This document shows positions 1 to 64,000 of a stretch of DNA of 64,000 nt, one piece after another. The stretch comes from an uncultured delta proteobacterium (lineage in GTDB: Bacteria > Myxococcota_A > Polyangia > Polyangiales > Polyangiaceae). The translations under genes were made by a program, and so were the position numbers. The stretch is taken from the NCBI GenBank assembly GCA_963782055.1, contig CAWAIF010000003.1, forward strand, positions 1,952,001 through 2,016,000. The letters are read 5' to 3'. The notes below the pieces were generated by a model. It made no database searches, was not told the origin of the DNA, and was given only the letters and a program-made list of their open reading frames with translations. How positions within the stretch are numbered: position 1 is the stretch's first letter; every line of letters starts with the position of its first letter.

Positions 1-432
1 GATGAGCACGCTCACCGCCACACCGGCAGCGAGCGTCAGGGTGACGGTCACGCGGAAACCCCACCCTGGCTCGGTGACCACGTCGCCCAGGCCGGCGGGA
101 CCGCTCTCCAGCGCGAGCGCCACGCCGAGGCCCTGCAGCAGCGAAAGGGCCGCCGCCAGCCACCCGACGGCGAGGTCCAGCTTCGCGCGGCCCCCGGGGT
201 TCTCGTGGCGCAGCCGCGACCACGCGGGGACGAGGTACGCGGCGATCTCCACGAGCACGTACGCCGACAGCACGGGCATGACGCCCAGCGCGAGCACGCC
301 GGCGAGGTAGCCCTTCCCGAAGGGGACGAGCGCCCCGAGGCGCACGCCGGGGAGACGAAGGTACTCGCCGGCGAGGAGGAACGTGCCGATCGCCGCGAGG
401 GTGAGGCCGAGGCGCCGGGGAAGGGAGGGCAC
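1..432 (-). CDS. Divergent SecY-like membrane protein, N-terminal part (runs off the window edge)
   Basis: Not in the ORF track. Manual translation from GTG at 432: MPSLPRRLGLTLAAIGTFLLAGEYLRLPGV...VLALGVMPVLSAYVLVEIAAYLVPAWSRLRHENPRGRAKLDLAVGWLAAALSLLQGLGVA...EPGWGFRVTVTLTLAAGV. This follows SecY TM1-TM4 motifs (P-PG, ALG[IV]MP, GR-K, LQ, PG--F----TL-AG). Confidence 0.7.
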   Translation of the reverse strand, partial: MPSLPRRLGLTLAAIGTFLLAGEYLRLPGVRLGALVPFGKGYLAGVLALGVMPVLSAYVLVEIAAYLVPAWSRLRHENPGGRAKLDLAVGWLAAALSLLQGLGVALALESGPAGLGDVVTEPGWGFRVTVTLTLAAGVAVSVLI

Positions 433-538
433 GGAACGGGCGTACCCCGTCGGCCGACCGCGGGCAATGCGCCCCTCCCGCTCGCGGCGGTCCCGGCGGG
501 CATTGAGGCGGAGATCCCTTTCCTCTAGATCAGCGTTG

Positions 539-1774
539 GTGATCACCTTGCTTCGCCTCGTCCGATCGCGCGTCTGCCTGGCGGGACTGCTGCTCCTCGC
601 CGCCGCATGCGCCTCGCATGCGCCGGCCGCGGGCACGGCGGCGATGGCGGCCGCTCCTGGCGCGACGGGCTCGGCCCCCGCCACGGCGCCGCCCGTCGCG
701 CCGTCGCCCGTCGAGCTGGTGGAGTCGGCGCCGGTGGAGACGACGCTCGATCACCCCGAGGTGCCCAACGCGTCCGACGTCTGGGTCCAGATGATCGACG
801 GCGCCCGCCGGTCGCTGGACATCGGCGCCTTCTACATCAGCGACGCGCCGAAGAGCCGCATGCACGCGGTGCTCGAGGCGATCGACCGGGCCGCCGACCG
901 CGGGGTGCACGTGCGGCTGCTGGTCGAGCAGATCTTCTACGCCAGGTACCCCGCGTCGGTGGACGCGCTGGCGCGCCACGCCAACGTGGAGGTGAGGCAC
1001 TTCGACATGTCCAAGACCATGGGCGGCATCCTGCACGCCAAGTACTTCGTGGTGGACCGGCGCGAGGCCTACGTCGGCAGCCAGAACTTCGACTGGCGGT
1101 CGCTGGAGCACATCCAGGAGATGGGCGTGCGGCTGCGCAGCCCTGCGCTCGCCGCGGAGCTGGACAATCTCTTCCAGGCGGACTGGGACGTGATGGGCGG
1201 CGCGCCGCCGTCGCGCTGGAAGCAGGCGTGGCACGGCCCGGTGATCGCGCGCGGACCCGGCGTCACGGTGAGGCTGGGCGAGAGCCCGGACGGCTACCTT
1301 CCCGACCCCTCGCTGAGCGAGCTCTCCGGCCTGGTGCGCTGGATCGACGGAGCGGAGGCGCGCGTGGACGTGCAGGTGCTCACCTACAAGGCGAAGATGC
1401 GCGACGGCTCCCCCTTCACCACGCTGGATGACGCCCTGCGACGGGCGGCTGCGCGCGGGGTGCACGTGCGCCTGCTGGTCTCCAGCTGGGGGGCGAAGGC
1501 GGAGACGCTCCACGCGCTCGCCAGGGTGCCTGGCGTGGAGGTGCGCGTGCTGACGATCCCGAAGTGGTCCGGCGGCGACATCCCCTTCGCGCGCGTGGCC
1601 CACGCCAAGTACGCGCTCTTCGACGACGACAGGGCCTGGGTGGGCACCGGCAACTGGGAGGGGGACTACTTCCTGAAGAGCCGCGACATCAGCGCCTTCG
1701 TGGAGGGGCGCGCCTTCACGGCGGAGCTGCGTCACGTCTTCGAGGACGGCTGGAAGATGGCCGCCCCGAGCTGA
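539..1774 (+). CDS. Phospholipase D superfamily lipoprotein (two HKD motifs; PLD3/K4L-like)
   Basis: HAKYFVVD...YVGSQNFDWRS and HAKYALFD...WVGTGNW motifs; lipobox-like LLLLAAAC. Start is uncertain; GTG 539 chosen. Confidence 0.85.
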   Translation: MITLLRLVRSRVCLAGLLLLAAACASHAPAAGTAAMAAAPGATGSAPATAPPVAPSPVELVESAPVETTLDHPEVPNASDVWVQMIDGARRSLDIGAFYISDAPKSRMHAVLEAIDRAADRGVHVRLLVEQIFYARYPASVDALARHANVEVRHFDMSKTMGGILHAKYFVVDRREAYVGSQNFDWRSLEHIQEMGVRLRSPALAAELDNLFQADWDVMGGAPPSRWKQAWHGPVIARGPGVTVRLGESPDGYLPDPSLSELSGLVRWIDGAEARVDVQVLTYKAKMRDGSPFTTLDDALRRAAARGVHVRLLVSSWGAKAETLHALARVPGVEVRVLTIPKWSGGDIPFARVAHAKYALFDDDRAWVGTGNWEGDYFLKSRDISAFVEGRAFTAELRHVFEDGWKMAAPS

Positions 1775-2269
1775 AGCCGACGCGTCCGGAAATCGCTCCG
1801 TGGCGAACGCGAGGGGCCCCCCCTCACCCGTGGTGGTCGACCTCCGGCAGCGGCTTGCTCCTCAATCGCCCCGTCGCGAACGCGAGCGGCGTCAGCGTCG
1901 GCGTGACGGACCCCGCCAGCGGGAACGCGGCACCGACCACGTTCCTGGGACGGACCTCCATGACGCACGGCCTCTGCGGCTCGACGTGGCTGAAGGCCCA
2001 CGTGGACCCCACCACCACTGGACCGCTCGGCCATCCTGCGGGAGACTGCCCGTAGGGAGAACGAGCGATGAGCCGCCGAGGTCCGCCCCGTGCAGCCCAC
2101 CAGCCTCCCCGATGGCGCGCGCCCGGCGCGCGACATCGAGGGGAGGGGCGCCACGCGCAGGGCCCACGCGCAAGCTCGCGCGCGCGCCGGAGCCCGTGAT
2201 CCTGCACCCACCGATCGGCGCGCGCGCGAGCGAGCATGGGCCCGAGCATGGCGCCTGGAGGGGCCCCCC

Positions 2270-3382
2270 TCACCCCTTCTCCTTGAGCACCTTCTGGATC
2301 ACCGACCAGGCCGCCCCCGCGTCGCTGTTGACGTCGTCCCAACGCCCCGCGAACCGCCCGCAGAAGGAGCTCTTGAGGATCTCCGGGAGCATGCGGCGCT
2401 GATCCCCCTCGAAGAGGGGATGCTTGAGGAATACACATACCTCGTCGGTCGCGCGCACCGAGAGGCTCGCGCGCATCTCGGGGGCGCGGCGCACCGCGGT
2501 GGCGAGCGCCACCACCTCCTCCAGGAGCGCCTTGCCCACCTCGGGGTGGCGCGCGGCGAGCAGCTTGGTCTCCTCCTCCGGAGGCGGGTAGTCCATCTGC
2601 AGCGGCGCGAACCGGTCGAGCTGCGCGGCGTCGATGCCGAAGGTCCCGGAGAACTCCGACCCGCGGTTGATCGCCGCGATGAACTGCACGTTGTCCGGGA
2701 TGGGCAGGAAGGTGTTCTTGATGGGGTGGAAGACGCGGCGGGTGGAGTCGAGCGCGGGCATCAGGGCGTTGCGCGCGCTCTCCTGGCAGCGGTTCAGCTC
2801 GTCCAGGAAGACCAGGTAGCGGCGGCCGGGGTGTTCGCCCGCCTCCTCCAGCGCCACCAGGATGTCCGTCTTGACGAAGTCGGTCACCGGCTGGCCGCCT
2901 TCCCCCGCGCGCACGTGGATGGCGGCGAAGAAGTCGCTCGCGTCGACGACCGCCCCGCAGTTGAAGAAGACGAACTCCATGCCGAGCTGCTTGGCGATCG
3001 TCCGGGCGAGCACCGTCTTGCCGCAGCCCTGCGGGCCGTCCAGCAGGATGTTGAGGCCGCTCTCCAGCGCGACCTGGAGCTTCTTGCCGACGACGGGGTC
3101 GATGTAGACGCCCTCCAGCTTGAACTCCTGCGCCCGCACGAACTCCACCTCGATGGTGCCGCGGTCGTCGCGCTCCGGCTTGGTGACCGCCTTGATCCGC
3201 ACCATGCACGGCACCCCCGGCTGGATGCGCACGTCGTCGCAGAGCACCACCTTGGGGGCGCGCTTGCCGTCCAGGTGCGTCGCGCGGAAGCGGAAGCCGG
3301 AGTCGGTCTGCGGGTTGGTCCAGAAGGTGGTCTCCATCACCGCGCCGAGGGTGACTTCTTCGATGCTGAGCTTTCCGGTCAT
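2270..3382 (-). CDS. MoxR-family AAA+ ATPase
   Basis: Walker A GPQGCGKT, Walker B FLDELNR, FIAAIN, AQLDRF arginine finger, SVR sensor II; directly downstream of a VWA gene. Confidence 0.9.
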   Translation of the reverse strand: MTGKLSIEEVTLGAVMETTFWTNPQTDSGFRFRATHLDGKRAPKVVLCDDVRIQPGVPCMVRIKAVTKPERDDRGTIEVEFVRAQEFKLEGVYIDPVVGKKLQVALESGLNILLDGPQGCGKTVLARTIAKQLGMEFVFFNCGAVVDASDFFAAIHVRAGEGGQPVTDFVKTDILVALEEAGEHPGRRYLVFLDELNRCQESARNALMPALDSTRRVFHPIKNTFLPIPDNVQFIAAINRGSEFSGTFGIDAAQLDRFAPLQMDYPPPEEETKLLAARHPEVGKALLEEVVALATAVRRAPEMRASLSVRATDEVCVFLKHPLFEGDQRRMLPEILKSSFCGRFAGRWDDVNSDAGAAWSVIQKVLKEKG

Positions 3383-3406
3383 GGGTGAGTCCTGGGGGCT
3401 ACGAGG

Positions 3407-6400
3407 CTAGGAGGATAGGGTGCGCGCCACGAGCTGGGCCACGATTCGACCGAAGCGCGCGACGGTCTTGTCGATGGTGTCGTCGTCGCAGACGACGTAG
3501 TGCGGGAAGCACACCTCGGCGAGGGGCTGCACCGCCACCTGCGCGCACACCATCCGGAAGCGGCGAGTGAGGGTGACCACCAGCTCGCGCAGGGCGGCGA
3601 CGGAGCACTCGGTGGGCAGGCCGTCGCTGATCATGACCAGGAGCTTCGCCTTGCGGGGGCTCGCCTTCGCCACCCCGGCGACGTGGTAGAGGGCGGCCGC
3701 GTCGTTGTTGCCGCCACCGGCGTCGAGGGCGTAGGCGGCGCAGCGGGAGGCGTCGCCGCAGTCGTAGATGACCTTGTCGGTGAAGCCGAAGACGCGCAGG
3801 TCGACGCCGCGCATCCCGCGCGCCGCCTCCGCGAGCAGGGTGCCGAAGAGGCGGGCCTTGGCGATGTTGTCGCGCGATTGCATCGACCCCGAGCAGTCGA
3901 TGACGATGCCCAGGAAGAGGTCGGTCGTGACGCGCGTCTCCCGCGCGACGAGCACGCGCGGCTCGCCGCGCAGGATCATGGGCAGCACCCGCGTGCGGTC
4001 CAGGCGGCGGCCTCTCAGGCGCATGCGCTGGGGGACGTGGCTCAGGCCGAGCTGCTCCAGGTACTGGCGCATCAGCCGCGCCGGTCGCTGCACCTGCCGG
4101 GCGAAGGCGGCGTACTCCGCCGCGTCGAAGGGGACGCGCTCGACGTAGGTGATGCGGTCGAAGTCGTTCTTCGGCGCGATGTTGATCCACGGCTTGCCGC
4201 CGGGCACCGACGGGCCCTCGCGGTCGTCGCGGGCGCGCGGGTCGAGCACACGCTCCACCTCCCGGTCGACCTCCTCCTGGCTGATGCCCTCGCCCCAGAT
4301 GATCTCGTCGGAGCGCGACTGCTCCAGCGACTCGTGCGGGCCGAAGCTCTCGACGAGATGGACCTCCCAGCCGAAGAGATCGCGGAGCTGGTGGGCCACC
4401 TCCAGCAGCTCGGGCATGGTCTTGTGGCGGAAGCGGCCGTCGAAGAGCTCCAGCGCCTCGGCGACGAGCGGATCGTCGTGGCGGTTGCCCAGGCCCATGC
4501 GCAGCGCCCGCACGAAGCGGGAGAAGGCCAGTCCGCTCCGCTCCATCGCGAAGAGCAGCGGGCCGCTCTCCACCACCACGCTGTCCGGATCGCGAGAGAC
4601 GCCCAGGCGCGAGATGGGGAGCACCACCGCGGCCGCGGCGCCCAGGTGCGCGAGGAGCTTCTGCACCTCGATGTCGCGGTCGGTGTGCTGGAAGGCGTAG
4701 GCGGCGAGGCGCTTGAGGCGGTCGCCGTAGGAGGCGTCCAGCGCGCGCAGGTTGCGCTCCAGGTGCTCGTCGGCGACCAGGTTCAGCAGCCCGTGGATGC
4801 CCTCCTGCTGCGCCTCGTTCCAGGCGGCGTCCGCCTCCTTGCCGCGGTGGTACATGTGGTGGCCGAGCTCGTGGAGGATGAGACCCTCGACAATCTCCCG
4901 GCCGTTCTTGTCGCCGCGCAGGATGGGCAGCGGCGTGACGAAGACGCGGCGCTCGCGCAGTCGGGTGTGGCCGAGGCTCTGACCGCCGGTCATCTGGACG
5001 CGGTACTTCTTGCCGACCAGCTCCATCCCGGTGCGCACACCCCACGCGAAGGTCTCCGCCACGCGGGTGAGCTTGTGAAAGCGGCCCAGCCCGTAGCGCA
5101 CCGAGTTGGCCGCGCGCTGGCGGATGGGATCGGAGGCCGAGCAGGTGAGCACCATCTCGTAGGCCTCCTCCTTCGCGACCATGTCCACCGAGGTCGGCGC
5201 CAGGTGCCCGAGCAGGGAGCCCTCCTTCGCGAGGGAGTTGCCCGCGGCGAGGAAGGAGCGCGTCGTGGTGAGCACCAGCTCGCGCGGGGCGCCGGCGAGG
5301 AGCGTGGAGGCCCTGGAGCTCTCCAGCTCCTGCTGCATCACCAGCGAGAAGGCGAAGAAGTCGCCGCGCGCGTGCAGGTGATGGGCGGCGGAGCGGCGCA
5401 GCGATCCCATGCGTCCGGTCCCCTCGTCCAGGAAGGCGCGGAGGGCGGCGACCGATCGCGCGCCCTCGCCCTCCGCCATCAGCAGCGGCACCGCGCGCAG
5501 GTAGGCGTGCGGATGCTCGGAGGCGGCCAGCTCGATCGCCAGCTCCAGCGGGGGGACGCCCAGCGCGACGAGGCGGTCCCAGTGCGCGGGCTGGAACCAT
5601 CGCGCCTCCGACGGCTCGCGCGCGCGCTCGATGGCGGAGGCGAGCGCGCCGGCCTCCCCGCGCTCCGCGAACGCCAGCGACAGGGCGAAGCGCACGTCGC
5701 GCGGCGCGGACGTGTCGGCGCTGCGCGCGCGCAGGCGATCGAGGGCGGGGCACCGGTCCCAGAGCGGCACGCTGTCCAGGATGGGCTGCACCGCCGGCGC
5801 GGCGTCGGCCGCCTCGATCACCGCGGCGAGGTGCGCGCAGCCCTCCACCCCCAGCTCGATGAGCCGCAGCGTCGCCTCGTGCACCAGCGCCAGGTGCTCG
5901 CTCCGGCAGTAGGGGGCGATCTCCTCCACGCGCGTGCTCGCCCGGACGCGCGCCAGCGCGCCGATGTCCGGCTCCCGCGGCGGCGGCCGCGGCGGGGGGC
6001 GCGCGGGCAGACCCACCGAGTCGATCCACCGGGAGAGCCGCTCGCGCGTCCCGGCGTCCAGATCGGGGAGCATCAGCCGGACGCGCGGCTCGAAGGGCTC
6101 CGCCACCGCGGGCATGGCGCGCGCCAGCACCCGCAGCGCCCCGGCGCACTGCGGACCGACCGGCTCGCCGAGCCCCTCGAGCAGCGCCTCGAAGGCCGCC
6201 GCGCCGGCGAGGGCGTCGAAGCGGGGGCGATCGCGCGAGGCGAGCACCGCGAGGGCGTCGGAGAGGCCCGCCAGGGCGTCGGCGCGCACCGGGCCGAAGC
6301 GCAGGGCGCGCAGGCCCCGCACCGCGCCGGCGAGATCCCCGAAGAGGGCGACCGCGCCCTCCAGCAGCGCGCGGCCGTGACGCTCCCAGCGCCAGAGCGC

Positions 6401-8470
6401 CGCGTGGCCGAGCAGGTTCAGGTCGGCGTCGCGGTCGATGAAGGCGCGCACCAGCGCCGCGTCCAGATCGCGCACGAAGGTGGGGTCCTCGCTGCCGTAG
6501 CGAAGCAGCATCGCGTCCGCCTCTGCGGGCGGATCGAGGGATGCGAGCAGCGCCAGGCACACCGCCGCGTCGGGCACCGGGCCGTCGGTGCGCCGCGACA
6601 GCGCGGCGGCGAGCCCCTTGCGCCCGCCGCGCGCGAAGGGCGCGACCTTGCTCGCCAGCTCCGCGCGCTTGCACGTGACGATGTCGCGCAGCGCCATGTC
6701 GTCGGGCATGCGCGCCGCCGGCTCCGGCGCCGGCTCCAGCGCCACGCGCGCGCGCGCCCACTCGGCGACCGCGGGGTGCGCGTGTTCGACCAGCCGGTGC
6801 GCCAGGGCCGCCTCCGGCCCGTACGGGAAGGACGGGCTGCCGTCGATGGCGCCGAGCAGGGCGAGCAGGTTGGGCGCCTTCGCCACCGTCTCCGCGAAGA
6901 GCTCGGCGGGCATCGAGCGCGCGGTCACGTGGAGAATACATAGACCCAGGTCCAGCGTGTCTCCCTCCTCCTCGCCGTGCGGGGCGCGCCACCGCACCAG
7001 GAAGGAGCCGAGCTCCGCGCCCAGCGCGTCGGCGGCGATCTCGGCGATGCGGGTGGCCCGCGGGGCCGGCAGGCGCGCGTTGACCATGGCGCCCAGCACC
7101 GCGCGCAGATCGTCGCGCGCCACCTGCCCGAGGAAGACGAGCTGGTGCACCGCCGCCTTCTCGGCGAAGACGCGCAGCACGGTGCGCCGCGAGGCGGGGA
7201 CCGTCATCGCGTTGACCAGCTTCAGCGCGCCGGTCACGTCCTTGTCGGGCAAGAGCAGCACCGGCGCCGACTCCGCGGGGCGCGCGTCGACGGCGCGGGC
7301 GAGGTTCTCGAGGCCGACCCACTCCTCCAGCCGCTCGTAAGGCTCCTTCTGGAGCATGCGCGCGAGGGGCGCGATGACGCGAAGGTCCGGCCCTCCGTCC
7401 GGGTGGAGGCAGAGCGCCGCGAACAGGTGCGGCTGCAGGTAGGCCGGGGACATCTGGAACAGCGGACCGCGCTCCATCCCGCGCCGCGCGGCTTCGCGGC
7501 GCACGTCGGCGCCGAGCCAGCCCCAGTGGATCATCGGCGGGAAGGCGCAGAAGATCAGGCCGAGCAGGGCCTCGGGGAAGCCGCCACGGACGCGGGCCAT
7601 GCGGATGAGGGAGACGAGCGCGCGCCGCGAGACCGGGGAGCGCGCCAGCGGCGCGTAGACCTCCGCGAGCTCCGCGGGCACGTCCCAGAAGAGGTCGAGC
7701 ACCCGGTCGACGTCGTCGCCGCTGGCCTCGAGGAGGCGCTCCTCCGGCGGGCCGGGGTAGCTGGAGGCGATGTACGGGTCGACGGCCGCGTCGGGTCGGG
7801 CGCGGGCGCCCTTCAGCCACTCCACGAGCTCCTTCGAGCGCGCGCGGAGCAGGGTGCGCGCCAGCGCCGGCGGGATCACCCCGTCGCGCGCGTAGTCGAG
7901 CAGCACGCCGACGGCGCCGGCGGGGCAGGGGGGCACGCCATCCTGCGCGCGGGCGAGGACGCGCGGTCGCAGCGCCTCGTCGGCGAGCAGGTAGAAGGTG
8001 AGCTCGGACGCCTTCTCCGCGGCGCCCCCTTCGACGGCCAGGGCGCGAACCGCGGGATCGGAGTGAAAGAGCGCGTGCACCCATCGTGTCGGCTGGCGCG
8101 TGGCGATGGATCGGAGCGCCTCGACCGCCGCGGTGCGACGCGCGTCGAGCGGCGTGGCGTCGTCCTCGCCGGCGGGCGGGCCGGAGCCGATGGCGCGGAC
8201 GACGGCGTCGACGCCCAGCCAGCCGTCGGCGTCGCCGAGGCATGCGAGGGCGCGCGCGTGCAGCGGGGCCGCCGCGGCATCGTCGAGCAGGTCCAGCAGG
8301 GGCCCGAAGAAGGGCACACGCTCGCGGGCGCCCAGCCTGGCGAGCGCCTCGAGCAGGTCCGGCAGGCGCGCGTCGTCGTAGGCGCGGGAGGAGAGCAGCC
8401 GGAAGCAGAGGAGATCGCGCACGACGGGGTGAGGATAGGTCAGGAGGGGCGCGCGCGTCCCACGCCCCAA
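3407..8470 (-). CDS. Large (~1,690 aa) helical-repeat + HEXXH + C-terminal VWA protein
   Basis: C-terminal VWA with MIDAS IDCSGS, GGGNND, LLVMISDG; ILHELGHH metallopeptidase-like motif; long Ala/Leu-rich helical N-terminus. Start uncertain. Confidence 0.85.
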   Translation of the reverse strand: MGRGTRAPLLTYPHPVVRDLLCFRLLSSRAYDDARLPDLLEALARLGARERVPFFGPLLDLLDDAAAAPLHARALACLGDADGWLGVDAVVRAIGSGPPAGEDDATPLDARRTAAVEALRSIATRQPTRWVHALFHSDPAVRALAVEGGAAEKASELTFYLLADEALRPRVLARAQDGVPPCPAGAVGVLLDYARDGVIPPALARTLLRARSKELVEWLKGARARPDAAVDPYIASSYPGPPEERLLEASGDDVDRVLDLFWDVPAELAEVYAPLARSPVSRRALVSLIRMARVRGGFPEALLGLIFCAFPPMIHWGWLGADVRREAARRGMERGPLFQMSPAYLQPHLFAALCLHPDGGPDLRVIAPLARMLQKEPYERLEEWVGLENLARAVDARPAESAPVLLLPDKDVTGALKLVNAMTVPASRRTVLRVFAEKAAVHQLVFLGQVARDDLRAVLGAMVNARLPAPRATRIAEIAADALGAELGSFLVRWRAPHGEEEGDTLDLGLCILHVTARSMPAELFAETVAKAPNLLALLGAIDGSPSFPYGPEAALAHRLVEHAHPAVAEWARARVALEPAPEPAARMPDDMALRDIVTCKRAELASKVAPFARGGRKGLAAALSRRTDGPVPDAAVCLALLASLDPPAEADAMLLRYGSEDPTFVRDLDAALVRAFIDRDADLNLLGHAALWRWERHGRALLEGAVALFGDLAGAVRGLRALRFGPVRADALAGLSDALAVLASRDRPRFDALAGAAAFEALLEGLGEPVGPQCAGALRVLARAMPAVAEPFEPRVRLMLPDLDAGTRERLSRWIDSVGLPARPPPRPPPREPDIGALARVRASTRVEEIAPYCRSEHLALVHEATLRLIELGVEGCAHLAAVIEAADAAPAVQPILDSVPLWDRCPALDRLRARSADTSAPRDVRFALSLAFAERGEAGALASAIERAREPSEARWFQPAHWDRLVALGVPPLELAIELAASEHPHAYLRAVPLLMAEGEGARSVAALRAFLDEGTGRMGSLRRSAAHHLHARGDFFAFSLVMQQELESSRASTLLAGAPRELVLTTTRSFLAAGNSLAKEGSLLGHLAPTSVDMVAKEEAYEMVLTCSASDPIRQRAANSVRYGLGRFHKLTRVAETFAWGVRTGMELVGKKYRVQMTGGQSLGHTRLRERRVFVTPLPILRGDKNGREIVEGLILHELGHHMYHRGKEADAAWNEAQQEGIHGLLNLVADEHLERNLRALDASYGDRLKRLAAYAFQHTDRDIEVQKLLAHLGAAAAVVLPISRLGVSRDPDSVVVESGPLLFAMERSGLAFSRFVRALRMGLGNRHDDPLVAEALELFDGRFRHKTMPELLEVAHQLRDLFGWEVHLVESFGPHESLEQSRSDEIIWGEGISQEEVDREVERVLDPRARDDREGPSVPGGKPWINIAPKNDFDRITYVERVPFDAAEYAAFARQVQRPARLMRQYLEQLGLSHVPQRMRLRGRRLDRTRVLPMILRGEPRVLVARETRVTTDLFLGIVIDCSGSMQSRDNIAKARLFGTLLAEAARGMRGVDLRVFGFTDKVIYDCGDASRCAAYALDAGGGNNDAAALYHVAGVAKASPRKAKLLVMISDGLPTECSVAALRELVVTLTRRFRMVCAQVAVQPLAEVCFPHYVVCDDDTIDKTVARFGRIVAQLVARTLSS

Positions 8471-8588
8471 TCAGGCGCGTCGCCGGCTCGCAACCACTGC
8501 TCGACCGCGAGCACGAGCGCGATCGCACGCCGCGGCCTCGAGTCTTGTCTAGCCGCGCACCTCCCCACCGCCTTCGCCGCACGTGGGA

Positions 8589-9854
8589 TCAGTTGCCGAC
8601 GAGGCCGTACCAGACGTTCTTCCGGTTGCCGAGGGTCGAGGTGATGATGAACGCGCCCACGCCGTTCGTCAGCTGCGACGCGGTGATCGAGAGCTGGAGC
8701 TTGTCGCCGTTCTTGCCGGTCGTCTTGTCCCACGAGAAGGTCATCTGAGCGGGGAGGTTCTTCTGGGTGATCGCGTCGACCGCGTCCACGGTCCACGGAC
8801 CGGAGGTCGGGGCGTCGCTGAAGAGATCGACCTCGACCGTCTTCGTCTGGCCGGCCGGGATGGTCACGCCCTTGCCAAGAGCCCCGCCGCTCTGGACGTC
8901 GTCGGTCAGGACCGGCATCGCGTTGAAGTAGGGTGTCCCGTCGTCCGGCTGGCACGGGTCGTGAGCCGCCTTCGCCGCGGCGTTCGACCAGGAACGCTGC
9001 ACCACGGTGCCGATGTCGGCCGGCGTGTAGAAGGAGTGGAGCTGGTCGGCGCACATGTCGCCGACCTCGGTCCCTCCGAGGACGTTCGCCCAGGCGGTGT
9101 GGGCGTCGTCCACCTGGCTGTACGAGGGAGGACTGAACGGGTCGGTCGCGGCCTCGATGATCTCGTGGGTCGTCGTCGCGAAGGTCTCCTCGAGCAGCGT
9201 CCGGCCGTCGGTGCTGTCGCAACGCCCGACGACGGCGTAGGCCACGCTGCTCGCCTGGAAGGTCGCGCTGCCGTGGTAGCCGTTGAAGACCTGGCAGATG
9301 GCGTCGCCACCCTGGGTGAGGGCCGTCGTCTTGGGGTAGAAGATGGTGTACAGGGTGTTCGCGTCGGGGGCGGGGAACGCGGCGTCCGTCCCGAGCTTGT
9401 TGGCGAGCCACGTCTGGACCTCGGCGTCGGTGATCGCCGCGGGGGCGTTCTCGGTCAGCTGCACCGGGGTGTCGACGGTGATCGCGCCGACGCCATACTC
9501 CGAGGAGATGGCCGGCCAGTACTTCGAGGCGGGGAGGTTGTTCAGGGCCGTCGTCACGTTGCCGGTGAACGAGGTGTCGTCGTCGGCGAAGTAGACGGGC
9601 ACCACCTTCGGCGCGGCGAGGATGGCCCCCCCCGCGTTGACCACCTGGGGAGCGTCCACCTGGAAGGCGGGATAGGCGGGGCCCGCCGCGTCAGGCCCGG
9701 CTTCGACAGGCGGAGTTGCGTCGGCGGCCGCGTCGCCGCCTGCGTCGCCGCCGGCGTCGCCACCCGCGTCGGGTTGATCACCGGAGCCGCTGCTGCACGC
9801 GGTGACGGCGAGGCCAAGCGAACAGATGACGGGCAAGAGGGCGAGTGTGCGCAT
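8589..9854 (-). CDS. Lipoprotein with HEIIEAATDP motif (Phi-1/EXORDIUM-like putative metallo-domain)
   Basis: Signal peptide MRTLALLPVICSLGLAVTAC; GYH, THEIIEAATDP and EVGDMC motifs. Confidence 0.75.
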   Translation of the reverse strand: MRTLALLPVICSLGLAVTACSSGSGDQPDAGGDAGGDAGGDAAADATPPVEAGPDAAGPAYPAFQVDAPQVVNAGGAILAAPKVVPVYFADDDTSFTGNVTTALNNLPASKYWPAISSEYGVGAITVDTPVQLTENAPAAITDAEVQTWLANKLGTDAAFPAPDANTLYTIFYPKTTALTQGGDAICQVFNGYHGSATFQASSVAYAVVGRCDSTDGRTLLEETFATTTHEIIEAATDPFSPPSYSQVDDAHTAWANVLGGTEVGDMCADQLHSFYTPADIGTVVQRSWSNAAAKAAHDPCQPDDGTPYFNAMPVLTDDVQSGGALGKGVTIPAGQTKTVEVDLFSDAPTSGPWTVDAVDAITQKNLPAQMTFSWDKTTGKNGDKLQLSITASQLTNGVGAFIITSTLGNRKNVWYGLVGN

Positions 9855-9944
9855 GGAAGGAGCTCTCCGGGGACAAGACAAACCAACGCGCACCGTACCG
9901 CGGCGCCCTCGAGCGACGCAACGGCAGCCACGGATCGACGGCGG

Positions 9945-10325
9945 TTACTCGTCGCTGACGCGCATGGACTGGATCACGTGCGCGTCGGCGGTGCGCTCGT
10001 GGTTGTCGAACCAGTTCTCCAGCAGATCGATGAACATCCCCATCAGCTCGGTCTCGCGCCTGCGGCACTCCTCGCGGAGCACCCGGAGGCGCCGCAGGAA
10101 GGTGGTGTGGGCGCCGCGGTGCTCCTCGAGCTGCGTGTACCCTGCTTTTGCCATCTCCTCCTCTTCGTGCTCGAAGTGGAGGCGCACGTCCTCGAGCAGC
10201 TCGTCGACGCGCTGCGCGAGATCTTCCCAGGTCGCCCCGGTGGCGTGGGCTCGCCCGAGCGCGCTGATGTGGCTCCGGATGTGGCCGTGCTGGGCGAGGA
10301 TCCCGCGGGGTAGGTGTGGTCGCAT
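9945..10325 (-). CDS. Bacteriohemerythrin
   Basis: QH...HFEHEEEEM...EEHRGAH..F...WFDNH....D non-heme di-iron motif set. Confidence 0.85.
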   Translation of the reverse strand: MRPHLPRGILAQHGHIRSHISALGRAHATGATWEDLAQRVDELLEDVRLHFEHEEEEMAKAGYTQLEEHRGAHTTFLRRLRVLREECRRRETELMGMFIDLLENWFDNHERTADAHVIQSMRVSDE

Positions 10326-10328
10326 CTC

Positions 10329-11012
10329 TCAGGGCTTGCCGTCGGCCGGTTGCACCTCGAAGTCTTCCGTGACCTCGCCGCCGGCGCTCACCGTCACGGG
10401 CTCGGTGACCGTCGGCGCGCGCGGGACCCACGCCGTCGCCTTGTAGGTGCCGGGCGGCACGCCTTCGATGACGTACTTGCCGTCCGGGCCGATCTTGCCG
10501 AAGTAGGTGGACGGGATGACGAGCAGGTAGCCGAGCATCTCCGGGTGGATGTTGCACAGGAGCGCGACCGGGCCCGGTGTGTCGAAGGTCCTCGCGACAG
10601 GTTCCCCCTTCTTGAGGAAGCCGGTGTCCCAGCCCTTGACGTCCGGCGAGAAGACGTGATGCGGGACCGGATCGGTGTTCTCGAAGGTCGCCCTGCCGCC
10701 CGCCGTGAGCACCGCGATGAAGGGGGTGAACTCCTTGTGGTGGATGGCGATGTCCGCGGCCATCAGCTTCCCGGGCTGTCTGGGCGCGTCGTCGATGTAG
10801 ACGACGCCGCCGAGCGGAGCGGGCTTGTGAGTGGTCGAGAGCAGGACGGTGCCGACGATGCTCGGGTTGGCCGGTGCGGGGGCGGGAGCCGTCGGCGGCG
10901 CAGCACCGGAGACGGGCGCGGACGGCGCCGGGGCGCCGTTGCAGCCCGCGGCGGCGAGAACGACGGAGGTGAACATCGCGAGCCGCGGGGCCTTCAATGG
11001 GTTGGAGATCAT
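10329..11012 (-). CDS. Cupredoxin-like / carboxypeptidase-regulatory-like domain lipoprotein
   Basis: F-N-D---H-VFS, CNIHPEM copper-type motif, GKYVIEGVPPGTYKATAW; lipobox LAAAGC. Confidence 0.8.
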   Translation of the reverse strand: MISNPLKAPRLAMFTSVVLAAAGCNGAPAPSAPVSGAAPPTAPAPAPANPSIVGTVLLSTTHKPAPLGGVVYIDDAPRQPGKLMAADIAIHHKEFTPFIAVLTAGGRATFENTDPVPHHVFSPDVKGWDTGFLKKGEPVARTFDTPGPVALLCNIHPEMLGYLLVIPSTYFGKIGPDGKYVIEGVPPGTYKATAWVPRAPTVTEPVTVSAGGEVTEDFEVQPADGKP

Positions 11013-11278
11013 CTCGGGCGAGCGCTCGCAACAGTCGAGCCAGGTCTCGCGCGCGGCCCCACGCCGTACAGAGGCACCTTCCCCGTGGAGACCTGGTGCA
11101 CGCTTCGCGTCTCCATGCAGATCGTGCGCAGTCCTGCGTCGCCGGAACAGCGCGCTTGGGACAGCCTGACCCGCACGCGCGCTCGTCGTCCGGCACTCCT
11201 CCGACGGCGGAGGCCATTGCGATGCGGATGCCGCGCCACACCCCCGCCAGCCACGGCGCGGCCCGATCGCCGCGCGTA

Positions 11279-13057
11279 TCACACGACGGGGCGTGGAGCG
11301 GCGTCCTCGGTGGACGCGCGCAGCATCGACCCCCATGGGCTCCGCGCGAGGAGCGCGTCGGCGCGTGCGCGCTGCGCGAGGGAGAGCCCACCGTCGATGG
11401 CCGACGCGAACGCGTTCGCCAGCTCCGTCGCCGTCTCGAAGCGCTCGCGTGGCGCCTTGGCGAGCCCGATCGCGAGCACCCGGTCGACGTCGGCGGGCAT
11501 GGCCGCCAGCTTGGAGGGCTGGTTCGGGACGCGATAGACGACGTCGTAGAGCATGGGGGCGATGTCCTTGCCGCCAATCGCCGGGAAGCCCGTGACGGCG
11601 CGGTAGAGGATCGCCGCCAGCGCGTAGACGTCGGCGCGATGGTCCACCTCCGCGGCGCGCGCCTGCTCGGGCGCCATGTACGCCGGCGTCCCGATGATGT
11701 TACCCGCCGTGAGCGAGCCCGAGCCGTCGCCGACCTTGCTGACGCCGAAGTCGAGCAGCTTCCACACGCGGCCGCCCGGTGTCGGCCGTTCGGCGCAGAA
11801 GACGTTGTTCGGCTTGAGGTCCCGGTGGACGATGCCCTGCTTGCGCGCCGCCTCCAGCCCTGCGGCGACCTGCTCGGCGATCGCCCTGGCCTCGGGGAGG
11901 CCCAGCCGCCTCTTGGTGCGAAGCTCGTGGGCGAGATCGTGACCGCGCAGCCGCTCCATCGCGATGTACGGGAGGCCCCCGCTGGTGGCCCCCGCGTCGA
12001 AGACCCGCACCACGTTCGGGCAGTCGATGCGGGCCGTGGCGTCGGCCTCGCGCTGGAAGCGCTGCAGGTGCATCGGGTCGTCGTGGACGCCGGCTCGCAG
12101 CAGCTTGACCGCGGCGTCGCGGCGGATCGACACGTGCGCGGCCTCGTACACCTCGCCCATCGCCCCGCGCCCGATGAGCGCCCCGAGACGGTACGAGCCG
12201 ACGATCTGGTCGCTGAACTTGCCAGGCCCGCCGACCTCGCGCACGCGATCGAGCTCGGCGCGCGCCTCGGCGAGCAGCGCCTCCCGCTGCGCCACCCCGC
12301 GCACGGCCTGCTCGAGCTTGGAGACCGCGCGCAGCGTGGCTTGCTGGCTCAGGCGCGCCGTCACGAACGCGACGAGGTACAAAAACTCGACGATGACGAG
12401 GAGCGCGACGCCGTCGAGTACGCTGAGCGAGGTCATGCGTACGAGCCCGCGATCCGGGATGACGTGCGCGAGGATCCCGACGCCGAGCAGCCCGTGCGCC
12501 ACCGCCACGACGACGTAGTTGACGGTGGTGATGAGGGAGTCGGCGCCGAGGCTGAAGAAGTAGATGCCGAAGACGAGCAGGCCGCTCACCGGCGAGACCG
12601 TCCCCCAGTAGTAGATGCCCGCGATCGCGCCGAACAGGACCGGCAGCCCGGGGAGGACGATGCGTCGCTGGTCGTAGCGCGCCGGCTTCAGGGCGAAGAC
12701 GAGGATGTAGATGGCGCCCAGCGCCGAGGCGACCGACCCGGCGACGACGACGGCCTTCGCGATGGGATCGCCCTTCGAGCTCAGCGCAACGACGATGCCT
12801 CCGAGCGTCAGCGCGAGGGCCACGCGGAAGAAGACGCGCGAGCGGTCCATCTCCTCGAGGCGCATGGTCTCGATCGGTGAGGTGACGGTCGCGTGCGACG
12901 CGCTCGCGGGCGCCGGCGTCATCGACGGGGGCGCGTCCGCGATCGTGGAATCGGCGCGCTCCTCGACGCGCGCAGCGTCGCCGTGAAGATGGACGGTGGG
13001 GCCTTCGGTGTCGTCCACGCGGGGCGCATTCGAGCGCACTTTCGCGCGGAACTCCAT
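11279..13057 (-). CDS. Multi-pass membrane Ser/Thr protein kinase
   Basis: IGRGAMGEVY, AAVK, HRDLKPNN, DFG, GTPAYMAPE, DVYALA; several TM helices precede the kinase. ATG overlaps the upstream TGA at 13057. Confidence 0.9.
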   Translation of the reverse strand: MEFRAKVRSNAPRVDDTEGPTVHLHGDAARVEERADSTIADAPPSMTPAPASASHATVTSPIETMRLEEMDRSRVFFRVALALTLGGIVVALSSKGDPIAKAVVVAGSVASALGAIYILVFALKPARYDQRRIVLPGLPVLFGAIAGIYYWGTVSPVSGLLVFGIYFFSLGADSLITTVNYVVVAVAHGLLGVGILAHVIPDRGLVRMTSLSVLDGVALLVIVEFLYLVAFVTARLSQQATLRAVSKLEQAVRGVAQREALLAEARAELDRVREVGGPGKFSDQIVGSYRLGALIGRGAMGEVYEAAHVSIRRDAAVKLLRAGVHDDPMHLQRFQREADATARIDCPNVVRVFDAGATSGGLPYIAMERLRGHDLAHELRTKRRLGLPEARAIAEQVAAGLEAARKQGIVHRDLKPNNVFCAERPTPGGRVWKLLDFGVSKVGDGSGSLTAGNIIGTPAYMAPEQARAAEVDHRADVYALAAILYRAVTGFPAIGGKDIAPMLYDVVYRVPNQPSKLAAMPADVDRVLAIGLAKAPRERFETATELANAFASAIDGGLSLAQRARADALLARSPWGSMLRASTEDAAPRPVV

Positions 13058-13692
13058 CACCGCTTGGTCGACGGCTGGGCGGGCAGCTCGCGGCGGCGCG
13101 ACAGACAGAGCCATCCGCGGGGCGCCTCGTCGTCGAGGTTCACGCCGAAGGGCACCCCCCGGAGCGTCACCACCTCGAGTGCCGGCTCGACGGCGGCGGC
13201 GATGTCGCGGACCGAACGACGGGGCGGGCCCACGTCGCGCGGGGCGCCCTCGGTGCTGCCGACGAGGCTGAGCCAGAGGCCGGCGGGCGCGAGGAGCGCG
13301 GCGACGCGGCCCGCGAACCGCGCTCGCCGCTCGGCATCGTCGAAGACGTGGAAGCAGCCGCGGTCGAAGACGAAGTCGAAGGGCCCCGCAGGCGGATCGC
13401 CGCTCAAGAAGTCGACGACCTCCAGCCGGCACGGGCGGCCCGCGGCGGCGGCGCGGGCGCGCGCCTTCTGGATGGCGAGCGGCGAGAGGTCGACGCCCAG
13501 CACGTCGAAGCCTTGCTCGGCGAGCCACACCGCGTTCGTCCCTGTCCCGCAGCCGACCTCCAGCGCTCGCCCGGGCGGGACCGTGCCGGCGCGCACCATC
13601 TCCACCAGGTGGTCGTCCGGCCGCCCCGTATCCCACGGCGGCGGTTCGCCTTCGGCGTAGCGCGCGTTCCAGTCCGGTTGCGTCATGTCCAT
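13057..13692 (-). CDS. Class I SAM-dependent methyltransferase (TPMT-like)
   Basis: W-ARY..PWD, ALEVGCGTGTNA, GVDLS, FDFVFDRGCFH. Confidence 0.85.
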   Translation of the reverse strand: MDMTQPDWNARYAEGEPPPWDTGRPDDHLVEMVRAGTVPPGRALEVGCGTGTNAVWLAEQGFDVLGVDLSPLAIQKARARAAAAGRPCRLEVVDFLSGDPPAGPFDFVFDRGCFHVFDDAERRARFAGRVAALLAPAGLWLSLVGSTEGAPRDVGPPRRSVRDIAAAVEPALEVVTLRGVPFGVNLDDEAPRGWLCLSRRRELPAQPSTKR

Positions 13693-13804
13693 CCCGGTAC
13701 CCCGGGGGCGGGTGCTCGTCCAGCGTCGCCCTCGAAGCCAGCGCACCCGACGCCCACCAAAAGGCTGGGGTCGCTCGCGCCACCACGATAAAGGTGGTGG
13801 CGGA

Positions 13805-16045
13805 ATGACCGACGCCCAAGGTCTCGCGCCTCCCCCGCCCGGTCCCGAGCGCCACCTCGGCCTCGTCGGTGCCACCGGCGTCGGCATCGGCGCGATCGTG
13901 GGCGGCGGCATCCTGGCGCTGGCGGGTAGCGCTCTCGCGCTCACCGGGCCGAGCGCGATCCTGGCGTTCGGCCTGAACGGCGTCCTCGCGGTGATCACGG
14001 CGGTGAGCTTCGCGGAGATGTCGACGGCGTTCCCCGAGTCCGGCGGCACATACACCTTCGCCAAGAAGCTGTTCAGCGTGCGCACCGCCTTCGCCGTCGG
14101 CTGGATTGCCTGGTTCGCGTACATCGCGGCCGGCGTCCTCTACGCGCTCGGGGCCTCGACGTACGGCCTGTTGTTCGTGCGAAGCGTGCTCGCGCTGTTC
14201 GGCGTGCACCACGTGGCGTCGCTGTCCGGGCGGGGCGCCGCGATCGGCGTCGCGTGCCTCACCACCGCCTTCTACACCTGGCGCCAGATCCGCCGCGCCT
14301 CGGGCGGCGGCCAGTGGGAGACGTGGGGGAAGGTGGCGCTCTTCGCGCTGCTCATCGTGACGGGCGCCTTCGTGTACCTCGAGCAACCGGCCGGCGTGAC
14401 CATGCGCACGATGCGGCCGTTCTTCGCGCACGGCGCGTCGGGACTGCTCGGCGCCACGGGCGTGACGTTCATCGCGCTCCAGGGCTTCGACCTCATCGCG
14501 GCCGTCGGCGGCGAGGTGAAGGATCCGCGGCGCACGATTCCGAGGGCCATGCTGGGATCGCTCGGCGCCGCGCTGTGCATCTACATCCCGCTGCTGTTCA
14601 TCATCGTGACGATAGGCGCGCCCGCCGGCAAGACCATCGTCGAGCTCAGCCGCCACCAGCCGGACACGCTGATGGCGGCGGCCGTCGAGCAGTACCTCGG
14701 ACGAACCGGGTACTGGATCGTGCTCGTCGCCGCGATCCTGTCGATGGTGTCGGCGCTCAACGCCAACCTGCTGGCCGCCTCGCGCGTGGCGCTCACGATG
14801 GCCCAGGATCGAACGCTGCCGAGCGTCATCGGCCAGGTGCACGCGCGCAACAAGACGCCGGTGATGGCCGTCTACACGAGCGGTCTGGCGCTGGTGGCGA
14901 TCGTCCTGATGGTCCCGGACGTCGCATCGGCGGGCGCCGCCGCGAGCTTGATCTTCCTCATCTGCTTCGCGTTCGCGCACGCCATGGCGTTCGTGGCGCG
15001 CCGGCGCAACGCGCTGGGCGGGGGTTTCCGCGCGCCCTACTTCCCGCTGTTTCCGGTGGTCGGAGGCCTGGGCTGCGCCGGGCTCGCCGTGTACCAGGGC
15101 TTCGCGGTCCCGCAGTCCGGGGTGATCGCCCTCATCTGGCTCGGGCTCGGCGTGCTCCTTTATTTCGGGCTCTTCGCCAACCGCGCCCAGACCGTCGACG
15201 CGCTGGCCGAAGCCTACAATCCCACCTTGCTGCGGCTCCGCGGCAGGAGCCCGCTGGTGCTGGTACCCATCGCGAACCCGAGGAGCGCGCACGCTCTCAG
15301 CGAGATCGCTCACGCGCTCGCGCCGCCGGGGTACGGCCGCGTGCTCCTGCTGAACGTCGTCCCGCCGCTCGAGGCCGAGGGTGAGGACGCGCACGGCACG
15401 CTGCGCGCGCTGCAGGAGGTGCTCACGCCCGCGCTGCGCGGGGCGCTCGCGTCGGGCCAGGCGCCGGAGGCCCTGCTGACGATCGCGCCCGCGCCGTGGG
15501 ACGAGATCGCGCGCGTCGCCGGCGAGCACGCCTGCGAGAGCGTGCTGCTCGGCTACGGCGTGGCCGCCGGCGCGCCGTCGCGCGATCTCGAGCCGCTGCT
15601 CAATCGTCTCAGCTCCGACGTCGCCTTCCTGCGCGCGCCCGACGGCTGGCGGCCGGCCGACGTCGAGCGCATCGTGGTGCCGATCGGCGGGCGCGGCGGC
15701 CAGCACGAGCTGCGCGCGCGGCTGCTCGGCAGCCTGGCTCGCGACGCGCGGCGCAAGGTCGTCTACCTGAGCGTCGTGCGCCCCGACGCTTCACCGCGCG
15801 ACGTGAAGCTCGCCGAGCAGGTCGTCAAGCGCCTCGCGAGCGACGAGACCGGCGGTATCGCGACCTTCGAGCTCGTGCGCGGCACGGATCTCGGACAGGT
15901 GATGAGCCAGCAGGTGGGCCACAACGACTTGATGGTCCTCGGCCTCCAGCAGCTGCCCGGCGGGCGCAAGGTGTTCGGCAACGCCACGCAGAAGATCCTG
16001 AAGGCCACCTCCGCGCCCGCGATCATGATCAGTCGCGGGCGCTGA
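13805..16045 (+). CDS. APC-family amino acid permease with C-terminal USP-like domains
   Basis: GAIVGGGI, FAEMSTAFPESGGTY, GFDLIAAVGGEVKDPRRTIP, ASRV..MAQD..LP; C-terminal LVPIANP and IVVPIGG USP-like segments. Confidence 0.9.
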   Translation: MTDAQGLAPPPPGPERHLGLVGATGVGIGAIVGGGILALAGSALALTGPSAILAFGLNGVLAVITAVSFAEMSTAFPESGGTYTFAKKLFSVRTAFAVGWIAWFAYIAAGVLYALGASTYGLLFVRSVLALFGVHHVASLSGRGAAIGVACLTTAFYTWRQIRRASGGGQWETWGKVALFALLIVTGAFVYLEQPAGVTMRTMRPFFAHGASGLLGATGVTFIALQGFDLIAAVGGEVKDPRRTIPRAMLGSLGAALCIYIPLLFIIVTIGAPAGKTIVELSRHQPDTLMAAAVEQYLGRTGYWIVLVAAILSMVSALNANLLAASRVALTMAQDRTLPSVIGQVHARNKTPVMAVYTSGLALVAIVLMVPDVASAGAAASLIFLICFAFAHAMAFVARRRNALGGGFRAPYFPLFPVVGGLGCAGLAVYQGFAVPQSGVIALIWLGLGVLLYFGLFANRAQTVDALAEAYNPTLLRLRGRSPLVLVPIANPRSAHALSEIAHALAPPGYGRVLLLNVVPPLEAEGEDAHGTLRALQEVLTPALRGALASGQAPEALLTIAPAPWDEIARVAGEHACESVLLGYGVAAGAPSRDLEPLLNRLSSDVAFLRAPDGWRPADVERIVVPIGGRGGQHELRARLLGSLARDARRKVVYLSVVRPDASPRDVKLAEQVVKRLASDETGGIATFELVRGTDLGQVMSQQVGHNDLMVLGLQQLPGGRKVFGNATQKILKATSAPAIMISRGR

Positions 16046-16113
16046 GCGCGTCGCCGGAAAATTCTCGCCCCCGTTCGCAATCACCGGCGCTGATCCGGTA
16101 CGCTCGAGAGTTC

Positions 16114-19100
16114 GTGGCCAAGGACGGGAAATTCGGCACATTCGGCGGAGTTTTTACCCCCAGCATCCTGACGATCCTGGGCGTCATCATGTACCTGCGC
16201 CTGCCGTGGGTGGTGGGCAGCGGGGGCCTGTACGTCGCGCTCGGCATCATCGCGGTCTCCCACGTCATCAGCATCAGCACCGGGCTCAGCATCTCCAGCA
16301 TCGCCACCAACAAGAAGGTCGGCGCCGGCGGTCCCTACTACATCGTGTCGCGAAGCCTCGGGCTGCCGATAGGCGGCACGCTGGGTGTCGCCCTCTTCAC
16401 GGGCCTGGCGTTCAGCGTGAGCTTGTACGTGATCGGCTTCTCGGAGAGCTTCCTCAGCTACCTGCACATCGGGCTCACCCCCTCGGCGATCCGGATCTGC
16501 GGCAGCGTCGTCCTGGTGCTGCTCACCACCGTCACGCTGATCAGCACCGAGTTCGCGATCAAGACGCAGTACCTGATCCTGCTGGCGATCGTGCTCTCGC
16601 TGATCAGCGTGTTTCTGGGGTCCTGGACGCCGGTGGCGGGCGCCGGTCCCGCGGTTGCCCCGAAGCACGCGGCGCCGATCGCCGTGCTGTTCGGCATCTT
16701 CTTCCCCGCGGTCACCGGCTTCACCGCCGGTGTGAACATGTCCGGCGATCTGAGGAACGCCAAGAAGAGCATCCCGATCGGGACGATGCTCGCCATCGTC
16801 GTCGGGGCCGTCGTCTACGTCGGCCTCGCCATCTTTCTGGCCCACCGCGTGCCGGCGAAGGCGCTCGTCCAGGATCAGGACGTCCTCATCCACCTCGCCT
16901 CGATCCCCGCGTTCGTGGTGGCGGGCATCTGGGGAGCCACTCTCTCCAGCGCGATCGGCAGCATCATGGGGGCGCCGCGCATCCTGCAGGCTCTGAGCAT
17001 CGACGGCATCACCCCCCGCTGGTTCGGGCGCGGCTACGGCAAGGCCAACGAGCCGCGAAACGCGCTCGTCCTGGCGGTGGCCATCGCCGAGGGAGGCATC
17101 CTGATCGCCCAGCTCGACGCCATCGCCCGCATCGTCTCGATGGTGTTCCTGGCCACCTACGGGTTCTTGAACTTGAGCGCGGCGATCGAGAGCTGGGTCA
17201 GCCCCGACTTCAGGCCTTCGTTCCGCATTCCCAAGCTCGTCAGCATCGTCGGCGCCGTCACGGCGGTGCTGGTGATGATCAAGCTCGACATCCTGGCGAT
17301 GGCCGGCGCCACGCTGCTGATGGCGGGGCTCTTCTTCTACCTGCAGCGCAAGCGCCTGGAGCTGGAGGCGGGCGACGCCTGGGCCGGGATCTGGTCGTCG
17401 CTCATCCGCGCCGGGCTCGCCCGGATCAGCCGCCAGAGCGAGCGGAAGCGCAACTGGCGCCCCATCATCATGCTGTTCCGCTCGCCGGACTCGCCGGCGC
17501 GGGGCGCGCTTCGCGACATCGCGCGGGCGCTGGTCTCCGAGAACGGGATCGTCACCGACTTCGAGCTCTACGACCCGGCCTCCCCCGCGCCGAGCGCGAC
17601 GCCGTCTGCCGCGAGCGAGGTGGACGACGCGCGGCTCGGCGTGTTCGACAAGAAGCTACCCTGCAAGGACCGCTACGAGGCCATCGAGAACGTGTGCCGC
17701 TACCACGGCTTCGCCGCGCTCGAGCCCAACACCCTGCTCGGCCCATCGACACGGTCCCGAGCGCTTCTCCGATCTGCTCGATCGGGTGTCCGAACGGGAC
17801 TTCAACATCCTGCTGTTCGATCCCGCACCCGAGCAGGCGCCCAAGCGCCGCATCGACGTGTGGTGGAGCGTCAACGCGGGCAATCTCGGCTTGAGCATCG
17901 CTCTCTTGCGCTTCATCACCCGCGAGCCGGGCTGGGAGCGTGCCAGCCTGCGGCTGGTGCTGCTCAGCCCCGACAGCTCCGCGAACGACAACCTGCGCAG
18001 CGCCGCGCGCCACTTGCTCGCCGAGGCGCGGTTCGACGCGAGCATTCACGTGGTCAACGACACGCTGCAGGAGAAGATCTTCGAGGACTGGGTGCTCGAG
18101 GAGTCCGCCGAAGCCGACCTCACGCTGGTCGGGTTGCCCAACGATCCCGGGCAGGTGACGCCCGAGTACCAGTCGCGGATCGACCACCTGGTGGAGACGC
18201 TGCGCGGGGTGCTGCTGTTTCGCGCGTCGAGCATGTTCGACGAGTCGCTGCACGTCGCGCGTGAGGCCTCGGTGTCCTTCCACCCGCCGCCCATGGGAGA
18301 CGAGGGGCGCGCCGCCTTGCCCGAGCTCGTGCTGCCCCAGACGCCGGACCTGGCCGACGTCGTGTCGGAGCTCGCCGATGGGTACCGGCACCTGGTCACC
18401 CGGTTTCACGAGGACTGCGTGCAACGCATCCACGCGCGCCACGTCGAGCTGGTCCGCAGCATCATCGCGCCGATGGACACCTACTTCGACGCGCTCACCA
18501 GGGCGGTCGAGGTCGGCAACGTGAGAAGGTTCCGGAGCGCCCAGCAGCGCGCAGAGGGCGTGCTGCTGGAGGACTGCCGGGCGGCCGTCGCCGCCTTCGC
18601 CGAGAAGCATCTGGACGAGCAGCACGGCATCCTCACCGAGCGCATCGACGCCTTCTTGAGCGACGGCCGCGTCGTGGACCGGCGGCGCAAGCCGGAGGAC
18701 CTCGTCGTCCATCGCCGTCGCGAGGACTTCGAGCCGCGCGCGAAGGACTCCGACCACGTGCGCGCCTTCAAGCTGCGTCGCAGACTCGTCGCGCGCTTCC
18801 GGCGCGGCAAGGAGGTGACGTATCGCGTCCCGCTCTCGGCGCTGAAGGACTACTACTTCCACGTGGCCGTTCACGACGGCCTGGCCGTGGCCGCCCGCCA
18901 GCTCGAGACCGACACGCATCAGCTCATGATCGCGCTCGGCAAGGTGCTCGACTCCGTCCAGGCGCCGCCCAGCGCCGAGCCCGAGGCGCTCTTGGCGGCC
19001 ATCGAGGAGCAGCATCGCCGGGTCGTGGGGCGGCTGCAGGGGCTGGTGCGGCGCGCCAAGGAGCACGCCAGCGGTCTCCAGTGGTCCCTGCTCGTGACGG

Positions 19101-21235
19101 CCCGGCAGGTCGCCGTCGGGCTCGCGGCCGACCTCGATCGACTGGACGTTCGCCGCCTGATCAAGAAGGAGCGCCGCGTCCCCCGGGACGCCGCGACGCT
19201 GCGCTCCGAGCTCCGGGAGCTGCCGGCGCGTTGGAAGGAGAGTCAGGCGCGTCTGGTGGAGCTGGACGAGCTCGCGCTCCGGCTCTCGTCATTTCAGCAC
19301 CGCCTGACCGCCGCGGTCACGAGCGAGCACGAGGCGATGCTGCGGGAGGTCAACGACGGCGTCCTTCGTCGCTGCAAGGAGGTCGAGGCGGAGCTCGTCG
19401 GCTACCTGGAGCAGCTCGCGGTCGCGCCCCCGGCGGCCGTACCGCGGCTCGGCGCGCCGCACGACTTCAGCGCGGCGCTGGAGGTGCGCCCGCTGGTGGA
19501 GGCCGTGCTGCGCAAGGGGGGCGAGCTGGCGCTGGAGCTGCCCGAGACGCTCTCGGCGCTGAGCGCCGAGTCGGTCCGCGCCCTGGAGGAGGGCCGCGCT
19601 GACTCGCCGGAGATGACGGAGCTGCCGGTGCGTCGGCTGGTCCAGTTCCTGGTGGAATCCAAGTTCGTGGGGGCGTTGCAGGAGGAGCTGGCGAAGATCC
19701 CCAAGACGGAGCAGCGAGCCGCCGGGGTCGCGCAGGACGCGCTGCGTCTCGTCCGTTTCCAGATCGGCGAGGTGGACGCCGCGGAGGCCGCCGAGCGCGC
19801 CACCTTGCGCGAGCAGCTCGTCCCCGTCGTGCAGAACGGCCTCGAGCGCCTGCGCGCGGAGATCGCGCGCCTCACCGAGTTGATGCCTCAGGTGACCGCC
19901 GCCTTCGGCAAGGAGCTCGAGAGCGTGGTGGAGGGCACGAACGCCTACGACCTCGGCGCCACCTCGCAGAACCTCGAGCAGCACATCCGGCTCCATCAAG
20001 GGCGGGCCGCCGTGAGCGGCGCGCGGGGGCTGCTGCGGCGCAGCGTGGGCACGGCCCGGCGGGCGCTGGTGGACCTCACCTATCGCAAGAGCGAGGGCGT
20101 GCTGCTGGCGCGCCAGCTCGGGGACGCCGCGCGTCACGATGGGGCGCTGACCGATCGCCTGGCGTCCTTCGTCCACGACAACACGCCCAGGCCGGAGGTG
20201 CTCGAGGCGCTTCCCTTCTATTACCGCCAGCTCTTCTTCGGGCAGTCCGCGCTGTCGGACGCGTTCTGGGTGGGGCGCAGCAAGGAGCTCGTCCGCGCGG
20301 AGCAGGCCGTGGCCGCGTTCCGTCGCGGCGCACGGGGCGCCGTGATCGTCACCGGGCCTCGGGGGTCGGGCAAGACGACGCTGGCGCAGCGCATCGTCTC
20401 GGAGCTGCTCACCGGTCGCGAGGTGGTGCGGGTGCAACCCCGGCCCGGAGGCTCCATCCAGCTCAAGCGCTTCGACGCCGCGGTCGCCAAGGCCCGCGAT
20501 GCGTCCGGCACCGCCGACGCGGTCGTGCGGGGGCTGCCCGACGGGAGCGTCGTGCTCATCGACGACCTCGAGCTCTGGTGGGAGCGAAGCGGCGAGGGGT
20601 TGGCGGTGATCGATCGCATCCTGGAGCTCGTCGATCGACACGGCGGACGCGTGCTCTTCCTCCTGTCTGTCGGGCGCCAGGCCCTGACCTTGATCGACCG
20701 CTTCCGGCCCCTGTCGGACCATGCCCTGTGCGTGCTGCGTTGCGGGCCCGTGCCGGCCGAGACCCTGAAGACCATCGTGACCTCGAGGCACGCATCCACC
20801 GGGATGAGGTTCTCTCTCGACGAGCGACCCGAAGACGAGCTCGGCGAGCTGCGCCTGGCGCGCTTGTTCTCCAGCTACTTCGATTACTCCGGCGGCGTGG
20901 TGGGGGCCGCGCTGCGCGGCTGGATCGCGCACGTGGACAAGGTCGGCGAAGACGCGCTCTCGGTGCGCGTTCCCCGTCCCGACCACTGGGAGCTGGTCGA
21001 CGAGCTGCGACGCGACTGGGTGGCGCTGCTCTTGCAGCTCCTGCTCCACAAGCAGATGTCACCCACGCGGCTGGAGCGGGTGACGGGGCTCGAGCGTCAG
21101 GCCCTGGCGCGGGAGGTCGACACCCTGCGGCGCGTCGGACTGCTGGTGGAGAGCCGCAAGCGCGTGCTCGAGCTCAATCCCTTCGTCGTCCACATCGTGG
21201 CCGCGAGGTTCGTGAGGCAGGGGTTGCTGGCATGA
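16114..21235 (+). pseudogene. Cation-chloride cotransporter (SLC12-like) fused to a long helical region and P-loop ATPase; frameshift near 17740
   Basis: KFGTFGGVFTPSILTILGVIMYLRLPWVVG, GGPYYIVSRSLG, FFPAVTG, SGDL, PDFRPSF and NWRP in the first frame. After EPNTLL the plausible protein continues in the +1 frame (AHRHGPERFSDLLDRVSERDFNILLFD...IDVWW) to GPRGSGKTT and VLIDDLE. Could be a real lesion or a sequence error. Confidence 0.75.
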
Positions 21236-21975
21236 GCGGCGCGTTCGGGTCCCTCGGTCTGGAGGCGGCGTTCCTCCTGGTGCTGGGCGCCGCGCTGTGG
21301 TTCGCCGCGCGCGGCGTGCGGTGGGTGATCGGCGTGTTTCCCATGAACAAGGAGCGGCGCGCCGCGCTCTTGCGCACCAGCCCGGTCGCCGGTGCGGCCC
21401 TGACGCTGCTGTACCTGCTCTTCCCGGCGCGCACGCTCTTTCGCCGGCAGCCCGTGGCGCTGCCCATCGTTCTCGCCCTGGTCGTCACGGCGTTCGTCGC
21501 CGCCGCCTGGCCGATGGCCCGCGACTTCCTGGCCGGCGTCGCGCTCAAGACCGGGCGAGTGTGCGACGAGGGCGACGAGGTGCGCATCGGGGACGTGGAG
21601 GGGCGTGTCGTGCGCATGGGCCATCGCGTGCTCGTGATCGAGACGCGAGACGGAGACGAAGCGATCCTGCCGTACGCCGGAGTCGCGAGAGAGGCGGTGG
21701 TGCGCACGCGCACGCTCGGCGGCGTCACCCCTCACAAGTTCAGGATCGAGGCTCCTCCGGCGGACCCGTTCGCGGAGCTTCGCGCGCAGATCATACGCGT
21801 CACGCTGCTCTGCCACTGGTCGGCCTTCGCGCGAGAGCCCGAGGTCGTTCCGGCAGGCGACAGGAGCATCGAGGTCACGGTGTTCTGCCTCGACGGCGCT
21901 CACGGTCGCGACATCGAGACGGCGGTGCGCAGCGCGATCCGGGAGGGGGGCTCGCCGCGCGCCGCCGGCGGGTGA
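21232..21975 (+). CDS. MscS-family mechanosensitive channel domain protein
   Basis: Three TM helices then RDFLAGV..GDEVRIGDVEGRV..MG.R...IETRDG....LPY; ATGA overlap with the upstream stop. Confidence 0.75.
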   Translation: MSGAFGSLGLEAAFLLVLGAALWFAARGVRWVIGVFPMNKERRAALLRTSPVAGAALTLLYLLFPARTLFRRQPVALPIVLALVVTAFVAAAWPMARDFLAGVALKTGRVCDEGDEVRIGDVEGRVVRMGHRVLVIETRDGDEAILPYAGVAREAVVRTRTLGGVTPHKFRIEAPPADPFAELRAQIIRVTLLCHWSAFAREPEVVPAGDRSIEVTVFCLDGAHGRDIETAVRSAIREGGSPRAAGG

Positions 21976-22060
21976 CTGGCGCCGTTCGCCGCACGCTTTG
22001 CGCTTGCGTCGCGGGTGCCTCGACCGAAGGCTGGTGAAGCGCGGCGATCGGCGAGCGTAG

Positions 22061-24265
<2,205 letters not shown>

Positions 24266-24340
24266 CGCGCGCGGGTGGCTGGGGGTGAGCGGCGGCGCGT
24301 CTACACGTCGGCGCGGATCGGTGTAGCCTCTCCGGTCGCC

Positions 24341-24898
24341 ATGGAACCATCGGAGAGCACCGGTCACGAAGTGGTCCTGCGTTTCTGGTTCGAGGAGACG
24401 ACGCCGCAGCAACACTTCCGCAAGGACGCCGCCTTCGACGCGCTCATCCGCGAGCGCTTCGGCGACCTGCAGCGTGCCGCGTCGCGCGGCGAGCTGTTCG
24501 GATGGCGCGACACGCCCGGCGGGCGCCTGGCGGAGATCCTCGTGCTGGACCAGCTCTCGCGGAACATCTTTCGCGACTCGGCCGAGGCCTTCGCGTCCGA
24601 CGCCGTGGCGCTGGTGCTCGCGCAGGAGGCGGTGCGCTGCGGCGCCGACGCCGCGCTCCCCCCGGAGCGACGCGCCTTCCTCTACATGCCCTACATGCAC
24701 AGCGAGTCGCGACGGGTCCACGCCGTGGCGGCGACGCTCTTCGAGTCACTGGGCATCGCCGAGAACCTGAAATACGAGCTCGCTCACAAGGCCATCATCG
24801 ATCGCTTCGGCCGCTATCCGCATCGGAACGCCGTGCTCGGGCGCGAGTCCACCGACGAGGAGCGAGCCTTTCTGCAGGAGCCCGGCTCCTCCTTCTGA
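24341..24898 (+). CDS. DUF924 family protein
   Basis: VLRFWF, LAEILVLDQLSRNIFR, FLYMPYMHSE, IIDRFGRYPHRNAVLGRESTDEE. Confidence 0.9.
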   Translation: MEPSESTGHEVVLRFWFEETTPQQHFRKDAAFDALIRERFGDLQRAASRGELFGWRDTPGGRLAEILVLDQLSRNIFRDSAEAFASDAVALVLAQEAVRCGADAALPPERRAFLYMPYMHSESRRVHAVAATLFESLGIAENLKYELAHKAIIDRFGRYPHRNAVLGRESTDEERAFLQEPGSSF

Positions 24899-24961
24899 GC
24901 GCTGAGACGCGCGTTCCTTGCGTTCCTCGACGTCGCCGGGCGCGTGCGGTACGACGGCCGC

Positions 24962-26047
24962 ATGCCCATCGACCACTACGTCACCCTCGGCCACTCCGGT
25001 CTCCGCGTCAGCCCGTTCTGCCTCGGCGCCATGACCTTCGGCAAGGAGTGGGGGTGGGGCTGCGAGCCGGCAGACGCGAAGCGCATCGTCGATCGCTTCC
25101 TGGATCGCGGCGGCAACTTCATCGACACCGCCAACGGCTACACCAAGGGCCACTCCGAGGCGATCCTCGGCGAGCACCTCGGACACGACCGGAGCAAACG
25201 CGACCGCGTGGTGCTCGCCACCAAGTTCCTCAGCAACATGTTCCTCGGCGACCCGAACGGCGGCGGCTCCAACCGCAAGGCGGTCATTGCGCAGTGCGAG
25301 GAGTCGCTCCGTCGCCTCCGCACCGATTACATCGACCTGTACTGGATGCACGCCTGGGACAGGACGACGCCGATCGAGGAGACGATGCGCGCGCTCGATA
25401 CGCTCGTCGAGCAGGGCAAGGTCCGCTACCTCGGCTTCAGCGACACCCCGGCGTGGAAGGTGGCGCAGGCGCAGACGATGGCGCAGCTCCGGGCGTGGTC
25501 GCCGCTCATCGCGCTGCAGATCGAGTACTCGCTCCTGCAGCGGACGGTGGAGGGCGAGCTCGTCCCCATGGCGCGCGAGCTCGGCCTCGGCATCACGCCG
25601 TGGGGACCGCTGCGCGGCGGCGCGCTGAGCGGCAAGTACAAGCGCGCCGACAGGGGCAAGCACCAGGCCGGTCGCGGCGCGCGCGTGACGAGCTACCTCG
25701 ACGACCGCACGTTCGATCTCCTCGATCTCATGGAGCGCACCGCGACCGAGCTCGGCACGACGGTGGCGCGCGTCGCGCTCGCGTGGGTGCAGGGGCGTCC
25801 GGGCGTCGCGTCCACCATCATCGGCGCGCGCACCATCGAGCAGCTCGACGACAACCTCGGCGCGCTGGACGTGAAGCTCGGCGCCGCGCACGTGGAGGCG
25901 CTCGACAAGGCGACGACGCCGGCCCTCCCGTTCCCCACCGACATGCTCGGCGCCGTCCCGACCTTCGCGTTCGGCGGCACGACCATCGACGGTCAGTCGT
26001 CGACGGCGTGGCCGGCGGCGCCGCAGAACGACGGCGAGCGGTTCTGA
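24962..26047 (+). CDS. Aldo/keto reductase
   Basis: LGHSGLRVS..CLGAMTFG, FIDTANGY, LATKF, SLRRLRTDYIDLYWMH, GKVRYLG. Confidence 0.95.
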   Translation: MPIDHYVTLGHSGLRVSPFCLGAMTFGKEWGWGCEPADAKRIVDRFLDRGGNFIDTANGYTKGHSEAILGEHLGHDRSKRDRVVLATKFLSNMFLGDPNGGGSNRKAVIAQCEESLRRLRTDYIDLYWMHAWDRTTPIEETMRALDTLVEQGKVRYLGFSDTPAWKVAQAQTMAQLRAWSPLIALQIEYSLLQRTVEGELVPMARELGLGITPWGPLRGGALSGKYKRADRGKHQAGRGARVTSYLDDRTFDLLDLMERTATELGTTVARVALAWVQGRPGVASTIIGARTIEQLDDNLGALDVKLGAAHVEALDKATTPALPFPTDMLGAVPTFAFGGTTIDGQSSTAWPAAPQNDGERF

Positions 26048-26066
26048 GCGTCGAAGACCCCAGACC

Positions 26067-27527
26067 TCAGGTTCCGCAGAACGTCGCCCGGACGCGCTCG
26101 TGCGGCTCGGGCGGCTCGGCGAGGTGCGCGGCCTCCGGCTGATCGTCGAACGGGCGCGCGAGCACGCGCACCAGCGTCTCGAACGGGCGGAGATCGCCGT
26201 CGGTCGCCGCGGCGATCGCCCGCTCGATCCGGTGGTTTCTGGGGATGAACGCGGGGTTCGCGCGGCGCATGGCCTCGCCGCGCGCCTCCGGGTCGCTCCC
26301 CTCCGCGGCGAGCCGCGCGCGCCACCGCTCGGCCCACTCGTGGAAGGCGCCCGGATCGTCGAAGAGCTCCGCGGCGGCATCCGGCTGCGCGGCGACGTTC
26401 GACAGCGCGCGGAAGAAGACCGTGTAGTCGACCTCGCTCGTCGCGAGGCGCGACATCAGGTCCATCGCCAGCTCCAGATCGCCGGGGACCTCGGTCGCGA
26501 GTCCGAGCTTCGCCCGCATCACGCCGCCGAACGCCGTGTCGAACCGGGCATTGAAGGCGTGGAGTCGATCGGTCGCGAGCCGCGCGGCCTCCTCTTCGTC
26601 CTTCGAGACGAGCGGCAAGAGCGACTCGCCGAGACGCGCCAGGTTCCACAGCGCCATGCGTGGCTGGTTCATGAAGGCGTACCGTCCGCCCACGTCGATC
26701 GAGCTGAACTTCTTCTGCGGGTGGTACTCGTCGAGGAACGCGCACGGGCCGTAGTCGATCGTCTCGCCGGAGATGGAGGTGTTGTCGGTGTTCATGACTC
26801 CGTGGACGAACCCGACGCCGAGCCACCGCGCGACGAGCGAGGCCTGCGCGTCCACGACGTGCTCCAGGAGCGCGAGCGCGGCGTTCGGAGCGGAGAGCGC
26901 CTCGGGGTAGTGCCGCTCGAGCGCGTGCTGCGTGAGCGTCTTGAGGGCCTCGACGTCGTCGCGCGAGGCGAAGTACTCGAAGGTACCGACGCGCAGGTGG
27001 CTCGCGGCGACGCGCGCCAGCACCGCGCCGGGCAGCGCGGTCTCGCGCTGGACCGGCTCGCCCGTCGCGACCGCGGCCAGCGCGCGCGTCGTCGGGATGC
27101 CGAGCGCGGCCATCGCCTCGCTCACGACGTACTCGCGGAGCACCGGGCCGAGGGCGGCTCGCCCGTCGCCGCCCCGCGAGAAGGGCGTCCGGCCGGCGCC
27201 CTTGAGCTGGATGTCTCGGCGCTTGCCGTCGGTGCCGACGACCTCGCCGAGCAGCACGGCGCGGCCATCCCCGAGCCGCGCGACGAAGGCGCCGAACTGG
27301 TGGCCGGCGTAGGCGAGGGCGATCGGATCGGAGCCTTCGGCCCGCGCGTTTCCGGCGAGCACGGCCACGCCGTCGTCGGCGGCGAGCGCGGCCGGGTCGA
27401 GCCCGAGCAGCGCCGCGAGCGGCTCGTTGAGCGCGAGGAGCGTGGGCCTTCGCACTGCCGTGGGCGTCGTGCGCGTGAAGAAGCGATCGGGGAGGCGCGC
27501 GTAGGTGTTGTCGAAGGCGATGAGCAT
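26067..27527 (-). CDS. selO: Protein adenylyltransferase SelO (YdiU family)
   Basis: YAGHQFG, LGDGRA, QLKGAGRTPFSRGGDGRA, GFVHGVMNTDN, IDYGP, NP..IPRNH, C-terminal TFCGT. Confidence 0.95.
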   Translation of the reverse strand: MLIAFDNTYARLPDRFFTRTTPTAVRRPTLLALNEPLAALLGLDPAALAADDGVAVLAGNARAEGSDPIALAYAGHQFGAFVARLGDGRAVLLGEVVGTDGKRRDIQLKGAGRTPFSRGGDGRAALGPVLREYVVSEAMAALGIPTTRALAAVATGEPVQRETALPGAVLARVAASHLRVGTFEYFASRDDVEALKTLTQHALERHYPEALSAPNAALALLEHVVDAQASLVARWLGVGFVHGVMNTDNTSISGETIDYGPCAFLDEYHPQKKFSSIDVGGRYAFMNQPRMALWNLARLGESLLPLVSKDEEEAARLATDRLHAFNARFDTAFGGVMRAKLGLATEVPGDLELAMDLMSRLATSEVDYTVFFRALSNVAAQPDAAAELFDDPGAFHEWAERWRARLAAEGSDPEARGEAMRRANPAFIPRNHRIERAIAAATDGDLRPFETLVRVLARPFDDQPEAAHLAEPPEPHERVRATFCGT

Positions 27528-27667
27528 GCGGCGAGGCGGACGTTAGCGGGAAATTCCGCCGGCGTGGGAATCGACGCGGCGGTGCTCTTCCCGATGCGCC
27601 CGCGTCTGCATCTCGGTGGCGGCGCCGAAAGCTCTTCCGGCGCCAGGGTCTTGTGTACACTGCCCGG

Positions 27668-28477
27668 ATGCCAGGTGCCCCGCGCGTTGCCGTCTGGGTC
27701 TCGATGCTCTTCGTCGCGGCGTGCGTTGGGGACTCGCCCGGCGGGCCGACCTCCGGGCAGGCGGGCGGGCCGTGCTTCTCCAACGGCACGTGCAACGCGG
27801 GCCTCTCCTGCGTCGGCGGCTTCTGCGTCGCCGTGGACGCGGGGGGCGACGACGGGGCCTCACCGTCGAGCGACGGCGGGGCCGACGGGTCGAGCGGCGA
27901 GGGAGGCGTGGACACCCAGAACGATCCGAACAACTGCGGGACGCTCGGCCACGTGTGCCCCTCGCATCGTTGCAAAGGGGGCGACTGCTTCCGCCGCGTC
28001 TTCGTCACCAGCGGGACCACGAAGGGTACGTTCGGCGGCGCGGCCGGCGCCGACAACGTCTGCAAGGTGTCGGTCGGAGGCACCACGATGAAGGGGACCT
28101 TCTACGCGTGGGTCAGCACGTCGTCCTCCAGCCCTGCGACCCACTTCACCAAGGGCACCGCGCCCTACGTTCTCGTCGACGGCACCACCGTGGTCGCGAA
28201 CGACTACGCGGGCCTGGCCGGCGTGAACGGGACCGTGACGCTCGCCCACGCCATCGACACGGACGAGAACGGCGTCCAGAAGGCCAACGCGGACGTCTGG
28301 ACCGCCACGCACCCCGACGGGACCGAGAACGGCCCGCCCAACTGCTCCGACTTCGGCGCGCAGCCGTCCGACGCCAACGCGCCCGTCGGCTCGTCGAGCA
28401 TGGTGAACACGACGTGGACGGAGAGCACGACGCTGCCGTGCGGGACCTTCGCGCACGTGTACTGCGTGGAGCAGTGA
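27668..28477 (+). CDS. Cys-rich lipoprotein with DUF1554-like domain
   Basis: Lipobox FVAAC; D.NNCG..GH.C repeat; RVFVTS...G.FGG..GADNVC, AWVS, VWTAT, YCVEQ. Confidence 0.75.
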   Translation: MPGAPRVAVWVSMLFVAACVGDSPGGPTSGQAGGPCFSNGTCNAGLSCVGGFCVAVDAGGDDGASPSSDGGADGSSGEGGVDTQNDPNNCGTLGHVCPSHRCKGGDCFRRVFVTSGTTKGTFGGAAGADNVCKVSVGGTTMKGTFYAWVSTSSSSPATHFTKGTAPYVLVDGTTVVANDYAGLAGVNGTVTLAHAIDTDENGVQKANADVWTATHPDGTENGPPNCSDFGAQPSDANAPVGSSSMVNTTWTESTTLPCGTFAHVYCVEQ

Positions 28478-28629
28478 CCAGGCTCCCGCGCCATCCGGCA
28501 TCCGGGACCACCCCGGCATCGTCGACGTGACCTGCACGCGCTGAAGCGGAGCCGGCAGCGATGCCGGACGCGCGCCCCCGGGCGGAAGTTCCGGTAGAAC
28601 ACGCCGCGCTCCTCGTCTACGGTCGCCGC

Positions 28630-29616
28630 ATGCAGACCGCGCAATTCGGTGGACCGCTCTCCGCGCTCCGGGACCCCGCCACCGGAAACCAGACGTCGGG
28701 GCGCCTGTTCGGCACCATCTCGTACGAGGCGCAAGGCGACGTATCGCAGGTGATGCCCATGGTGCAGCAGGCCGTGCTCAACGCCGCGGTCCAGGTGATC
28801 ACCGAGAAGCTCCAAACGAACCAGGTCGCGCTGCCCACGCTCGCGCAGAGCCTGCCGTACTTCGCGCAGGAGATCATCGGGCGCAGCGGCGCGCAGCAGT
28901 ACGGCGTCCAGATCACCCAGCTCGTGATGCAGGTGCAGCTGGAGAACGCGGGCATGCCGCAGCAGCCGCCGCCCCCGCAACAGATGCCCCCCACGCCGAT
29001 GCAGGCGATGCAGAGCTCGCTGGAGCAGCAGGCGCAGGACCGGCTCGACCCGCGCAACTACAACGTCAAGGCGCGGATCAACGTGGGCGGGTTCAGGATC
29101 AAGGCCAGCACCGACGGTGGGGTGGATACCGCGGGGCTCATGAGCCAGGCCAAGGACAAGGCCAAGTCGACGGTGATCTGGTGGGCGGGGGGCTGCCTGG
29201 TCTTGCTGGTCGTCGGGATCGGGCTGCTCGCGCTCGCGTTGTACGTCTACCGCCAGGCCGGGACCGCCTCGACGCCGGCCGCCGGTACCGCGACGGCGGT
29301 GGCCTGGGACGGCAAGGCGCCGTTCACGTGCGGCGGCAACGAGCACGTCAAGCTCTCCGGCGTCACCGCGAACCTCACGTCGGGCACCGCCGTGAGCGCA
29401 TCGGGCAACTGCGACCTGGAGCTCGCGGACTGCGACATCACGGCCCCGACGGCGATCGCGGCGTCCGGCAACGCGAAGGTCACCGTCACGGGTGGGAGCG
29501 TCAGCGGCAGCGATGACGCCGCGACGGCCGCCGCCAACGCTCACGTCACGTTCTCCGGCACGAAGGTGACGGGCAAGAAGAAGCAGAGCGGGCTGGGGAA
29601 AGTCGTCGGTCCCTGA
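28630..29616 (+). CDS. Membrane-anchored protein: Gln-rich N-terminus, TM helix, beta-helix-like C-terminal domain
   Basis: One TM helix (WWAGGCLVLLVVGIGLLALAL); TCGG...GNCDLEL domain shared with the next gene. Confidence 0.75.
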   Translation: MQTAQFGGPLSALRDPATGNQTSGRLFGTISYEAQGDVSQVMPMVQQAVLNAAVQVITEKLQTNQVALPTLAQSLPYFAQEIIGRSGAQQYGVQITQLVMQVQLENAGMPQQPPPPQQMPPTPMQAMQSSLEQQAQDRLDPRNYNVKARINVGGFRIKASTDGGVDTAGLMSQAKDKAKSTVIWWAGGCLVLLVVGIGLLALALYVYRQAGTASTPAAGTATAVAWDGKAPFTCGGNEHVKLSGVTANLTSGTAVSASGNCDLELADCDITAPTAIAASGNAKVTVTGGSVSGSDDAATAAANAHVTFSGTKVTGKKKQSGLGKVVGP

Positions 29617-29735
29617 TCCGTCGCCCGCCTTCGCGCAGCAAATCCGCGCGCGGCTGCGCGCCGGCGCGACGAACTGGCGACCAGCCTGCCATTCGTAGTA
29701 CAGATTGCCTTCTCGGGGGGAGAAGGCGGGCGGGC

Positions 29736-30536
29736 ATGGCATCGGGCGCGAAGAAGATCTCGTCGATCGTGGGCGGAGGACTGTTCGGGGTGTTGCTCCT
29801 GCTGTGGGTGGTCCCACCGACTCACGGGATGATCCTCGGCTTCATCGAGGTCCACCTCTGGGAGCTGAAGCACGGCAAGGACCAGCTCACCTGCGGCGGC
29901 TCGCAGCGCATGACCATTCGCGGACAGAAGATCGTGGTCAAGTCCGGCGATCTGACGGGCCCCTTCGCCGACATGGGGCTGATCGACGTGGGCGGTGACT
30001 GCCAGCTCGAGATCATCGACAGCGACATCGAGGCGCCGAAGGTCCTCAGCGCGGGCGGGTCCGCCCACGTGCTCATCCAGGGCGGCCACATCACCGGCAC
30101 CGAGGAGGCCATCTCCTCCGGCGGCGACGCGGTCGTGGAGGTGAAGGGAGCGAAGGTGGACGGGAAGGTCAGCGGGAGGCCGGCCAACCTGGTCGGCATC
30201 TCCACGACGAAGGAGGGCGACACCCCGCGCGCGTCAGGACCGAAGGGGTGGGACGAGCTCGCCTGCCAGGGCGTGGCCGCCTGCTTCTCCGAGGCCGGCT
30301 TCGCCGGGAACGTGAGCGTCACCGTCACCTCGAAGGTCTCGGCGAGCGGGAAGGTGACGGGCGCCGAGCTGGAGGGCGACGCTCCCGCGGACGTGCAGAA
30401 GTGCATCGTCAAGGGCGCCCGCGCCAAGACGCTCAGTGATTACGACGGCAAGCCCGGCAAGCTGGTCTGCAAGCTGGTGGGCACCATCAACGGCGGGACG
30501 CAGATGCTCTCGGTCGACTCGACGTTCTCGCACTGA
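29736..30536 (+). CDS. Membrane-anchored protein with a paralogous beta-helix-like domain and a Cys-containing C-terminal domain
   Basis: N-terminal TM helix; LTCGG...GGDCQLEI..SDIEAP; C-terminal ACF...SGKVT...CI pattern. Confidence 0.75.
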   Translation: MASGAKKISSIVGGGLFGVLLLLWVVPPTHGMILGFIEVHLWELKHGKDQLTCGGSQRMTIRGQKIVVKSGDLTGPFADMGLIDVGGDCQLEIIDSDIEAPKVLSAGGSAHVLIQGGHITGTEEAISSGGDAVVEVKGAKVDGKVSGRPANLVGISTTKEGDTPRASGPKGWDELACQGVAACFSEAGFAGNVSVTVTSKVSASGKVTGAELEGDAPADVQKCIVKGARAKTLSDYDGKPGKLVCKLVGTINGGTQMLSVDSTFSH

Positions 30537-30542
30537 GGCGCG

Positions 30543-31934
30543 TCACGGGCAGAGGGTGACCACGTAGCCCATGTCGGAGTCGCCCCCGTCGCGGAAGAGC
30601 TCCGGCGAGGCACCGTCCCAGAGGCCGCTGTACGAGCCGGGCATGGTGATGGTGTTGCCGTCGCTCGCGATGCCGCCGGGCGCGCCACCGACGGACACGA
30701 CCCAGCGCGGTCGCCCGTCCGGGTCCAGCGAGGCGACGAAGGTGCCGTCGTCGTGCGCGACGGGGGCGCGCGCCGCGCTGGCCTTGCCCACGGTCTTGCG
30801 GTCGCCATAGCCCATGACGACGACGCTGCCGTCCTGCAGCACGGTGGCGTCGGCGAGGCCGGAGTTCGAGGACCAGGCGTCCTGCCAGCGCGGGCGACCG
30901 TCGGCGTCGACGAGCTCCAGCACCGTCGAGGGGTCGGTGCCGCGGTGGGCCTTCGCGCCGCCGCGGTGCCAGAGGAAGAAGCGCTCCCCGCTCGAGGTCG
31001 CGACGGCGCCGGGGTCGCCGCTCGCCGTGATCTGTGCGGTGCTCGTGGTCTTGCCGCCGGCGCCGATGGTCACCGCGCGCACCAGGCCCTCCTCCCCGGC
31101 CTTGGAGGTGTTCGTGCCGAGCGCCACGGCGCCGGCGGCGCTGGCCGCGATGCCGCTGGCCAGGTCCGGGAGCTTGGCCGTCCAGGCGACCTTGCCCGCG
31201 GAGTCGACCTTGAGCAGGACCACGCCCTCGTCGTCGGCTTGTCGCACCAGCGTCGTCTCCGGCGTGCGGAGCGCTCCGCCGAAGACGACCTGGCAGATCA
31301 CGCCTCCGTCGTCGGTCGCGACGATCGGGCCCGTCTCCGGACCGTCCTCGTCGTCGTCACTCAGGGCGAGGCGCCACCGCTCGTGTCCGCCGGCGTCCAG
31401 CGCGACGATGGCTGCGAGGGGCGCCTGCTTCCGCTCGGCGATGGCGATCACCGGTCCGGAAGGGGTCAGGACGGCGTCGGCCGCGTTGGCCAGGACGCGG
31501 GCGCTCCAGGCGACGTGCCCGCTGTCGCTCGCCAGCACGACGATGGGCTCCTCCGCCTTGGTGCCGATCTTCCCGATCCTGCCGGCGATCATCAGCCGCC
31601 CACCGAGCGGGGAGACGCGCTCCAGGGCGAGGTGCGGCCACGGTCCCATCAGCAGGGTGCGGGAGACGTCGCCGCCCGCGCCGCACGGCCGCGGTCCGCG
31701 CGCCTCCAGGTCGCCCCTCAGCGCGGGTGGCAGATCCGCGAAGAGCGGCGGTGAGGATGCCGGCGGCGTGACGAGCGCCGGCGCCGTCGTCGTCGCCGAG
31801 GCGGCAGGCCGGGTCGACCCCTTGCCGCGAAGCCAGACCACGGCCCCCACGATCACCGCCAGACCGACGACGGCGATCGCTGCCACGGCCGCGACGACGA
31901 ACCAGACCAGTCCGCTTCCTCCCCTTCCGTTCAT
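30543..31934 (-). CDS. Membrane-anchored beta-propeller-like protein
   Basis: N-terminal TM helix; recurring LD.xG...W motifs (ALDAGGHERW, KVDSAGKVAW, SLDPDGRPRW). Confidence 0.7.
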   Translation of the reverse strand: MNGRGGSGLVWFVVAAVAAIAVVGLAVIVGAVVWLRGKGSTRPAASATTTAPALVTPPASSPPLFADLPPALRGDLEARGPRPCGAGGDVSRTLLMGPWPHLALERVSPLGGRLMIAGRIGKIGTKAEEPIVVLASDSGHVAWSARVLANAADAVLTPSGPVIAIAERKQAPLAAIVALDAGGHERWRLALSDDDEDGPETGPIVATDDGGVICQVVFGGALRTPETTLVRQADDEGVVLLKVDSAGKVAWTAKLPDLASGIAASAAGAVALGTNTSKAGEEGLVRAVTIGAGGKTTSTAQITASGDPGAVATSSGERFFLWHRGGAKAHRGTDPSTVLELVDADGRPRWQDAWSSNSGLADATVLQDGSVVVMGYGDRKTVGKASAARAPVAHDDGTFVASLDPDGRPRWVVSVGGAPGGIASDGNTITMPGSYSGLWDGASPELFRDGGDSDMGYVVTLCP

Positions 31935-32040
31935 CGGAGCGGACGGTACAACGGACGCGGCGCCTGGTGTGGAGGGGAAGCGTGCCGGCCAGCGGCCGCG
32001 AGGCACGACGTCCCGGGGGCGAGCGGCTGTACGGGCGCCG

Positions 32041-33051
32041 TCAGGGGACGAGCACGGCGCGGAAGCGGACGCGGTTCTCCATCATCCTGGAGAACGCCTC
32101 CTCGGCGCGCTCGAGCGGGAACTTCTCGACCCGCGGCCTGACCTTGGTGCGCGCGGCGAACGCCATCGTCTCCTCCGAGTCGATCGCCGAGCCGCTCGGC
32201 CAGCCGGCGATCGTCTTGCCGCTGAGGAGAGGGAACGCCGAGATCTGCATCGGCTCGAACGGGGCCGCCACGATGAGCAGCTTGCCGCGCGGCTTGAGGC
32301 CGCCGACCGTCGACGCGATCGCCGTGCTGCTGGGCGCGGTCGCGAGGACGAGGTCGGCCCCGCCGAGGCGCTGGAGGCCCTCGGCCGCGTCGACCGAGCT
32401 GGTGTCCACGTAGTCGTCGGCGCCGAGCTCGCGCGCGAGCTTCTCCTTCTGGGCGCCGTGCGAGAGGGCGACGGTGCGGAACCCCAGGCGAGACGCGAAC
32501 TGCAGGGCGAGATGTCCGAGCCCGCCGATGCCTTGCACCGCGAGCGTCCCCCCGGGCAGGACGCCGCTGTGGCGGATGGCGTTGAAGGTGGTGATGCCGG
32601 CGCACATGAGCGGTCCGGCGTCGGCGGCGTCGAGCGCCTCGGGGATGCGCGCGGCCGCCTGCTGCGGGACGACGGCGTAGTCGGCGTAGCCGCCGTCGAA
32701 GCTCACGCCGGTGACGCGCCCGTTCCGGCAGTTGATGAAATGCCCGCCGCGACACGCCGCGCACTCGCCGCAGTGACCGCCGTACCAGCCGACGCCCACC
32801 CGGTCGCCGGCCTTCCACATCCGTACGTTGGCGCCGACCGCGTCGACGCGGCCCGCGACCTCGTGTCCGGGCACTCGCGGCAGCACGATGCCCGGGTACC
32901 CGCCCGATCGGGTGAGCACGTCGCTGTGGCAGACGCCGCAGGCCTCCACCTTGATCCGGATCTCGTCGGGCCCGGGATCGCGGACCTCTCGCTCGACGAT
33001 CTCGAACGGGGCGTTGGCTTTCGTGGCCTGTACGGCGCGCATCTTCGGCAT
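32041..33051 (-). CDS. Zinc-dependent alcohol dehydrogenase
   Basis: GVCHSD, PGHE, CGECAACRGG...C, CAGITT, GIGGLGH. Confidence 0.95.
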   Translation of the reverse strand: MPKMRAVQATKANAPFEIVEREVRDPGPDEIRIKVEACGVCHSDVLTRSGGYPGIVLPRVPGHEVAGRVDAVGANVRMWKAGDRVGVGWYGGHCGECAACRGGHFINCRNGRVTGVSFDGGYADYAVVPQQAAARIPEALDAADAGPLMCAGITTFNAIRHSGVLPGGTLAVQGIGGLGHLALQFASRLGFRTVALSHGAQKEKLARELGADDYVDTSSVDAAEGLQRLGGADLVLATAPSSTAIASTVGGLKPRGKLLIVAAPFEPMQISAFPLLSGKTIAGWPSGSAIDSEETMAFAARTKVRPRVEKFPLERAEEAFSRMMENRVRFRAVLVP

Positions 33052-33191
33052 GGGGTGGCCTCCGGGACGGGTGCGGCGATCGGTCGGCGCAACGTGGGGT
33101 CATGGTGCGCCGGTGTCAACTCGCCGGGCTGGACCTCGCCCGACCGCCGGCAACTGGCCCGGACCGGCCGCCCGCCGTATCCTGCAGGAGG

Positions 33192-34025
33192 ATGGCCAGG
33201 CGTGGCGCAACATGGCGAGGGCTGGCTCTCACGCTCGGCGTGTGGCTCGTCGTCTGCCGCGCGCCGCTCGAGCGCGACGCGCTCGGGTCGGCGCCCGCGT
33301 CCCCCGCGCCTCACCCGAGGGCCGCCGTCGCCGTGCTCGCGCCCGCCACGCCGGCGCCGGACGCGCAGAGCCCGCCGCAGACGTCGTGCCGCGAGGTGGC
33401 GCACGTCGGTGACTCGACGTCGCTCGGCCTCGTCTCGAGGCTCTTCCTGCCCGACGCCGACGACCGCATCGCCGCGCGCTACCACGATGTCGGCGTCGAG
33501 CGCTTCTGGCCGGAGATCAGCGGCGCGCGGAGCATGGTCGAGACCTACCGGCGCCAGCCGAACGCGACGCAGGTCGTCCGGCGTCGCGTCCGCAGCGGGT
33601 ACAAGGGCTGCTGGGTCATGGCGCTCGGCACCAACGATCCGGCGAACACCAGCGGCAACGTCGCGCGGCTGGGCGCGCGCATCGACGCCATCATGAGGCT
33701 CATCGGCGAGCACCGCGACGTGCTCTGGATGACCACCAAGACGCTCAAGCAGAAGGGCCCGTACCGGAACGAGAACATGGCCGGGTGGAACGAGGCGGTG
33801 AAGCGCTCCTGCGCCCGGCACCCCAACGTGCGCGTCTACGACTGGGCCGGCGAGGTGAAGGACGCCTGGTTCGCGCACGACGGCATCCACTACAACTCGC
33901 TCGGGTACCGCGAGCGCGCCGAGCGGATCGCCGACGCCCTCGCGCGCGCCTTCCCGAAGGACGGGCCGCTGCCCTCCGGGTGCCTCGTCCACGTCCACGG
34001 ACGCGTCGAGTCGCGCGCCCGGTAG
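33192..34025 (+). CDS. SGNH/GDSL hydrolase domain protein (OatA C-terminal-like)
   Basis: HVGDSTS, ALGTND, DW, DGIHY blocks; AGGAGG upstream. Confidence 0.8.
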   Translation: MARRGATWRGLALTLGVWLVVCRAPLERDALGSAPASPAPHPRAAVAVLAPATPAPDAQSPPQTSCREVAHVGDSTSLGLVSRLFLPDADDRIAARYHDVGVERFWPEISGARSMVETYRRQPNATQVVRRRVRSGYKGCWVMALGTNDPANTSGNVARLGARIDAIMRLIGEHRDVLWMTTKTLKQKGPYRNENMAGWNEAVKRSCARHPNVRVYDWAGEVKDAWFAHDGIHYNSLGYRERAERIADALARAFPKDGPLPSGCLVHVHGRVESRAR

Positions 34026-34615
34026 GACGCCAGCAGTCCGGGTCCGCCTGCAGCCCGTCCTCGGCCAGCTCGTCGAGCCGGCCTCCGCGGACGCGTCGGG
34101 CGCGGGACACGATCGCGCAGCCGCCGCGCGAGGCCATGCCGCGCGCCGGACCGGGGAACGAGTCCCCGAGATCGTCCGGTCGCGCGAAGACGCTCGCGTG
34201 GCGGCTGCGTGCCGCGGGACCGCTCGCGATCGACGGCGTGGAGAGGAGGTCGACCGGCTCTCGCCGATCGGTCCAAAGGTCCCCCGGTGGTGGTAACGGA
34301 GTGGGGGGCCGGACATCGCGCCCGGCTGCTCCCACCCGAGAAGCCGCCACGCAAGGCGCGATCTCACCGGCGTTGCGGCCGGCCCGCGCCACCTGCTCGG
34401 CTCATCGCCGCGCGCGAGGAGACCTCACGACCGGCGATGAACCGCGCGCCGGCGCCGCGGTCTTCGTCATGCTGCGAGCGGGAACCCCCGCGGGCCCCCG
34501 CACGCGCACAACCGCGCCGGGAGCACACCTCAAGACGGCCAGGCCGCCGCGACCTGACCGCCCCGCTGTGCTTCTCTGCTTGCGGGCGGGCCGGGGAGTC
34601 GGTCAACCTTCCGCC

Positions 34616-35671
34616 ATGACGCGCGCGTGGATGCTCTTGCCGGTGCTCTCCTTCGGTCTGGTTGGCGCCGTGGCGTCGGCGCAGGAGCCGGCCGCAGGCG
34701 CGACGGCGTCGGCCTCTGCCTCGGCGGCCACGCCACCGCCGCTGCCTGCCACGTCGGCCTCCGCGGCCGCCACGCCGTCGGCGTCGGCGAGCGCGGTCCC
34801 GTACCCGCCGCCCGCCGCCGGGGGCATCGCGGGCGCGCCCGCCGCGCCGCCGCCCGCCACCACCGGCGCGCCGGCCCCGGCCGCGTCCCCGCCGCCCGAC
34901 GCGAGCGCTCCACCGCCCCTCCCTGTCGCCGCGGCGCGGCCTCCCGCTCCGGGCGGTCGCTACGTCACCGCCGACACGCCGCTTCGCCTGCGCGATCTCA
35001 TCAAGGTGGAGGCCGACCGCGGTCGCGCGTCACGCTACTTCAGCGCGACGCTCGGCGTGCTGGGCGGGGCGGGCACGCTCGTGAGCGGCTTCGTCATGCT
35101 GGACACCACCAGCGGCGCCGCCGACAACGACCCCAACGCCGAGGCGGTCCGCGTCTACTCGTACCTCGTCATCGGCACCGGCGGACTCATCGCGCTGACC
35201 TCGCTCTACTCCTTCTTCTCCCGCTCCCCCATGGAGCGGCTCTACGACGCCTACGCGCCGGTCGCCGCGGACGGGAGCGTCCCGGTCAGCGTGCGGCTCG
35301 AGCGGGGGGAGTCGGCGCTGGCGGCGATGGCGGAGGCGGACCGCTCGTCGCGCATCATCAGCGGCGTGACCGGCCTCATCGGCGCGGCCGTGCTGGGCGG
35401 CTTCGCCGTCTACTTCGCCGCCAACAGCGGCCTGACGGACTACGACCGCGTCCTGTTCGGCATGGTGGGCGCCCTCTCCGGGGTCGCGGCGGCGGGGAGC
35501 GCCATCGCCTCGCTGACCTTCGAGCGGGGGGAGGCGGAGATCGCCTGGGAGCACTGGCAGGCGTCGCAGGGGATGCTCTCGTCCGGCGAGTCGCAGTCGC
35601 GGCTGACGCTGACGCCGCAGGTGGCCGTGCTGCCCGGCGGGATGCAGGCCGGGCTGGCGGCGCGGTTCTAG
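34616..35671 (+). CDS. Hypothetical membrane protein with signal peptide and Pro/Ala-rich linker
   Basis: Signal peptide, Pro/Ala-rich linker, four hydrophobic segments, C-terminal ...GLAARF. Confidence 0.7.
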   Translation: MTRAWMLLPVLSFGLVGAVASAQEPAAGATASASASAATPPPLPATSASAAATPSASASAVPYPPPAAGGIAGAPAAPPPATTGAPAPAASPPPDASAPPPLPVAAARPPAPGGRYVTADTPLRLRDLIKVEADRGRASRYFSATLGVLGGAGTLVSGFVMLDTTSGAADNDPNAEAVRVYSYLVIGTGGLIALTSLYSFFSRSPMERLYDAYAPVAADGSVPVSVRLERGESALAAMAEADRSSRIISGVTGLIGAAVLGGFAVYFAANSGLTDYDRVLFGMVGALSGVAAAGSAIASLTFERGEAEIAWEHWQASQGMLSSGESQSRLTLTPQVAVLPGGMQAGLAARF

Positions 35672-35673
35672 AT

Positions 35674-36702
35674 TTAGCTCGCCTCCACCTCGTCCCAGAA
35701 CTCGCCGACCAGCGCCTCCACGCGGGCGCGCACCGGCGCGCTCTCTAGGACCGACTTCACCGCGGGCCAGAGCGCGCGGGCGAGGGGCCTGACATCGGGC
35801 GTGACGGTGACGCCGTAGCGCTCCAGCACCTCGCCGACCGGCTCGGTGGCGTGCAGCTTCACCAGCTCCTCCACCGCGGCCCGCCGCTTCCTCTTCGCGT
35901 CCTCGAGGAGCATGGAGTGCTCCGTCAGGTCGAGCACGATGTCGTGCGCCAGCCCGGAGGTCTCGTCGTCGGCGTTGCGCACCAGCTCGCGGACCTCCCG
36001 CTCGTAGAGCCAGGCCAGGACGCTCTTTTGCACCACCCCGAACTTGGGGTCCTCCATCTTCTGGACGGTGAGGTCAGTCATCTTGTGGAGCGCGCGTCGG
36101 GAGAAGCCCTGGAGGAACTTGCGCATCTCCGGCTCCATGCGCTTCTCCAGCTCGGCCCGCACGTTCTCGATCGACTTGCTCACCGGGCCCAGCCCGAAGG
36201 GGCCGAGGCGCTTGAGGATGCCCGGCAGCCCCCAGTCGGCGACGAACGGGTTGACCTTCTCGTTGAACTCGACGAGCGCGTCGTAGAGCACGTCGCGCAG
36301 CGTCTCCTCCATGGCGTCCTGCTCGATGAGGCGCCGCACGAGCTCCTCGTCGACGAGGTTGGGCCGCTGCAGCAGGCGCTCCAGCTTGCCGCGCGTCTTC
36401 TCCGGCACCAGGTCACCGACCTTGGTCTTGTCCTCGCGCATGGCGGCGACCACCGAGGCGTGCACCGCGCGCGAGAGCGGCCGCACCGCCTTCTCGAAGT
36501 GCTCGGCGGCGAGGGCGGCCTCGACGGCGGCGACGAGACGTTCGGTCTCGACGATCTCGCCGAGCGGCCGCGCGAGGAGCGTCGCGTGCGCGGCGGCCGC
36601 GTCGGCGACGAAGTCCTCCTCCGCTTGCTCGGAGGTGACGCGACGGAGAAAGAACTCGACCTGGCGCGCGCGGAGCTCGGCGGGGGCGGGCAGTGGAGCC
36701 AT
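35674..36702 (-). CDS. Hypothetical helical protein
   Basis: 342-aa ORF with normal protein composition, unlike the overlapping shadow frames; no recognised motif. Confidence 0.75.
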   Translation of the reverse strand: MAPLPAPAELRARQVEFFLRRVTSEQAEEDFVADAAAAHATLLARPLGEIVETERLVAAVEAALAAEHFEKAVRPLSRAVHASVVAAMREDKTKVGDLVPEKTRGKLERLLQRPNLVDEELVRRLIEQDAMEETLRDVLYDALVEFNEKVNPFVADWGLPGILKRLGPFGLGPVSKSIENVRAELEKRMEPEMRKFLQGFSRRALHKMTDLTVQKMEDPKFGVVQKSVLAWLYEREVRELVRNADDETSGLAHDIVLDLTEHSMLLEDAKRKRRAAVEELVKLHATEPVGEVLERYGVTVTPDVRPLARALWPAVKSVLESAPVRARVEALVGEFWDEVEAS

Positions 36703-36740
36703 GGCCCCTCTTTACCGCACCGCGGTATGCTCGCGCCATC

Positions 36741-37601
36741 ATGCGCTCGCTCATCCGGAGCACGCTGGGCGCCTTCACCGGCCGCGGCGGGCGCTCGCTC
36801 GCCGGGGCGATCGCCTTCTACGCGATGCTCTCGGTCGCCCCGCTGCTGGTGATCGCCCTCCAGATCGCGGGCGCCCTGACCGGCGCGAGCGCGGCGCGGG
36901 CGGCCCTGCTCGATGACCTGACAGGCTGGGTCGGCAAGGACGGCGCCGCCACCATCATCGCCCTGGTCGACCGCGTGCACCGGCCCGGTGCGGGCTGGCA
37001 CAGCCTGCTGCCCATCGCCGTGATGCTCTACGCTTCGACGCGCCTCTTCAGCCAGCTGAAGCGTGCGCTGGACCAGGTCTGGGCGGTGTCGCCGCCGCAC
37101 GCGGCGGGTCTGCGTGACAAGGTGCGCGCGCAGCTCGGCAAGCGCCTCACCAGCTTCCTGCTCGTGCTTGGCGTCGGCCTCGTTTTGGTGGCGCTGGTCG
37201 CGGTGAGGGCGGGCTACGCGCACGCGGCGAGCGCGCTCGGCGGGGACCGGCCGCTGGCGTGGCGCATCACCGAGACCGGGTCGTCCGTCGCCATCGCCGC
37301 CCTTCTCTTCGCCGTGCTCTTCAAGGTGCTGCCGCACGCGAGCATCCCCTGGCGCGAGGCCCTGCTGGGCGGGCTCATCACCGCGGCCCTCTTCACGGCC
37401 GGCTCGAGCGTCGTCGGGGCGTACCTCTCGCACCGCGACGTCGCCGCGCGCTACGGCGAGGCGGGCTCGGTGGTCGTGCTCCTGCTGTGGGTGCACTACT
37501 CCTCTCAGGTGTTCTTGCTGGGCGCCGCCTTCACCGGCGAGTGGGCGCGGGAGCACGGACACCTGCCCGCCGCCACGCCTGCGCGCGAGGACGCCGCGTA
37601 G
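36741..37601 (+). CDS. YihY/virulence factor BrkB family membrane protein
   Basis: AIAFYAMLSVAPLL, LFKVLP, YGEAGSVVVLLLWVHYSSQVFLLGA. Confidence 0.9.
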   Translation: MRSLIRSTLGAFTGRGGRSLAGAIAFYAMLSVAPLLVIALQIAGALTGASAARAALLDDLTGWVGKDGAATIIALVDRVHRPGAGWHSLLPIAVMLYASTRLFSQLKRALDQVWAVSPPHAAGLRDKVRAQLGKRLTSFLLVLGVGLVLVALVAVRAGYAHAASALGGDRPLAWRITETGSSVAIAALLFAVLFKVLPHASIPWREALLGGLITAALFTAGSSVVGAYLSHRDVAARYGEAGSVVVLLLWVHYSSQVFLLGAAFTGEWAREHGHLPAATPAREDAA

Positions 37602-37691
37602 CGCGCCCGCAGCCGTTGCGTCGCCGCGCGAGCCGTGCGCGTCATCCGGTGGGGTTTCTCCGTGATTTCGGCGGGTTGCCGTGTGGCCCGG

Positions 37692-37708
37692 TGGAACGGA
37701 AGTTGAAT
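37692..37708 (+). promoter_or_regulatory. Possible sigma54-like promoter (imperfect -12) for the Hsp20 gene
   Basis: TGGAACG-GAAG-TTGAA versus consensus TGGCACG-N4-TTGCW; -12 is GA rather than GC. Strong SD AAAGGAGGTG at 37721-37730. Confidence 0.3.
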
Positions 37709-37736
37709 GGACAGCGGGCGAAAGGAGGTGAGTTAC

Positions 37737-38231
37737 ATGGCCAACATCGCAATCCGGAAGGACTCGCCTCAGGCGACGGCCCCTGCCAAGCAGGCCGAAG
37801 CGTGGGAGCCCTTCCGCTCGCTACGAGGTCTGCTGTCGTGGGATCCGTTCCGCGAGATGCAGCCCTACTTCGGCTCGCCCATGTACGAGGAAGAGCGCTA
37901 CCTGCCTGCCTTCGACGTGAAGGAGACGGCGGACGCGTTCCACTTCCAGGCGGACGTCCCCGGCATCAAGGACGCCGACCTGCAGGTGACCGTCACGGGC
38001 AACCGGCTGACGGTGACCGGCAAGCGCGAGGCCGAGCAGAAGAAGCAGACCGACACCTACTACGCCTACGAGCGCAGCTACGGGTCGTTCACCCGCTCCT
38101 TCACGCTGCCCGAGGGCGCCGACGTCCAGAAGACGCAGGCGGACCTCAAGGACGGCGTCCTCTCGGTCATCGTGCCGAAGAAGCCGGAGCAGCAGCCCAA
38201 GACCATCAACGTCAAGACGACGAAGTCCTGA
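37737..38231 (+). CDS. Hsp20/alpha-crystallin small heat-shock protein
   Basis: P.FDVKET, ADVPG, ERSYGSFTRSFTLP, ADLKDGVL...PK. Confidence 0.95.
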   Translation: MANIAIRKDSPQATAPAKQAEAWEPFRSLRGLLSWDPFREMQPYFGSPMYEEERYLPAFDVKETADAFHFQADVPGIKDADLQVTVTGNRLTVTGKREAEQKKQTDTYYAYERSYGSFTRSFTLPEGADVQKTQADLKDGVLSVIVPKKPEQQPKTINVKTTKS

Positions 38232-38244
38232 GCTGAGGTGATTC

Positions 38245-38430
38245 GTGACGCTCATGACGCCGCTTCGCATCTATGACGGCGAGAAAGGGCCGGGCACCGC
38301 CGCGGTGCACTGCCCCAGGCGCGGAAAGCCCACGCCGTTGCTCGTCTGCGAGGCGTGCGCCATGTGCGTTCACGTCTCCCGTCCCAGCGACCCGAGGGAC
38401 TGGGTCGTGATCTGCGCCGCGCCGGGTTGA
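38245..38430 (+). CDS. Small Cys-rich protein (putative metal-binding)
   Basis: VHCPRR...VCEACAMC...VIC; GAGGTG upstream; directly follows the Hsp20 gene. Confidence 0.5.
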   Translation: MTLMTPLRIYDGEKGPGTAAVHCPRRGKPTPLLVCEACAMCVHVSRPSDPRDWVVICAAPG

Positions 38431-38503
38431 TCCGGCGGTCTCGGAGTCCGCGAAGAGTTCCCTCCGGCGGGGACGCACGACGCGCGCAGCCGGAGGGCTC
38501 GCG

Positions 38504-39910
38504 TCAGATACGCAGCACGTCCCCGGGCGCCGGGACGTGGATGTCCGGGATGCCGTGCTGCTCCATCTTCTGCTCGAGGACCCGCTGCGACTGCGGCTCG
38601 CCGTGGACCAGCGCCACGTGCGCGAGGTGCCCGGCCTCCTTGACCGCGTCGGCGAAGGCGAGCAGGTCCGCCTGGTCGGCGTGCGCGGAGAAGCCGTTGA
38701 GGACGAAGACCTCCGCCCGCAGATCCCGCTCCACCCCGAAGATGCGCACGCGCGGGCGCCGCTCCACCAGCCGGCGGCCCAGGGTGTGCTGCGCCTGGAA
38801 GCCGACGATGCACACCGCGTTCTTCTCGCTCTCGATGAGGGCCTTGAGGTGATGCACGACGCGCCCGCCCTCGCACATGCCGCTCGCCGAGATGATGACG
38901 CACGGGTCCTTGCTCGCGTCGATGGCCTTGGAGTCGGCGACCTCCGAGATGTAACGCAGGTCTTCGAAGTCGAAGGGCGACTGGTGCCCGGCGAGCAGCG
39001 CGCGTGTCTCGTCGTCGTAGCAGTCGGGGTGCATCTTGAAGACCTCGGTGATGCGCACCGTGAGCGGCGAGTCGACGTAGACCGGCATCGACGGCATCGC
39101 GCCGCGCGCCTTCAGCCGCTTGAGGGCGAAGACGATCTCCTGCGCGCGCTCCAGGGCAAAGCTGGGGATGACGATCTTTCCACCACGCTCGTACACGCGC
39201 TTCAGGACGTGCGCGAGCGCGTCGTCCATCTCCTCGATGGGCGCGTGCAGGCGGTCGCCGTAGGTGCTCTCGCTGATCAGCGTCTGCGCGTCCGGCGGCA
39301 CCTCCGGGTCGCGCAGGATGGGGATGTGCTTGCGGCCCAGATCGCCGGTGAAGACGAGGCGCTTGTCGTGGCCGTCGTCCTCGATGTCCAGGATGGTGAT
39401 CGCGCTGCCCAGGACGTGCCCGGCGTCGACGAAGGTCACGCGCACGCCCGGCGCGATGGTGTGGCGTCGGTGGTAGGGGATGGAGATGGTGGCGTTGAGC
39501 ACGCCCAGCACGTCCTCCGGGCCGTAGAGCGGCTCCACCGGGTCCATCGGGGCGTGGTCCCGCTCGATGGCCCGATTGATGTACTCCGCATCGTACTTCT
39601 GGATCATCGCCGCGTCCTCCAGCATCGCGGCGCACAGGTCGCGGGTGGCGGGCGTGGTGTAGATGGGGCCATCGTAGCCCTGCTTGATCAGCAGCGGCAG
39701 CGCGCCGGAGTGGTCGATGTGGGCGTGCGAGAGGACGACGGCGTCCACGTCGGCGTGGTCGAAGCCCAGGTGCTGGTTCTTCTCAATCGACTCTCGCCGG
39801 CGACCCTGGAAGAGTCCGCAGTCGAGCAGGATGGTGGCGTGCTTGGTGCGCACCAGGTGCTTGCTGCCCGTGACGGTCTGCGCGGCGCCCACGAACTGGA
39901 TCTCGATCAT
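38504..39910 (-). CDS. MBL-fold beta-CASP ribonuclease (YSH1-like)
   Basis: GAAQTVTGSKH, DCGLFQG, SHAHIDHSG, AGHVLGS, FTGDLG, ESTYGDR, ISASGM, FSAHAD, VHGE. Confidence 0.95.
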   Translation of the reverse strand: MIEIQFVGAAQTVTGSKHLVRTKHATILLDCGLFQGRRRESIEKNQHLGFDHADVDAVVLSHAHIDHSGALPLLIKQGYDGPIYTTPATRDLCAAMLEDAAMIQKYDAEYINRAIERDHAPMDPVEPLYGPEDVLGVLNATISIPYHRRHTIAPGVRVTFVDAGHVLGSAITILDIEDDGHDKRLVFTGDLGRKHIPILRDPEVPPDAQTLISESTYGDRLHAPIEEMDDALAHVLKRVYERGGKIVIPSFALERAQEIVFALKRLKARGAMPSMPVYVDSPLTVRITEVFKMHPDCYDDETRALLAGHQSPFDFEDLRYISEVADSKAIDASKDPCVIISASGMCEGGRVVHHLKALIESEKNAVCIVGFQAQHTLGRRLVERRPRVRIFGVERDLRAEVFVLNGFSAHADQADLLAFADAVKEAGHLAHVALVHGEPQSQRVLEQKMEQHGIPDIHVPAPGDVLRI

Positions 39911-40030
39911 GGTCGAGAGGGTAGCCAAAACTCGGCGGCGCCGCAGCCTTCGCCAGTGCGGGCGCACGCGCTGCGCGTCCGACTCGGCCGCCCGCGCGCA
40001 TCCGCAGCCGTGGGGGGCCGCTCGTCGTGG

Positions 40031-40046
40031 TGGCCCTGGCCTTGCA
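40031..40046 (+). promoter_or_regulatory. Sigma54 (-24/-12) promoter candidate for the SDR gene
   Basis: TGGCCCT-GGCC-TTGCA with GG at 40032-40033 and GC at 40044-40045; predicted +1 near 40057, ATG at 40059. Confidence 0.55.
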
Positions 40047-40058
40047 AACGCTGCCCTC

Positions 40059-40829
40059 ATGGCGAAGCGATTCGACGGGATGGTGGCGCTTGTCACCGGG
40101 GCGGCTCGAGGCATCGGCGCGGCGACGTGCCGGCGGCTCGGCGACGAGGGGGCGACGGTCTTCGCGTGCGACGTGCTGGACGAGGAGGGCGAGGCCATGG
40201 TCCGCGACATGACCGCGGGCGAGCGCGACGCCTTCTACCTCCACCTCGACGTCGCGGTGCAGAGCCAGTGGCAGGCGGTCGTGCAGCAGGTGGCCGCGCG
40301 CGCGGGACGTCTGGACGTCCTCGTCAACAACGCCGGGATCGCCCGGCTCGAGGACATCGAGCAGGAGACCGTGGAGGGCTTCGCGCACGTCATCGCGGTC
40401 AACGAGACGGGGGTGTGGCTGGGGATGAAGAGCGCGATGGCGATGCTCAAGCAGTCCGGCGGGAGCATCGTCAACGTCGCGTCCATCCTCGGCACGGTGG
40501 GCGGCAACGGCACCGCCATCGCCTACCAGGCGTCGAAGGGGGCCGTGCGGCTGATGACCAAGAACGCCGCCATCCGCTACGCCAAGGAGGGCGTGCGGGT
40601 GAACTCGGTGCACCCGGGCTACATCGAGACGCCGATGGTGGCGCCCTTCCTCTCCGGCGAGACGGAGGTCGCCACGCAGATGCGCGCGTACGTGGAGGCG
40701 ACCACGCCGATGGGGCGGCTCGGCCGCTCGGAGGAGGTCGCCGCGGCGATCGCCTTCCTGGCGAGCCGCGACGCGACCTACGTGACCGGCAGCGAGCTCT
40801 ACGTCGACGGCGGCTGGACCGCGTGGTGA
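40059..40829 (+). CDS. Short-chain dehydrogenase/reductase
   Basis: TGAARGIG, NNAG, YQASK, VNSVHPG, VDGG. Confidence 0.95.
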   Translation: MAKRFDGMVALVTGAARGIGAATCRRLGDEGATVFACDVLDEEGEAMVRDMTAGERDAFYLHLDVAVQSQWQAVVQQVAARAGRLDVLVNNAGIARLEDIEQETVEGFAHVIAVNETGVWLGMKSAMAMLKQSGGSIVNVASILGTVGGNGTAIAYQASKGAVRLMTKNAAIRYAKEGVRVNSVHPGYIETPMVAPFLSGETEVATQMRAYVEATTPMGRLGRSEEVAAAIAFLASRDATYVTGSELYVDGGWTAW

Positions 40830-40869
40830 GCGACGCGTCGGTGCGCGCCTCGTGTAGGATGCGCCCATG

Positions 40870-42906
40870 GTGCGCCGTGAAGAAGCAGGTCGTCCGTCGG
40901 GCATGCCCGACGAACGACCTGCCTCAAGCTGCGCTTCTCCAGCGGGTGAGAGTCCCGCACCGGTAAGCGTCGGAGCGCCGGGTAGCAGGCCCCAGCCGAG
41001 CGGGAGAGATCCCGTCGGCCGAGCGGGGCGTCGAAAGGGTCCACGGACCGAGCGAGCACGCGGGCCGCAACATGAAGTGAAGCTTGCAGCCTCGTCAGAT
41101 CTACAAACCGGGAGCCGAGCCGATCATGTCGCGGCGAAGGCAATATCGGCGGCGCCAGATCCGAAACGCGCCGTCGGTCCCGGCGGGGTAGGGAGCGCAG
41201 CACGCGTGCAAGGAGGAGTGCGGAACTCGGGAGGCCCGTCTGCGTCGCCCTCGTCGGGGCAAGGCGCGTCGTATAAGCCAGAGGCGAAGTCGGCCGCTGC
41301 GCAGCGGGAGTCCGAGGGGGTCACTGTACCGAAGAGCGAGGCGCGAGCTTCGCGAACGAACGCCGTGAAGAACAACGCGGCAGGAGGGAAAGACCCCTGC
41401 AGTGGTCGTGTCGGCGGAGCAGGTAAGCGCGAGGGCATGGCCGGCGAGACCGGTCCCAACCACCCCCATCGGCGACAGCCCATGGACAAAGTGCGACAAC
41501 TGCAACGCCGGCTGTGTGCCGCGGCCAAGCGGCATCCGGAGCGCCGATTCCACGCGCTGTATGACCGCATCGCGAGGCGTGACGTCCTCGCGGAAGCGTG
41601 GAAGCGGGTAAGGAGGAACAAGGGAGCCGCGGGCGTCGATGCCCAGACGATCGCGGCGCTCGAGGTGTACGGAGTGGATCGACTCCTCGGAGAGATCCAT
41701 GACGTGCTCCGTGCAGGCAGGTACCGGCCGGCAGCGGTGCTGCGCCGGTACATCCCGAAGGCCGATGGGAAGAAGCGGCCGCTTGGGATCCCGACGGTCC
41801 GAGACCGGGTGGTGCAGATGGCGACGAAGCTCGTGCTGGAGCCGATCTTCGAGGCGAGCTTTCGCTCGTGCTCGTACGGCTTCCGTATCGGGCGGAGCGC
41901 GACGGACGCCCTGGAGACGCTGAGGAAGCTCGGCGCGAAGGGGTACAACCACGTGCTCGACGCCGACATCCGTGACTACTTCGGGAGCATCGATCACGAC
42001 AAGCTGATGAAGCTCGTCGAGCGGCGCATCTCGGACCGGAGGGTGCTCAAGCTGCTGCGGCAGTGGCTCACGGCGGGGGTGATGGACGAAGGCACGGTGA
42101 CCAACCCCTCCAGCGGCACGCCGCAGGGCGGGGTGATCTCGCCGCTGCTCTCGAACATCTACCTCGCCGTGCTCGACGACGTGTGGACGAAGCGGTGCGC
42201 GCATCTTGGCGAGCTGGTTCGTTATGCGGACGACTTCGTCGTGATGTGCAGGACGAAGCGTGACGTCGACGAGGCCGAGCTTCGCGTGAAGCACGTGATG
42301 ACGCGACTCGGGCTCGAGCTGCACCCGGACAAGACGAGGAAGCTGGACCTCTCCTGGGGTAAGAAGGGGTTCGACTTCCTCGGCTGCCACCTGCGGAAAC
42401 GCTTGAGCGGGTCCATCTGGGAGAGGTCGCGCAAACGCGTGTACTTCCTCCAGCGCTGGCCATCGGCTCGCGCGATGAAGCGGATCCGGCAGCGCGTGAG
42501 GGACCTCACCCCGCGATCACGCTGCCACGCGGACCTGCGCGACGTCGTCGCGCAGCTCAACCCCGTGCTGCGTGGCTGGGGCGAGTACTTTCGCACCGGG
42601 AACGCCGACGTGAAGTTCAACCGACTCGACGAGTACGTGTACGAACGGCTTCGAGCGCTGCGCCTGAAACGGGCCGGCTCGAAGCTCAAGGCCGGACAAG
42701 CCGAGCGCTGGACCCGCGACTACTTCGTCGAAGGCTTCGGGCTCCACCGCCTGCGCGGGACCATCCGCTACCCGGAGGCCGCGTAATGCCGCGTCACGAG
42801 AGACCACCGGTAAGCCGTGTGCGGGAAATCCGCACGCACGGTTTGAGAGGGGGTCTTGACTCCAACCGCCGCCGTAGGGCGGCCAAGGTGTAAGGATCTA
42901 CCAATG
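40870..42906 (+). mobile_element. Group II intron copy 1 (RT-encoding, no endonuclease domain), inserted directly after a host ATG
   Basis: 5' GTGCG; GGTGAGAGTCC domain I motif; domain V AAGCCGTGTGCGGGAAATCCGCACGCACGGTTT at 42812-42844 (AGC triad); domain VI with bulged A42900. Ends defined by the repeat with copy 2. Confidence 0.95.
41482..42786 (+). CDS. ltrA: Group II intron reverse transcriptase/maturase (copy 1)
   Basis: NKGAAGVD, YIPK.DGKKRPLGIPTVRDRVVQ, SYGFR, DADIRDYF, GTPQGGVISPLLSNIYL, RYADD, FDFLG, LNPVLRGWGEYF; no C-terminal HNH. Alternative in-frame starts at 41437 and 40867. Confidence 0.97.
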   Translation: MDKVRQLQRRLCAAAKRHPERRFHALYDRIARRDVLAEAWKRVRRNKGAAGVDAQTIAALEVYGVDRLLGEIHDVLRAGRYRPAAVLRRYIPKADGKKRPLGIPTVRDRVVQMATKLVLEPIFEASFRSCSYGFRIGRSATDALETLRKLGAKGYNHVLDADIRDYFGSIDHDKLMKLVERRISDRRVLKLLRQWLTAGVMDEGTVTNPSSGTPQGGVISPLLSNIYLAVLDDVWTKRCAHLGELVRYADDFVVMCRTKRDVDEAELRVKHVMTRLGLELHPDKTRKLDLSWGKKGFDFLGCHLRKRLSGSIWERSRKRVYFLQRWPSARAMKRIRQRVRDLTPRSRCHADLRDVVAQLNPVLRGWGEYFRTGNADVKFNRLDEYVYERLRALRLKRAGSKLKAGQAERWTRDYFVEGFGLHRLRGTIRYPEAA

Positions 42907-43560
42907 TCGCACTGGGAGCACCGACCCGAGCCGAAGTGGCGTGAGTTCAAGTTCAACCAGCCGTACGCGAAGGGGCTGAAGCGCCTGCGCGAGGAGGTCC
43001 TCGCCAAGACCGACTTCGACCCCGCGACGCTCTGGCAGTGGGGGACGATGCAGGCGATGGCGCTGATCGAGGTGCTCAAGTCCTGCGAGGCGACCTTCGG
43101 CGCGGAGGGGCAGAAGCTGGTGCAGGACGCGCTCCATCGCGTCGGTCAGGACGTCGGCCGGCAGATCCTGGAGGGTGTGGAGATCCCAGACGACCTGACC
43201 GAGACCGAGTTCATCTCCTTCTACGCCACGGTCATCAACCGCATCCCGTACGCCTCGCTGGAGGCGCCGCGCATCGACGCCGAGGGCAAGGCGACCTTCG
43301 ACATCCTCTGGTGCCCGCACCAGGACCACTACGGCGCCTTCGACTGCCGCGTGCAGCGCTACTTCGTGCAGGGGATGATCGACGCCGCGCGCGAGCACGC
43401 CGCGGGCTTCGGCTTCGAGGTGCGCTTTGACACGACGATCCCGTCGGGGTCGCCGACGTGCCACTTCACGATGTGGAAGCCGACGGAGGAGGAGCGCGCC
43501 GCGTGGGAGGGCACGACGAAGCTGATCGAGGACAAGGCGCTCGCCCGCGCGAAGCGGTAG
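42904..43560 (+). CDS. Hypothetical protein, host of intron copy 1 (V4R/ATC-hydrolase-like Cys pattern); pre-insertion ATG at 40867
   Basis: MSHWEHRP...; WCPH...DC......GM...F.TTIPSG...CHF; ATG supplied by the intron 3' end. Confidence 0.8.
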   Translation: MSHWEHRPEPKWREFKFNQPYAKGLKRLREEVLAKTDFDPATLWQWGTMQAMALIEVLKSCEATFGAEGQKLVQDALHRVGQDVGRQILEGVEIPDDLTETEFISFYATVINRIPYASLEAPRIDAEGKATFDILWCPHQDHYGAFDCRVQRYFVQGMIDAAREHAAGFGFEVRFDTTIPSGSPTCHFTMWKPTEEERAAWEGTTKLIEDKALARAKR

Positions 43561-43563
43561 CGC

Positions 43564-45402
43564 TCAGTGCACCAGCCCCTGCCGGAATGCGTCCACGATC
43601 CCCGCGATCGCCGGGCGGTAGCCGTACAGCGGGTCGTTCGGCTGCGTCTCGGTGACGTGGATCGGGCAGATGGATGACACGCTCGCCTGTGCGCCCAGCG
43701 CGTGCGCCAGCGCCAGCTCGCGGATGGTGGGGTAGGCCTTGCCGCGGAGCTGGAGCGTCGGCGTCTTCTCGTCGCAGAGGGGGGAGCCGTGCGCCTTGTT
43801 CTGCGCGCAGTCGCACACCGCGCCCAGGTTGGGGTCGTTGCAGTCGCGCGGGGCGGCGAGCGGGAAGGTGCATGCAAACTGCAAGAACTGGCCACCGCTG
43901 TCCCACTCGCGGCCGTGGATGGGGTCCGCAGTGTCCGACGCGCTCGGCGGCGGCAGGCCGGGGCGCGGGGTGATGCTCTCCAGCATGTGCGGGTCCTCCC
44001 CGGTGAAGTCGTAGGCGAGGGGATCTTTGCCCAGGATCTTCTGCCAGTCGGCCTCGGTGAGGGTGTCCTTCTGCGGACTCTGGGGGTTCGTCGGGTCGAC
44101 CTGCAGGAGCTGGTGCGGCACGCCCCCGATGACGGCGAAGAAGACGAGCTTGGGCGAGCGCGGGCCCGGCGGGAGATTGCACAGCTCCTCGCTCGGCGTC
44201 GCCGGCAGCGCCCCGGCGAAGATGGGGTTGGTGCAGTTCTTCTGGCCGACGTAGTCGAAGGAGCCGCCCGGGTGCTCGCCCTCGCGGTCCGGCACCGTGG
44301 TCGACGTGAGGCCGTCGACGTAGCGCGAGAGCGGGTACTGCGGGTCCACGCCGAAGCGCTGCTTCAGGTGGAACATGCGCACGTTGGGCGGGTCCTCGCT
44401 GGAGGTGTAGAAGCCGCCGCCGATGGCGCAGTTGGGATCGCTCGATCCACCTGTGCACGGACGGCACTGGGGAGAGAGCGGGTCGGTCGCGCACGCGCTG
44501 GTAGGGCGCGGGTCGCCGCCGCCGGAGGAGCCGGGATAGGTGGAGTTGAGGTAGGCCCACGCGTGGCCGCCGAGGGCGCGCGGGTCGATCTGCGAGTCGT
44601 TCTCGTCGCTGACGACGATGACCCCGAGCAGGGAGTCGGGCCGAAGGAAGTCGTGGCGCTGCTGCAGGATGGTGGAGTCGACGCCGGAGAAGGTGGCGAT
44701 GTCGCCCTGCCGCACGATCTCGGCGTAGGGGTCGGGCTGCACCAGGAAGCGGTACCAGCTCTCGAGCTGGCCCTCGAAGCCACACCCGAACTCGCCCAGC
44801 CCGGTGACCAGATCCTGGAAGCGCGCGACGAGCTGCGCCGGGTCGGAGATGGCGGTGACCGGCGGCTTGGGGTTGCCCCTGTTGGCGTCCACGTCGGGGA
44901 ACCAGGCGAGGAAGTTGTCCGGCGAGGCCTCCGGCACGGCCTCGTCCTGCGGCGCCTTGCGGTTGACCAGGTGTCCCTGGTCGTCGTTGTGGCGCAGCAG
45001 GGCAGGGTTCTGCGGGTTGGGCGAGCCGGCGTCGCACTCGTCGGACCCCATGCCGCCGAGCGACGAGGTGACGATGGCGATGTGGATGTCGGGCACCGGC
45101 TTGAACTCCAGCTTGCCCACCTGGCACTTGCCGTCCACCGAGTCGCCGACGATGGCGTTGCTCGCGTCCACGCACTTCGGGCGGATGAGGCGGTCGAGCA
45201 GGTCCGGCACCGCCTGCCGCAGGAGCTCCTGCTTGTCCCCCATCGACCCCGAGTTGTCGATCATGAAGAGCAGGTCCACCTTGCCGCTCACCGAGAGCGG
45301 GCCGGCGTCGACCTCCGTCCTGTGATCCGGCGCGAGCAGGCCGGTGCGCGCACCGCACGCGACGACCAGCAAGGCCAACCCCACCACCAAGCCAAGGCGC
45401 AT
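43564..45402 (-). CDS. Myxobacterial Cys-rich lipoprotein with VWA-like domain
   Basis: Lipobox LVVAC; KVDLLFMIDNSGSMGDKQ, GCGFE.QLES, FLRPDSLLGVIVVSDEND. Confidence 0.8.
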   Translation of the reverse strand: MRLGLVVGLALLVVACGARTGLLAPDHRTEVDAGPLSVSGKVDLLFMIDNSGSMGDKQELLRQAVPDLLDRLIRPKCVDASNAIVGDSVDGKCQVGKLEFKPVPDIHIAIVTSSLGGMGSDECDAGSPNPQNPALLRHNDDQGHLVNRKAPQDEAVPEASPDNFLAWFPDVDANRGNPKPPVTAISDPAQLVARFQDLVTGLGEFGCGFEGQLESWYRFLVQPDPYAEIVRQGDIATFSGVDSTILQQRHDFLRPDSLLGVIVVSDENDSQIDPRALGGHAWAYLNSTYPGSSGGGDPRPTSACATDPLSPQCRPCTGGSSDPNCAIGGGFYTSSEDPPNVRMFHLKQRFGVDPQYPLSRYVDGLTSTTVPDREGEHPGGSFDYVGQKNCTNPIFAGALPATPSEELCNLPPGPRSPKLVFFAVIGGVPHQLLQVDPTNPQSPQKDTLTEADWQKILGKDPLAYDFTGEDPHMLESITPRPGLPPPSASDTADPIHGREWDSGGQFLQFACTFPLAAPRDCNDPNLGAVCDCAQNKAHGSPLCDEKTPTLQLRGKAYPTIRELALAHALGAQASVSSICPIHVTETQPNDPLYGYRPAIAGIVDAFRQGLVH

Positions 45403-45456
45403 GGGGATAGAGATGGCGCATGGGCGGCGGGGCGCAAGCCCAAAGCGCCGCCGCGG

Positions 45457-47643
45457 TCACTCGATGTCGTCCGGGCCGTCGTAGATCCCGTCGTCGTCCT
45501 CGCCGCTCCCGTCCTCGCTGCTGCGGTAGCGGTCGAGGAGATCGCGGTGATCCCGCGCGGCGGCGCCGCCCATGTCCTCCAGCGCATCGGCGGCGGCTCG
45601 CTTGACGTCGGCGGAGGCGTCGTCGCGCAGCAAGACGTCCACCAGGGCCGACTGCGCCTTGTCGTCGCCGAGCTGGGCCAGATACCGGATGCTGCTCTGT
45701 TGCACCTGGGGGTCGCTGTCCTTGACGCCCTCCAGCAGGACGCGCTCGTTGGCGTCGCCGCCGAGAGAGCTCGCGGTGGTCACCGCGGTGAGGCGCAGCG
45801 CCGGATCGTCGGAATGGATGTCGCGGTCGGCCGCGGCGGCGGCGCGCTCGGGGCTGGACTGCGCCAGCGCGTACATCGCGGCGCGCGAGACGTTGGGATC
45901 CTTGTCCAGGGCGAGCTGCTCGAGCTGGGAGGAGGCGGCGCCGCTGTGCACGCGCCCCAGGGAGCGGATGGAGGTGAGGCGCGTGGAGAGGTCGCTATCG
46001 TGCGTCCCGTCGATGAGGGCGCGCTCGGCGTCCGGGCCGCCCACCATCGCCAGGCCGTTCAGGGCGCTGCGTCGCACGCCCGCGTCCTTGTCGTGGAGCG
46101 CGGCCACGAACACCGGCGCCGTCTTGGGGTCGCCGCTGCCGCCCAGCGCGGTGAGGGCCTGCGCCCGTGTCGCCGGCTCGCCGGTGCGCGCCAGGTCCTC
46201 GACGGCCTGGATGGCGACCGCGTCGCCCTGCTGGATGAGCGCGTTCATCGCCTGCGTCCTCATCGTCTGGCCGCCGCCGCGCGCCACCTGGATCAGGGCG
46301 TCGCGCGCCTCCGGCGTGCCGTCCTGGGCGAGCAGGTTGAGCGCGACGGAGCCGCCGTCGCCCCCCTGGTCCCTGGCGAGGTCGATCGCGAGCTTGCGCG
46401 CCTCCTCCTTGCCGCCGGGCATACCCATGAGCTGCTGGAGCGCCGTCGCCTGCTGGGGACCGGACGCGCGCGCCACCCCGGCCACCGCGTCGCGCGCGGC
46501 GTCGCCGCCGATGTTCGCCAGGGCGTTCAGCGCGTTGCCCGCCGCGCCGGGCGAGCCGTGGCGCACCATGTCGGTGAGCGTGCCGACCGCGGAGGTGTCG
46601 TGGCGGTTGCCGAAGAAGTTGGCGGCGGTCGCGGCGATCTGCGCGTCGCTCGAGGACAGGCCTCGGATCATCGCGCCACGCACGTCGTCGCCGTCCAGCG
46701 TGGACATCGCCTGGAAGGCGTACAGGGACCTGTCGTGATCGGCGCCGCCGGCGATCTGCACCAGGAGCGCGCGCGAGGCGTCGTCGCCCACCCGGGCGAG
46801 AGCGTTGGTAGCGACGGCCACCTCGCCGCGGGTGCCGTGCTGCGCGGCGTCGCCGAGCACCTGCACCGCCGCCGCGCCGCCGAGGTCTCCCAGCGCGCGC
46901 AGGGCGGACTGGCGCGCCTCGGCGGTGCCGCCCTTCGCCACGGCGCAGAGCACGGGTACCGCTGCGGCGTCGTGGGTGGCGCCGAGGGCGGCGATGAGCT
47001 CCGCCTGCGACTCGCCGGTCTCGGTCTTCAGCGCGTCCTCGATGAGGCCGGACGCCTCCGCCACGTGCGCGTTGCCCAGGGCGAGCAGGGCGGCGAGCCG
47101 CGTGTCGTGGTCCCCCGTCTTCGCGGCGGTGAGGACCATCTGGTGCGCCTCGGGGTCGTCCAGCGACGCCAGGGAGGCCAGAGCGGCGTCGCGGACATCG
47201 GGGTTCTTGTCGCCGATGAGCTCGCCCAGCCAGCTCTTGGCGGCGCCGTTGTGGACCTGACCGAGGGCGGTGGCCGCGCATAGGCGGACGGGCTGCGGCT
47301 GCTTCGCGTCCGTCCGATCGGTGATGGCGCTGGTGGCCTCCTGATCGTCGGTGGCGTTGGGCGCCAGGGCGTAGAGCGCATCGCACACCTTCGACGGGGA
47401 GCGGGCCGCGCGCAGCGCCTCGACCTGGGTGCCGACGTGGGCGGCGGGCGTGTCGTCCTGCGTGGCGTCTCCGGCGCCGAAGAAGCCGAACCATCCCCCG
47501 CCGCTCTTCGCCCGTACATGTGGGGAAGAGGACGCCTTGGTGCCCGCCCCGGCGTGGGCGTGGTCCTTCGCCGGGTGCAGGGCGAAGAAGGCAGCGGCCC
47601 CCACGGCGGCGAACGTCGAGATTTTCCAGGCGCGGGTGCCCAT
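45457..47643 (-). CDS. HEAT-repeat protein with N-terminal hydrophobic anchor
   Basis: Many L.D.D..VR..A..AL repeats; acidic C-terminus. Confidence 0.85.
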   Translation of the reverse strand: MGTRAWKISTFAAVGAAAFFALHPAKDHAHAGAGTKASSSPHVRAKSGGGWFGFFGAGDATQDDTPAAHVGTQVEALRAARSPSKVCDALYALAPNATDDQEATSAITDRTDAKQPQPVRLCAATALGQVHNGAAKSWLGELIGDKNPDVRDAALASLASLDDPEAHQMVLTAAKTGDHDTRLAALLALGNAHVAEASGLIEDALKTETGESQAELIAALGATHDAAAVPVLCAVAKGGTAEARQSALRALGDLGGAAAVQVLGDAAQHGTRGEVAVATNALARVGDDASRALLVQIAGGADHDRSLYAFQAMSTLDGDDVRGAMIRGLSSSDAQIAATAANFFGNRHDTSAVGTLTDMVRHGSPGAAGNALNALANIGGDAARDAVAGVARASGPQQATALQQLMGMPGGKEEARKLAIDLARDQGGDGGSVALNLLAQDGTPEARDALIQVARGGGQTMRTQAMNALIQQGDAVAIQAVEDLARTGEPATRAQALTALGGSGDPKTAPVFVAALHDKDAGVRRSALNGLAMVGGPDAERALIDGTHDSDLSTRLTSIRSLGRVHSGAASSQLEQLALDKDPNVSRAAMYALAQSSPERAAAAADRDIHSDDPALRLTAVTTASSLGGDANERVLLEGVKDSDPQVQQSSIRYLAQLGDDKAQSALVDVLLRDDASADVKRAAADALEDMGGAAARDHRDLLDRYRSSEDGSGEDDDGIYDGPDDIE

Positions 47644-47814
47644 CGTTCTCCGTACGGTCGTACGCTCGGCGAAGATCTCTTCTTCCGCCGGCGTCAGGCG
47701 ATCGAGAGGACAGCAGACGGCCCGCCGGGTTCCCGGACGCTCCTCCTTTGACCACACGCCGGGCGCCGGCTTGGACCTCCCCGTCGCCGGCGGGAGCGGC
47801 TACCCTGGGCTGGA

Positions 47815-48375
47815 ATGGATGCGATGGGTGGCGAGCGAGGGGCAGAGCGCCGCACGACCCGTGGGGTGCGCTTCGTGCCCCTCATCGAGATGCCCTGCAT
47901 GGTCTCCGGCATCTGGCGCCGCTTCGGTGTCCACGTCTTCGAGGGCAAGGTCACCCTGGAGGACATGGCCCGCATCGAGCAGGCGAGCGAAGCGTGGCAC
48001 GCCAAGATCCCCGGCAAGCTGGTGGAGCTGGTGGTCGTCATCCCCAGCGGCGCCAAGATGACGAGCGACGAGCGCAAGAAGATGGCGCACATCATCCGCC
48101 GCTGGGAGAACACGCGGACCGCCTCCGCCACGGTGATCCTCGCGCAGGGCCTCGTGGGCGCCATGCACCGCAGCGTCCTCACCGGGATGCAGATGCTCGC
48201 CCCCGCGCCCCACCCGCAGTCGGTGTTCGGCAACGTGCCCGACGCCCTGCTCTGGCTTTGCCCACATGTACGTGACGCGTGCCAGGCCGCCGTCGAGCCG
48301 GAGGACCTGGTGGCGGGCGTCGACGCGCTGACCGAGAGCTTCGCCGCGCGCCCCGAGAAGGCCCCGCTGGTCTAG
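47815..48375 (+). CDS. Hypothetical protein (STAS/SEC14-like small domain)
   Basis: ATVILAQGLVGAMHRSVLTGM...P.P..VF.....A..WL pattern. Start uncertain. Confidence 0.6.
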   Translation: MDAMGGERGAERRTTRGVRFVPLIEMPCMVSGIWRRFGVHVFEGKVTLEDMARIEQASEAWHAKIPGKLVELVVVIPSGAKMTSDERKKMAHIIRRWENTRTASATVILAQGLVGAMHRSVLTGMQMLAPAPHPQSVFGNVPDALLWLCPHVRDACQAAVEPEDLVAGVDALTESFAARPEKAPLV

Positions 48376-48446
48376 GTCGTTCCTTGCTCCAGCCCCGCGG
48401 ATGTGCTGGGCTTGATGAGGGCACCAATCTCAGCAGGAGGGCTGCC

Positions 48447-50528
48447 GTGAAAGTCACCAGTAGCGTGCTCGTCGTGGCGTTCTTGGCCGCGTTCGGAGCG
48501 GCGGTCGCCTGCGGCGACAGCGGGAACGGTTTCATTCCTGACGGCGGGGATCTGGACGCCACCGCGGGCGACGCCAGCGACGACTCGCCGGGCTTCAACA
48601 ACCAGCCCGACGCCTCGGCGGGCCTGGTGGTCCAGCCGCCCACGGCGACGCTCGTCTACAACGGCTCTCCCGTCACGCAGCAGTTCACCGCGCTGTCGAA
48701 CAACCAGCCGCTCGCCGGCGTGCAGTGGTCGATCGACAACTTCGCGCTGGGCACCATCGACTCCAGCGGCCTGTTCACGGCCTCCGGCACCGTGGGCGGC
48801 ACCGGTCACGTCACCGCGGTCAAGGGCAACGCCAGCGGGTCCGCGACGATCCTGGTGCAGGTGCAGCTCTCGGCGAACCCGGGCAACGTCCCGAGCGGCG
48901 TCATCAGCCAGCTCAAGGGCGGCGGCAGCGCCGACTCGGCCTTCAAGTGGCTCTACCCCTACGACAAGACCCTCTGGCCGCGCGGGCTCACCGGCCCGCT
49001 CCTGCAGTTCGGCGGCTCGGCGATGCAGTACGCGTGGCTGCACGTGGAGACAGCCTCGAAGTCCATCGTCTACGACGGCTACTACGGCGCGGCCAGCCCG
49101 GCGCGGCTGGATCTCTCGAGCGACCCGATCTGGACGACCATCGGCAACTCCGCCGGGCCGAACGACGCGGTCAGCGTCAGCGTCACCAAGATGTCCGGCG
49201 GCCAGGTGACCGGGCCGATCAAGGAGACGTGGACCTTCGCGCAGGGCTCGCTCAAGGGCACCGTCTACTACAACTCGTACGACTCCAAGCTGGGCAACGG
49301 CTACGGCGCGGTGCTCAAGTTCAAGCCCGGCAACGGCAACACCGCGCAGCTCCTGGTGGGCGGCACGAGCAGCAAGTGCACGGTGTGCCACACGGTCAGC
49401 TCCAACGGCAACGTGATGATCGCCGCGAACAGCACGTACGACACCGGCGCCCGTTACGACCTGCAGAACAACGCCGCCCAGAGCCAGGGCCGCAACGACT
49501 ACGTCTACAACTTCCCGGCGCTCAACCCGGACGGCAGCGTCGTCGTCTCCACCACCAGCGACAAGATCGGCGGCATGTGGTCGTCGGCCGCGTCCCACGT
49601 CTACGACGGCTCGGGCGCGCAGATGAACGGCACCGGCTTCGAGTCGCTCGTCTCCTACGCGGCCATGCCGGCGTTCTCGGCCGACGGCAAGCTGCTCGCC
49701 TTCAACAACGAGCACCAGCCCGCGATGAACGGCGCCAGCCCCAACAACGAGATCGACGTCCTCTCCTTCGACCCCAACGCGAAGAAGTTCTCCAACCTGG
49801 TGAAGCTGGTGAGCGACGCCAACGCGAGCAACCTGCTCGGCTGGCCCTCCTTCACGCCCGACGGCAAGCTCGTCGTCTACGACCACCACCAGGGCACCAA
49901 CTCGGAGGGCACCAACTACGGCACCTGGGGCGCGCAGCGCTCGGTGCTGGAGATGGTCGACGTCTCCTCGAAGACCGTCTACCCGATCAACGCTCTCAAC
50001 GGCCTGGATGGCAGCAACCAGCCGTACCTCCCCTTCGGCGCGGACGACGAGAACCGCAACTTCGAGCCGAACGTGCTGCCGCTCGCGGCGGGCGGGTACT
50101 TCTGGGTCGTGTTCACCAGCCGCCGCCAGTACGGCAACACCATCAACTCGGCGGAGACGGGCGCGTACGGCCAGGACATCCGCAAGAAGCTCTGGGTCGC
50201 GGCGATCGACATCAACCCGACGCCTGGCACCGACCCGAGCCACGCGGCCTTCTACCTGCCGGGCCAGGAGGTCACCGCGGGCAACATGCGCGGCTTCTGG
50301 GTGCTCGACCCGTGCAAGCAGAACGGCAACTCGTGCGAGTCCGGCGACGAGTGCTGCGGCGGCTTCTGCCGTCAGGTCGCGGGGCCGGATGGCGGCGTCG
50401 AGAACGTGTGCGTGCCGCCGCCCAACGGCTGCTCGCACGAGTTCGAGAAGTGCACCACCGCGGCCGACTGCTGCGACCCGGGTGATCAGTGCATCAACGG
50501 CTTCTGCGCCATCCCCCCGCCGAAGTGA
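48447..50528 (+). CDS. Lipoprotein with Ig-like domain, TolB/PD40-like propeller and Cys-rich C-terminus
   Basis: SD AGGAGG plus GTG; lipobox AAVAC; PAFSADGK, PSFTPDGK, WVVFTSRRQYGN, KKLWVAAID; C-terminal C..CC..C repeats. Confidence 0.85.
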   Translation: MKVTSSVLVVAFLAAFGAAVACGDSGNGFIPDGGDLDATAGDASDDSPGFNNQPDASAGLVVQPPTATLVYNGSPVTQQFTALSNNQPLAGVQWSIDNFALGTIDSSGLFTASGTVGGTGHVTAVKGNASGSATILVQVQLSANPGNVPSGVISQLKGGGSADSAFKWLYPYDKTLWPRGLTGPLLQFGGSAMQYAWLHVETASKSIVYDGYYGAASPARLDLSSDPIWTTIGNSAGPNDAVSVSVTKMSGGQVTGPIKETWTFAQGSLKGTVYYNSYDSKLGNGYGAVLKFKPGNGNTAQLLVGGTSSKCTVCHTVSSNGNVMIAANSTYDTGARYDLQNNAAQSQGRNDYVYNFPALNPDGSVVVSTTSDKIGGMWSSAASHVYDGSGAQMNGTGFESLVSYAAMPAFSADGKLLAFNNEHQPAMNGASPNNEIDVLSFDPNAKKFSNLVKLVSDANASNLLGWPSFTPDGKLVVYDHHQGTNSEGTNYGTWGAQRSVLEMVDVSSKTVYPINALNGLDGSNQPYLPFGADDENRNFEPNVLPLAAGGYFWVVFTSRRQYGNTINSAETGAYGQDIRKKLWVAAIDINPTPGTDPSHAAFYLPGQEVTAGNMRGFWVLDPCKQNGNSCESGDECCGGFCRQVAGPDGGVENVCVPPPNGCSHEFEKCTTAADCCDPGDQCINGFCAIPPPK

Positions 50529-50591
50529 CGGGGACCCCCTCTCTGGCACACGCTGGCACGCGCCATCCCCCAGCAAGCCCGCACTTCGCGC

Positions 50592-50607
50592 TGGCACGTA
50601 GCCTGCT
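50592..50607 (+). promoter_or_regulatory. Sigma54 (-24/-12) promoter candidate directly upstream of intron copy 2 and its host ATG
   Basis: TGGCACG-TAGC-CTGCT with GG at 50593-50594 and GC at 50605-50606; predicted +1 near 50618, ATG at 50621. Confidence 0.65.
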
Positions 50608-50623
50608 AACGGTCGTGCCCATG

Positions 50624-52660
50624 GTGCGCCGTGAAGAAGCAGGTCGTCCGTCGGGCATGCCCGACGAACGACCTGCCTCAAGCTGCGCTTCTCCAGCGGG
50701 TGAGAGTCCCGCACCGGTAAGCGTCGGAGCGCCGGGTAGCAGGCCCCAGCCGAGCGGGAGAGATCCCGTCGGCCGAGCGGGGCGTCGAAAGGGTCCACGG
50801 ACCGAGCGAGCACGCGGGCCGCAACATGAAGTGAAGCTTGCAGCCTCGTCAGATCTACAAACCGGGAGCCGAGCCGATCATGTCGCGGCGAAGGCAATAT
50901 CGGCGGCGCCAGATCCGAAACGCGCCGTCGGTCCCGGCGGGGTAGGGAGCGCAGCACGCGTGCAAGGAGGAGTGCGGAACTCGGGAGGCCCGTCTGCGTC
51001 GCCCTCGTCGGGGCAAGGCGCGTCGTATAAGCCAGAGGCGAAGTCGGCCGCTGCGCAGCGGGAGTCCGAGGGGGTCACTGTACCGAAGAGCGAGGCGCGA
51101 GCTTCGCGAACGAACGCCGTGAAGAACAACGCGGCAGGAGGGAAAGACCCCTGCAGTGGTCGTGTCGGCGGAGCAGGTAAGCGCGAGGGCATGGCCGGCG
51201 AGACCGGTCCCAACCACCCCCATCGGCGACAGCCCATGGACAAAGTGCGACAACTGCAACGCCGGCTGTGTGCCGCGGCCAAGCGGCATCCGGAGCGCCG
51301 ATTCCACGCGCTGTATGACCGCATCGCGAGGCGTGACGTCCTCGCGGAAGCGTGGAAGCGGGTAAGGAGGAACAAGGGAGCCGCGGGCGTCGATGCCCAG
51401 ACGATCGCGGCGCTCGAGGTGTACGGAGTGGATCGACTCCTCGGAGAGATCCATGACGTGCTCCGTGCAGGCAGGTACCGGCCGGCAGCGGTGCTGCGCC
51501 GGTACATCCCGAAGGCCGATGGGAAGAAGCGGCCGCTTGGGATCCCGACGGTCCGAGACCGGGTGGTGCAGATGGCGACGAAGCTCGTGCTGGAGCCGAT
51601 CTTCGAGGCGAGCTTTCGCTCGTGCTCGTACGGCTTCCGTATCGGGCGGAGCGCGACGGACGCCCTGGAGACGCTGAGGAAGCTCGGCGCGAAGGGGTAC
51701 AACCACGTGCTCGACGCCGACATCCGTGACTACTTCGGGAGCATCGATCACGACAAGCTGATGAAGCTCGTCGAGCGGCGCATCTCGGACCGGAGGGTGC
51801 TCAAGCTGCTGCGGCAGTGGCTCACGGCGGGGGTGATGGACGAAGGCACGGTGACCAACCCCTCCAGCGGCACGCCGCAGGGCGGGGTGATCTCGCCGCT
51901 GCTCTCGAACATCTACCTCGCCGTGCTCGACGACGTGTGGACGAAGCGGTGCGCGCATCTTGGCGAGCTGGTTCGTTATGCGGACGACTTCGTCGTGATG
52001 TGCAGGACGAAGCGTGACGTCGACGAGGCCGAGCTTCGCGTGAAGCACGTGATGACGCGACTCGGGCTCGAGCTGCACCCGGACAAGACGAGGAAGCTGG
52101 ACCTCTCCTGGGGTAAGAAGGGGTTCGACTTCCTCGGCTGCCACCTGCGGAAACGCTTGAGCGGGTCCATCTGGGAGAGGTCGCGCAAACGCGTGTACTT
52201 CCTCCAGCGCTGGCCATCGGCTCGCGCGATGAAGCGGATCCGGCAGCGCGTGAGGGACCTCACCCCGCGATCACGCTGCCACGCGGACCTGCGCGACGTC
52301 GTCGCGCAGCTCAACCCCGTGCTGCGTGGCTGGGGCGAGTACTTTCGCACCGGGAACGCCGACGTGAAGTTCAACCGACTCGACGAGTACGTGTACGAAC
52401 GGCTTCGAGCGCTGCGCCTGAAACGGGCCGGCTCGAAGCTCAAGGCCGGACAAGCCGAGCGCTGGACCCGCGACTACTTCGTCGAAGGCTTCGGGCTCCA
52501 CCGCCTGCGCGGGACCATCCGCTACCCGGAGGCCGCGTAATGCCGCGTCACGAGAGACCACCGGTAAGCCGTGTGCGGGAAATCCGCACGCACGGTTTGA
52601 GAGGGGGTCTTGACTCCAACCGCCGCCGTAGGGCGGCCAAGGTGTAAGGATCTACCAATG
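50624..52660 (+). mobile_element. Group II intron copy 2, direct repeat of 40870-42906 (offset 9,754)
   Basis: Same 5' GTGCG, domain V (52566-52598), domain VI and 3' CTACCAATG; ORF-track translations match copy 1. Confidence 0.95.
51236..52540 (+). CDS. ltrA: Group II intron reverse transcriptase/maturase (copy 2)
   Basis: Translation identical to copy 1 (YADD, PQG, maturase X domain). Confidence 0.97.
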   Translation: MDKVRQLQRRLCAAAKRHPERRFHALYDRIARRDVLAEAWKRVRRNKGAAGVDAQTIAALEVYGVDRLLGEIHDVLRAGRYRPAAVLRRYIPKADGKKRPLGIPTVRDRVVQMATKLVLEPIFEASFRSCSYGFRIGRSATDALETLRKLGAKGYNHVLDADIRDYFGSIDHDKLMKLVERRISDRRVLKLLRQWLTAGVMDEGTVTNPSSGTPQGGVISPLLSNIYLAVLDDVWTKRCAHLGELVRYADDFVVMCRTKRDVDEAELRVKHVMTRLGLELHPDKTRKLDLSWGKKGFDFLGCHLRKRLSGSIWERSRKRVYFLQRWPSARAMKRIRQRVRDLTPRSRCHADLRDVVAQLNPVLRGWGEYFRTGNADVKFNRLDEYVYERLRALRLKRAGSKLKAGQAERWTRDYFVEGFGLHRLRGTIRYPEAA

Positions 52661-53068
52661 CGCTCCCTTCTCCTCGCTCTCCTCTCGGCGTCCTCCCTCG
52701 CGCTCGGCGCATGCGGCGGCGTGGCCGTGGACACCTCCTCCGACGCCGGCGCGGGCGCGGACGGCGGTCACGACGCCGCGACCTCCCCCGTCACGTGTCA
52801 GGGCAAGACGTGCGGCGCGGGGGAGGTGTGCGTGGTCACCACCTCCGGCGGCGGCCCGTGCCTCCTGCCTGACGACGCGGGGGTCTGTCCCGACGGCACC
52901 CACACCACCGGCTGCTGCGACAACACGACCACCGGCTACGCGTGCAAGCCGCTCCCCGCCGCATGCAAGGGCAGCCTCGCGTGCCCGTGCGCGGACACGC
53001 TCTGCCAGTGCGGCGGCTGCCAGGTCGCCGACGCGGGCGTGCTCGCGTGCCAGTGCCTGTATCCCTGA
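52658..53068 (+). CDS. Small Cys-rich lipoprotein, host of intron copy 2; pre-insertion ATG at 50621
   Basis: MRSLLLALLSASSLALGAC lipoprotein signal begins exactly at the intron-terminal ATG; many Cys residues. Confidence 0.85.
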   Translation: MRSLLLALLSASSLALGACGGVAVDTSSDAGAGADGGHDAATSPVTCQGKTCGAGEVCVVTTSGGGPCLLPDDAGVCPDGTHTTGCCDNTTTGYACKPLPAACKGSLACPCADTLCQCGGCQVADAGVLACQCLYP

Positions 53069-53112
53069 CGCGCGCGCTTGCCCTCGCAGCGCAGCCGGTC
53101 GACCATCGGCCC

Positions 53113-53625
53113 ATGCGAACCGTCGCCCTCGCGCTCCTCGTGCTCGCCCCGGTCGCTTGCGACAAGCCCGCGCCGGCCGCCTCCGACGCCGGCGCGGTGG
53201 CGATCGCCACCTCCTCGCCGCCACCCGCGGCGTCATCCGCCCCGGCGGTCGCGTCCGCCGTCGCCTCGGCGTCGGCGGCGCCGGAGGACGCCGCGCCCCT
53301 GGAGAAGGTCGGCGCCCAGCACGTGCTCATCGCCTACAAGGGAGCGAAGAACGCGCCGCGCAACGTGACGCGTACCAAGGCGCAGGCGCGCAAGCTGGCG
53401 GAGGAGGTGCTCGCCAAGGCGCGCTCGGGGCAGGACTTCGCCGGCCTCGCCAGGACGTACTCCGACGACCCGGGCTCGAAGGACCGCCTGGGCTCCGTCG
53501 GCACCTTCAAGCGCGACGGGATGGTGAAGCCCTTCTCCGACGCCGCCTTCGCCCTCCAGGTGAACCAGATCAGCGACGTGGTGGAGACACCCTTTGGCTT
53601 CCACGTGATCAAGCGCTTCGAGTGA
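53113..53625 (+). CDS. Parvulin/PpiC-type peptidyl-prolyl isomerase lipoprotein
   Basis: AQHVLIAYKGA, RTKAQA, FAGLARTYSDD, MVKPFSDAAFAL, VETPFGFHVIKR. Confidence 0.92.
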   Translation: MRTVALALLVLAPVACDKPAPAASDAGAVAIATSSPPPAASSAPAVASAVASASAAPEDAAPLEKVGAQHVLIAYKGAKNAPRNVTRTKAQARKLAEEVLAKARSGQDFAGLARTYSDDPGSKDRLGSVGTFKRDGMVKPFSDAAFALQVNQISDVVETPFGFHVIKRFE

Positions 53626-53671
53626 TCTCCTCGTCGCCGGCCGGCGCGGTTTGGGCTACAAGCAAGCGGGC

Positions 53672-53944
53672 ATGCCCAAGAAGAACAAGAAGAGCGCCCT
53701 CGCGCAGGCCGCCAGCCGCAAGCTCGCGCGCATCGCCGGCCCGCGCATGTCGCCGCAGGAGATCGCCCACACCCTCTGGCACGCCGAGCAGCGCGGGGAG
53801 GTGCAGCGCGTGGACCTGGACGACGGCTCGTGGGGCTGGGCGGCGCCGGGCCCGGACGGCAAGGTGCAGATCCTGAAGCCCACGCCGGAGATGCTCGCCG
53901 CGGTGGACGCGCTGGACGTCGAGGGTCACCCGCACGAGCATTGA
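53672..53944 (+). CDS. Small hypothetical protein
   Basis: 90-aa ORF with plausible composition filling the gap between genes. Confidence 0.55.
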   Translation: MPKKNKKSALAQAASRKLARIAGPRMSPQEIAHTLWHAEQRGEVQRVDLDDGSWGWAAPGPDGKVQILKPTPEMLAAVDALDVEGHPHEH

Positions 53945-54073
53945 CGTCCGGGGGAGCCGCGTGAACATGGGGATGGGCCCGCGTGCTCTCGCGCGCCCGA
54001 TCTACATGCGCGGCGCAAGCCGCTGGCGCCGCCCGCTCACGTGACCGACGCACGTTCCTGCTATGGTCTGCGC

Positions 54074-54604
54074 GTGCCGGCCGACGACCGCCCGAAACCC
54101 CCCACGCGCCGCCGTGCCCTCGAGATCCTCGCGGGCGCTGGCGCCGTATGCGCGGGGGTGGCCGCCCTCGAGCCGCCGGCCGCGGAGGTGATCGCCGCCG
54201 GTCGTCGAGGCGGGGCAGGGGGCGCGCGCTGGGTGCGCACCATCAAGCTCTCCGAGCTGCACGAGGGCAAGCCGAAGCGCGTCGCCATCGTGAGCGACCA
54301 GCGCGACGCGTGGAAGGTGGAGCGCGCCGCGCAGCTCGGATCGGTGTGGCTGGTGCGCAAGGGCGACCTGGTCGTCGCGCTCTCGGTGGCGTGCCCGCAC
54401 CTCGGCTGCTCCATCGGCCTCGACCCCGGCGGCGCCTTCTTGTGTCCGTGCCACGACTCCAGCTTCGACGCCGCCGGCCACCGGAAAGGCGGGCCCTCGC
54501 CACGCGACATGGACGCGCTCGCGACGCGCGTCGCGGAGGGTTTCGTGGAGGTGGACTTCCGCCGCTACCGGCAGGGGACGCGCGAGCGTGTGGAGATCGG
54601 GTGA
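54074..54604 (+). CDS. Rieske 2Fe-2S protein (Rieske/cytochrome b complex type)
   Basis: Tat-like TRRRALE; CPHLGC and CPCHDSSF; GPSPRDMD. Confidence 0.92.
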   Translation: MPADDRPKPPTRRRALEILAGAGAVCAGVAALEPPAAEVIAAGRRGGAGGARWVRTIKLSELHEGKPKRVAIVSDQRDAWKVERAAQLGSVWLVRKGDLVVALSVACPHLGCSIGLDPGGAFLCPCHDSSFDAAGHRKGGPSPRDMDALATRVAEGFVEVDFRRYRQGTRERVEIG

Positions 54605-56352
54605 GCGAGGACGAGCGCACCGGTCTGCGTGCGCGCCTGCGCGCCTGGATGGATCACCCCCTCGCCGGGGGGCCGAGCTGGGCGTACGCGCTGGGCACCT
54701 GCTTCGCCTACCTCTTCTTGCTGGAGGCGGCGACAGGCGTCGCGCTGATGACCTCCTACGTGCCGTCCATCGAGGCGGCGTGGGCGAGCGTGTACTTCAC
54801 GAGCTACGTGATGCCGCACGGAGGCCTGGTGCGCGGCATGCACCACTTCGCCGGCGAGGGGATGCTCGCGCTGGCGGCGGCCCACGTCGCGGCGCTGGCG
54901 GTCGGCGGCGGCCACCGTCGCCCGCGCCATCTCGGCTTCGTCGCCACCGTGCTCGGCGTGGGTCTGGTCGCCGCGCAGTGCATCACCGGCGGCCTGCTCC
55001 CCTGGGACCAGAAGGGCTACTGGGCGCGCCGCGTGGAGCTGGGGATCGCCACGATGGGCCCGGGCGGCGCCGGCGTCGCGCGCATGGTCCAGGGTGGCGA
55101 CGGTCTCGGCCAGCTCGCCCTCACGCGCTTCTACGCGCTTCACGTGGTGGTGCTGCCGCTCGTCCTCTGGCTGCTCTGGCGCTTCGCGCGGGGGCAGGCG
55201 CGCGACCGCGGGGGCGCCGCCGGCGTCGCCCGGCGCTACTTCCCCGACCAGGCCCTGCGCGACCTCGGCCTGCTCGTCCTCGCGCTCGTCCTCGTGCTGG
55301 TGCTCGCCGCGCACGGCGCGCCGCTCGATGCTCCCGCCGATCCCTTCGGCGACTACCCGGCGCGCCCGGAGTGGCACCTGATGTGGCTCTACGAGCTGCG
55401 CCACCTGATGCCCGGTGCGCTGGAGTTCTGGGGGACCGCGGTCGTCCCGCTGCTGCTGCTCGGCCTCCTCGCCGCGCTCCCCTGGGTGGACCGCAAGCGC
55501 GAGGGCCGCAGCATCGCCGGGATCGCGGCCGTCGTCGTCGCGGCGCTGCTGGTGGGCTCGCTCACCTACGCGGCGATGCGTCACGACGCGCATGACGCGC
55601 GCTTCCAGGCGCAGGTGGCGCGGGCGACCAGGCGCGCCGATGTCGCGAAGCGACTCGCGGCGGGCGGCGTCCCGGTGCAGGGCCCGCTCTACATGCTCGC
55701 GCACGATCCCGAGCTGCGCGGGGAGAGCCTCTTCAAGGAGCACTGCGCCAGCTGCCACGTGCTCGGCGAGCTGGGCGACGCGAAGAAGGCGAACGCGCCG
55801 AAGCTGGACGGCTGGGGGACGGAGGCGTGGGTGCTGGGGATGCTCCACGACCCCGACGCCGACGAGCGCTTCGGCAAGACGCCCTACCGCGGCGACATGC
55901 CGTCGATGGACGTGCCGCCGTCCGATCCCGACGAGCGCGCCCGCTTCAAGCCCATGTCGACGCAGGACATGACGGCGGCCGCCGCCTTCCTCACGTCGCA
56001 GGGCGACGAGCCGGGGGAGCCGATCGACCCGCGCGCCGCGCGCCGCGACGCGGGGGTGGTGGCCGCCGGCAAGGCGATCGTCAGGGACCGCTGCACCGGC
56101 TGTCACCTCTACGGGGGCGAGGGCGACGACGAGGGCTCCGGCACCGCGCCGGAGCTCGCGGGCTACGGGTCGGTCGCGTGGACGCGCGCGCAGGTCGCCG
56201 ACCCGTCGACCAAGACCACCTACCGCGCCGTCGCCCTCGACCCGAAGCGCAAGCACCACATGCCGAGGTTCGCCGACGACCTGTCGCCTGGAGACGTCGA
56301 CCTGGTCGCGCGCTGGACGCGCGCCCACGCCCGCGGCGTGCCGCTGCGCTGA
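54601..56352 (+). CDS. Cytochrome b fused to a di-heme cytochrome c domain
   Basis: VRGMHH...AHV, TG.LLPWDQKGYWA, LTRFYALH, RPEWH; CASCH and CTGCH heme-c motifs; GTGA overlap with the Rieske gene. Confidence 0.9.
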   Translation: MSEDERTGLRARLRAWMDHPLAGGPSWAYALGTCFAYLFLLEAATGVALMTSYVPSIEAAWASVYFTSYVMPHGGLVRGMHHFAGEGMLALAAAHVAALAVGGGHRRPRHLGFVATVLGVGLVAAQCITGGLLPWDQKGYWARRVELGIATMGPGGAGVARMVQGGDGLGQLALTRFYALHVVVLPLVLWLLWRFARGQARDRGGAAGVARRYFPDQALRDLGLLVLALVLVLVLAAHGAPLDAPADPFGDYPARPEWHLMWLYELRHLMPGALEFWGTAVVPLLLLGLLAALPWVDRKREGRSIAGIAAVVVAALLVGSLTYAAMRHDAHDARFQAQVARATRRADVAKRLAAGGVPVQGPLYMLAHDPELRGESLFKEHCASCHVLGELGDAKKANAPKLDGWGTEAWVLGMLHDPDADERFGKTPYRGDMPSMDVPPSDPDERARFKPMSTQDMTAAAAFLTSQGDEPGEPIDPRAARRDAGVVAAGKAIVRDRCTGCHLYGGEGDDEGSGTAPELAGYGSVAWTRAQVADPSTKTTYRAVALDPKRKHHMPRFADDLSPGDVDLVARWTRAHARGVPLR

Positions 56353-56364
56353 CGGCGCCCCGGG

Positions 56365-57123
56365 TCACCCGCCCAGCCGGGCGATGACCTCGCCCACCGG
56401 AAGCATCCGCAGCGTGTGGTGCCTCGCGCGGCTCACCACCCGCGCGAGGTCGGAGGGCGTGACGCCGTAGGGGCTCGGTCGATCGGAGACGTCGTGGGTG
56501 AAGAAGACGACCCACCCGCCGCGGGCGGCGACGTCGTCGACGAGCTCCACCGCGCGATCCACGAATCCGCCGGACGAGAAGATCTTGTTCGCGCGCAGCA
56601 GGTGGAGGTCGGCGCGCCCGCGATGCACGCCGGGGAAGATGGATCGCAACGACTGGAAGCGCGCGCCCAGCAGCGCCTTGTGCGCCGGGCGCAGGCGCCC
56701 GTACGGGAACGCGAACTGGCGCAGCGGCACGTCGGGCAGCACGCGCGCGACCGCGTCGGCGTTGCGGTTCACGTCGTCCACGATCTGCCGGTCGGAGGCG
56801 AGGAAGCAGTCCAGGTGCGCGTGGGTGTGGCAGCCCAGCTCCTGCGCCTCCCGCGCGAGGGCGACGAGGTCGTCGGCGGAGAAGCCCTCGCCCTCCGCCG
56901 GACTGGCGGTGAGCTTGCTCATGGCTGCGTAGAACGTCCCGCGCGCGCCGTAGTCGGCGAGCACTCGCGCCCCGCGCGTCCGGGCGGAGCGCGGGAAGTC
57001 GTCGAAGGTGAAGGAGACGAAGGCGGCCTCCGGCGGGACCGCGACGTAGCGCGCCCCGACGCGCGTCGCCGCCACCGCGCGGGTGCCGCGGTAGATGGCG
57101 CTGTCGACGACCCGCTGCATCAT
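56365..57123 (-). CDS. Polysaccharide deacetylase family protein
   Basis: VSFTFDDFP, GTFY, ELGCHTHAH, FAFPYG, FFTHDV. Confidence 0.9.
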   Translation of the reverse strand: MMQRVVDSAIYRGTRAVAATRVGARYVAVPPEAAFVSFTFDDFPRSARTRGARVLADYGARGTFYAAMSKLTASPAEGEGFSADDLVALAREAQELGCHTHAHLDCFLASDRQIVDDVNRNADAVARVLPDVPLRQFAFPYGRLRPAHKALLGARFQSLRSIFPGVHRGRADLHLLRANKIFSSGGFVDRAVELVDDVAARGGWVVFFTHDVSDRPSPYGVTPSDLARVVSRARHHTLRMLPVGEVIARLGG

Positions 57124-58091
57124 GTTCGCGCTCGCTCGGAGGCCGTCGGGTAGCGCCGCACACGGAAGGGGGGCATCCACAGGACCTTGCCCGCCCCGCC
57201 GACCGCCTCGCAGAGGAACCGTGGCGCCGCGGCAGAACGTACCGCGCTCGCCGCCACCGCGAGCGCGCCGTACACCGCGGCCTGCGCGGCGCCGATCGCC
57301 ATCCAGGTCGCGGCCTTCAGCGGCTCCGCCGGCGGGGTGACGCACGTCGCGGTGCGCACCTGCCCGCTGCTGAAGCGGCGCTTGAGCGTGTATCGAAGCG
57401 TCGTGCGCTCCGCGGGGACCAGCTCGGTCACGCGCGCCTCGGGCGCCCACCACAGCGGCCAGCCCTCCGCGACCAGTCGCTTGATGAAGGCGGAGTCCTC
57501 CCCGCCGCTGAGCCCGAGATCCGGATCGAACGGTCGCGGCCCGAGCGCGCGCTTGGTGAAGAGCGCGTTGCCGGTGCCGAAGGCGGCGAGCTGCGCGCGT
57601 CGCGCGGGACCGGAGCGCCGCCGGAAGAGGCGCGTGAACGGCCTGAGGTAGAGTGGGTCGACCTGAGCCGCGTCCGCGGCCGCCGCCACCACCGCGCCGA
57701 AGACACCGCCCGCGCGGCTCGCCTTCTGGGCGCGAACCAGCGCGGCGAGCCAGTCGCGGTCCGCCTCGTTGTCGTCGTCGAGAAAGGCCACGAGCGGCGC
57801 GTGCGCGGCCGATACCCCGGCGTTGCGCGCCGCGGCGACGCCCGGCCGCGGTTCCTGCACGTAGCGCACCGGGAAGGGGGCGGTCACGCTCGCGGCGCGC
57901 ACGACCTCCCGCGCGGACCCGTCCGGACAGTTGTCCACGACGACCAGCTCGGTGGATAGCTGGCGCGTCTGCCCCACGCAGCTCTCGATCGCGCGCGCCA
58001 GCGAGTCCGGCCTGCGGAAGGTGGGGATCACGACGCTCACCCCCGGTGTCGCCGCGGTCGCCGTGCCTTCCCCTGCCGCGTCCAGTTCCAT
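57120..58091 (-). CDS. Glycosyltransferase family 2
   Basis: VSVVIPTFRR, VVVDN, ARNAG, AFLDDD, GGED. Confidence 0.92.
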   Translation of the reverse strand: MELDAAGEGTATAATPGVSVVIPTFRRPDSLARAIESCVGQTRQLSTELVVVDNCPDGSAREVVRAASVTAPFPVRYVQEPRPGVAAARNAGVSAAHAPLVAFLDDDNEADRDWLAALVRAQKASRAGGVFGAVVAAAADAAQVDPLYLRPFTRLFRRRSGPARRAQLAAFGTGNALFTKRALGPRPFDPDLGLSGGEDSAFIKRLVAEGWPLWWAPEARVTELVPAERTTLRYTLKRRFSSGQVRTATCVTPPAEPLKAATWMAIGAAQAAVYGALAVAASAVRSAAAPRFLCEAVGGAGKVLWMPPFRVRRYPTASERART

Positions 58092-58275
58092 CCAGGACCT
58101 CCGCACGGCGAGGTGCATCGGGCGTGCCGCGCGCACCGTCAGTCACTTGGGGTCGGTCAAGGGCGCAACTCGCGCGGGCTGAGCGCAAACGCCCCGGTCC
58201 GCGCCGCTCTCACGCACGTCTCGCCCCGACGGCTTCGGGTGGCGCTCCCCGTGCGCCGGCCTTAACCTCTGCACC

Positions 58276-58467
58276 ATGAGCAAGACGCGCACCGAAGTGA
58301 GGGCTGATTCGAAGCGAAAGGCGGTGGCCGCCGGCGTCACCACGGCCGCCGCGGTCGGGCTGGGGGTCATCGGGTGGCCTGTCACTGCCACCATCGCCGC
58401 CGTGCCGGCCGCGGTGCTCACCTGGAAGTGGTGGAAGCACCGGGCGGAGAACGGCATCAAGTTCTAG
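58276..58467 (+). CDS. Small membrane protein
   Basis: 63 aa with a hydrophobic hairpin and W.WWKHRA.NG.KF tail; TAACCT 7 nt before the ATG. Confidence 0.6.
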   Translation: MSKTRTEVRADSKRKAVAAGVTTAAAVGLGVIGWPVTATIAAVPAAVLTWKWWKHRAENGIKF

Positions 58468-58527
58468 GCTCCGGGTCGCTGTCATCTGAGTTGACGGAAC
58501 GGGGACTTGCCGGCCATTCTAAGGGGG

Positions 58528-61500
58528 ATGGCTGCGGCGCGCGGGGTGTCATCTTCGTTGGCGGTCGCCGGCGACTGGGTGCTGGAGGCTCCGGTCGGCC
58601 GGGGCGCGACCTCCGTCGTCTACCGCGCCAGCCACCGCGAGAGCGGCGTGCAGGCGGCGGTGAAGGTGCTCGCCGCCGGAATCGCCCCAGGAGAGGCTGA
58701 GCTGCTGGCGCGGCTGGGCCGGCGGTGGGGGCCGGCGCTGCTCGACGTGGGGCGGCTGCCCTCCGGTCAGACCTTCCTCGCCACCGAGTGGACCGAGGGC
58801 GAGCCCCTCGCGGTCGCGGCGCGTGAGGGGGAGCAGCGCGCGCTGATCGTCGCCCACGCCGTCGGGCGGGCCCTGGCCGAGCTGCACGCGTCAGGCGTGC
58901 GACACGGGGACGTGAAGCCCGCCAACGTGCTGTGGCATGGCCGGAAGCCCGCACGCGACGTGCCGACCGAGCGCGGCGCCACCCTCATCGACCTCGGGCT
59001 GGCGACGCGGGTGGGCGCCGCCGCGCGCGGCGGGACGGCGCGCTACGCGGCGCCAGAGCTGGCGCGTGGGGCGGACGTGGGACCGCGCGCGGACCTGTTC
59101 GCCCTCGGCGTGATGCTGGCGGAGCTGCTCGAGCCGGCGCTGGCGACGGCGACCGATCCCGCGGCGAGGGTCGCGAGCTGGACGGGGAAAGGGGACATCG
59201 CGCGGGTGGCGGCGCTGCTGCTCTCTCCGCACCCCGGCGCGCGTCCGGACGCGGCGTGGGTGGCCGATCGCGCCGCGCGGCTGCTCGCGCTGCCGGCCGA
59301 CCCGGCGGAGCCGGGCGAGGCGCGGGCCGCGGAGGTGCGGCGGGCATACCTCGCGCTGCGAGCGCCGGAGATCGCCGGCGCGACCGGGGTCGCCGACGAT
59401 GTGCGTGGCCCGGCGCGGGGATGGCTGGAAGAGGCGTGCTCGCTCGCGCGCAGGATCCGTCCGGCGGAAGGCGAGTCGCTCCTCGGTGCGAGCAGCGCGC
59501 TCGTTCGCTCGCGCTGGCTGGTCGCGCTGGTCGGCGCGGCGGCGGCGGCGTGGCCCGTCGACACGGTGGCCGAGGACGTGTTCGCCGACCGCCTGCTCGC
59601 GCTCGCGCGGGAGCGGCCCTTCTCGTCGTGGACGCTCGCCGATCTGCGCGGCGCGCGGCCGGCAGCCCTCGAGCGCGGCAAGGGGAACGCGACCGATCGC
59701 GCGGTGGCGCTCGCCCTCGCGCTCGCGCGCGCGAACCCGCGCAAGGAGGCGCTGGCGGAGGCGGAGGCGATGGTCTCGGCGCACCCCGCTCCGGCGCTCG
59801 CGCTCGCGCTCGCCGAGGCGCTGGCGCGAGCAGGGGAGATCGGACGCGCGCGGCTCGCGCTCGACGGGATCGAGGGGGCGCGCGCGGAGGTGCTGCGGGC
59901 GGAGCTGGCGCGTCGCGCGGGCGACCGCGCCGGCGCAGAGAAGGCGGCACGGGCGGCGCTCGCGCAGCGCGACGCGCCCGCCGGTCTCGCGTCTCGTGCC
60001 GCCTCGGTGCTCGGCAGGCTCGCGTGGGACACGGGCGATGACGCGGGGGCCGCGCGCGCGCTCGAGGGCCACGCCGGCCCGGCGCCCGCGGAGGTGGCCG
60101 CGCTGGTGGCGTACCGGCACGGCGCCTTCGACGCGGGGCTGCGCGTGGTGGCCGACGCGTTGCCGCTCTGCGACGACGCCCTCTCCCGCGCGCGCCTGGA
60201 GAGCATGCGCGGCTACCTGGAGCACGCGGCGGGTCGCTCGCGGCCGGCGCTGGAGGCGTACGCGCGCGCGGTGGATCTCGCCACGCAGTGCGGCGCGGTG
60301 CCGGAGGAGGCGACCTATCTCGTCGGCGAGGCGGCCTCCGCGCTCGACGCCGGCGACGTGGGACGCGGTATCCGCAGCGCGACGCGCGGCGCGCTCCTGC
60401 TCGAGCGCCTAGGACGCTTCTCGGAGGCCTCCGTCGCGTGGCTCGGCCGCGCCGGGGCCTTCGCCGCGCTGGGCGCGACGCACGAGGCGGACGTGGGAGC
60501 CGGGCAGGCGATGGCCCTCGCCGGACCTGACGCGCGCGCGCGGGCGTTCGCCCGGTGGGCGCGGGTGGAGACGCGGCCGGAGGGTGATCCCGTCGCGCGG
60601 GAGGAGTCGCTCGCCGCGCGCGCGGACCTCGCGACCTCCGGCGTCGAGGATCGGGTGCGGGCGGAGGCGCGCGCGCTGGTGTGGGCGCCGGACGCGGTGG
60701 ACGCCGACGCCATCCGATCGACTGACCGCGCGTCGGCGGCGGCGAGCGGCGCCGCGCGCTGGGAGTGGTGGGGGGCGCGTGCCCGTCGCATCGTCGCCGG
60801 CGGTGGCGAGGGCGAGGGCGCGGCGGAGGTGCTCGCGGCGCTCGTCGGCCTGGTGGACACGCCGGCGCCGCTGTGGTGGCGCGGCCCCGCGCTCGCCGCG
60901 GGCCGCGACCTGGCGATGAAGCTCGGCGACGGCGAGGCGGCGCGGCGGCTGGAGGCGTTGCGGCGAGAGGCGGCGTCGCGCCTGCGCGAGACCACGCCGC
61001 CGGAGCACGCCGACCAGCTCACGCAGCTCGCGTGGATGCGCGACGTCGCGCGGGAGGAGTCGGGGCTGCTGCCCGAGCAGATCGGGCAGCTGGAGACCAT
61101 CGTGCGCTCGCTCTCGTACCGCGAGCGGCTCCGCCCGCTGCTCGAGCAGGTGCTCGACGCCATGGTGCTCTGGGTGGGCGTGGAGCGCGGCCTGCTCCTG
61201 CTGCGTGCGCCGCCGCGCGCCGGCGACGACGCCGTGCGGCTGGTGCCACGCGCCGCGCGCAACCTGGCGCGGGAGGACCTGCGCGGCGAGCAGCTCGCGC
61301 TCTCCATGACGCTGGCGCGCCGGGCGATGGAGAGCGGCGAGGCGGTGGTCGCCACCGACGCCTTCTCCACGATGGGCGACGTGCACGCGTCGGTGCACGC
61401 GCTGCGGCTGCGCAGCGTGCTGGCGGTGCCGCTCGTCGCCCGCGGCGAGACGCTGGGCGTCGTCTACCTGGACGACCGCGGGCGCCGCGGCGCCTTCGGC

Positions 61501-62667
61501 CCGCGCGAGCTCTCCTGGGTGAGCCTGCTGGCGAGCCAGGCGGCGCTCGCCATCGCCGACGCGCGCGATCAGGCGCTGCTCCGGCGGGCGGCGCGGCGCG
61601 CGGAGCGGGCGCAGCGCGAGCTCGCCGGCATCCTCTCCGACCGGGAGGCGGAGCTGTTCGTCACGCGCACCGAGCTGGAGGCGGCGAAGGGGGAGGCGAC
61701 GCGCTTCCGCTACGACCGCATCGCCGGGCGCAGCGAGCCGATGCGCGAGCTGTTGCGCGTGGTCGACCGCGTGACCACCAGCGACGTGCCGGTGCTCGTC
61801 GTCGGCGAGAGCGGGACCGGCAAGGAGCTCATCGCCCGCGCGATGCACGAGAACGGCCCCCGCGCGCGCCGCCCCTTCGTGAGCGAGAACTGCGCCGCGG
61901 TGCCGGAGACGCTCCTGGAGTCCGCGCTCTTCGGCCACGTGAAGGGCGCCTTCACCGGCGCGTCGCAGACGCGGCCGGGCCTGTTCGAGGTGGCCGACGG
62001 CGGCACCCTCTTCCTCGACGAGATCGGCGAGATGCCGCTCTCCATGCAGGCCAAGCTGCTGCGGGTGCTGCAGGACGGCGAGGTGCGGCCTGTTGGCTCC
62101 GACCGGATGCGGCGGGTGAACGTCCGGCTGGTCGCCGCGACGCACCGCGACCTGGAGGCGATGGTGCAGAAGCGCTCTTTCCGCGAGGACCTGTACTACC
62201 GGCTCAACGTCGTCACCGTGCGCGTGCCGTCGCTGCGGGAGCGCCGGCCGGACATCCCGCTCATCGTCTCGCACCTGCTCGCGCGGCACGCGCCGGGCCG
62301 CAAGGTGCGCGTGACGCGCGCGGCGATGGACCGCCTCGTCGCCTTCCCCTGGCCGGGCAACGTGCGGCAACTGGAGAACGAGGTGCGGCGCGCGCTGGTG
62401 CTGCTCTCCACGTCCGGCGAGCACGAGGCGGTGATCGACGTGGGCGATCTGTCGCCGGAGGTGGTCCGCGGAGGGCCGGACGCCGCGCGCGAGGCGGGGC
62501 TGGACCTGCGCGCGCGCGTGGACCTGCTGGAGACCGAGCTGCTGCGCGAGGCGCTCGCCAAGACGCAGGGCAACCAGACGCGCGCGGCCGAGCTGCTCGG
62601 CCTCTCGCGCTTCGGCCTGCAGAAGATGATGCGGCGGCTGAAGATCCTTGCGAAGGGGGCGTCGTGA
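58528..62667 (+). CDS. Ser/Thr kinase - helical repeat - GAF - sigma54 activator - Fis HTH fusion
   Basis: VGRGATSVVY, AAVK, HGDVKPAN, DLG, GTARYAAPE; GAF RSVLAVPL..LGVVYLD; GESGTGKE, GAFTGA, LFLDEIGE, WPGNVRQL, GNQTRAAELLG. Confidence 0.92.
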   Translation: MAAARGVSSSLAVAGDWVLEAPVGRGATSVVYRASHRESGVQAAVKVLAAGIAPGEAELLARLGRRWGPALLDVGRLPSGQTFLATEWTEGEPLAVAAREGEQRALIVAHAVGRALAELHASGVRHGDVKPANVLWHGRKPARDVPTERGATLIDLGLATRVGAAARGGTARYAAPELARGADVGPRADLFALGVMLAELLEPALATATDPAARVASWTGKGDIARVAALLLSPHPGARPDAAWVADRAARLLALPADPAEPGEARAAEVRRAYLALRAPEIAGATGVADDVRGPARGWLEEACSLARRIRPAEGESLLGASSALVRSRWLVALVGAAAAAWPVDTVAEDVFADRLLALARERPFSSWTLADLRGARPAALERGKGNATDRAVALALALARANPRKEALAEAEAMVSAHPAPALALALAEALARAGEIGRARLALDGIEGARAEVLRAELARRAGDRAGAEKAARAALAQRDAPAGLASRAASVLGRLAWDTGDDAGAARALEGHAGPAPAEVAALVAYRHGAFDAGLRVVADALPLCDDALSRARLESMRGYLEHAAGRSRPALEAYARAVDLATQCGAVPEEATYLVGEAASALDAGDVGRGIRSATRGALLLERLGRFSEASVAWLGRAGAFAALGATHEADVGAGQAMALAGPDARARAFARWARVETRPEGDPVAREESLAARADLATSGVEDRVRAEARALVWAPDAVDADAIRSTDRASAAASGAARWEWWGARARRIVAGGGEGEGAAEVLAALVGLVDTPAPLWWRGPALAAGRDLAMKLGDGEAARRLEALRREAASRLRETTPPEHADQLTQLAWMRDVAREESGLLPEQIGQLETIVRSLSYRERLRPLLEQVLDAMVLWVGVERGLLLLRAPPRAGDDAVRLVPRAARNLAREDLRGEQLALSMTLARRAMESGEAVVATDAFSTMGDVHASVHALRLRSVLAVPLVARGETLGVVYLDDRGRRGAFGPRELSWVSLLASQAALAIADARDQALLRRAARRAERAQRELAGILSDREAELFVTRTELEAAKGEATRFRYDRIAGRSEPMRELLRVVDRVTTSDVPVLVVGESGTGKELIARAMHENGPRARRPFVSENCAAVPETLLESALFGHVKGAFTGASQTRPGLFEVADGGTLFLDEIGEMPLSMQAKLLRVLQDGEVRPVGSDRMRRVNVRLVAATHRDLEAMVQKRSFREDLYYRLNVVTVRVPSLRERRPDIPLIVSHLLARHAPGRKVRVTRAAMDRLVAFPWPGNVRQLENEVRRALVLLSTSGEHEAVIDVGDLSPEVVRGGPDAAREAGLDLRARVDLLETELLREALAKTQGNQTRAAELLGLSRFGLQKMMRRLKILAKGAS

Positions 62668-63182
62668 TCGCCGCGCTGGGTGACAGGGTGCCGCTCGTGG
62701 CGCCGGACGCGTACGTCGCCGAGGGGGCGACGGTGGTCGGCAGCGTGGAGCTCGGCGCGCGCGCCAGCGTGTGGTTCGGCGCGGTGCTGCGGGGCGACTG
62801 CGACCTGATCACGGTGGGGGAGGAGTCCAACATCCAGGACGGCGCCGTGCTTCACGCCGACGAGGGCGTCCCCCTCACCATGGGGGCGCGCGTCACCGTG
62901 GGGCACCGCGCGATGCTCCACGGGTGCTTCGTGGAGGACGAGGCGCTCATCGGCATCGGCGCGATCGTCCTGAACCGCGCGCGCATCGGACGCCACTGCA
63001 TCATCGGGGCCGCCGCGCTGATCCCGGAGGGCAAGGTCATCCCGGAGCGCAGCCTGGTCGTCGGGGTGCCCGGCCGCGTGGTGCGCCAGCTCACCGACGA
63101 GGAGGTCGCGAGCCTCCGCGACAGCGCCGCGCACTACGTGGAGCAGGCGCGACGCTTCCGGGAGTCGCTGCGGCGCCTCTGA
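62664..63182 (+). CDS. Gamma carbonic anhydrase family protein (YrdA/PaaY-like)
   Basis: VWFGAVLRGD, SNIQDGAVLH, VTVGHRAMLHGC, GVPGRVVRQL; GTGA overlap. Confidence 0.92.
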   Translation: MIAALGDRVPLVAPDAYVAEGATVVGSVELGARASVWFGAVLRGDCDLITVGEESNIQDGAVLHADEGVPLTMGARVTVGHRAMLHGCFVEDEALIGIGAIVLNRARIGRHCIIGAAALIPEGKVIPERSLVVGVPGRVVRQLTDEEVASLRDSAAHYVEQARRFRESLRRL

Positions 63183-63188
63183 ACGTCT

Positions 63189-63674
63189 TCAGGGCGCCTC
63201 GCCGCACGCGCTCTGCCTGACCGCGCCGCCCGGCTGGGTATAGGTCAGAAGCTCCGCCTTGCAGTCGGCCTCGGTGATGGCGCAGTGATCTTCTCCCTGC
63301 GCCCCGTCGAACCAGAGGTGCGTGCAGGAGGCCGTCTTCTCGGCGGAGCACGAGGGGACGGTCGAACCGTCGGCGTGCCGTGCCGCCGCGGCGCGGCAGT
63401 CCTTGCGCGATCGCCCGCAGACGCTCCGGGTCGCGCCCCCGGCTCGGTACTCGAAGCAGTACCAGCCCGGACCGCCTCCCGGTTTCGGCGCCTGCTCGGC
63501 GGGCACCGTGTCGATGGCCTTCATTCCGGCCATCATGGGCGACGCGTAGCCGGTGCTCGCGCCGGCGGCGTGCGGGTAGGACGTGACGGCGTACGCCGGG
63601 TGCAGCGCTGGCTGGCAGGCCACGACGAGCGTGGCGGTGGCGGTGAGGGGGCCCAGGTAGAGGAGGTGTCGCAT
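63189..63674 (-). CDS. Cys-rich lipoprotein
   Basis: Lipobox LVVAC; two C...C-X6-C units. Confidence 0.7.
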   Translation of the reverse strand: MRHLLYLGPLTATATLVVACQPALHPAYAVTSYPHAAGASTGYASPMMAGMKAIDTVPAEQAPKPGGGPGWYCFEYRAGGATRSVCGRSRKDCRAAAARHADGSTVPSCSAEKTASCTHLWFDGAQGEDHCAITEADCKAELLTYTQPGGAVRQSACGEAP

Positions 63675-63820
63675 GATGGCCGCTGGTACGAGCGCTGGCT
63701 GCCTACCTTCCGGCTGCGCTGATTACTTCGGATTACCCGGGCAGCCAGCACGCCGAGGAGGCCGGTCAGGGTGGCGCTGGACAACGCGTCGTAGATTCTG
63801 TAGATGTCCGTCCCTCCTCC

Positions 63821-63893
63821 GGGGCCGTAGCTCAGCTGGGAGAGCGCATCCATGGCATGGATGAGGTCAGGGGTTCGATCCCCCTCGGCTCCA
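63821..63893 (+). tRNA. tRNA-Ala (GGC)
   Basis: Acceptor stem GGGGCCG/CGGCTCC with G3:U70; D-arm GCTCAGCTGGGAGAGC; anticodon stem CATCC/GGATG with loop ATGGCAT; T-loop TTCGATC. CCA is not encoded. TAGATT -10-like hexamer at 63792. Confidence 0.97.
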
Positions 63894-64000
63894 CCCCTGG
63901 TCGCAGGGGCGGCACGCGCCGCCCCTCCCCGCCCAAGTCCATTGGGCGGGGCCCTCCCCGACGTGGGCGCTCAGCCTGCGGCTCGGACTCCAGTTCATTC

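Follow-up and report, generated by a model that had tools for sequence, protein, structure and literature searches.

What places two identical group II introns directly behind the start codons of two unrelated genes, and how is the protein of such an element made there? The question arises from a 64,000-nt stretch of DNA from an uncultured member of the Polyangiaceae (hereafter the window), which carries two 2037-nt group II introns that are 100% identical (Table 1). Both start with GTGCG and end in GTAAGGATCTACCAATG, with ...AAGGAUCUACCAAUG preceding the in-frame host ORF. The block of identity, 40863-42906 and 50617-52660, comprises the element and a 7-nt common flank, GCCCATG, and ends exactly behind the ATG, the first mismatch falling at 42907. 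The preliminary description of this DNA had pointed to the common flank, the common end and the unrelated host ORFs that follow in frame, and all three are seen in both copies; the start-codon intron pair is confirmed and lies far beyond chance. With TG present twice, once at each junction, boundaries 1-2 nt further left would be compatible with the sequence by itself, but the canonical GUGCG start, the EBS1 register and a branch A placed 6 nt ahead of the final base favor the boundaries first proposed. Across the genome, nine insertion sites were found (seven full copies, one interrupted by an IS and one rearranged), all approximately 100% identical, and we consider it likely, as part of the overall reading developed below, that this endonuclease-less intron was recently active. 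Contigs from three soil RNA-library runs and one DNA run cover the intron interior only (40929-42852), show no junctions, starts or ends, and bear on neither splicing nor transcription starts; X1 and X2 among these sets are apparently one data set filed twice.

Table 1. Features of the two intron insertions in the window, with positions counted from its first nucleotide.
Feature	Positions	Strand	Basis
-10-like hexamer TAGGAT (TANNNT), 6 nt before the copy 1 host ATG; predicted leaderless-gene promoter	40855..40860	+	Sequence
Host start codon ATG, copy 1, equal to IBS1 (C 40866 gives the fourth pair); transcription predicted to begin at A 40867	40867..40869	+	Orthologue starts, EBS1 covariation
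639-codon open frame from host ATG through domains I-III into RT/maturase ORF, stop TAA 42784-42786	40867..42786	+	ORF, stop counts
Group II intron copy 1, GUGCG...CUACCAAUG	40870..42906	+	Sequence reading, Rfam, copy comparison
EBS1 CAUG in the 9-nt loop AUCAUGUCG of domain I hairpin 41116-41133	41125..41128	+	RF02005 alignment, covariation
Internal ATG, in frame, within a DIVa-like hairpin (GAGGGCAUGGCCGG...CCGGUCC); the IEP may alternatively start here	41437..41439	+	Conservation
RT (RVT_1) and maturase (GIIM); no DNA-binding/endonuclease domain	41482..42786	+	Pfam, TIGR04416
Domain V	42812..42845	+	RF00029; helix invariant in 36 sequences
Domain VI, GGGGGUCUU paired with AAGGAUCUACC, distal part variable, bulged branch A 42900	42849..42902	+	RNAalifold, compensatory pairs
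AAGGA, SD-like, within the domain VI helix	42892..42896	+	7 nt before ATG 42904-42906
Intron-terminal AUG, in frame with host ORF	42904..42906	+	Sequence, relatives
Host gene 1, codon 2 onward (MSHWEH..., 218 aa if the ATG is counted), weak ATC_hydrolase-like match	42907..43560	+	ORF, domain search
Host start codon, copy 2; upstream hexamer TAACGG (50607-50612), no strict TANNNT	50621..50623	+	Sequence
Group II intron copy 2, identical to copy 1	50624..52660	+	All features at +9754
Host gene 2, codon 2 onward, predicted lipoprotein of 136 aa (MRSLLLALLSASSLALGAC...), lipobox, no Pfam family	52661..53068	+	ORF, domain search

GTGCG at 40870 conforms to the GUGYG start, domains I-IV are represented by RF02003 (77.1 bits) and RF02005 (55.8 bits), and these two families as well as RF00029 (44.3 bits) score above the Rfam gathering threshold in both copies. 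The conserved domain I motif (RF02003) sets in 71 nt downstream of the intron's 5' end and is preceded by a variable hairpin of about 45-60 nt. At the other end, two differing RF00029 alignments hinted at an extension behind domain VI, as in B.c.I4-type introns, in which 53-56 nt separate domain VI from the 3' splice site. The consensus fold rejected this: the whole 3' tail lies inside a long domain VI, whose length explains the split alignments, and only 4 unpaired nt remain behind its helix. Branch A 42900 is bulged, in keeping with the 7-8 nt from the 3' splice site looked for in a domain V and VI arrangement. The 434-aa protein combines a reverse transcriptase (RVT_1, 4.9e-37) with a maturase domain (GIIM, 5.8e-17; TIGR04416, 409.8 bits), and its ORF stops 25 nt before domain V. 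Its closest solved chain is the GsI-IIC RT, and RT5 reads YADDFVVM, which differs from the FADD given for group g2 of Toro and Martinez-Abarca (M.xa.I1, Sg.ce.I1; PMC3552965).

Eight of the nine genomic sites lie behind ATG (CATG) and one behind GTG (CGTG), with C at -4 in all nine and C (eight) or T (one) at +1. Intron-less orthologues of host gene 1 begin M-[A/P]-H-W from the same ATG (4/4), bearing out the proposal that the intron targets start codons and sits between codons 1 and 2; for host B (515 aa), relatives gave paralogue-level matches only and no empty site for comparison. Beyond this genome, we kept 80 RT relatives (56-90% identity; 577 stretches confirmed by tblastn in all) from Myxococcota, Acidobacteriota, Planctomycetota, Beta- and Gammaproteobacteria, Actinomycetota and Spirochaetota, and all counts over these relatives are non-independent through common ancestry. 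C at -4 recurs at 45 of 59 of their sites. The flank foreseen in the preliminary description is present at all nine genomic copies and nearly all relatives, and none of the nine sites is unrelated to a start codon. The start-codon-ending trait has a boundary, since a Streptomyces intron with 50% RT identity (L137) lacks the ATG-ending design. Nothing on this lineage was found in the searchable literature. Together with the evidence that follows, these sites suggest that an endonuclease-less intron of a widespread lineage probably retrohomes directly behind the start codon of leaderless-type genes, that is, behind an ATG or GTG 6-8 nt downstream of TANNNT.

At its 3' end, the intron supplies a start codon of its own. 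The terminal codon is kept in all 74 relatives with a located domain V (71 ATG, 3 GTG) and, as anticipated, is in frame with the host ORF in every relative examined; an in-frame host ORF of at least 80 aa follows in 56 of 64. According to the preliminary description, the intron would provide a Shine-Dalgarno (SD) sequence and an ATG, and the host protein could be made with or without splicing. Taken as the full explanation, this would mean that start codons are targeted for this reason only. The universal terminal codon speaks for such an account, as does an AGGA or AAGG 7-8 nt upstream in 45 of the 74 relatives (SD-like 4-mers sought at 4-10 nt) and one relative (L071) that keeps its terminal ATG while AGG replaces the host ATG. 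However, the claimed ribosome binding site proved to be part of the ribozyme: the SD-like bases are the covarying 3' strand of the domain VI helix, with compensatory changes, and betaproteobacterial and actinobacterial relatives carry non-SD-like sequences in place of AAGGAUCUACC; over all relatives, compensatory non-SD sequences stand there in 29 of 74. It is doubtful that this 3' end is the sole reason for the choice of site, as this would also leave unexplained the -10 box on the targets and the open frame into the RT; both features, together with the anticodon-like EBS1, were missing from that first account.

The open frame starts at the host ATG and runs without a stop through domains I-III into the RT in this copy and in 53 of 65 relatives; L055 joined the set on re-calling. 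The other two frames contain 1-12 stops each and are open in 0 of 65, and the open frames extend over distances of 567-669 nt, every one a multiple of 3. In 12 of 65 relatives the frame is missing, which counts against our preferred reading; some of these resemble 1-2-nt frameshifts of open paralogues. Whole sublineages (Solibacter/Bryobacterales, Terriglobia and several Actinomycetota) have a free-standing RT ORF, yet occupy the same type of site. We detected no codon periodicity in the D1-D3 part (0.68/0.70/0.71, versus 0.61/0.49/1.12 in the RT), and a search for a protein domain in this 190-aa part gave NCBIfam matches only in the RT part (residues 239-601). These values fit a frame that is kept open without coding a selected peptide, and they are also compatible with an anti-polarity role.

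Such a role would make the D1-D3 frame a means of preventing Rho-dependent polarity or decay, or of delivering ribosomes for re-initiation at the terminal AUG, with the RT starting at the internal ATG. Besides the absence of amino-acid-level selection and the existence of free-standing RT ORFs, the internal start position itself argues for this: it is nearly invariant (ATG in 45, GTG in 2 and ATA in 1 of 48), GAGGG lies just upstream, and it could be an ordinary IEP start. By comparison, the ATG at 41482 is conserved in only 3 of 48, so that the RT must start upstream of it. We nevertheless rate this explanation as unlikely: the frame is also in phase with the RT in 54 of 65, which polarity avoidance alone would not demand, and a distance of 1 nt between GAGGG and the ATG at 41437 is a poor SD spacing.

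The third feature lies upstream of the start codon. Strict TANNNT at a spacing of 6-7 precedes it at seven of the nine genomic sites, and among relatives TANNNT was found at a spacing of 5-8 in 53 of 59 flanks of at least 20 nt as first called (33 at spacing 6, 12 at 7, 7 at 8 and 1 at 5). Four of the six misses were mis-called 5' ends, three of which carried TANNNT when re-called; reduced forms (NANNNT or TANNNN only) account for the two remaining local sites and three relatives. The background is low, with TANNNT at 0.45% of [AG]TG sites. Genome-wide, ORF-proximal start codons show a peak of 5.99 per 1000 at spacing 6, compared to about 1 per 1000 at other spacings and 0.57 per 1000 at ORF-internal codons. 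The target flanks have a pyrimidine at -1 and no SD, for which the gap between box and ATG leaves no room. Transcription starts typically show C at -1 and A at +1. We read TANNNT-N5-8-start as a leaderless-gene signature and predict that the targets are of the leaderless type.

Conversely, TANNNT could be a DNA element read by the intron protein or RNA rather than a promoter, with targets that are not leaderless. The T, A and T do recur nearly universally at fixed relative positions, and proteins of other intron lineages read a few distal 5'-exon positions, according to PMC12584367. We consider this quite improbable in view of the promoter-like flank described above, a spacing that varies between 5 and 8 with the same profile as the genome-wide gene-start signal, and the presence of the motif in several intron-less orthologues (TACGCT-N6-ATG, TACACT-N7-ATG and TAGACT-N6-GTG).

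How the leaderless-type start itself is recognized can be read in part from EBS1, whose loop is conserved across 48 aligned introns. Its CAU pairs with the AUG of the start codon and its G with the C at -4. Across relatives, EBS1 is CAU plus a base that covaries with the flank: the fourth pair is possible in 51 of 54 loci, a value reached by 0 of 10,000 shuffles, and all five loci with an EBS1 CAC have a GTG flank. EBS1-IBS1 thus comprises 4 bp (CAU+N with N-4 and AUG/GUG); a fifth pair shows no covariation (27 of 54 loci), and no upstream pairing was detected beyond 4 bp. By eye, the GAUCUAC repeats of the intron were considered as EBS2-like partners of the -10 region; this idea was dropped, as the middle of TANNNT varies freely. 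A hairpin cue in the 5' flank gave no signal either (mean MFE of -6.37 over 54 flanks, -5.77 for shuffles). Reverse splicing into leaderless mRNA is disfavored as a targeting route because position -4, which lies outside such an RNA, covaries with EBS1.

Pairing over 4 bp is presumably too little for target choice. A further cue probably comes from the promoter or the start of transcription itself, through RNA polymerase/sigma or the single-stranded non-template -10 element, together with a preference for the lagging-strand template at replication forks. All five copies at 1.99-3.17 Mb lie on the plus strand and all four at 4.46-6.98 Mb on the minus strand, while candidate sites are distributed 114:112 and 208:216 between strands. 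The cumulative GC skew peaks near 3.5 Mb; as it is noisy and the assembly consists of three contigs, insertion at replication forks is only weakly argued. More tentatively, the intron RNP might find transcription start sites rather than a sequence, via RNA polymerase or sigma on the -10 element, whereupon the initiator-tRNA-like CAU would pair with the start codon and, after insertion, leaderless-initiating ribosomes would read the ribozyme from its first base to reach the RT, a Ty3-like promoter targeting. Should transcription starts be read in this way, guidance by open complexes, or by a single-stranded non-template strand exposed as lagging-strand template, is conceivable at a similarly cautious level.

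Our preferred reading, retrohoming behind leaderless-type start codons, leads to the following scheme. Transcription would begin at the A of the host ATG, leaving an RNA whose 5' exon is only pppAUG. Leaderless initiation at this AUG would let ribosomes translate through the ribozyme into the RT/maturase, so that the intron most likely borrows both the promoter and the start codon of its host gene to translate its RT. Folding of EBS1 onto the AUG would shut RT translation off, and splicing would restore the leaderless mRNA. If the trinucleotide exon were lost or splicing failed, the terminal AUG would still permit synthesis of the host protein, possibly assisted in some sublineages by the SD-like domain VI strand. 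Against this scheme stands the 3-nt 5' exon, since to our knowledge efficient ligation of so short an exon has no precedent.

The general view of bacterial group II introns is that they persist by hiding behind terminators or inside other mobile DNA and that they keep ribosomes away from the ribozyme. The present lineage behaves in the reverse manner: in at least six phyla it occupies codon 1 of ordinary genes, and its ribozyme is at the same time an open reading frame. Its precision is near perfect, yet only 4 bp are recognized by base pairing. Should our inferences hold, bacterial retroelements would have a new targeting principle, the recognition of promoters or transcription starts. Nature would also provide an example of a retroelement supplied by leaderless translation, and the exon-fused intron ORFs known from mitochondria would have a bacterial counterpart. 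In uncultured bacteria, the copies would then mark leaderless promoters at no extra cost, and they could suggest gene-neutral targetron designs. Self-splicing introns usually carry an early stop against ribosomes, a statement made for group I introns in PMC3073962.

Among known systems, the IIB1 clade of Avi.groEL and EcKTE56.groEL (the clade of Michel et al. 2007) has the same tie to translation start and stop signals. In Gomes et al. 2025 (PMC12584367), it is characterized by a CL1 RT with an endonuclease domain, a subdomain Ia of 300-700 nt and insertion at initiation and termination codons of proteobacterial housekeeping genes. The comparison drawn in the preliminary description holds for this habit, but membership is highly improbable, as the endonuclease domain and the 300-700-nt subdomain Ia are absent, the interrupted genes have no housekeeping role, the organism lies outside the proteobacteria and the closest solved RT is IIC rather than the CL1 T.el4h. 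What characterizes the present lineage is instead a short, variable 5' hairpin, insertion at the leaderless-type starts of a variety of genes across many phyla, a start codon at its 3' end and a frame that stays open from the host ATG.

RmInt1 of Sinorhizobium meliloti (class D) likewise lacks an endonuclease and inserts into the lagging-strand template at replication forks, according to PMC8914252; the strand bias seen here points the same way. RmInt1 differs in its free-standing ORF and in the long EBS1/EBS2 pairings by which it recognizes a specific IS target. Ty3 of yeast integrates at transcription start sites by host factors and not by sequence alone, as stated in PMC7306698, but the likeness is one of analogy: Ty3 belongs to the LTR elements of eukaryotes and has an integrase, and a host factor is only putative here.

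Class C (IIC) introns, a class without EBS2-IBS2, resemble the present lineage in being endonuclease-less and in their very short IBS1-EBS1 (3-4 bp). Class C-like specificity must rest on a structural or contextual cue, since EBS1-IBS1 comprises only 4 bp. The contexts differ, however: class C introns insert after terminator or attC hairpins, behind genes, while here the flank has a -10 box and a start codon, inside genes. With regard to the open frame, the yeast mitochondrial cox1 introns aI1 and aI2 offer a counterpart, with an intron ORF in frame with the upstream exon and translated from the exon start codon through the ribozyme. The cox1 introns belong to the organellar IIA type and follow long 5' exons; in the present case the exon consists of the start codon only and the host is a bacterium, where intron ORFs normally stay within domain IV.

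We found that the preliminary description of the element, and its prediction for other copies, hold at all nine genomic sites. By sequence comparison, the two copies in the window, which has a G+C content of 72%, are 100% identical over 2037 nt each, and their identity includes the seven flanking bases GCCCATG and ends exactly after the terminal ATG, the last three bases of the intron. The intron begins with GTGCG, both copies score above gathering for RF02003 and RF02005 (Rfam group II intron domain I-IV motifs) and for RF00029 (domain V/VI), and the intron ORF contains reverse transcriptase (RT) and maturase domains, with no endonuclease domain in a domain search of the ORF. The 7.6-Mb assembly holds nine copies at mutually unrelated sites, all about 100% identical; seven are full-length, an insertion interrupts one, and one is rearranged. 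The 5' flank ends in CATG at eight sites and CGTG at one, the 3' flank starts with C at eight and T at one, and the host frame stays open from the terminal ATG for 515, 284, 218, 199, 141, 136, 93, 85 and 20 codons, several of these ORFs opening with signal-peptide or lipoprotein-like sequence. Intron-less orthologues of host gene 1, the ORF interrupted by copy 1, start with M-[A/P]-H-W-[D/E]-H in all four other genomes of the family, and this start aligns with the codon corresponding to the flanking ATG. This places the intron between codons 1 and 2, as had been claimed. Orthologues of two further host genes also begin at the corresponding codon; the 515-aa host had only paralogue-level matches in the relatives searched.

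Coordinates of the features discussed (window positions, unless prefixed with G000:C3, a contig of this genome)
Feature	Position	Strand	Details	Source
Intron copy 1	40870-42906			
Intron copy 2	50624-52660			
Open frame	40867-42786		639 codons, from host ATG	ORF list
EBS1 hairpin	41116-41133		loop AUCAUGUCG	Rfam alignment
Intron ORF stop	42786			
Domain V start	42812			
Host gene 1	42904-43560			
IS66-type-interrupted copy	G000:C3:5377587-5381147		loci L008 (1-1500) and L012	
Rearranged copy	G000:C3:2503251-2504075 and 2517652-2518302		loci L009-L011	
tRNA gene	63821-63893	+	61 bits	RF00005

Individual copies showed further particularities. The 20-codon ORF follows the terminal ATG at locus L006 (site G000:C3:4455607), so some insertions may fall on ATGs beside a promoter that open no real gene. 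One copy is split within domain VI by a 1.5-kb insertion encoding an IS66-family transposase (DDE_Tnp_IS66, 1.5e-34), with intron bases 1997-2006 on both sides, resembling a 10-bp target duplication. The rearranged copy lacks intron bases 773-1337, and its 3' part, inverted and 14 kb away, adjoins an ORF that has repeated CCCTCAGATTTTCCGGAA ends and gave weak integrase-core and HTH hits; it looks like an IS-mediated rearrangement. A 5'-subterminal hairpin (40886-40925) lies where the intron varies most among relatives; in this copy it is an almost perfect palindrome whose tip carries CAUG (40903-40906), identical to the four target bases. Its minus strand gave a weak sub-threshold match to the Pseudomonas sRNA P37 model. 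Soil RNA-library and soil DNA runs contain contigs that match the intron interior (40929-42852) at full identity, so the same intron sequence is present in public soil samples.

A scan of one genome per species yielded 577 tblastn-confirmed stretches related to the RT, the best 80 of which, at 56-90% RT identity, belong to Myxococcota, Acidobacteriota, Planctomycetota, Beta- and Gammaproteobacteria, Actinomycetota and Spirochaetota, among others. The RT relatives, together with the family of the genome, indicate Polyangiaceae-type Myxococcota as the source. A 5'-end candidate exists at 69 loci; the codon preceding the intron is ATG in 54, GTG in seven and AGG in one, the rest being truncated at a contig end (three, TG) or mis-called at the 5' end (four). 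The AGG locus, L071 from a Vicinamibacterales MAG, reads TAGAAT-N6-AGG and retains the terminal ATG and open frame; its host start codon was possibly lost following insertion. The observation is thus real and lineage-wide, and its earlier interpretation partly right.

What the targets share lies upstream of the start codon. A strict -10-like TANNNT hexamer precedes it by 6-7 nt at seven of the nine local flanks (TAGGAT three times, TACCAT twice, TACCGT and TAACGT; TAACGG and TAGGGC stand at the remaining two), against a background of only 0.45% of the genome's ATG/GTG triplets with TANNNT at spacing 5-8. Among in-frame ATG/GTG close to the 5' ends of long ORFs in this genome, TANNNT has a sharp peak at spacing 6 (5.99 per 1000), followed by 7, 8 and 9; other spacings give about 1 per 1000, and ORF-internal codons about 0.3-0.75 per 1000. 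The genome itself displays the classic leaderless signature. Intron-free orthologues carry the box as well (TACGCT-N6-ATG, TACACT-N7-ATG, TAGACT-N6-GTG, GATGAT-N6-ATG), with SD-type leaders in its place in more distant ones. TANNNT at spacing 5-8 is present in 53 of the 59 relatives' loci whose flank reaches 20 nt (33 at 6, 12 at 7, seven at 8, one at 5). Four of the six misses were mis-called 5' ends; re-calling gave TANNNT-N6-7-ATG at L096, L099 and L100 and GACAAT-N6-ATG at L055. The true exceptions, GAAGAT, CAGGAT and GACAAT, all retain the A and the last T. Position -4, which is -1 of the presumed transcription start, is C in 45 of 59 loci, and this, together with the variable, promoter-like spacing, argues that what the sites share is transcription beginning at the start codon rather than a fixed-distance motif. 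We infer from these flanks that the target genes are leaderless.

The start codon itself is read by EBS1, whose loop CAU is kept across 48 aligned introns, with CAC in a few. A GTG flank accompanies CAC at all five such loci (L033, L042, L043, L083, L094) and CAU at two of 51 listed introns. The loop base after CAU covaries with flank position -4 (G-C 37, U-G 9, C-G 4, A-T 1), making a fourth EBS1-IBS1 pair possible in 51 of 54 loci, a count equalled by none of 10000 shuffles; a fifth pair, possible in only 27 of 54, is unsupported. The EBS1-IBS1 pairing therefore comprises 4 bp, three of them the start codon, which the initiator tRNA reads with the same CAU as its anticodon. If transcripts start at the A, -4 lies outside the RNA, so its covariation points to DNA recognition in retrohoming. 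Four base pairs are too few for near-perfect restriction to -10-box sites, and an additional targeting cue is needed; folding of the target flanks gave no hairpin signal.

The 3' end had been described as rebuilding a Shine-Dalgarno sequence, a claim that structural analysis did not support as stated. In a DV-DVI consensus fold of 36 introns, DV is canonical and DVI long; within DVI, GGGGGUCUU pairs with AAGGAUCUACC and the A of CUAC at 42900 is bulged, 6 nt ahead of the last intron base, the usual branch geometry. This branch distance, the GUGCG start and the register of EBS1 all favour an intron boundary immediately after the start codon over one a base further on. Only AAUG follows the helix, excluding a 3' extension. 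The equivalent strands are GGGGGCGUUG and CAACGUCUACC in Betaproteobacteria and GGGGAAUGGGG and CCCCUGACUACC in Actinobacteria; because the helix covaries, one pair with nine double changes, the SD-like bases are a structural DVI strand. Of 74 relatives, 45 have an SD-like 4-mer at a distance of 4-10 nt from the terminal start codon and 29 have none. YTACYN[A/G]TG stands at the expected place in all 74 loci with a located DV (ATG 71, GTG 3), and 56 of 64 loci with enough sequence have a host ORF of at least 80 codons in the terminal-start frame. Since a terminal AUG accompanies EBS1 CAC in L042 and L043, the property conserved here is the start codon, not EBS1 pairing.

In this copy and in most relatives, a frame stays open from the host ATG into the RT. 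Of the 65 relatives whose 5' junction was usable, 54 have the RT in the phase set by intron base 1, and in 53 the host-ATG frame is stop-free from junction to RT, with L055, after re-calling, one additional case; the junction-to-RT distances of 567-669 nt are all multiples of three, although alignments show indels. The other two frames contain 1-12 stops each and are open in none of the 65 (in this copy the stop counts of the three frames are 0, 4 and 6). The open frame is no G+C artefact. Several of the 12 exceptions are 1-2 nt off open paralogues in the same genome (for example 596 versus 597, or 577 versus 576), as would befit decaying copies or assembly errors. Some whole sublineages, still on TANNNT-N6-7 start codons, carry a free-standing RT ORF whose opening lies just 57-144 nt upstream (L078, L082, several Actinomycetota, and L067/L068, classed by RT ORF alone, their 5' junctions not being located). 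D1-D3 substitutions lack codon periodicity (entropy 0.68/0.70/0.71 at codon positions 1-3, compared with 0.61/0.49/1.12 in the RT), unlike a selected coding region; the frame is held open and in phase, its encoded peptide being under no selection. According to PMC3073962, an early in-frame stop usually excludes ribosomes from self-splicing introns; this lineage does the opposite.

Most likely, the intron uses the host promoter and AUG to express its RT. RNA polymerase would start at the A of the host ATG, giving a pppAUG-intron-exon 2 precursor, and ribosomes initiating leaderlessly on the 5' AUG would continue through domains I-III into the RT/maturase, so that the intron would need neither its own promoter nor its own RBS. 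Pairing of EBS1 with the 5' AUG in the folding ribozyme should then stop translation and permit splicing, and exon ligation would restore a leaderless mRNA. By starting at the terminal AUG, ribosomes could also make the host protein from RNA that is unspliced or half-spliced, a second route that would matter if the 3-nt exon is easily lost. Alternatively, the RT may begin internally and the open frame act against polarity. An in-frame ATG at 41437, within a DIVa-like hairpin, is conserved (ATG 45, GTG 2, ATA 1 of 48), with GAGGG only 1 nt upstream. The ATG at 41482 is unconserved (3 of 48). The neutrality model of the preliminary description, in which the host protein is made with or without splicing, could also stand on its own. 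Expression from the host AUG, an internal start and neutrality are not mutually exclusive.

Whatever its expression route, the element has an unusual, testable logic. By titles and abstract starts, a full-text literature search returned no publication on group II introns and leaderless genes, and those on start-codon insertion brought up only the IIB1 Avi.groEL/EcKTE56.groEL clade; an earlier description in Michel et al. 2007 or Simon et al. 2008 is possible. The passages seen of PMC4424553, PMC3753933, PMC3552965, PMC4028801, PMC8919778 and PMC7306698 do not mention start-codon or promoter targeting. The clade is characterized, in the part of PMC12584367 consulted, as En-plus IIB1 introns of proteobacterial housekeeping genes whose subdomain Ia spans 300-700 nt; the defining features compared were absent here, which argues strongly against membership. 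The RT motif is YADD, versus FADD in Toro's group g2 in the relevant passage of PMC3552965. Finally, five copies at 1.99-3.17 Mb lie on the plus strand and four at 4.46-6.98 Mb on the minus strand, with the cumulative GC skew peaking near 3.5 Mb. The 839 candidate sites, defined as TANNNT-N6-7-start with an ORF of 100 or more codons behind it, show no strand preference in either region (114:112 and 208:216). With a terminus at 3.5 Mb, every copy would be in the lagging-strand template, as described for the En-minus intron RmInt1; given the noisy skew and three-contig assembly, this is only a lead.

What the first reader, a model, noticed from the sequence alone, without database searches (positions are those of the whole stretch)
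40867..41484. Host ATG reads in frame through the ribozyme domains into the RT
Seen: the frame starting at the exon ATG (40867; 50621 in copy 2) is open for 204 codons across domains I-III and joins the RT frame, giving a 639-aa ORF. I count at least ten stop triplets in this segment (40878, 40947, 40964, 40983, 41073, 41078, 41189, 41274, 41366, 41424), all in the other two frames; under random frame assignment that is (2/3)^10, about 2%. Established: some organellar group II IEPs are translated as fusions with the upstream exon, while bacterial IEPs normally start in domain IV. Inference: the intron may capture the host start codon to express its RT, with ribosome transit competing with ribozyme folding. 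Caveat: long open frames are common in GC-rich DNA and the two copies are not independent evidence.
Basis: partly seen in the sequence, partly recalled or inferred. Interest (0 to 1): 0.75.

Follow-up and report, generated by a model that had tools for sequence, protein, structure and literature searches.

The report
Intron enzyme read from host's start codon
A self-splicing mobile intron sits directly behind the start codon of its host gene, and it and its diverged relatives keep a stop-free reading frame from that start codon through the RNA-enzyme part into the intron's own reverse-transcriptase gene, which points to the intron borrowing the host's translation start.

Summary
Observation confirmed. 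ORF 40867..42786 (639 aa) exists. For one copy this is only mildly unusual: 87 of 5000 shuffles are open.

In 41 related introns from 30 genomes (58-100% RT identity), 34 keep the frame in phase and stop-free. They have 12 different lengths (579-636 nt), all multiples of 3. The other two frames carry 2-14 stops each, apart from L078's frame 1, which is its RT frame. Two exceptions end frame 0 in a TGA overlapping an ATG of the RT frame (ATGA coupling).

40867-69 is the host gene's real start codon, shown by an empty site in a congener. All 40 readable 5' junctions follow ATG or GTG. The intron's EBS1 loop (CAUN) pairs with it in 36 of 38 loci. A -10-like TANNNT lies 5-8 nt upstream in 37 of 39 loci, the layout of leaderless genes. 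The intron's last three bases are a spare ATG or GTG.

The extension shows no peptide-level selection, and translation itself is not shown.

I found no printed description; Michel 2007 could not be read. Four earlier notes of this scan report the same intron kind in other genomes.

The parts
40855..40860 (+). TAGGAT, a -10-like hexamer 6 nt upstream of the host ATG (leaderless-type promoter layout)
   Evidence: Sequence. TANNNT at spacer 5-8 is present in 7 of 9 copies in this genome and 37 of 39 related loci. The genome background is about 20% of 426 lipoprotein-type starts. Copy 2 (upstream of 50621) lacks an exact TANNNT.
40867..40869 (+). Host gene's own start codon. It is the whole 5' exon if the mRNA is leaderless, and it is IBS1 of the intron.
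   Evidence: The empty orthologous site in a same-genus genome reads ...gcgcgcATGgcgcactgg (MAHWEH...), against MSHWEH... downstream of the intron here. ATG (35) or GTG (5) precedes GTGCG in all 40 readable loci.
40870..42906 (+). Group II intron, 2037 nt, GTGCG...CTACCAATG. Copy 2 lies at 50624-52660.
   Evidence: Rfam hits. There are 7 full-length copies at 99.95-100% identity plus 2 damaged ones in the genome. Flanks diverge exactly at these ends.
40870..41436 (+). Ribozyme domains I-III plus the start of domain IV, read in frame 0 as 189 codons with no stop. By the consensus fold, DI runs to about 41230, DII covers about 41231-41312 and DIII about 41316-41398.
   Evidence: RNAalifold on 22 relatives gives 149 pairs, 87 of them with compensatory changes.
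40882..40925 (+). Hypervariable 5'-subterminal hairpin. Its sequence turns over completely among relatives, yet it stays stop-free in frame 0.
   Evidence: Fold of -33.3 kcal/mol, z -7.1. Compensatory pairs lie in alignment columns 13-56. Its indels are 3, 6, 9 and 15 nt.
41125..41128 (+). EBS1 = CAUG in a hairpin loop, complementary to C + AUG of the 5' exon
   Evidence: All 4 pairs form in 36 of 38 loci. The -4 exon base covaries with the fourth EBS1 base (0 of 10000 shuffles reach the observed count), and one GTG start is matched by CACG.
41437..41439 (+). Invariant internal ATG (GAGGG[C/A]ATG) inside a DIVa-like hairpin. It is the canonical candidate RT start, in frame with 40867.
   Evidence: Present in all 24 sequences shown. 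Hairpin covariation is seen in columns 607-642. The single-sequence fold is not remarkable, z 0.65.
41437..42786 (+). Reverse transcriptase/maturase ORF (RVT_1 and GIIM domains), stop TAA at 42784-42786, no endonuclease domain found
   Evidence: Pfam on the 639-aa product gives RVT_1 at residues 296-509 and GIIM at 537-605, and nothing else. GC3 is 0.88 here against 0.63 in the extension.
42812..42844 (+). Domain V
   Evidence: Rfam RF00029 alignment and fold.
42849..42902 (+). Domain VI with a bulged A at 42900 (candidate branch point, seventh base from the intron's 3' end)
   Evidence: MFE fold. The 3' strand ...GGATCTACC is conserved in relatives.
42892..42906 (+). AAGGA (Shine-Dalgarno-like, part of the DVI helix), then 7 nt, then ATG as the intron's last three bases, in frame with host codon 2 at 42907
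   Evidence: CTAC[CT]A[AG]TG is found in 43 of 48 loci (39 ATG, 4 GTG). The triplet is in frame with an ORF of at least 60 codons, or one running to the locus edge, in 40 of 43. A purine-rich SD-like core is present in 37 of 43.
42907..43560 (+). Host ORF from codon 2 onward (MSHWEHRPEPKW...)
   Evidence: 78% identical orthologue in a congener; GC3 0.97.

Best explanation
The element is a mobile group II intron of a lineage that inserts exactly between the start codon and codon 2 of genes, mostly genes whose -10 box sits 6-7 nt before the ATG (leaderless layout). Its EBS1 loop (CAUN) base-pairs with the start codon. Because the intron follows a working start codon, ribosomes that start there run into the intron. 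The lineage has therefore kept the whole 5' half of the ribozyme (domains I-III) free of stops and in phase with the RT gene. The host's promoter and start codon then drive RT synthesis, either as an N-terminally extended fusion (639 aa here) or, in one sub-lineage, by stop-start (ATGA) coupling. Selection acts on openness and phase only. The 190 extra residues are not conserved as a peptide, while the same bases are conserved as RNA structure. Shown here: the position, the pairing, the conservation of frame and phase, the RNA covariation and the spare 3' ATG. Inferred: leaderless transcription, translation through the ribozyme, and its use for RT expression.
For: (1) 34 of 41 related loci from 30 genomes are in phase with 0 frame-0 stops. 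In those 34 loci frames 1 and 2 carry 3-14 stops each. There are 12 distinct lengths, 579-636 nt, all multiples of 3. (2) Indels among in-phase sequences are 3, 6, 9, 12, 18, 24 and 27 nt only. (3) Distinct stop columns number 3 in frame 0 (all in L046, L047 and L052), against 30 in frame 1 and 37 in frame 2. (4) Column-resampled pseudo-sequences reproduce frames 1 and 2 (5.0 and 7.2 stops, against 5.0 and 6.75 observed). They give 1.15 stops in frame 0 and are stop-free only 28.6% of the time, against 20 of 20 real representatives. (5) In L046 and L047 frame 0 ends in a TGA that overlaps an ATG of the RT frame, and their invariant internal ATG is out of phase with the RT. (6) The host start codon is real, shown by the empty site. 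ATG or GTG stands before all 40 readable junctions, and EBS1 pairs with it in 36 of 38 loci with covariation. (7) TANNNT at spacer 5-8 occurs in 37 of 39 loci and 7 of 9 own copies, against a 19.5% background, P about 3e-4. (8) Other intron lineages in the same GC-rich genomes mostly show stop-to-stop frames of about 430-590 aa, against 635 aa or more for full-length lineage members.
Against: There is no direct evidence of translation. The RNA-library contigs cover only the intron interior and show no ends or joints. The internal ATG at 41437 with GAGGG before it is invariant and lies in a DIVa-like hairpin, as in canonical bacterial introns, so the RT could start there. The extension shows no coding signature: GC3 is 0.63, and entropy by codon position is 0.58/0.65/0.70 against 0.44/0.38/0.88 in the RT. 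7 of 41 loci break the rule. L052 and L075 have 2 in-frame stops each. L078 is off by 1 nt. L071 and L032 are frameshifted. L046 and L047 are coupled rather than fused. The relatives are not phylogenetically independent, so P values are rough. A 190-residue unconserved N-terminal tail on an RT might be harmful.
Confidence: 0.7

Rival explanations
1. Ribosomes from the host start codon do traverse the ribozyme, and that is why the frame is kept open. The selected benefit, however, is transit and not a fusion RT. Possible benefits are avoiding premature termination and transcriptional polarity or decay inside the intron, unfolding DIVa so the internal AUG at 41437 can be used, or carrying ribosomes to the RT stop so they can restart at the 3' SD-ATG for the host protein. 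The active RT would start at 41437.
For: The internal ATG with GAGGG before it is invariant and sits in a covarying hairpin. There is no peptide-level conservation in the extension. L046 and L047 work by ATGA coupling without fusion. A spare ATG lies behind an SD-like stretch at the 3' end.
Against: Transit alone would not require phase with the RT at the junction; a stop near 41437 would serve as well. Yet 34 of 41 loci are fused in phase, and only 2 use a stop-start overlap. In L046 and L047 the invariant ATG is out of phase with the RT, so at least there its conservation reflects RNA structure and not initiation.
Confidence: 0.22
2. The long open frame is a by-product of GC-rich sequence and of ribozyme conservation, with no selection on translation.
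For: The genome is 71.6% GC and long spurious ORFs are common. A single copy is open in 1.7% of shuffles. The conserved column make-up alone gives 28.6% stop-free pseudo-sequences.
Against: Twelve different lengths are all multiples of 3 and all indels are triplets. There are 67 stop columns in the other frames against 0 in in-phase sequences. 20 of 20 representatives are open where 28.6% is expected. Even the hypervariable 5' hairpin stays open. The ATGA overlap in the two frameshifted relatives is not explained by composition.
Confidence: 0.03
3. The upstream 190 codons encode a real N-terminal protein domain of the intron protein.
For: The ORF is continuous and conserved as open.
Against: No third-position excess of variation and no GC3 rise. 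Pfam finds only RVT_1 and GIIM, both downstream of residue 296. The region is a covarying ribozyme. Length varies by up to 57 nt, and the first 15 codons or so change completely among relatives.
Confidence: 0.03

Closest known systems
[quoted passage not shown]
   Same: [quoted passage not shown] It thereby gains the host gene's expression signals. Insertion is in phase 0.
   Different: This case is bacterial. The 'exon' part is only the start codon itself. The trait is kept across a lineage that sits in many unrelated genes (9 different genes in this genome alone). The host genes look leaderless. The intron also carries a spare start codon at its 3' end.
[quoted passage not shown] 2007 as summarised in the introduction of PMC12584367; the 2007 paper itself is not held)
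   Same: The intron is placed within or next to a start or stop codon, and the insertion rebuilds a working codon (UAA becomes UAG for groEL).
   Different: [quoted passage not shown] Here no En domain is found. Domains I-III are of ordinary length with only a 44-nt hairpin. The targets are unrelated genes. PMC12584367 places the RT start signals of EcKTE56.groEL in DIVa and does not mention read-through from the exon.
Group IIC (class C) introns that insert after transcription terminators (described in PMC12584367 and PMC4424553)
   Same: A very short IBS1-EBS1 pairing (4 bp here) combined with a generic, non-gene-specific genomic landmark, giving many different insertion sites per genome.
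   Different: The landmark here is a start codon behind a -10-like box and not a terminator hairpin. The intron lies inside the transcription and translation unit rather than behind it.
Canonical bacterial intron-encoded protein expression from DIVa (for example EcKTE56.groEL: SD and UUG start in subdomain IVa, PMC12584367; Ll.LtrB recalled)
   Same: An invariant AUG preceded by GAGGG sits in a small covarying hairpin at the start of domain IV.
   Different: In canonical introns the frame upstream of that start is closed. Here it is kept open and in phase back to the exon.

Membership tests
Group II intron (RT-encoding, bacterial) | 5' end GUGYG | tested here: met
   GTGCG at 40870. The same 5' end is found in all 41 related loci.
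Group II intron (RT-encoding, bacterial) | Domain V/VI and domain I-IV covariance-model matches above Rfam gathering scores | tested here: met
   RF00029 scores 44.3 bits (cut-off 40), RF02003 77.1 bits (49) and RF02005 55.8 bits (49), in both copies.
Group II intron (RT-encoding, bacterial) | ORF with reverse-transcriptase and maturase (X) domains in domain IV | tested here: met
   Pfam RVT_1 at 1.1e-36 and GIIM at 1.1e-16.
Group II intron (RT-encoding, bacterial) | 3' end AY (boundary consensus as stated in PMC8393795) | tested here: not met
   The inserted element ends in ...CCAATG. Relatives end in A[A/G]TG. The splice site itself was not mapped.
Group II intron (RT-encoding, bacterial) | Bulged branch-point A in domain VI, 7-8 nt from the 3' end | tested here: met
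   The MFE fold bulges A42900, the seventh base from the end at 42906. This is a prediction only.
IIB1 lineage at initiation/termination codons (Michel 2007, via PMC12584367) | Inserted within or next to an initiation or termination codon | tested here: met
   Directly after ATG or GTG in 40 of 40 readable loci.
IIB1 lineage at initiation/termination codons (Michel 2007, via PMC12584367) | [quoted passage not shown] | tested here: not met
   The 5' end to the internal ATG is only 567 nt. The 5'-subterminal element is a 44-nt hairpin.
IIB1 lineage at initiation/termination codons (Michel 2007, via PMC12584367) | RT with a C-terminal endonuclease domain (stated for EcKTE56.groEL) | tested here: not met
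   Pfam finds only RVT_1 and GIIM, and the ORF ends 34 residues after GIIM.
IIB1 lineage at initiation/termination codons (Michel 2007, via PMC12584367) | Monophyly with Avi.groEL/EcKTE56.groEL RTs | not tested
   No reference sequence of that clade was fetched, and no tree was built.
Exon-fused intron ORFs ('core creep') | [quoted passage not shown] | tested here: met
   ORF 40867..42786, conserved in 34 of 41 relatives.
Exon-fused intron ORFs ('core creep') | The fusion is actually translated (and processed) | not testable with these tools
   Only RNA contigs of the intron interior were available.
Group IIC introns | Insertion downstream of a terminator or other hairpin | tested here: not met
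   The 9 own sites and 32 others follow start codons. No systematic hairpin scan of the flanks was made.

The most novel reading that the evidence does not exclude
This is a widespread lineage of bacterial group II introns. It would have a fourth kind of target specificity: the start codons of leaderless genes. On this reading, EBS1 reads the start codon with CAU, the triplet I recall as the initiator-tRNA anticodon. Some further feature of the -10 box or the open promoter is sensed. The RT is made by translation from the host's AUG straight through ribozyme domains I-III. The intron's last three bases are a spare start codon behind an SD-like strand of domain VI, so the host protein can be made with its native N-terminus even without splicing.
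Probability: 0.5. Interest if true: 0.85.

Novelty: new variant of a known kind. Interest (0 to 1): 0.8.

Why it matters
Bacterial group II introns are generally described as carrying their RT gene wholly inside domain IV. A 2015 review (PMC4424553) lists three target specificities for them: homing sites, terminators and attC sites. Here about 570 nt of a ribozyme is under two constraints at once. It shows RNA covariation (87 compensated pairs), and it is kept open in a fixed phase. That is rare, clean evidence that ribosomes routinely read through a catalytic RNA.

If translation from the host AUG is confirmed, three things follow. It shows how a promoter-less retroelement can take over both transcription and leaderless translation initiation. 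It gives a bacterial counterpart of organellar 'core creep'. It also offers a natural system in which to study competition between translation and ribozyme folding.

The 4-bp anti-start-codon guide plus the unexplained link to the -10 box raises a testable question: how does an RNP without an endonuclease domain find promoters?

Tried and rejected
1. RNA evidence. One run search and one laying of 4 metatranscriptome contig sets. Contigs cover 40918/40933 to 42837/42852 at 99-100% identity and stop in the terminal hairpins. They show no ends, joints or flanks, so they say nothing about the transcription start, splicing or translation. DNA carry-over cannot be excluded.

2. A first genome-wide test for leaderless starts defined starts by an upstream in-frame stop. 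It was confounded, because TAA and TAG themselves match TAN at in-frame spacers 6, 9 and 12. I replaced it with starts defined by lipoprotein signal peptides.

3. The Rfam alignment of DV/DVI could not fix the 3' boundary, because it ran one base into copy-specific sequence. The boundary rests instead on flank divergence and the empty site.

4. Alternative boundaries were rejected. An intron ending at CTAC with CAATG as exon is ruled out because the empty site has a single ATG and 8 unrelated genes would all need ATGCAATG. An intron starting at the upstream ATG is ruled out because that codon varies (ATG or GTG) independently of the 3' triplet and covaries with EBS1.

5. The Streptomyces record L072 (50% RT identity) lacks the 5' and 3' hallmarks and was set aside as another intron lineage.

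6. A first EBS1 regex was mis-spaced and matched nothing. It was corrected.

7. Literature. Eight full-text searches were answered; one more failed on term length. I also read passages of PMC12584367, PMC4424553, PMC2882425, PMC4028801, PMC8919778, PMC3552965, PMC4748821 and PMC8393795. None describes start-codon or leaderless targeting with a read-through ORF. Michel et al. 2007, Simon et al. 2008 and Lambowitz & Zimmerly 2011 are not held and may bear on novelty.

8. The intron's phylogenetic class (A-F, CL, ML) was not determined.
Full report
OBSERVATION. The ORF listing returns ORF 40867..42786 (+), 639 aa, beginning MVRREEAGRPSG... and running into a reverse transcriptase. In 40867-41484 frame 0 has no stop. 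Copy 2 is identical, with its ATG at 50621. Rfam confirms a group II intron in both copies: D1-D4 models at 40940-41075 and 41088-41189, and DV/DVI from 42810. For this one sequence the open frame is only mildly unusual. It is open in 87 of 5000 dinucleotide shuffles and 48 of 5000 mononucleotide shuffles. The extension has no coding composition: GC at codon positions 1/2/3 is 0.74/0.69/0.63, against 0.67/0.45/0.88 in the RT.

WHAT THE ELEMENT IS. The genome (7.58 Mb, 71.6% GC) holds 7 full-length copies of a 2037-nt element at 99.95-100% identity. It also holds one copy interrupted near its 3' end and one rearranged copy. The flanks are unrelated except for two features. Eight 5' flanks end in cATG and one in cGTG, directly before GTGCG. 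All eight intact 3' ends read ...GGATCTACCAATG and are followed by different ORF starts, several of them signal peptides. In a same-genus genome without the intron, the orthologue of the downstream gene (78% identical) begins ...gcgcgcATGgcgcactgg. That is one ATG followed by MAHWEH..., against MSHWEH... here. So the insert is 40870-42906 (GTGCG...CAATG), 40867-69 is the host gene's own start codon, and the intron ends in a second ATG.

RELATIVES. I searched 301 genomes of the same order and 401 of the phylum with the RT, fetched further copies, and took one named Actinomycetota record (Embleya). This gave 48 loci with 58-100% RT identity. In 41 of them, from 30 genomes, the 5' boundary could be found. 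The other 7 (L044, L050, L051, L053, L054, L056, L057) are cut by contig ends or are degenerate.
- All 40 loci with a complete preceding triplet have ATG (35) or GTG (5) before GTGCG.
- A hairpin loop in domain I carries CA(U/C)N (41125-41128 here). It pairs with the start codon plus the base before it in 36 of 38 evaluable loci.
- The -4 exon base covaries with the fourth loop base (C:G, G:U/C, A:U, U:A). None of 10000 shuffles reaches the observed count. One GTG start is matched by CACG.
- TANNNT lies 5-8 nt upstream of the start codon, most often 6 nt, in 37 of 39 loci with enough flank and in 7 of 9 copies of this genome. Copy 2 of the window is one of the two without an exact match.
- Among 426 starts of this genome defined independently by lipoprotein signal peptides, TANNNT peaks sharply at spacers 6, 7 and 8 (9.9%, 6.1%, 3.8%) and stays at or below 2.4% at every other spacer (at most 1% beyond spacer 9). 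About 20% of those starts therefore have the layout that I recall as typical of leaderless genes. Seven of 9 against 19.5% gives P about 3e-4.

THE FRAME IS CONSERVED. Thirty-four of the 41 loci (23 of 30 genomes) have the distance from GTGCG to the RT in phase and no frame-0 stop. In those 34, frames 1 and 2 carry 3-14 stops each. The 34 fall into 12 different lengths from 579 to 636 nt, all multiples of 3. In an alignment of 34 loci, the indels that separate in-phase sequences are 3, 6, 9, 12, 18, 24 and 27 nt. L070 has three small gaps of 1, 4 and 1 nt that sum to 6. Distinct alignment columns that hold a stop number 3 in frame 0, all in the out-of-phase L046, L047 and L052. They number 30 in frame 1 and 37 in frame 2.

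As a control for ribozyme conservation I rebuilt sequences by drawing each column independently from 20 representatives (under 97% identical, taken from 29 in-phase sequences, with L036 dropped because its RT is broken). Frames 1 and 2 are reproduced, at 5.0 and 7.2 stops against 5.0 and 6.75 observed. Frame 0 gets 1.15 stops and is stop-free in 28.6% of 2000 draws, against 20 of 20 real sequences. Other intron lineages in the same GC-rich genomes (hits at 49% identity or less) mostly have stop-to-stop frames of about 430-590 aa, with a few longer ones (707, 777 and 837 aa). Full-length members of this lineage have 635 aa or more.

THE EXCEPTIONS.
- L046 and L047 (two genomes) carry +2 nt just after the internal ATG. 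Their frame 0 has a single stop, a TGA that overlaps an ATG of the RT frame (GGATGAGG), which is the classic stop-start overlap.
- L032 and L036 have broken RTs.
- L071 (Embleya) has frame 0 open for 375 nt and the RT frame open from +71, as after one recent frameshift.
- L078 is off by 1 nt, with the RT frame open over the whole 604 nt.
- L075 and L052 have 2 in-frame stops each.

DUAL CONSTRAINT. RNAalifold on 22 sequences predicts 149 pairs, 87 of them with compensatory changes, resolving domains I, II and III and a small hairpin at the start of domain IV. By codon position, column entropy in the extension is 0.58/0.65/0.70, against 0.44/0.38/0.88 in the RT. GC3 is not raised. So the bases are selected as RNA, and in addition for the absence of stops and for phase, but not as a peptide.

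WHERE THE RT STARTS. The Met at 41482 is not conserved; relatives have E, T, A, G, R and other residues there. The ATG at 41437, preceded by GAGGG(C/A), is present in all 24 sequences displayed and lies in the covarying hairpin. This resembles canonical DIVa start sites, for example the SD and UUG in subdomain IVa of EcKTE56.groEL (PMC12584367, passage read). In L046 and L047 that ATG is out of phase with the RT, so there it is conserved as RNA. Internal initiation elsewhere cannot be excluded.

THE 3' END. CTAC[CT]A[AG]TG is found in 43 of 48 loci, with 39 ending in ATG and 4 in GTG. The 3' triplet varies independently of the upstream codon. It is in frame with an ORF of at least 60 codons, or one reaching the locus edge, in 40 of 43. 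A purine-rich SD-like core lies 5-16 nt upstream in 37 of 43. Folding puts AAGGA (42892-96) in the domain VI helix and bulges A42900.

MECHANISM.
- Shown: the intron sits in phase 0 directly after a genuine start codon that pairs with EBS1. A -10-like box lies at leaderless distance. The frame and phase from that codon into the RT are under purifying selection.
- Inferred: transcripts begin at, or shortly before, the AUG. Ribosomes initiate there and translate through domains I-III into the RT (as a fusion, or by ATGA coupling in one sub-lineage). The ribozyme folds and splices once it is cleared. The spare 3' AUG lets the host protein be made from unspliced RNA.
- Not explained: how the -10 box is sensed. 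The three variable bases of the hexamer differ among sites of identical intron copies, which argues against simple base pairing.

COMPARISON AND NOVELTY.
- Fusion of intron ORFs to upstream exons is known in organelles as 'core creep' (PMC8393795, passages read).
- A IIB1 lineage at initiation or termination codons is known (Michel 2007, as summarised in PMC12584367). It has an En domain and a 300-700 nt insertion, which this intron lacks.
- A 2015 review lists homing sites, terminators and attC sites as the three known bacterial target specificities (PMC4424553, passage read).
- Eight answered full-text searches found no description of this design. Three relevant papers are not held.
- Four earlier notes of this scan describe the same kind of intron in other genomes. 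I reached the reading before seeing them, and they are not independent evidence.

VERDICT. Translation itself remains to be shown.

Noticed in passing
window 42892-42906 (copy 2: 52646-52660): The intron's last three bases are ATG, 7 nt behind AAGGA, in frame with host codon 2. Relatives keep ATG (39) or GTG (4) there, so the host protein could be made from unspliced RNA with its native N-terminus.
   Followed up: yes
window 40855-40860, and upstream of 37 of 39 related insertion sites: A TANNNT hexamer lies 5-8 nt before the host start codon, the layout of leaderless genes. How an intron with only a 4-bp guide comes to be found almost only at such sites is unexplained.
   Followed up: partly
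window 41125-41128: The EBS1 loop reads CAUG. Its CAU core is complementary to AUG; that CAU is also the initiator-tRNA anticodon is my recollection, not checked in any call. Its fourth base covaries with the base before the host start codon across relatives.
   Followed up: yes
whole genome G000 (outside the window as well): About 20% of 426 lipoprotein-type gene starts have TANNNT at 6-8 nt, and 38% have an SD-like core. Leaderless-type starts therefore seem common in this organism.
   Followed up: partly
G000:C3:2503251-2504075 and 2517652-2518302: One intron copy, the one behind a GTG start, is rearranged. Bases 1-772 and 1338-1392 lie on the + strand, and bases 1387-2037 lie about 14 kb away on the - strand, which indicates an internal deletion plus an inversion.
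   Followed up: no
G000:C3:5377587-5381147 (- strand): One intron copy is interrupted at about base 2000 by roughly 1.5 kb, with bases 1997-2006 present on both sides. This looks like a target-site duplication from another mobile element. The insert was not examined.
   Followed up: no
L071 (Embleya sp. plasmid record NZ_CP108777.1, locus 960-3060): An intron of the same design occurs in an actinomycete: TACGGT, 6 nt, ATG|GTGCG, with a 3' end of CTACCAATG and 58% RT identity. The lineage therefore crosses phyla. In this copy the frame is broken once.
   Followed up: partly
window 40918-42852: Soil metatranscriptome contigs from two studies hold the intron interior at 99-100% identity, but not its ends or flanks.
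   Followed up: partly
window 40881-40944, - strand: A weak Rfam match to Pseudomonas sRNA P37 (33.7 bits, gathering score 50) falls on the intron's 5' hairpin. It is below threshold and is taken as a hairpin look-alike.
   Followed up: no
window 63821-63893: A tRNA gene (Rfam RF00005, 61 bits).
   Followed up: no

What the first reader, a model, noticed from the sequence alone, without database searches (positions are those of the whole stretch)
41119..41135. Candidate EBS1 loop reads CATG, complementary to the start-codon target
Seen: stem GCCG (41119-41122) / CGGC (41132-41135) closes loop ATCATGTCG within GAGCCGAGCC...GGCGAAGGC, the context where the EBS1 hairpin normally lies. CATG (41125-41128; 50879-50882 in copy 2) pairs with the exon-terminal CATG at both sites. 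Inference: a short EBS1-IBS1 pairing explains ATG specificity and places the 5' splice site after the G of ATG. Four bases are too few for specificity, so another cue (transcription start, open complex, RT preference) is probably needed.
Basis: partly seen in the sequence, partly recalled or inferred. Interest (0 to 1): 0.7.

Follow-up and report, generated by a model that had tools for sequence, protein, structure and literature searches.

The report
Start-codon-reading loop of a mobile intron
The flagged hairpin is the exon-binding loop of a mobile group II intron: its bases CAUG pair with the host's C+ATG, so the intron lands just behind the start codon of genes that lack a leader and appears to borrow their promoter and start codon.

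Summary
The stem and loop sit exactly where stated in both window copies of a 2037-nt group II intron whose reverse transcriptase (RT) has no endonuclease (En) domain. The genome holds nine copies.

- **EBS1 pairing.** Across relatives from many phyla, loop base 4 pairs with exon -4 in 62 of 66 loci. Loop base 3 pairs with the first start-codon base in 68 of 68; all five CAC loops sit at GTG starts. Pairing does not extend to -5/-6, and there is no EBS2.
- **EBS3.** G41191 pairs with the first base after the intron's terminal AUG in 62 of 66. This fixes both splice sites, so only 5 bp are read.
It is visible as context. Seven of nine own sites and 47 of 51 relatives have TANNNT 6-8 nt before the start codon, against 1.0% of all CATG. 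These are leaderless genes.
- **Why ATG.** The RT frame runs open from the host ATG in 53 of 68 relatives, and the RT has no conserved start codon of its own.
- **Replication.** Copies are co-oriented with replication: 9 of 9 here and 15 of 15 in Nannocystis punicea.

How the promoter context is sensed is not shown. This scan met the same lineage before on other DNA. I found no description of it in print.

The parts
40855..40860 (+). -10-like box TAGGAT of host gene 1, 6 nt before its ATG
   Evidence: Genome-wide, TANNNT peaks 6-9 nt before ATG.
40866..40869 (+). IBS1 of copy 1: C + start codon ATG (40867-40869), the last bases of the 5' exon
   Evidence: covariation.
40870..42906 (+). Group II intron copy 1, 2037 nt, GUGCG...CUACCAAUG
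   Evidence: Rfam hits; nine genomic copies; boundaries fixed by EBS1 and EBS3 covariation.
40882..40925 (+). Perfect 44-nt hairpin near the intron 5' end; variable in length and sequence in relatives
   Evidence: Self-complementary hits; alignment A1 columns 25-75.
41114..41141 (+). EBS1 hairpin: GCC / GA / GCCG, loop AUCAUGUCG, CGGC / GAA / GGC
   Evidence: Rfam D1D4-6 structure; stems 99-100% paired, with compensatory changes.
41125..41128 (+). EBS1 proper, CAUG
41191..41191 (+). EBS3 (G in GGGGUA-G-GG), pairs with the first base of the 3' exon
   Evidence: 94% paired, MI 1.31 bits; 62 of 66. Own genome: +1 is C in 7 and T in 1 of 8 sites, against 31% C among unoccupied candidates.
40867..42786 (+). 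Open frame of 639 codons from the host ATG through domains I-III into the RT; the conserved RT/maturase part is 41482-42786
   Evidence: ORF 40867..42786; TIGR04416 at 411.5 bits; frame conservation; no conserved internal start codon.
42812..42844 (+). Domain V
   Evidence: Rfam RF00029 alignment; fold.
42849..42906 (+). Domain VI with the likely branch A at 42900, seventh base from the 3' end
   Evidence: Rfam RF00029. The fold gives the G42851-U42857 / A42893-U42899 helix. The bulged A and the GG/CC pairs are my reading, not the minimum-energy fold.
42892..42896 (+). Shine-Dalgarno-like AAGGA, 7 nt before the intron's terminal AUG (lies in the 3' strand of domain VI)
   Evidence: An SD-like 4-mer ends 7 nt before the terminal start codon in 49 of 79 relatives.
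42904..42906 (+). The intron's last three bases, AUG, in frame with host gene 1
   Evidence: Constant in all copies that keep the 3' end, even where the exon start codon is GTG. ATG in 73 and GTG in 6 of 79 relatives.
42907..43560 (+). 3' exon: host gene 1 from codon 2 (S-H-W-E-H-R-P...); 42907 is IBS3
   Evidence: intron-free orthologues begin M-A/P-H-W.
50620..50623 (+). IBS1 of copy 2 (CATG). The box upstream is only a near match: AACGGT at spacer 7, or TAACGG at spacer 8 (50607-50613).
50624..52660 (+). Group II intron copy 2, identical to copy 1
50879..50882 (+). EBS1 of copy 2 (hairpin 50868-50895; EBS3 at 50945)
   Evidence: offset of 9754 from copy 1.
52661..53068 (+). 3' exon of copy 2: lipoprotein-like gene from codon 2 (M|RSLLLALLSASSLALGACGG); 52661 C is IBS3

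Best explanation
The hairpin at 41114-41141 is the EBS1 stem-loop of an En-less group II intron. Its four bases CAUG (41125-41128) pair with the sense-strand bases C-A/G-T-G that end the 5' exon, that is, the base before the start codon plus the start codon. One further base, EBS3 (G41191), pairs with the first base of codon 2. There is no EBS2, so only 5 bp are read by the RNA.

The intron therefore inserts exactly between codon 1 and codon 2, and it does so only at genes whose -10 box lies 6-8 nt before the start codon (leaderless genes). There it gains a promoter and a 5'-terminal AUG. Its RT has no start codon of its own and is read in frame from the host AUG through ribozyme domains I-III. 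The intron's own last three bases are a spare AUG/GUG, often behind an SD-like AGGA, which could keep the host gene translatable without splicing.

Shown by sequence comparison: the EBS1 and EBS3 pairings, both splice sites, the target context, the conserved frame, and co-orientation with replication.

Inferred: the RNP reverse-splices into the sense strand when it is single-stranded, and an Okazaki fragment primes cDNA synthesis, as in other En-less introns. I also infer that CATG|Y is accessible only where it lies in the transcription bubble of a leaderless promoter. I favour that cue at about 0.4. Direct reading of the -10 box by the RNP, or selection alone, remain open.
For: - **EBS1.** Rfam places a domain I hairpin here. 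IBS1-EBS1 is 98.6% paired, with 14 and 2 double changes, and 0 of 500 shuffles reach the observed scores. Pairing holds at 62 of 66 (-4) and 68 of 68 (-3), and all 5 CAC loops sit at GTG starts.
- **EBS3.** Column 41191 is 94% paired against 58% for the next best column, and 62 of 66. In the own genome +1 is C in 7 and T in 1 of 8 sites, against 31% C and 11% T in 389 unoccupied candidates.
- **No EBS2.** Nine near-identical copies have unrelated bases at -5 to -12, and columns -5/-6 are only 46% paired.
- **Target context.** TANNNT at spacer 6-8 occurs in 7 of 9 own sites and 47 of 51 relatives, against 473 of 46,635 CATG sites. Genome-wide there is a spacer peak at 6-9, with 73-80% of those sites followed by ORFs of at least 100 codons, against 40% of all ATG. 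All 7 orthologues are intron-free and start at the same ATG, and 6 of them have an nAnnnT box 6-7 nt upstream.
- **Frame.** The window ORF is 40867..42786. The RT is in frame with zero stops over 549-672 nt in 53 of 68 relatives, while the other two frames are open in 0 of 68. The codon aligned to RT Met1 is ATG in 2 and GTG in 1 of 76.
- **Replication.** Own + copies lie at 1.99-3.17 Mb and - copies at 4.46-6.98 Mb of C3. The GC-skew maximum is at 3.5 Mb and dnaA is on another contig. Only 41% of 152 candidate sites are so oriented. In N. punicea 15 of 15 copies are co-oriented with respect to dnaA at 12.49 Mb.
Against: - Four of 66 loci mismatch at -4 and 4 of 66 at EBS3. L098 adds one further -4 mismatch in A1.
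- Two of the nine own sites, including window copy 2, lack a strict TANNNT.
- A strict sigma-70 consensus scan found 0 promoters in 40400-50700.
- No transcription start, spliced junction or lariat was seen.
- The intron ends in UG rather than the usual AY, and nine actinobacterial loci plus L067 start U(U/C)GCG.
- A 3-nt RNA 5' exon may be too short for exon ligation.
- Fifteen of 68 relatives are out of frame or carry stops.
- N. pusilla has one fragment in the opposite orientation.
- The bubble model rests on no direct evidence.
Confidence: 0.85

Rival explanations
1. The CAUG in the loop matches the exon by chance, and the real EBS1 lies elsewhere in domain I.
For: Four bases in a 9-nt loop match by chance about 2% of the time (my estimate). 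CATG is its own reverse complement.
Against: Covariation at two positions. The helix register is unique: sliding the partner by 1-3 columns drops pairing to 24-41%. Rfam's domain I model places a hairpin here.
Confidence: 0.02
2. The splice sites are shifted by one or two bases (intron GGUGCG...CCAAU, a canonical AU end). The loop would then pair partly with the intron's own first base.
For: The TG repeated at both junctions makes the DNA ambiguous by 2 nt. The end would then be the usual AY. The subclade starting U(U/C)GCG would regain a 5' G; there EBS3 = C could pair either with +1 G or with the G of the terminal AUG.
Against: EBS3 covaries with the base after the terminal AUG through all four bases (G:C 25, C:G 17, U:A 16, A:U 3). 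That could not happen if IBS3 were the invariant G. The branch A is then 7 nt from the end, as in the Rfam consensus.
Confidence: 0.05
3. The intron inserts at any single-stranded CATG|Y. Only copies behind leaderless start codons survive or go on to copy themselves, so the promoter context reflects selection, not targeting.
For: Only such copies get a promoter and a start codon for the RT, and only they leave the host gene translatable. Insertions inside genes would be harmful.
Against: Neutral intergenic CATG|Y sites should then hold dead copies, but none was seen: 0 of 9 own copies and 0 of the 51 relatives with readable flanks. Some of those relatives have already lost the frame. The own copies are 99.9-100% identical, so they are recent.
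Confidence: 0.15
4. The intron RNP itself (RT or RNA) reads T-A-n-n-n-T on the single-stranded sense strand at the replication fork, without RNA polymerase.
For: The conserved bases are those of the non-template -10 element. The strand bias points to the lagging-strand template as substrate.
Against: The spacer varies between 6 and 8 nt (30, 10 and 7 of 47). The middle three bases vary among targets of identical copies, so RNA pairing is excluded. The 434-aa RT has no DNA-binding or En domain: TIGR04416 covers residues 34-397.
Confidence: 0.2
5. The loop has a second partner: it also pairs with the intron's own terminal AUG/GUG, which mimics IBS1.
For: Terminal GUG occurs in 3 of 5 introns with a CAC loop but in only 3 of 69 with a CAU loop.
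Against: Two CAC introns (L039, L040) end in AUG, a C-A mismatch. Both triplets are start codons, which the spare-start-codon reading explains equally well.
Confidence: 0.12

Closest known systems
Group IIC (bacterial class C) introns, e.g. B.h.I1, O.i.I1, GsI-IIC
   Same: En-less RT. Very short EBS1, EBS3 present, no EBS2. The base-paired target is too short to be specific, so a non-sequence cue is needed. Primed at replication forks (passages of PMC4424553 and PMC3753933). The nearest solved RT is GsI-IIC (E 2.8e-57).
   Different: IIC introns land after terminator hairpins or attC sites, outside genes. This lineage lands between codons 1 and 2 of leaderless genes, has its RT in frame with the host AUG, and ends in AUG. 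Class membership was not tested by phylogeny.
Specialised subgroup IIB1 / CL1 clade at start or stop codons (Avi.groEL, EcKTE56.groEL; Michel et al. 2007, as described in Gomes et al. 2025, PMC12584367)
   Same: Association with initiation codons. An extra element near the 5' end of domain I. How the codon is found is stated there to be unknown.
   Different: That clade has an En domain, canonical EBS1/EBS2/EBS2a pairings and a 300-700 nt subdomain Ia. It sits in housekeeping genes of proteobacteria. Here there is no En domain, only 4+1 bp are read, the extra element is a 44-nt hairpin, the genes are diverse and the hosts span many phyla. I could not read Michel et al. 2007 itself.
RmInt1 (class D, Sinorhizobium meliloti)
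   Same: En-less. Reverse-splices into the lagging-strand template at replication forks (abstract of PMC8914252 in the listing).
   Different: RmInt1 homes to a long EBS1/EBS2-defined site in an insertion sequence and has its own translation signals (recalled).
Yeast mitochondrial introns aI1/aI2 (recalled, not checked here)
   Same: The intron-encoded RT is translated in frame with the upstream exon.
   Different: They are organellar and En-containing, with long upstream exons and no link to a transcription start.

Membership tests
Group II intron (mobile, RT-encoding) | Domain V/VI and domain I ribozyme structure | tested here: met
   RF00029 44.3 bits, RF02003 77.1 bits, RF02005 55.8 bits, all above the gathering scores.
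Group II intron (mobile, RT-encoding) | RT/maturase ORF in domain IV | tested here: met
   TIGR04416 411.5 bits against a cut-off of 300.
Group II intron (mobile, RT-encoding) | 5' GUGYG and 3' AY termini | tested here: inconclusive
   The 5' end GUGCG is met. The 3' end is UG, not AY. Ten relatives start U(U/C)GCG and two start GAGCG.
Group II intron (mobile, RT-encoding) | EBS1-IBS1 pairing that defines the 5' splice site | tested here: met
   4 bp with covariation.
Group IIC / class C | Short EBS1, EBS3, no EBS2, En-less RT | tested here: met
Group IIC / class C | Insertion after a terminator stem-loop or attC site | tested here: not met
   All 9 own sites and 51 of 51 readable relatives follow a start codon. 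No terminator-like site lies before either window copy.
Group IIC / class C | RT groups with class C in a phylogeny | not tested
   Only a ranking against solved structures. No reference set of classified RTs was to hand.
IIB1/CL1 start/stop-codon clade (Michel 2007) | CL1 RT with a C-terminal En domain | tested here: not met
   434 aa; the family model covers residues 34-397 and nothing follows.
IIB1/CL1 start/stop-codon clade (Michel 2007) | 300-700 nt subdomain Ia | tested here: not met
   The insertion is a 44-nt hairpin, 40882-40925; it spans about 20-50 nt in relatives.
IIB1/CL1 start/stop-codon clade (Michel 2007) | Canonical EBS2-IBS2 pairing | tested here: not met
   Identical copies have unrelated -5 to -12 bases.
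IIB1/CL1 start/stop-codon clade (Michel 2007) | Sits at an initiation or termination codon | tested here: met

The most novel reading that the evidence does not exclude
This lineage has a fourth kind of group II intron target choice, besides homing sites, terminators and attC sites. The RNP finds its 5-base target only where the sense strand is held open in the transcription bubble of a leaderless promoter. Transcription initiation itself would then mark the landing site. The intron captures the promoter and the start codon for its own reverse transcriptase, and gives the host gene a spare start codon in return.
Probability: 0.35. Interest if true: 0.9.

Novelty: new variant of a known kind. 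Interest (0 to 1): 0.75.

Why it matters
- **Target choice.** A 2015 review counts three target specificities for bacterial group II introns: homing sites, terminators and attC sites (PMC4424553). A 2025 paper says that how introns colonise start or stop codons is unknown (PMC12584367).
- **A workable code.** Here the recognition code is read directly from covariation: 4 + 1 base pairs plus a promoter-proximal context. It holds in a lineage found in many phyla that reaches about 50 copies in one genome.
- **Testable question.** It makes a long-standing question testable: what does a retroelement with almost no sequence specificity use as its address?
- **Practical uses.** The lineage is a natural marker for leaderless gene starts. 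It may also offer a compact, En-less targeting scaffold in which 5 programmable bases suffice.

Tried and rejected
- **Longer EBS1.** Extending the pairing to -5/-6 gives only 46% paired, so I rejected it.
- **Delta-type pairing.** Pairing of the base 5' of EBS1 with +1 is rejected: that base is U in most introns, while +1 is most often C.
- **EBS3 in the first 330 nt.** No column paired better than 56% there. It was found only after the alignment was extended to 650 nt.
- **Terminal triplet pairing with EBS1.** Mixed result: 3 GUG and 2 AUG among the 5 CAC introns.
- **RNA libraries.** Runs X1, X2 and X4 each gave contigs 100% identical to 40929/40933-42837/42852. All lie inside the intron, with no exon cover, no joints and no ends, so they say nothing about splicing, the transcription start or even transcription itself.
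- **Strict sigma-70 scan.** 0 hits. It requires a -35 match, which these promoters may lack.
- **Literature.** Seven searches, with passages of PMC4748821, PMC4424553, PMC3753933, PMC12584367, PMC9294222, PMC7306698 and PMC3552965, turned up no description of leaderless or start-codon targeting by an En-less lineage. Michel et al. 2007 (Biochimie) is not in the library and Simon et al. 2008 is not held. Either could bear on priority.
- **Classification.** Assignment to classes A-F was not attempted, for lack of reference sequences.
- **Rows left out.**
  - A1 uses 51 of the 80 loci plus the window: those with a boundary [AG]TG|GTG[CT]G and at least 12 nt of exon.
  - The tallies use pattern matches. 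Five loci gave no hairpin match (L064, L065, L073, L078, L098), and L054 had no 3' end.
  - Loci cut by contig ends lack exon bases.
Full report
**Observation.** GCCG (41119-41122) and CGGC (41132-41135) close the loop AUCAUGUCG, with CATG at 41125-41128 and at 50879-50882 in the second copy. Rfam finds two identical group II introns in the window. The hits are domain I-IV models RF02003 and RF02005 and the domain V/VI model RF00029, all above their gathering scores. The RF02005 alignment places 41114-41141 on a modelled hairpin with a 9-nt loop.

**The element.**
- The intron runs from 40870 (GUGCG) to 42906 (...CUACCAAUG) and again from 50624 to 52660. Each copy is 2037 nt.
- The genome holds nine copies: seven full-length at 99.95-100% identity, one cut at its 3' end, and one split into two pieces.
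- Eight 5' exons end in CATG and one in CGTG. The 3' end is AATG wherever it is present.
- Downstream reading frames, several with signal peptides, continue from that ATG.
- The exon's first start-codon base varies among identical copies while the 3' triplet does not. The 5' triplet therefore belongs to the target and the 3' triplet to the intron. DNA comparison alone leaves a 2-nt (TG) ambiguity in the boundaries.

**Test of EBS1.**
- A protein-guided scan returned 80 related loci, with RTs 56-90% identical, from Myxococcota, Acidobacteriota, Planctomycetota, Actinomycetota, several proteobacterial groups and others. 577 stretches encoded a relative and the best 80 were kept.
- On alignment A1 (the window plus the 51 loci with a clear boundary and at least 12 nt of exon), the four proposed pairs are 98.6% paired.
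  - Exon -4 with loop base 4 gives C:G 35, G:U 9, G:C 4, A:U 1 and 3 unpaired.
  - Exon -3 with loop base 3 gives A:U 49, G:C 2, G:U 1.
  - The hairpin stems are 99-100% paired, with compensatory changes.
  - No shuffle in 500 reaches the observed scores, and sliding the partner gives 24-41% paired.
  - Extending the helix to -5/-6 gives 46%.
- A wider pattern-based tally gives 62 of 66 paired at -4 and 68 of 68 at -3. All five introns whose loop reads CAC sit behind GTG start codons.
- Within one genome, intron variants with loop CAUC and CAUG sit behind G-ATG and C-ATG respectively (L059, L060, L071 against L069, L070).
- The loop is therefore EBS1, and it reads four bases.

**EBS3 and the splice sites.**
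- Scanning every column of the non-coding intron parts against the first base after the terminal AUG gave one outlier, window position 41191. It is 94% paired with MI 1.31 bits; the next best column reaches 58%.
- The tally is G:C 25, C:G 17, U:A 16, A:U 3 and U:G 1, with 4 mismatches out of 66.
- In this genome EBS3 is G. The eight readable 3' exons begin with C seven times and T once. Among 389 unoccupied candidate sites, 31% begin with C and 11% with T.
- This fixes the 3' splice site after AAUG. Ligation must restore the frame, so the 5' splice site lies after the start codon.
- Seven orthologues of host gene 1 in other genomes are uninterrupted and begin ATG-GCx/CCG-CAC-TGG at the same place.
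- The likely branch A (42900) is then seventh from the end, as in the Rfam consensus.
- Identical copies have unrelated bases at -5 to -12, so there is no EBS2.

**Target context.**
- Five base pairs cannot give specificity. The genome has 46,635 CATG sites, and only 473 (1.0%) have TANNNT 6-8 nt upstream.
- Seven of the nine insertion sites have such a box. The other two are near matches: AACGGT/TAACGG at window copy 2, and TAGGGC.
- Among relatives, 47 of 51 readable flanks have it, at spacer 6 in 30, spacer 7 in 10 and spacer 8 in 7. The other four are near matches.
- Genome-wide, TANNNT upstream of ATG peaks sharply at spacers 6-9 (392, 302, 224 and 243 sites, against about 100 elsewhere). 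Of those sites, 73-80% are followed by at least 100 open codons, against 40% of all ATG. This is the signature of leaderless genes.
- Six of the seven orthologues of host gene 1 keep an nAnnnT box 6-7 nt upstream. The most distant one has GGAGG instead.
- A strict sigma-70 scan that also requires a -35 match found nothing. No transcription start was mapped.

**Why ATG.**
In the window the frame is open from 40867 to the RT stop at 42786, 639 codons.
- In 53 of 68 relatives the RT is in frame with the host start codon with no stop across 549-672 nt of ribozyme. The other two frames are open in 0 of 68, with 1-12 stops each.
- The codon aligned with the window RT's first Met is ATG in 2 and GTG in 1 of 76 relatives. 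The lineage therefore has no start codon of its own for the RT.
- The intron thus needs an in-frame start codon directly before it, which is what EBS1 = CAUG delivers.
- Its last three bases are ATG in 73 and GTG in 6 of 79 relatives. An SD-like 4-mer ends 7 nt before them in 49 of 79. That would let the host gene be translated from unspliced RNA. This is inference.

**Replication.**
- In contig C3 the five + copies lie at 1.99-3.17 Mb and the four - copies at 4.46-6.98 Mb.
- Cumulative GC skew peaks at 3.5 Mb and dnaA lies on another contig. All nine copies therefore point the way the fork moves.
- Only 41% of 152 candidate sites are so oriented.
- In the complete Nannocystis punicea chromosome, dnaA is at 12.49 Mb. 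Six of six copies in one replichore are + and nine of nine in the other are -.
- N. pusilla has one oppositely oriented fragment.
- The sense strand is thus the lagging-strand template, as described for other En-less introns (abstract of PMC8914252 in the listing; passage of PMC4424553).

**Mechanism.**
- Shown: the RNA reads C-R-T-G|N by 4 + 1 pairs, the sites are leaderless starts, the RT depends on the host AUG, and the copies follow replication.
- Inferred: reverse splicing into single-stranded sense DNA, with priming by an Okazaki fragment.
- The cue that restricts insertion to leaderless starts is open. I favour the transcription bubble, which exposes positions -1 to +4 of the sense strand only at such promoters (about 0.4).
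- The alternatives are direct reading of the -10 bases by the RNP (about 0.2) and selection alone (about 0.15). Selection alone is weakened by the absence of any copy at a neutral CATG|Y site.

**Comparison with known systems.**
- The element works most like group IIC introns: a short EBS1, EBS3, no EBS2, no En domain, and reliance on an extra cue. It fails their defining insertion after terminators.
- It shares start-codon association with the IIB1/CL1 clade described by Michel et al. 2007, as summarised in PMC12584367. It lacks that clade's En domain, long pairings and 300-700 nt subdomain Ia.
- Searches of the held library found no description of this lineage. The 2007 paper itself could not be read.
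- Four earlier notes of this scan reported the same lineage on other DNA.

**Limits.** There are no data on RNA ends or splicing: the RNA-library contigs lie inside the intron. The RT was not placed in a class by phylogeny. Pattern-based tallies omit loci cut by contig ends or with divergent motifs.

Noticed in passing
L080-L085, L093, L096, L097 (Actinomycetota) and L067; L039, L040: After the host start codon these introns begin T(T/C)GCG, or GAGCG in L039/L040, instead of GTGCG. Either the universal first G is replaced, or the splice sites are shifted by one base in these sublineages. In the T(T/C)GCG loci EBS3 = C fits both readings.
   Followed up: partly
G044 (genome of L059), contigs C1, C2, C4: One Vicinamibacterales genome gave 55 RT matches at E <= 1e-30, about 50 of them at 67-69% identity to the window RT. 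That is a very large burst. At least two EBS1/EBS3 variants coexist (CAUC/U and CAUG/G), each at matching targets.
   Followed up: partly
own genome C3:2503251-2504075 (+) and C3:2517652-2518302 (-), outside the window: One intron copy, the only one behind a GTG start, is split into two pieces that are inverted relative to each other and about 13.6 kb apart. AAA+ (DnaA-model 140-246) matches flank the break at 2504274-2504588 and 2520224-2520538. This suggests that another mobile element inserted and rearranged it.
   Followed up: no
window 40882-40925 and 50636-50679: A perfect 44-nt hairpin sits 12 nt into the intron. In relatives it varies in length and sequence but remains a hairpin. It lies where the start/stop-codon IIB1 clade carries its large subdomain Ia, and it is translated as part of the RT's leader peptide.
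   Followed up: no
window 40929-42852: Contigs 100% identical to the intron interior occur in several small soil metatranscriptome libraries and in soil DNA runs. The flanking host genes were not covered.
   Followed up: partly
L030, L080, L091 against L039, L040: Introns whose EBS1 reads CAC (GTG-start specialists) end in GUG three times out of five. Those with CAU do so 3 times out of 69. This link between EBS1 and the intron's last triplet is unexplained.
   Followed up: partly
window 63821-63893: A tRNA gene (Rfam RF00005, 61 bits), unrelated to the finding.
   Followed up: no
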